Shown here: positions 1-4,687 of the stretch, piece by piece
How the letters are laid out: every line of letters starts with the position of its first letter
How positions within the stretch are numbered: position 1 is the stretch's first letter
IMG/VR virus record: IMGVR_UViG_2698536649_000009
DNA length: 4,687 nucleotides
Strand: one strand, 5' to 3'
DNA from: a virus
Taxonomy: Duplodnaviria > Heunggongvirae > Uroviricota > Caudoviricetes
The notes under the pieces: model-generated
The model's database searches: none
Seen by the model: the letters and a program-made list of their open reading frames with translations, nothing else
Told to the model about the DNA's origin: nothing
Position numbers and translations under genes: made by a program

Positions 1-1246
1 CATCTGCCATTGCGCAAGATGGTTGCGGTTTTTCTTCATCATTTTCTTCTTCTTCTGTTTCCTGCTTAGCAGACAGTTCGCGGTTAACTTCTTCCAGGAT
101 ATCTTTTTCCGGTGTATGTCGTGCAGCAGTGAGAGTTTCCTTGCTGGGGTTCTCGTGATCAGTCTCCGTTAAGTAGGCGTTGATATACCCCTGAAGGCGT
201 CCCGGGTAGTGATAAAACTCAGGGTGAGCGCTCCGGATAAGTGCAAAAATAGCGGCGCGGGAATAGTCCAGAATACCCGGGGTTGCGCGAAGTGCTGCGG
301 ACCATTCTTTGAACGGACTTTCTCTTTTCAGGACGATTTCTTTTGCGCGACGATAAACGCTGCCCGGAATTTCATAAATATTAAAATCCATCGGAAGTGT
401 GGCTGCTGCAATCTCCACATCCAGCGTATCGAAGGTGTGTACTAAATTCGGATTGCGATCGGTTTTGTTCCCGCCACCGGCATTTGCACCGGAAGCCGTA
501 CGGGTGATACGCGAAACACGATTTCCTTTCATCCACTCTTTTGTCAGCAGACCCCGATCAGTGTAGTCAGCGTCCAGGTATGCCTCGAAAAAAGCAGTTA
601 TCAGTCCCAGGTCTGAATTACCGGGATTAGGGAAAACTTTGTCAGTGTCGCGTACCAGTTTGTGAAGGTCGCGAATCTCCAGCGGGTCGAGCAGCTTTGT
701 TTTGTGAGAAATGGCCAGGGCAGTAACAGCCGGCAGTTCTTCCGCCCGTGCTATATGTAATGCCTGAAGTTCTTCCCGTGCAACGTGCGTTACTGGTTTT
801 TCGCTGCCGTGTTGCGCAAGCCAGCGAATGGGCAGCTCCTGACCAGAAACCGGCAGGAGCATATTCTCCTCAATCTCCGTCATGTCTTCGCCGTTGACGT
901 TGGTATTGTCAGTACTGGCTGGTTTCTCCTGCACGGAGGGAGAGGGCGCGATAAATACCATTGTAATGCCATCTTCCCCGCCTTTTTCGTATCGGTTGCA
1001 GAATTCGGTATCAAACACGCCTTCAGGTGGAAGGTCATTCACAACGGGTAAATGGACGCGAACGGGTTTTTTAAAGTCGTCTTCATCATAATCGTTGTCA
1101 TCCATTGCGGTAATGCAGCGGGAGATGGCAACAGATAATTTTTTTGCTGTAGTCCAGTAAAAACCACCTTTAATTCCCAGACGTTTTCTGACTTTGTCAT
1201 TTTTTGCTTCGCAATATAGCGCAAATTCTTCTTTATCAGTGCTCAT
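1..1246 (-). CDS. recE: Exodeoxyribonuclease VIII (RecE)-like protein, N-terminal 415 codons; gene continues beyond the left edge of the window
   Basis: Hand translation of the minus strand from ATG 1246-1244 is open with no stop down to position 1 (MSTDKEEFALYCEAKNDKVRKRLGIKGGFYWTTAK...NTNVNGEDMTEIEENMLLPVSGQELPIRWLAQHGSEKPVTHV...KVFPNPGNSDLGLITAFFEAYLDADYTDRGLLTKEWMKGNRVSRITRTASGANAGGG...DEEKPQPS). GAGG Shine-Dalgarno 7 nt upstream of the ATG. Several long segments match my recollection of E. coli RecE; this is memory, not a search. It was not in the ORF track because it runs off the window. Confidence 0.75.
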   Translation of the reverse strand, partial: MSTDKEEFALYCEAKNDKVRKRLGIKGGFYWTTAKKLSVAISRCITAMDDNDYDEDDFKKPVRVHLPVVNDLPPEGVFDTEFCNRYEKGGEDGITMVFIAPSPSVQEKPASTDNTNVNGEDMTEIEENMLLPVSGQELPIRWLAQHGSEKPVTHVAREELQALHIARAEELPAVTALAISHKTKLLDPLEIRDLHKLVRDTDKVFPNPGNSDLGLITAFFEAYLDADYTDRGLLTKEWMKGNRVSRITRTASGANAGGGNKTDRNPNLVHTFDTLDVEIAAATLPMDFNIYEIPGSVYRRAKEIVLKRESPFKEWSAALRATPGILDYSRAAIFALIRSAHPEFYHYPGRLQGYINAYLTETDHENPSKETLTAARHTPEKDILEEVNRELSAKQETEEEENDEEKPQPSCAMAD

Positions 1247-1338
1247 TGATAAACCTCATTACAGATTTAAGGGTGAACAAATCCCTGCCATTGCTGGCAT
1301 TTTTAATCCGTTGGTATGGTGTTAATATGGCTGGAGGG

Positions 1339-1527
1339 TTATCCAGCCGGTGTTTCGTTATTCAGGTACAGCGATACTTTTTTTACCGGGAGGCATTCAC
1401 CAGAAATTTTTTGCTCGTCTCTTGCCTGGAGGCAGGATTCTTTACTGGCATAAATTCCGGTAATCACATTCTGTGATTCACCCGTTATAAGAAAAACCGT
1501 CATCATCAGTGCAAATGCTGAAGTCAT
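1339..1527 (-). CDS. ydfD: YdfD-like small protein (62 aa) with N-terminal hydrophobic segment; putative membrane/lysis protein of the dicB operon
   Basis: ORF track 62 aa (MTSAFALMMTVFLITG...). GGAG Shine-Dalgarno 7 nt upstream of ATG 1527. ATGA overlap with the dicB stop (1524-1527), i.e. translational coupling. Position immediately after dicB matches the K-12 Qin dicB-ydfD arrangement as I recall it. Confidence 0.55.
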   Translation of the reverse strand: MTSAFALMMTVFLITGESQNVITGIYASKESCLQARDEQKISGECLPVKKVSLYLNNETPAG

Positions 1528-1712
1528 TGACGTTCTCCGAAAATACCAAGTTCAAGAAGAGCAATTCGGGAAAGTATGGAATTATCATTGAGCAGATAAG
1601 GCTCATATTTCCTCATGTTAATGGCATCTTCAGTAAACTCCCGGTTACTGAGCAGAACACCAATATCAAAACAACCTTCAGACGTATTAACGTTTGGTAA
1701 TAACGTTTCCAT
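1524..1712 (-). CDS. dicB: Cell-division inhibitor DicB (62 aa)
   Basis: ORF track product METLLPNVNTSEGCFDIGVLLSNREFTEDAINMRKYEPYLLNDNSILSRIALLELGIFGERQ. The N-terminus closely matches my recollection of E. coli K-12 DicB (MKTLLPNVNTSEGCFEIGV...FTEDAIN...), and the length is the same. GAGGA Shine-Dalgarno 7 nt upstream of ATG 1712. DicF lies immediately upstream, as in Qin. Confidence 0.85.
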   Translation of the reverse strand: METLLPNVNTSEGCFDIGVLLSNREFTEDAINMRKYEPYLLNDNSILSRIALLELGIFGERQ

Positions 1713-1803
1713 TATCGCGTCCTCAACAATGAATTTTGTGATGCAGTGCCTGGTGCCTCCAGGTGACGTTAACCAGTTAACAATTAACGAATCACTTTAA
1801 AAA

Positions 1804-1856
1804 GGGCGGCAGAGCAGCCACGGAGTAAAACTGATACCGCCAAACGTCACCAGAAA
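1804..1856 (-). ncRNA. dicF: DicF small regulatory RNA (53 nt) with downstream U-run (plus-strand A-run 1799-1803)
   Basis: Minus-strand sequence TTTCTGGTGACGTTTGGCGGTATCAGTTTTACTCCGTGGCTGCTCTGCCGCCC followed by TTTTT. This matches my recollection of K-12 DicF apart from possibly one base. GGCGG...CCGCC closes a terminator-like stem before the U-run. Correct synteny, just upstream of dicB. Confidence 0.8.
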
Positions 1857-2133
1857 ATTGATAACAGAGGGCGTTGCAGCGGGGTTGTCACTTAAGCGTA
1901 TGGTCAACCTGACAACCCGGTGTCCTCAATGGGGAAGGAATAACCCCGCCATACTTACCGCCGCGCCATTTCGCGGAGTGCCACAACCGGAAGCGCACGT
2001 TCGAAGAAATCTAACGACAAGCCTTCTAAGGGAAAGAGCTTCGCCGTACGCTTTCGCGTTATGCACTGACTTTTCAGGGAAATATCCTTTCAGTAAACTG
2101 TCAGTACCGGATTCTTATCCGTGTCCGGCGCAC

Positions 2134-2167
2134 GACCACACGTGACAGCGTGTTGGTCTCCATTTTT
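2134..2167 (+). terminator. Terminator-like hairpin: 9-bp stem with one bulge (GACCACACG / CGTGTTGGTC), 6-nt loop, then TCCATTTTT
   Basis: Inverted repeat 2134-2142 / 2149-2158 with T-run 2163-2167, read directly from the sequence. Sits 27 nt upstream of the 2194 start codon. On the minus strand it is part of the long dicF precursor leader instead. Confidence 0.3.
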
Positions 2168-2193
2168 AACCCAGAACCTCAATGGAGGATAAA

Positions 2194-2403
2194 ATGCCAA
2201 ACAAAAAAAGAAATCCGCTTATTGAAAAACAGATTGAATGCCTGGTAAATCAACTCAGGCAATCAGGGTTATTAAAAACTCATTCAGAGTTGAGGCTCAC
2301 AGAATCAGCATTCGACGATAAATTAAATAATGTCCTTTATAATGGCATTATTGATTTTAATCGTTCTGTTGGTCGCTGCGGCCCTGCTGGTGTTTCCTTA
2401 TAA
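2194..2403 (+). CDS. Hypothetical small protein (69 aa), convergent with the cargo gene
   Basis: ORF track 2182..2403; the second in-frame ATG at 2194 is preceded by a strong GGAGGA Shine-Dalgarno (2184-2189). A 70-codon open frame in an AT-rich segment with no competing minus-strand ORF. Product MPNKKRNPLIEKQIECLVNQLRQSGLLKTHSELRLTESAFDDKLNNVLYNGIIDFNRSVGRCGPAGVSL, not recognised. Confidence 0.45.
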   Translation: MPNKKRNPLIEKQIECLVNQLRQSGLLKTHSELRLTESAFDDKLNNVLYNGIIDFNRSVGRCGPAGVSL

Positions 2404-3042
2404 TTACCAGTCAATCCAGAGTGGACCGTGTTCAGCGTAAATATAACTGTACACATCCAGATTATATTTGTGGTCTGTTAAGAACAGGCCGCAAATACAT
2501 GCCGAAGCTTCCAGTGCAGCGGCTCTGTTACTGAATAACCATGTAGCAACATTCCAGCGTTTTTCTGCATCCCAGTCTTTCTCAAGGCCTGATACCATGA
2601 AGAAACCGTTAGTGTTGCCATCAAATAATTCTGTTTCCAAATTTTTAAGCAATGCCTGATGGACTCTTGCCAGGTATTCCGCCGGAATTTCGCCACGAAT
2701 TCTGATGAGATTGTCATAAACAAACATGTTCCCCGCATATGGCGATTTTTCTTTCTTGTTTTTTAAACCAGCATCATGAGCAAACTGATCAATTTCTTCT
2801 TCCGTTGGTTTCGTATTGATGTTTTGCGCTGTCGTTTCTGCAATTTTATTTGCCACACTCTCTGAGTCGTGTTTATTTATAGACGCACAGAAATACAATC
2901 CGGTAAACGCATCGCGCACATTACGAGCCATATTATCAGTGTCTTTTTTCGTTACCGATTCCAATTCAAGTTCGTTCAGACGATGACGAAGTGTGTGTGC
3001 TGCAATCTCCTGGATTGAAGGAGGTAAATCTTTAAATTCCAT
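2404..3042 (-). CDS. Hypothetical protein (212 aa), unrecognised cargo gene between ydfA-like and dicF; an alternative start at 3054 gives 216 aa
   Basis: Long minus-strand ORF (ORF track 2404..3054). The ATG at 3042 has a GAGG Shine-Dalgarno 6 nt upstream. The upstream ATG at 3054 overlaps the ydfA-like stop (minus-strand TGATG). Product MEFKDLPPSIQEIAAHTLRHRLNELELESV... has no motif I can assign; no YxDD, no obvious nuclease or NTPase signature. Confidence 0.8.
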   Translation of the reverse strand: MEFKDLPPSIQEIAAHTLRHRLNELELESVTKKDTDNMARNVRDAFTGLYFCASINKHDSESVANKIAETTAQNINTKPTEEEIDQFAHDAGLKNKKEKSPYAGNMFVYDNLIRIRGEIPAEYLARVHQALLKNLETELFDGNTNGFFMVSGLEKDWDAEKRWNVATWLFSNRAAALEASACICGLFLTDHKYNLDVYSYIYAEHGPLWIDW

Positions 3043-3053
3043 CGTCAACCTCA

Positions 3054-3206
3054 TCAGTCAGTGTTTCTGGCTAACCAGCGACGCGCGCCAGCTTCAGTTT
3101 TAAACGTTTTGCTTTTGGTATACGTCATCGCGGTGAACGTACCGTCCTGGTTGGGGAACACGCCACATACCAGAGATTCGTTGTTGCCAAGATTGAGCGT
3201 ATCCAT
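3054..3206 (-). CDS. ydfA: YdfA-like small protein (50 aa, DUF1391-type); the ORF track gives a longer 77-aa version starting at 3287
   Basis: MDTLNLGNNESLVCGVFPNQDGTFTAMTYTKSKTFKTEAGARRWLARNTD resembles my recollection of K-12 YdfA (about 51 aa). The internal ATG at 3206 has a GAGG Shine-Dalgarno 5 nt upstream. First gene downstream of the repressor, as ydfA follows dicA in Qin. Confidence 0.6.
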   Translation of the reverse strand: MDTLNLGNNESLVCGVFPNQDGTFTAMTYTKSKTFKTEAGARRWLARNTD

Positions 3207-3385
3207 GTTGACCTCATTTCCCCTTAACGCCGGGGTAGCGGAACAAAAACCTGCTGCATAGTTATTAAAGTTGAACCCTGCCGTCATGTTCTTACGCCTC
3301 GGGCTGGCTACTTAACCCCTGACCACTGCCTGGTAACTCGAAGTATTGCCCTGCATTCTGTGGGGCGGGGTGAGGGAATGAATGA

Positions 3386-3414
3386 AGTTTAGAAAAACGA
3401 ACATTTAAGGTCAA
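3386..3414 (-). promoter_or_regulatory. Candidate sigma70 promoter for the leftward ydfA-like/dicB-type operon: -35 TTGACC, 17-bp spacer, -10 TAAACT on the minus strand
   Basis: Read directly from the sequence: plus-strand GGTCAA at 3409-3414 and AGTTTA at 3386-3391. Position is analogous to dicBp between dicA and ydfA. Not validated. Confidence 0.3.
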
Positions 3415-3434
3415 TGTTTTTTTATCAAAACATT
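3413..3434. promoter_or_regulatory. Operator-like palindrome AATGTTTT-TTTATC-AAAACATT (core GTTTT-N6-AAAAC at 3416-3431) overlapping the -35 of the candidate promoter
   Basis: Perfect 8-bp inverted arms read from the sequence. Same GTTTT-N6-AAAAC architecture as the sites in the repressor/cro intergenic region. Confidence 0.4.
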
Positions 3435-3498
3435 TTAAGCAGGCAGCTGTTACGCCATCACTACGATGGCATACAGTTAATCAAATAGATGAGGTTGG

Positions 3499-4137
3499 TT
3501 AAATATCTTGTTGAATTTTAAAGCATACTCCCAATATGCAAGATAGATCATCCAGCATAATTGAAGGGTAGCGAGGATTCGTGGGGACTAAAAGAATATC
3601 CGGCCCTTCTATCTCCAGTTTGCGAATGACAGGCGTTGTGGTCCCTTTGGGTAAGGCAAGGACAATATTTCCTGGTTGTACGATTCGATCGGGATCAACA
3701 AAAACTGTTGAACCATTTGGGATGGAAACTCCACCACCAGATGTCGACATACTGTCACTCTCTAGAACAACAGCAAAGGTATTGGCCGGGATTTCTCCGA
3801 CAAGCTGCACACAAGAGGTTATTGAGGAATTTTTCATATAATCACTCCAGCTTGCTGCCTGCTGAAGTGATAGTAGCGGAACCGTTTTTATCGGCGGTAA
3901 AGATAGATCAAGCGAATCACCTGTATTTAACTCTCCTCCATTAAGAAGCCAATTTTCGTTTACTTTCAATATCTTTGCCAGTGAACTTATGTAACGCGAG
4001 GACGGCGCTCCTCCACCGTTCATCCATTGACTTACGGAGCCTTTTGATGCGCCAGTGGCATTGACAAGGTCTTTGCCTTTCAAGTTTAGCGCATGCATAC
4101 GTTGGGTTATGCGTTCAGATATTGTTTGCTTGTTCAT
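3499..4137 (-). CDS. CI/LexA-type prophage repressor: N-terminal XRE helix-turn-helix plus C-terminal S24 autopeptidase domain (212 aa)
   Basis: ORF track 212 aa. HTH segment LKGKDLVNATGASKGSVSQWMNGG. S24 catalytic motifs LESDSMSTSGG (Ser, matching the G-D/E-SM pattern of LexA, UmuD and lambda CI) and VIRKLEIEG (Lys). Divergent from a Cro-like gene. No Shine-Dalgarno upstream of the ATG. Confidence 0.9.
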   Translation of the reverse strand: MNKQTISERITQRMHALNLKGKDLVNATGASKGSVSQWMNGGGAPSSRYISSLAKILKVNENWLLNGGELNTGDSLDLSLPPIKTVPLLSLQQAASWSDYMKNSSITSCVQLVGEIPANTFAVVLESDSMSTSGGGVSIPNGSTVFVDPDRIVQPGNIVLALPKGTTTPVIRKLEIEGPDILLVPTNPRYPSIMLDDLSCILGVCFKIQQDI

Positions 4138-4199
4138 GTTTTGATTTTAAAACACAGATGGTTTTGTTTCTTGACTTTCTTTGGTTTTGATTATTAAAC
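4138..4199. promoter_or_regulatory. Immunity-switch operator/promoter region: GTTTTG-initiated repeats at 4138, 4161 and 4184 (23-bp periodicity); palindromic 16-bp sites R1 GTTTT-GATTTT-AAAAC (4138-4153) and R3 GTTTT-GATTAT-TAAAC (4184-4199)
   Basis: Repeats read directly from the sequence; the 23-bp spacing is like lambda OR1-OR2-OR3. Candidate rightward promoter TTGACT (4171-4176), 18-bp spacer, TAAACT (4195-4200). Candidate leftward -10 TAAAAT (plus 4144-4149) placed for a leaderless repressor transcript. Confidence 0.5.
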
Positions 4200-4228
4200 T
4201 TTTGGCGTTCAGTTTTATGGAGCGACTC

Positions 4229-4471
4229 ATGAAAAAATCAGAAGTATTAGGCTATTTTGGCGGAGTTGTTAAAACAGCCGCCGCTCTAGGAACGTCAAAA
4301 ACCACAGTCAGCATGTGGGGGGAAGACGTTCCGTGGAAATGGGCGTTGCTAATTCAGGCAGTCACTGCCGGGGCGCTCAAATATGAGTTACACATACCGA
4401 CGGTTGTCATTCCCGATTCTGATCATAATCCGCCTTCTAACCAAGGGGGGATTCATGAAAATCAAGCATGA
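4229..4471 (+). CDS. Cro-like HTH regulator (YdaS/DicC-type), 80 aa
   Basis: ORF track 4181..4471 begins at a TTG; the in-frame ATG at 4229 has a GGAG Shine-Dalgarno 6 nt upstream. Product MKKSEVLGYFGGVVKTAAALGTSKTTVSMWGEDVPWKW... contains an HTH like YdaS/Cro family proteins. Divergent from the repressor. Confidence 0.7.
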   Translation: MKKSEVLGYFGGVVKTAAALGTSKTTVSMWGEDVPWKWALLIQAVTAGALKYELHIPTVVIPDSDHNPPSNQGGIHENQA

Positions 4472-4687
4472 ACACATCCGCATGGCGATGAATGCCTGGG
4501 CGCGTCCTGATGGCGAAAAAGTTCCGGCAGCTGGAATAACCCAGGCTTATTTTGAGTTGGGTATGACGTTTCCTGAACTGTACGACGACAGCCATCCGGA
4601 AGCCCTGGCTCGCAATACCCAGAAAATTTTCCGCTGGATAGAGAAAGACACCCCTGATGCAGTTGAAAAAATGCAGGCTCTGTTACC
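4455..4687 (+). CDS. ydaT: YdaT-like protein (proposed CII functional analogue), N-terminal 77 codons; continues beyond the right edge
   Basis: Open frame from ATG 4455 to the window end (MKIKHEHIRMAMNAWARPDGEKVPAAGITQAYFELGMTFPELYDDSHPEALARNTQKIFRWIEKDTPDAVEKMQALL). G-rich Shine-Dalgarno AAGGGGGG just upstream. Overlaps the cro-like gene by 17 nt. The MKIKHEHI start matches my recollection of YdaT. Not in the ORF track because it has no stop in the window. Confidence 0.6.
   Translation, partial: MKIKHEHIRMAMNAWARPDGEKVPAAGITQAYFELGMTFPELYDDSHPEALARNTQKIFRWIEKDTPDAVEKMQALL

Follow-up and report, generated by a model that had tools for sequence, protein, structure and literature searches.

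Organization of the immunity and early-left region

The window, by which we mean the whole stretch of 4,687 nucleotides analysed here (IMG/VR record IMGVR_UViG_2698536649_000009), comes from a Rac/Qin-like lambdoid prophage of Escherichia coli and comprises its immunity and early-left region. Its main features are the following:

3499..4137, minus strand: gene for an HTH and S24 (LexA/CI-type) repressor of 212 aa, from the list of open reading frames and domain and profile matches
3386..3414, minus strand: PL/dicBp-type sigma-70 promoter-like site, TTGACC-17-TAAACT, upstream of the ydfA-like gene
3054..3206, minus strand: ydfA-like DUF1391 gene, 50 aa (PGAP), directly upstream of p212
2404..3042, minus strand: p212, gene for a 212-aa protein, start ATG 3040-3042, stop 2404-2406 (PHROG 2151, 'Ybl81', WP_000394548.1)
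2194..2403, plus strand: p69, convergent gene for a basic protein of 69 aa (PHROG 4274, WP_001133037.1-like, annotated by PGAP)
1804..1855, minus strand: dicF sRNA, downstream in the operon of p212 (Rfam, 75 bits)
1524..1712, minus strand: dicB (Pfam DicB, E 6e-37)
1339..1527, minus strand: ydfD-like DUF1482 gene (Pfam E 3e-15)

Beyond the ydfD-like gene a RecE-type exonuclease gene begins on the minus strand, and a P22-Cro-like gene and a YdaT-like gene are oriented rightwards. The leftward genes have the composition of a dicBF-type (Qin/Rac-like) early-left operon, with a promoter of the repressor-controlled kind, a DUF1391 gene in first position (Pfam E 1.2e-29) and dicF, dicB and the ydfD-like gene downstream, all on one strand. 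The dicF leader has no similarity to the early-left regions of Rac or lambda. The initial annotation had described the gene upstream of the 212-aa frame as ydfA-like and the surroundings as a dicF/dicB-type operon, and both descriptions agree with the Pfam matches to DUF1391 and DicB and the Rfam match to DicF. The K-12 Qin gene order that it gave, ydfA-ydfB-ydfC-dicF-dicB-ydfD, proved correct when K-12 was compared.

A variable slot between ydfA and the dicF leader

K-12 Qin and the window are highly homologous through ydfA and again from about position 2135 through the dicF leader, dicF and dicB. The slot that these stretches enclose holds ydfB and ydfC in K-12 and p212 and p69 in the window. 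The K-12 pair belongs to the same operon and is, like p212 and p69, without assigned function (PMC5069750), but ydfB and ydfC have no sequence similarity to either p212 or p69 and both lie on the operon strand. Elsewhere the slot is filled by an N-terminal fragment pseudogene and a different plus-strand ORF (ATCC 25922), by a gene for a 122-aa protein related to the N-terminal domain of p212 (88-3493) or by ydfB, a ydfC-like gene and the p212/p69 cassette together (STEC308), so that ydfB/ydfC-like genes coexist with the cassette in some loci and are not replaced by it. The tight ydfA/p212 junction of the window is local to this allele, as ydfB/ydfC-like genes separate the two elsewhere.

Some part of the window matches in 4774 of 5426 complete E. 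coli genomes, and the cassette is found in about 600 of them (about 11%, or one genome in nine), mostly STEC of serogroups O157, O121, O145, O111 and O103. Most dicBF operons lack the p212 gene. The locus comparison therefore bears out the suggestion of the initial annotation that the gene is a variable insert. A scan of 50,697 sequenced phage genomes yielded no full-length p212, no C-terminal domain and no p69, and detected only relatives of the N-terminal domain.

p212 is a conserved gene that starts at its second ATG

The open frame at 2404-3054 on the minus strand encodes 216 aa from its first ATG (3052-3054), which shares the sequence TGATG with the TGA of the upstream ydfA-like ORF. A GAGG (3049-3052) lies 6 nt before the second ATG (3040-3042), from which the product has 212 aa. 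All of these elements, including the 212-aa gene itself, had been described in the initial annotation and are present. The PHROG 2151 profile, which has 212 positions, aligns its positions 1-212 with residues 5-216 of the longer frame (E 1.9e-147), WP_000394548.1 is a 212-aa protein in the PGAP call, and MEFKDLP is the N-terminus in all homologues. Since the profile, the PGAP call and every homologue start at MEFKDLP, the comparisons identify the second ATG as the real start and the 212-aa form as the product. Translational coupling to the ydfA-like gene through the TGATG, as initially proposed, is probably unused because this start lies 9 nt past the ydfA stop.

Measured against divergent alleles, the whole gene has a dN/dS of 0.19-0.33. 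The N-terminal 60 residues (0.31-0.66) and residues 61-97 (0.34-0.97) are less constrained than residues 98-212 (0.14-0.18), and these values mark p212 as a real gene under purifying selection, with a dN/dS of about 0.15 for its C-terminal domain. That the ORF is a fortuitous or degenerating frame of a cryptic prophage might be suggested by its annotation as nothing but a hypothetical protein and by the truncated or frameshifted alleles that occur. We nevertheless consider the probability of such an origin negligible, as the dN/dS well below 1 already refutes it and as length and motifs are conserved between the Escherichia and Salmonella relatives, the Shine-Dalgarno sequence is good and the exact sequence is present on 993 contigs.

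Domain architecture and relatives of p212

An alignment of 21 homologues revealed two very different types of N-terminal domain alleles, an acidic linker with indels and a near-invariant C-terminal half. We divided the protein accordingly:

2863..3042, minus strand: N-terminal domain, aa 1-60, predicted to be helical, exchangeable, with a recombination breakpoint near aa 51
2752..2862, minus strand: acidic linker, aa 61-97, with indels among alleles, a low-confidence or disordered model and relaxed dN/dS
2407..2751, minus strand: conserved C-domain, aa 98-212 (~115 aa), alpha/beta, the part that stays constant across the family

Many matches to the cassette in E. coli genomes cover only about the first 51 codons, with 96-97% DNA identity, and then diverge, which indicates that the N-terminal domain is exchanged as a module of its own. 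The search for relatives points in the same direction. We found 153 homologues of p212 in a set of 5.8 billion proteins, and an exhaustive search of 1.84 billion representatives with a profile returned only 53 related proteins, most of which match residues 1 to about 55-90 only and continue with unrelated C-termini. The N-terminal domain is common to dozens of small early-operon proteins with other C-termini, among them one of 147 aa that Stx phages, PA2 for example, encode among their early-left genes on the recT/exo side, in addition to the 122-aa protein that occupies the slot of p212 in strain 88-3493.

Distant relatives of the C-domain were found in Salmonella only (P0153, P0139, P0177 and neighbours), where it is joined to another N-terminal domain. 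Their identity is 34-38% by BLAST and 28-31% in an alignment of E. coli and Salmonella sequences, and they retain the length and the motifs of the Escherichia proteins, MFVYDxLIxIxGxIPxxY and FDGxxNG. The species-representative genomes of GTDB that were scanned contained no relative.

The AlphaFold2 model of p212 is of moderate confidence only (mean pLDDT 65). It predicts helices at residues 8-24, 32-55 and 60-71, a disordered stretch at 73-99 and a C-domain with the order strand-strand-helix-strand-strand-helix-strand, for which the means over ten residues range from 53 to 84 up to residue 200, the last twelve residues being low. In Foldseek searches of viral models (BFVD) weak hits, to small Prp/YsxB 'cysteine protease' and SUI1-like proteins, had E-values of about 1e-3 to 1e-2 and TM-scores of 0.2-0.45, the similarity to Prp/YsxB being at E about 5e-3 and TM 0.4. 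The C-domain has no sequence relation to ferredoxin-like or ACT-like sandwiches, to Prp (YsxB) or to SUI1-like domains, and with TM-scores in this low range the model appears to have no specific fold match. Identity with the Prp/YsxB cysteine protease was excluded because no His or Cys is invariant in the alignment of the E. coli and Salmonella C-domains.

Neither p212 nor p69 nor the C-domain alignment gave anything significant in Pfam, NCBIfam or PADLOC, and PADLOC-DB 2.0 had no match at E <= 1 for p212, p69 or the ydfA-like protein. Sequence and profile searches of the PDB returned no match, and PHROGs placed both proteins in families without assigned function. The initial annotation, which could assign the 212-aa protein to no known family and proposed profile and structure-based searches, is thus upheld: these searches found no characterised match, the structural hits being weak only. 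A literature search with Ybl81, the WP accessions and DUF1391 returned nothing relevant; a paper on svsR and a UTI89 filamentation screen turned out to concern other loci. The p212 family is already present in databases as hypothetical proteins; new here are the arrangement of its domains, its conserved partner and the resemblance of the layout to the sieB slot.

One of the Salmonella relatives raises the question of a regulatory function. In P0139 a CI-type HTH (Pfam HTH_3, E 8e-6) is inserted just ahead of the C-domain, and this HTH is 42% identical to the HTH of the repressor type found in the window. Together with the position of the gene, which is always promoter-proximal and second after YdfA or Cox, this would fit a regulator of lysis-lysogeny or early expression (an anti-repressor, a CII/CIII-like protein or a decoy) whose C-domain serves oligomerisation or sensing. 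Yet p212 itself has no CI/Cro-type HTH according to Pfam and no recognisable DNA-binding domain, and its fold matches are generic. Moreover, the slot is dispensable and most dicBF operons do without the gene, which argues against a core regulatory role. We therefore regard a regulatory function as distinctly unlikely.

p69, a convergent partner of the C-domain

The initial annotation had described a single cargo gene; the comparisons instead point to a conserved module of two genes, p212 and the convergent p69. The p69 stop (2401-2403) abuts the p212 stop (2404-2406), giving TAA|TTA at the junction. The dN/dS of p69 is 0.24-0.29 in its own frame, compared with about 1 in either of the remaining forward frames, and stop codons interrupt the frames of the reverse complement, so that the pattern of substitutions identifies p69 as a real gene. 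A hydrophobic ORF in an alternative frame (2330-2440, plus strand), which we had considered as a small toxin, was dropped given that dN/dS of about 1 in the alternate frames. The p69 family comprises 36 proteins, which come from Escherichia or Salmonella wherever a source organism is given, a range just as narrow as that of the C-domain. Its structure model, again of moderate confidence (pLDDT 71), shows two helices arranged as a hairpin and a basic tail that is disordered, and has no informative structural neighbours. The charges of the two products are complementary (pI 9.2 for p69 and 4.9 for the C-domain of p212), and the highest hydropathy over 19 residues is 0.39 in p69 and 1.16 in p212.

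The two genes are closely associated. C-domain DNA is present in 599 of the 5426 complete E. coli genomes (750 places) and p69 DNA in 596 (743 places), and about 70 of 79 IMG/VR loci contain both genes with abutting stops, most of the others being cut by contig ends. The C-domain alleles fall into two classes, with 98-100% and about 74-84% identity to the window, which co-segregate with two allele classes of p69, and the N-terminal domain and ydfA alleles reassort freely. Furthermore, a convergent p69 homologue of 64-69 aa lies beside every Salmonella C-domain gene examined (the P0153, P0139 and P0177 loci), where its 3' end overlaps the C-domain gene by 11-53 nt and the pair sits behind a P2-type Int-C-Cox switch and not a lambda-type one. 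The motifs KQIECxxxQLxxSGLLK and RRxPAGxxL are common to all of these Salmonella homologues, including the copy in locus L087, which is 51% identical to that of the window.

Exceptions occur on both sides. In three loci (L070, L080 and L084) p69 is missing and p212 is intact; in L084, the one that was examined, p69 has been deleted with its Shine-Dalgarno sequence and first codons left behind, and another convergent ORF has been inserted. Conversely, p212 is disrupted and p69 intact in STEC308. Thus, although strongly linked, p212 and p69 are not mutually addictive, since either survives without an intact partner. Taken together, these sequence comparisons describe p212 and p69 as a mobile, or swappable, two-gene accessory cassette in which the C-domain and not the whole protein is the conserved unit. 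The linkage may stem from common descent of a small mosaic block and not from a joint function.

The same data bear on the possibility that p212 is a stand-alone early protein for host takeover or anti-defence, similar to Ral, Gam, Kil or DicB, which acts after induction and has p69 as an unrelated hitch-hiker. Such a role would suit a gene that shares its repressor-controlled operon with DicF, DicB, the DUF1482 YdfD-like lysis protein and a RecE-type exonuclease, and whose N-terminal domain recurs in so many small early-operon proteins, one of them in Stx phage PA2; the three loci with an intact p212 and no p69 are also in its favour. It accounts less well for the almost one-to-one occurrence of the C-domain and p69 in E. 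coli and for the pairing that is kept in Salmonella at about 34-38% identity and in a different immunity context. Moreover, p212 has no similarity to known anti-defence or takeover proteins in Pfam, PHROGs, NCBIfam, PADLOC or the structure searches. We consider a stand-alone takeover function somewhat unlikely, though nearly as probable as the switch proposed below, to which it is the main alternative.

Predicted control of the operon and of p69

Several elements around the two genes could govern their expression:

3415..3433: operator-like palindrome of the GTTTTGAT...AAAAC type, flanking the promoter of the ydfA-like gene
4136-4154 and 4184-4202: two further copies of the GTTTTGAT...AAAAC palindrome, in the repressor/cro intergenic region
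2184..2188, plus strand: strong GGAGG Shine-Dalgarno sequence, 5 nt before the p69 ATG
2107..2187: three hairpins between the p69 start and the conserved dicF leader

Because the palindrome at the promoter recurs twice between the repressor and cro, the p212 operon is most likely controlled by the adjacent S24 repressor. The same logic applies in K-12, where dicBp is controlled by DicA (PMC10448788). Lying behind a repressor-controlled PL-type promoter, p212 should therefore be an early-lytic gene and silent in the lysogen. DicF of K-12 is processed from a transcript that starts upstream of ydfA (PMC10448788), and we saw no terminator between p212 and dicF in the window; the transcript that gives rise to DicF and DicB here would therefore include the full antisense of p69.

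For p69 itself we found no convincing sigma-70 promoter, the only plus-strand match overlapping its start codon. The first of the three hairpins (H1, 2107-2128) is invariant in the five sequences compared; inspection by eye alone also showed weaker -10-like elements just upstream of it. The second hairpin (H2, 2134-2158) differs in sequence among E. coli, K-12 and Salmonella, and two of its pairs are changed on both sides. The third (H3, 2158-2163 with 2182-2187) pairs with the p69 Shine-Dalgarno sequence on the plus strand; among the five sequences it is confined to those with p69, and the one in which it is broken is K-12, where p69 is absent. With a sample of five sequences, this conservation of hairpins near p69 is suggestive only.

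The inferred promoter control is at odds with the initial analogy between the 212-aa gene and rexAB or sieB as exclusion cargo expressed in the lysogen, as p212 lies downstream of a PL-type promoter with an operator copy at 3415-3433. It also weighs against a defence or toxin-antitoxin-type system of which both components are active in the prophage state, as p212 has no promoter of its own and sits behind the repressed one. Such a system would be in keeping with the exclusion genes that often fill repressor-proximal slots of lambdoid prophages (lambda rexAB and sieB, and P22 sieB, which is prophage-expressed; PMC10883804), with the combination of a small basic and a larger acidic protein, and with the occurrence of the module in prophages of 11% of E. 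coli genomes and in none of the 50,697 sequenced phage genomes. However, neither protein matches a PADLOC model, the convergent layout is atypical of type II toxin-antitoxin systems and either gene can be lost alone, which makes a lysogen-expressed system of this kind very unlikely. A type II toxin-antitoxin pair in the strict sense was rejected on the convergent orientation, the lack of a match to any toxin-antitoxin family in Pfam or NCBIfam and the separate loss of either gene.

p69 occupies a sieB-like position

It is p69, and not p212, that holds a sieB-like position and orientation: like a gene in a SieB-type slot it is convergent with promoter-proximal PL genes, and the stops abut. In lambda, the N stop (35037) abuts the stop of the convergent sieB (35036) in the same way as the stops of p212 and p69. 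In Rac, the DUF1391 gene ydaF, a homologue of ydfA, overlaps the convergent sieB by 4 nt and is followed by the sRNA kilS and the division inhibitor gene kilR, where the window has dicF and dicB. Sp10 of strain Sakai has the Rac-type DUF1391/sieB layout and lacks the p212/p69 cassette. The resemblance is one of position: neither sequence comparison nor Pfam links p69 to SieB, p69 is predicted to be soluble and, unlike SieB, lacks a membrane or hydrophobic segment, and neither p69 nor p212 matches the SieB superinfection exclusion protein in Pfam or NCBIfam. Likewise, p212 is unrelated to lambda N and to Rac YdaF.

Lambda rexAB and sieB are expressed from the prophage. The sieB gene of P22 is also prophage-expressed (PMC10883804). 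The P22 gene provides the closest worked precedent for a p212/p69 switch, namely sieB-esc-sas. Ranade and Poteete reportedly showed in 1993 that two factors switch P22 sieB, the Esc product and an antisense RNA that derives from the PL transcript by cleavage.

A possible switch between prophage and induced states

On the strength of this analogy and of the layout, we tentatively propose, with a confidence clearly below even, that p212 and p69 form a pair that switches between the prophage state and the induced state and is of the exclusion-plus-self-immunity type, resembling sieB with esc/sas in function. In the lysogen, the S24 repressor would shut the operon promoter and no p212 would be made, and p69 would be produced from a promoter of its own on the other strand, behind leader hairpins of which one would mask its Shine-Dalgarno sequence. 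Upon induction, leftward transcription would yield p212, and the same transcript, running antisense through p69 on its way to dicF and dicB, would silence p69 by transcriptional interference or RNA pairing. The C-domain of p212 might, more speculatively, bind, neutralise or modulate p69 or the target of p69, with the N-terminal domain serving as a separately exchangeable adaptor.

A farther-reaching form of this proposal, which we judge rather unlikely, is that p212 and p69 are a two-component prophage conflict module that had gone unnoticed, in which a small protein of the prophage state has a partner of the induced state with a new alpha/beta domain. The module would represent a new exclusion-with-self-immunity (or abortive-infection) family, enriched in STEC prophages, switched by convergent transcription from the early promoter and retargeted by its N-terminal adaptors.

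Accessory genes beside lambdoid immunity regions, as p212 and p69 are, include BstA/aba and lambda RexAB. Their logic combines an effector of the prophage state with a means of protecting the lytic growth of the phage itself (PMC8585504). BstA and RexAB differ from the pair studied here in being expressed in the lysogen and co-directional with the repressor, they have no homology to p212 or p69, and PADLOC finds nothing at this locus.

If the pair does act as a switchable module, be it for exclusion/immunity or for regulation, the known prophage conflict systems would gain a new protein domain together with its small partner, also new, and the production of DicF and DicB in pathogenic strains would be affected, since the operon transcript crosses p69. 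If p212 is another accessory gene, the gain would be smaller, and the gene would still best be analysed as a pair with 2194-2403, with the C-domain as the conserved unit.

The dicF leader, a possible sRNA-precursor platform

The region upstream of dicF is occupied by a non-coding leader of about 300 nt, which spans 1856-2140 of the window as a minus-strand RNA and corresponds to 6046-6480 and 5797-6220 in the Salmonella loci L088 and L092, respectively. This leader is kept between E. coli and Salmonella P2-type-immunity prophages, and its conservation exceeds that of the adjoining protein genes. In Salmonella, the leader is followed by a different hairpin and a U-run in place of the DicF part, and Rfam did not find DicF in the Salmonella leader loci. 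The leader looks like a shared platform for sRNA precursors, on which the 3′ sRNAs are exchangeable.

Further downstream, between the dicF terminator and dicB, K-12 and every near-identical E. coli record contain 83 bp that are missing from the window (at 1789/1790). In the remainder of its sequence, the window matches O121/O157 prophages at 100% identity, and the absence of the 83 bp is either an artefact or a rare natural deletion. The spacer lost with them is presumably where the 3′ end of the longer DicF species made by RNase III maps.

Hairpins and apparent gene exchange at the p69 slot

Next to the gene for p69, the 69-aa basic protein encoded convergently to the 212-aa protein p212, the following structures were predicted:

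2107-2187: three hairpins, H1 (2107-2128), H2 (2134-2158) and H3 (2158-2163 pairing with 2182-2187), at the 5′ edge of the dicF leader

Compensatory changes are seen in H2, and H3 was found only in loci with p69; on the plus strand, H3 would mask the Shine-Dalgarno sequence of p69.

A different convergent ORF fills the opposite-strand slot in the few loci without p69 (L070, L080 and L084; in L084 at 4799-5557, minus strand), and in L084 the loss of p69 could be shown as a deletion. The replacement ORF encodes a coiled-coil region and CxxC...CxxC motifs, and with translation from a plausible internal start its product has a length of about 170 aa. Since this ORF stands where p69 is missing, genes of convergent orientation appear to be recurrently acquired at this position.

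The p69 allele of the window carries Cys at codon 62 (2377-2379), within the conserved GRRGPAG tail, where most alleles have Arg; this exact variant was found on 88 contigs. Overlapping the 3′ ends of p212 and p69, a 36-aa hydrophobic ORF in an alternative frame (MSFIMALLILIVLLVAAALLVF..., 2330-2440, plus strand) was rejected as a gene and is probably a chance frame, because purifying selection was not seen in the alternate frames.

Repressor, candidate operators and immunity in related prophages

An unbroken ORF at 3499-4137 encodes a 212-aa HTH+S24 repressor, of which the RefSeq/PGAP annotation covers only the C-terminal 112 aa (3499-3837, "LexA family protein"), probably owing to a start-site miscall. 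Three palindromes are candidate operators:

3415-3433: GTTTTGAT(N)AAAAC-type palindrome, copy 1, at the early-left promoter
4136-4154: copy 2, between the repressor and cro genes
4184-4202: copy 3, between the repressor and cro genes

P0139 (L088 5001-5861), a Salmonella protein with the conserved C-domain of p212, carries an inserted CI-type HTH that is 42% identical to the HTH of the window's repressor, despite the P2-type C/Cox switch of its own prophage. In the Salmonella prophage of L091, the module is followed, a few genes further downstream, by a C4 antisense RNA of P1/P4-type immunity (7582-7669; Rfam, 76.8 bits).

Follow-up and report, generated by a model that had tools for sequence, protein, structure and literature searches.

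The window analyzed here, the whole 4,687-nucleotide stretch of DNA, represents the lambdoid (P22-like) immunity region of an E. coli prophage and carries the gene for a CI/C2-type repressor of 212 aa (3499..4137, minus strand), in which Pfam recognized HTH_3 and Peptidase_S24 domains. The cro gene (4229..4471, plus strand), encoding an 80-aa protein of the P22_Cro family (Pfam, 1e-15), is divergent from the repressor gene, with a gap of 91 bp between the two. It is followed by a ydaT-like gene (4455..4687, plus strand; Pfam YdaT_toxin), the functional equivalent of CII, which is truncated by the window end. Over the 77 residues in the window, its product is 92% identical to YdaT of prophage CP-933P, for which a CII-equivalent role has been described (PMC8630535).

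The early-left operon (2..3287, minus strand) was delineated using Pfam, Rfam, and the annotation of an identical region in O157:H7 TR01. It comprises, all on the minus strand, a ydfA-like gene (DUF1391, 3054-3287), a 216-aa ORF (2404-3054), the DicF RNA (1804-1855; Rfam, 75 bits), dicB (1524-1712), a DUF1482/ydfD-like gene (1339-1527), and a recE-like exonuclease VIII gene (2-1246). A promoter scan placed a PL-type promoter for the ydfA-like gene, DicF, dicB, and recE, TTGACC-17-TAAACT, at 3386..3414 on the minus strand, and a PR-type promoter for cro and ydaT, TTGACT-18-TAAACT, at 4171..4200 on the plus strand. A hairpin lacking a U-tract was observed at 3454-3470, between the repressor gene and PL.

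PL is followed by a conserved leader (3288..3372, minus strand) that is common to Rac, CP-933P, and ~3700 E. coli genomes, and whose upstream end bounds the immunity module on its left. The first nucleotides similar to Rac and CP-933P lie 13 nt 3' of the PL -10, and no similarity was found upstream. Because this homology ends just 3' of the predicted -10, the promoter and its operator are part of the immunity module. A K-12 match at 3280-3372 that was considered as Qin dicBp turned out to be the Rac PL leader. When the leader was analyzed as a put- or nut-like structured RNA, the fold z-score was ~0 and Rfam returned no match at E up to 1; no boxA was seen in it.

The repressor is 28% identical to P22 C2, whose HTH and S24 architecture it has, and DicA matches its N-terminal domain at 37% identity. 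The Ser/Lys dyad of P22 C2 and lambda CI has its aligned counterpart in Ser129 and Lys173. However, where C2 and CI have the Ala-Gly bond at which they are cleaved, the repressor has Ala94-Ala95, and an Ala-Gly or Cys-Gly bond for self-cleavage was not found in its linker. Relatives with 83-84% identical repressors have the same Ala-Ala pair. A literature search for Gly-to-Ala changes at LexA-type cleavage bonds returned nothing usable. The window Cro and P22 Cro share 47% identity (E=2e-14).

A palindrome common to both regulatory regions

The original prediction listed three sites of the form GTTTT-N6-AAAAC, two between the repressor gene and cro (OR) and one at PL (OL). Two of them match without mismatch: 3416-3431 (GTTTTTTTATCAAAAC) at OL and 4138-4153 (GTTTTGATTTTAAAAC) at OR. 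The third, 4184-4199 (GTTTTGATTATTAAAC), has the right arm TAAAC instead of AAAAC and therefore carries one mismatch. The arms of the exact sites extend further. At OL, they form a perfect palindrome with 8-bp arms (AATGTTTT/AAAACATT, 3413-3434), and at 4138 they read TGTTTT/AAAACA (4137-4154). The half-site can be written as approximately TGTTTTGAT, present as an inverted repeat with a core of 16 bp and an overall length of 18-22 bp.

The exact palindrome was found twice in the window, against 0.01 expected, and at least two copies occurred in 0/200 shuffles. With local composition, the probability of an exact copy in the OR gap was ~0.002, and that in the OL gap ~0.001. An unbiased repeat search returned the palindrome as the best repeat common to both intergenic regions, and no other common repeat was found in the two regulatory regions. 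Furthermore, the search across a prophage that had been proposed as a check was carried out in a 50-kb locus (L012) containing a complete prophage of the same immunity type, where the exact palindrome was seen at OR and OL and nowhere else. Scanning this locus with a half-site matrix gave scores of 21.4 and 20.9 for the two exact sites, and the next best sequence scored 13.1. The hexamer GTTTTG, reported to recur at 23-bp intervals on the plus strand, does so at 4138, 4161, and 4184; three evenly spaced copies appeared in 0/20,000 trials of a null with the composition of the AT-rich 91-bp intergenic region.

Both places are promoter regions, the GC content of the OR gap is 32%, and perfect 5+N6+5 palindromes of whatever sequence are slightly more numerous in the window than expected (7 vs ~4.6), as would suit a by-product of AT-rich promoter DNA, with UP-element-like A/T tracts and no operator function. 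We regard this explanation as extremely improbable. It is at odds with identical arms of 6-8 bp occurring twice at the probabilities given above, and with the uniqueness in 50 kb, the 23-bp periodicity, and the conservation described below. Most probably, the palindromes are operators at OR and OL of the region's own 212-aa HTH and S24 repressor, and very probably of the P22-type Cro as well.

Proposed operator units between the repressor gene and cro

The OR region contains two good dyads (4138, exact; 4184, one mismatch) and a half-site at 4161, which together overlap the PR hexamers and the -10 of a candidate PRM. The OR3-equivalent operator (4138..4153; 18-bp form 4137-4154) adjoins the repressor ATG (4137) and covers this -10; it has the highest half-site matrix score both in the window and in the 50-kb prophage locus. 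The OR1-equivalent operator (4184..4199) overlaps the PR spacer and -10. When held out, it ranked 3/4670 in the window, and it was 4th of ~50,000 in L012.

The unit between them, the OR2 equivalent (4161..4176, GTTTTGTTTCTTGACT), overlaps the PR -35. Only its left half-site is good (matrix score 7.5); the right arm reads TGACT, the right half scores -7.9, and the unit ranked 153/4670 in the window. The proposed likeness to the spacing of the three lambda operators thus stands as to the 23-bp steps, but its middle member is a half-site only. A fourth unit at the next 23-bp step (4207, GTTCAG), considered by analogy to the four repeats of CP-933P, ranked 422/4670 and was dropped.

The candidate PRM (4137..4149, minus strand) has the -10 TAAAAT (4149-4144), 7 nt ahead of the first base of the repressor start codon; its -35 is weak. 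As the repressor gene has no Shine-Dalgarno sequence, its mRNA is probably leaderless. This reading draws on the sequence together with the precedents of P22, paaR2, and lambda cI: the P22 RM transcript starts 4 nt ahead of the c2 ATG, making the P22 PRM near-leaderless like the candidate here, and neither paaR2 nor lambda cI has a leader (PMC8630535).

The proposed OL site and its position relative to PL

The OL operator (site A, 3416..3431) lies 65 bp 3' of the repressor stop codon and has the second-best matrix score in both the window and L012. It had been described as overlapping the PL -35. That hexamer occupies 3409-3414, and the 16-bp core of site A stops one base away, so the core adjoins the -35 rather than overlapping it; the extended palindrome does overlap it, by 2 bp. 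The centre of site A is at approximately -44.5 relative to the predicted PL start.

A second OL operator was considered at 3387..3402 (minus-strand GTTCG-TTTTTC-TAAAC), because a weak site resembling OL1 and lying across the PL spacer and -10 would be placed like 4184-4199 on PR and like P22 OL1. It was dropped as a constrained operator. Its matrix score (8.2) does not rise above background, and its left arm is different in every relative and polymorphic among the 80 loci of the population sample (3398 in 69/80, 3403 in 57/80). Operators over the PL core (spacer and -10), where lambdoid promoters of this type typically have two to three OL sites, were not found, and a single OL site is supported.

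This arrangement bears on a different role for site A, in which it binds repressor without being a classical PL operator and serves instead as a looping anchor, a block to read-through into dicBF, or a stimulator of PL, with Cro, host factors, or another regulator exerting the main control over PL. The core of site A overlaps neither hexamer of PL, and the site over the -10 is supported by neither score nor polymorphism. No intrinsic terminator was found from the repressor stop (3499) to PL, just the U-less hairpin at 3454-3470. Lambda CI centred near -42, close to the approximately -44.5 of site A, activates PRM rather than repressing it. Nevertheless, we consider such a role unlikely. In its extended, perfect form, the palindrome reaches 2 bp into the -35 and covers the A-tract upstream; in P22 and Qin, an operator lies just upstream of the TTGACC -35 at a repressed PL; and PL933P, at the homologous position, is repressed ~100-fold by its own repressor (PMC8630535).

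Conservation and distribution of the sites

The relatives compared were all close (at least 83% identity), and the population sample consisted of the best 80 loci of a viral contig scan, all 99-100% identical. In relatives with an 83-84% identical repressor, the palindrome is kept while the spacers vary: the units at OR and the site at OL persist, whereas the spacer at 4154-4160 and the cro leader have changed. The recognition helix SKGSVSQW is identical in these loci. The 4184-4199 site is unchanged in the relatives, and the 4161-4176 unit is unchanged in both the relatives and the population sample, although the PR -35 lies inside this same unit. Site A shows one arm change, at position 5. 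The PL hexamers are nearly unchanged, with TTGACC or TTGACT at the -35 and a constant TAAACT at the -10.

Among the best 80 loci, 4138-4153 has no polymorphic position, and the OR block as a whole has 1/64, compared with 39/217 in flanking non-coding DNA (p=0.0004), a conservation that is inseparable from that of the overlapping PR and PRM promoters. Site A has 2/22 polymorphic positions and a 1-nt deletion of the centre in 2 loci; its conservation in the population sample alone is not significant (p=0.39). A protein search returned no repressor homologues between 30% and 73% identity, and a genome contig scan for distant relatives found unrelated S24 proteins only. The immunity type is present in full in ~1041/5426 complete E. 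coli genomes, including O157:H7.

Comparison with P22, CP-933P, and Qin

The layout closely follows that of P22 immC, whose annotation is experimental. In both, the repressor and cro genes are divergent, the last OR operator (OR3 in P22) ends at the ATG of the repressor gene, and the OR units are spaced by ~23 bp. PL in both is 3' of and co-oriented with the repressor gene, with a TTGACC -35 and an operator just upstream. The two regions differ in the half-site (TGTTTTGAT with a 6-bp centre in the window, ATTTAAG with a 4-bp centre in P22) and in OL, where P22 has three sites, a strong one of which lies over the PL spacer and -10, and the window has one that is supported. Moreover, the window PL is followed not by N/gene 24 or a boxA nut site but by the ydfA-like/DicF/dicB operon, and its CII-type gene is YdaT, unlike P22.

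The second comparison was the CP-933P/Sp12 immunity region of E. coli O157:H7 (Jurenas et al., 2021; PMC8630535). The PR sequence TTGACT-18-TAAACT is the same as that found in CP-933P upstream of ydaS, where PR933P has been placed (PMC8630535). The PL leader and the ydfA-like gene are homologous to those of CP-933P, and the -10 is at most 1 nt off relative to the shared leader. In CP-933P, regularly spaced inverted repeats have a half-site that begins with GTTT (GTTTAGTAA), and PL933P is the target of both PaaR2 and YdaS in its ~100-fold repression, with operators common to PR and PRM (PMC8630535). In contrast, the window repressor and Cro show no alignment to PaaR2 or YdaS, the paaA2-parE2 toxin-antitoxin pair of CP-933P is not present, the OR units number three instead of four, and one OL operator is supported, compared with the three of PL933P (PMC8630535).

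In Qin, as in the window, an operon of ydfA, DicF, dicB, and ydfD lies 3' of and co-oriented with the repressor gene under a TTGACC promoter. Copies of the repressor operator are located at dicBp as well as between the divergent genes (PMC10448788, PMC3441716), the same two-place pattern as that observed here. The parallel drawn earlier with DicA and dicBp is apt, as DicA represses dicBp (PMC10448788). The DicA operator, TTGTTAG-N6-CTAACAA (PMC3441716), has the geometry of the window palindrome, with arms of 7-8 bp and a 6-bp centre, but it was absent from the window even when up to 3 mismatches were allowed. Further differences are that DicA is a protein of 135 aa without an S24 domain that is relieved by the antirepressor Rem (PMC10448788), compared with 212 aa and an S24 domain here; that DicC of Qin is unrelated to the window Cro; and that Qin dicBp has operator-like sequence in its spacer and -10, where the window has no supported site.

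A further question is which protein reads the palindromes. Sequence analysis cannot separate Cro from the repressor as the binder, and Cro is the closer homologue of a characterized protein. The sites are rich in A and T, and one mismatch separates TATCAAAACATTT from the core consensus of IHF, WATCAANNNNTTR. The main or sole reader of the palindromes might be Cro or a host nucleoid protein with a preference for AT-rich sites, such as IHF or Fis, with the CI-type repressor using another sequence. We judge this very unlikely. Repressor and Cro use the same operators in P22, lambda, and CP-933P (P22 annotation; PMC8630535), the two regulatory regions have no other repeat in common, and the N6-centred dyad is the geometry of the operator of DicA (PMC3441716), to whose N-terminal domain the repressor is related. 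The region's own repressor, very probably together with Cro, remains the preferred reader of the sites.

Discussion

The sequence itself shows the sites, that they do not occur at random, that they are conserved, and where they stand relative to consensus promoters. Together, the shared repeat, its uniqueness in 50 kb, its conservation, and the boundary of the immunity module support the proposal that the cI/cro switch and the ydfA-like/DicF/dicB promoter carry one and the same repressor specificity. Lambdoid phages canonically arrange OL and OR in this way, with lambda and P22 as the textbook type, so shared operators are expected rather than surprising; as P22, Qin, and CP-933P each have one repressor acting at OR and PL, the reading is supported but ordinary. 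No paper on this immunity type was found in the literature.

We infer the protein bound and the order of occupancy as follows. With 4184-4199 on the PR -10 and spacer and the half-site 4161-4176 on the PR -35, bound repressor would shut off cro, ydaT, and the lytic genes. The 4138-4153 operator lies on the PRM -10, and filling of this site by Cro or by surplus repressor would stop repressor synthesis. Since a palindrome lies against the -35 of the PL promoter that transcribes the ydfA-like gene, DicF, dicB, and recE, the repressor would silence this toxic operon in the lysogen. OL has one well-supported site, and the -10 candidate is polymorphic and unsupported. Repression of PL would likely come about through bound repressor masking the -35 and an A-tract resembling a proximal UP subsite, and looping between OL and OR across 722 bp may possibly help.

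Two points may interest specialists, namely the single OL site, placed upstream, and the Ala-Ala pair at the cleavage position. It is doubtful, albeit conceivable, that together they mark an unusual mode of control, in which PL would be repressed by a block to the contacts of the alpha-CTD and sigma region 4, or by looping, and direct SOS cleavage of the repressor would be weak or absent. If true, such control might leave PL leaky and could explain the expression of DicF from O157:H7 prophages in lysogens.

The finding makes no conceptual addition to the lambda/P22 paradigm. Its relevance lies in the position of this immunity type directly upstream of the DicF/dicB operon, which affects cell division, metabolism, phage resistance, and the regulation of EHEC virulence. 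The operator half-site and the promoter layout described here provide targets for reporter and mutational work on the timing of DicF and DicB expression.

Gene organization of the immunity region

The 4687-base window is the early regulatory region of an E. coli lambdoid prophage. A prophage in O157:H7 strain TR01 matches positions 3280–4480 with 100% identity, and of the 5426 complete E. coli genomes, ~1041 carry the immunity module in full. A minus-strand repressor gene (3499–4137; 212 aa, HTH and Peptidase_S24 domains) diverges from two plus-strand genes, a P22-family cro (4229–4471) and a ydaT-like gene that starts at 4455 and runs off the window. The leftward operon, on the minus strand, comprises a DUF1391/ydfA-like gene (3054–3287), a 216-aa ORF, the DicF RNA (1804–1855; Rfam, 75 bits), dicB, a DUF1482/ydfD-like gene and a recE-type exonuclease VIII gene. 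Of two possible starts for the ydfA-like ORF, 3287 gives 77 aa and follows a GAGG; the other, an internal ATG at 3206, is the one that PGAP and K-12 ydfA use, and Qin lacks the 5′ extension (window 3207–3287). Antisense within this operon is a 73-aa ORF (2182–2403, plus strand) with no match in a Pfam search; its 69-aa form (2194–2403) is annotated in TR01 as a hypothetical protein, and a promoter-like TTAACC-18-TAAAAT lies nearby at 2166–2195.

In TR01, where the 212-aa ORF is intact, RefSeq/PGAP annotates just the C-terminal 112 aa of the repressor (6220–6558 of locus L001, window 3499–3837); for some other genomes it lists separate ‘helix-turn-helix’ and ‘LexA family’ proteins. P22 C2 aligns from residue 1, which supports the long ORF. 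The catalytic dyad is intact (Ser129, Lys173). Ala94-Ala95 (codons 3853–3858, minus strand) aligns to the Ala-Gly self-cleavage bond of P22 C2 and lambda CI, and relatives with 83–84% identity also carry Ala-Ala, which may affect SOS inducibility.

Palindromes recur at the repressor–cro switch and the predicted leftward promoter

A consensus promoter scan predicted PR, driving cro, as TTGACT-18-TAAACT (4171–4200, plus strand) and PL, driving the leftward operon, as TTGACC-17-TAAACT (3414–3386, minus strand). The original prediction placed GTTTT-N6-AAAAC palindromes at three positions. Exact copies were found at 3416–3431 and 4138–4153, and 4184–4199 reads GTTTTGATTATTAAAC, with one mismatch. 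GTTTTG occurs on the plus strand at 4138, 4161 and 4184, as claimed; of these, the 4161 unit lacks a matching right arm. Both exact palindromes are longer than first described: the site at PL (OL) has symmetric arms of 8 bp (AATGTTTT/AAAACATT, 3413–3434), and the 4138 site has arms of 6 bp (4137–4154). An overlap of the palindrome with the PL −35 had been stated imprecisely, since the hexamer is 3409–3414: a single base separates it from the 16-bp core, and the 2-bp overlap is confined to the extended palindrome.

Two exact palindromes were observed versus 0.01 expected per window, and none of 200 shuffles gave two. Because both intergenic regions are AT-rich, the palindromes were retested against first-order Markov nulls, one built per intergenic region. 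For an exact palindrome, P was ~0.002 in the OR gap (91 bp) and 0.001 in the OL gap (211 bp), and none of 20,000 trials produced three GTTTTG copies at equal spacing. An unbiased repeat search of 3280–4240 returned the palindrome as the top repeat common to both regulatory regions.

The motif search suggested with the original prediction was run across a complete prophage of the same immunity type (ON470612, 50 kb including 13 kb of host DNA), whose repressor is 98% identical. Exact matches occurred solely at the two homologous positions. A half-site matrix trained solely on the two exact palindromes scored them at 21.4 and 20.9 in this locus, the next best position scoring 13.1. The held-out 4184-type site ranked 4th of ~50,000 there, and the held-out 4184 site 3rd of 4670 in the window. 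The fourth-best match in the window, TTGTTGAATTTTAAAGCA at 3508–3525, which lies in the 3′-terminal part of the repressor gene and 93 bp away from the centre of the OL site, is probably due to chance because its score (8.5) is at background level.

The OR units are centred at approximately −15.5, −38.5 and −61.5 relative to the predicted PR start near 4207, positions close to those of lambda OR1–3. The 4138 unit adjoins the repressor ATG. A TAAAAT hexamer (4149–4144) lies 7 nt upstream of the A of this ATG with no Shine-Dalgarno sequence, so the repressor mRNA is probably leaderless. The layout matches that of the annotated P22 record, where the OR operators reach up to the c2 ATG without overlapping it and RM transcription begins 4 nt ahead of this codon.

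The candidate operators are conserved among relatives

Among sequenced phages, the repressor matched three records at 95–99% identity and all others at <60% (the identity bands of the search); the relatives we looked at, such as P22 C2, share ~24–30%. A protein search revealed variants at 83–89% identity, and four contigs carrying 83–84% variants were recovered. In these, the SKGSVSQW recognition helix is unaltered and the OR units are kept, whereas the 4154–4160 spacer and the cro leader differ; likewise, at PL the two hexamers are kept along with the OL palindrome, whereas the intervening DNA differs. In the 84% variant, the ATGTTTTGAT half-site differs at its fifth T, which is C at OR3 (the 4138 unit) and A at OL, so this position is probably tolerant.

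In the best 80 IMG/VR loci, with repressors 99–100% identical, the OR block (4137–4200) was polymorphic at 1 of 64 positions versus 39 of 217 in flanking non-coding DNA (Fisher p=0.0004), a conservation inseparable from that of the overlapped promoters. The OL site (3413–3434) was polymorphic at 2 of 22 positions, with a rare 1-nt centre deletion, and its conservation alone was not significant in this sample (p=0.39). Taken together, the palindromes are conserved, real and non-random.

The DNA separating the OL site from the repressor stop codon contains a hairpin or palindrome, GCCATC-N5-GATGGC (3454–3470), with an invariant stem and variable loop in the relatives and the population sample. 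Lacking a downstream U-tract, it does not qualify as a canonical terminator. A promoter/terminator scan found no intrinsic terminator between the repressor gene and PL; read-through from the repressor gene, or a roadblock role of bound repressor, may occur.

Predicted PL and a single upstream candidate operator

Among the sampled matches from ~2,700 other E. coli genomes, most cover only 3280–3372, which in K-12 lies in Rac, downstream of racR. We aligned the window, Rac and a CP-933P-type locus, fetched with a primer from PMC8630535. From CACCCCGCCCC leftward the three are near-identical, and upstream they share no similarity; this boundary is 13 nt downstream of the predicted PL −10. The alignment shows that the predicted promoter and its putative operator travel with the immunity genes. 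CP-933P has a TTGACT/TAAACT promoter at the same place relative to the shared leader, and the PL933P fragment is repressed ~100-fold by PaaR2 and YdaS (PMC8630535), which supports 3386–3414 as PL of this prophage.

The shared ~85-nt leader (3288–3372, minus-strand RNA) begins CACCCCGCCCCACAGAA just downstream of PL. It is 95–100% conserved in ~3700 E. coli genomes and common to Rac and CP-933P despite unrelated promoters and operators. Its position is that of the lambda and P22 nutL; no significant fold was detected, and an Rfam search gave no match.

The leftward promoters of P22, Qin and CP-933P each carry an operator on the spacer and −10. The corresponding candidate here, 3387–3402 (minus strand GTTCG-TTTTTC-TAAAC), is placed on PL exactly as 4184–4199 is on PR. 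However, its matrix score is at background level, and its left arm differs in every relative and is polymorphic in most of the 80 loci. The site centred at approximately −44.5 is thus the sole well-supported candidate OL operator. Its promoter-proximal half, ATAAAAAAA (−46 to −38), resembles the consensus of the proximal UP-element subsite. Repressor bound there would most likely block sigma region 4 and alpha-CTD contacts, and looping to OR, 722 bp away, may reinforce repression.

Comparison with known lambdoid switches

The window Cro is 47% identical to P22 Cro, and its repressor 28% identical to C2. Qin DicA is 37% identical to the N-terminal domain of the repressor, whereas DicC is unrelated to Cro; the window lacks the DicA operator, TTGTTAG-N6-CTAACAA (PMC3441716). 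PaaR2 and YdaS of CP-933P are unrelated to the window repressor and Cro, but its YdaT is 92% identical and its PR has the same hexamers and spacing. The cro/ydaT junction (4440–4480) is a mosaic joint, Cro being P22-like and the overlapping ydaT-like gene CP-933P-like; by analogy, a PRE-type promoter would be expected near it (PMC8630535).

P22 PL, Qin dicBp and the window PL share a TTGACC −35, and in each an operator (putative in the window) lies immediately upstream of it. In P22 (record annotation), Qin (PMC10448788) and CP-933P (PMC8630535), the repressor of the divergent switch also acts at the leftward promoter; the proposal that a single repressor would control both the switch and the leftward operon here is therefore well supported, and it is exactly what the lambdoid paradigm predicts. 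Judged from sequence, the palindromes occupy the positions of OR and OL operators in a P22-like immunity region. For this immunity type, we found no description in the literature of the operator sequence (half-site ~TGTTTTGAT). The region follows a known architecture and logic, and two minor features, a lone OL site lying upstream and Ala-Ala in place of the Ala-Gly cleavage bond, could merit a small experimental follow-up.
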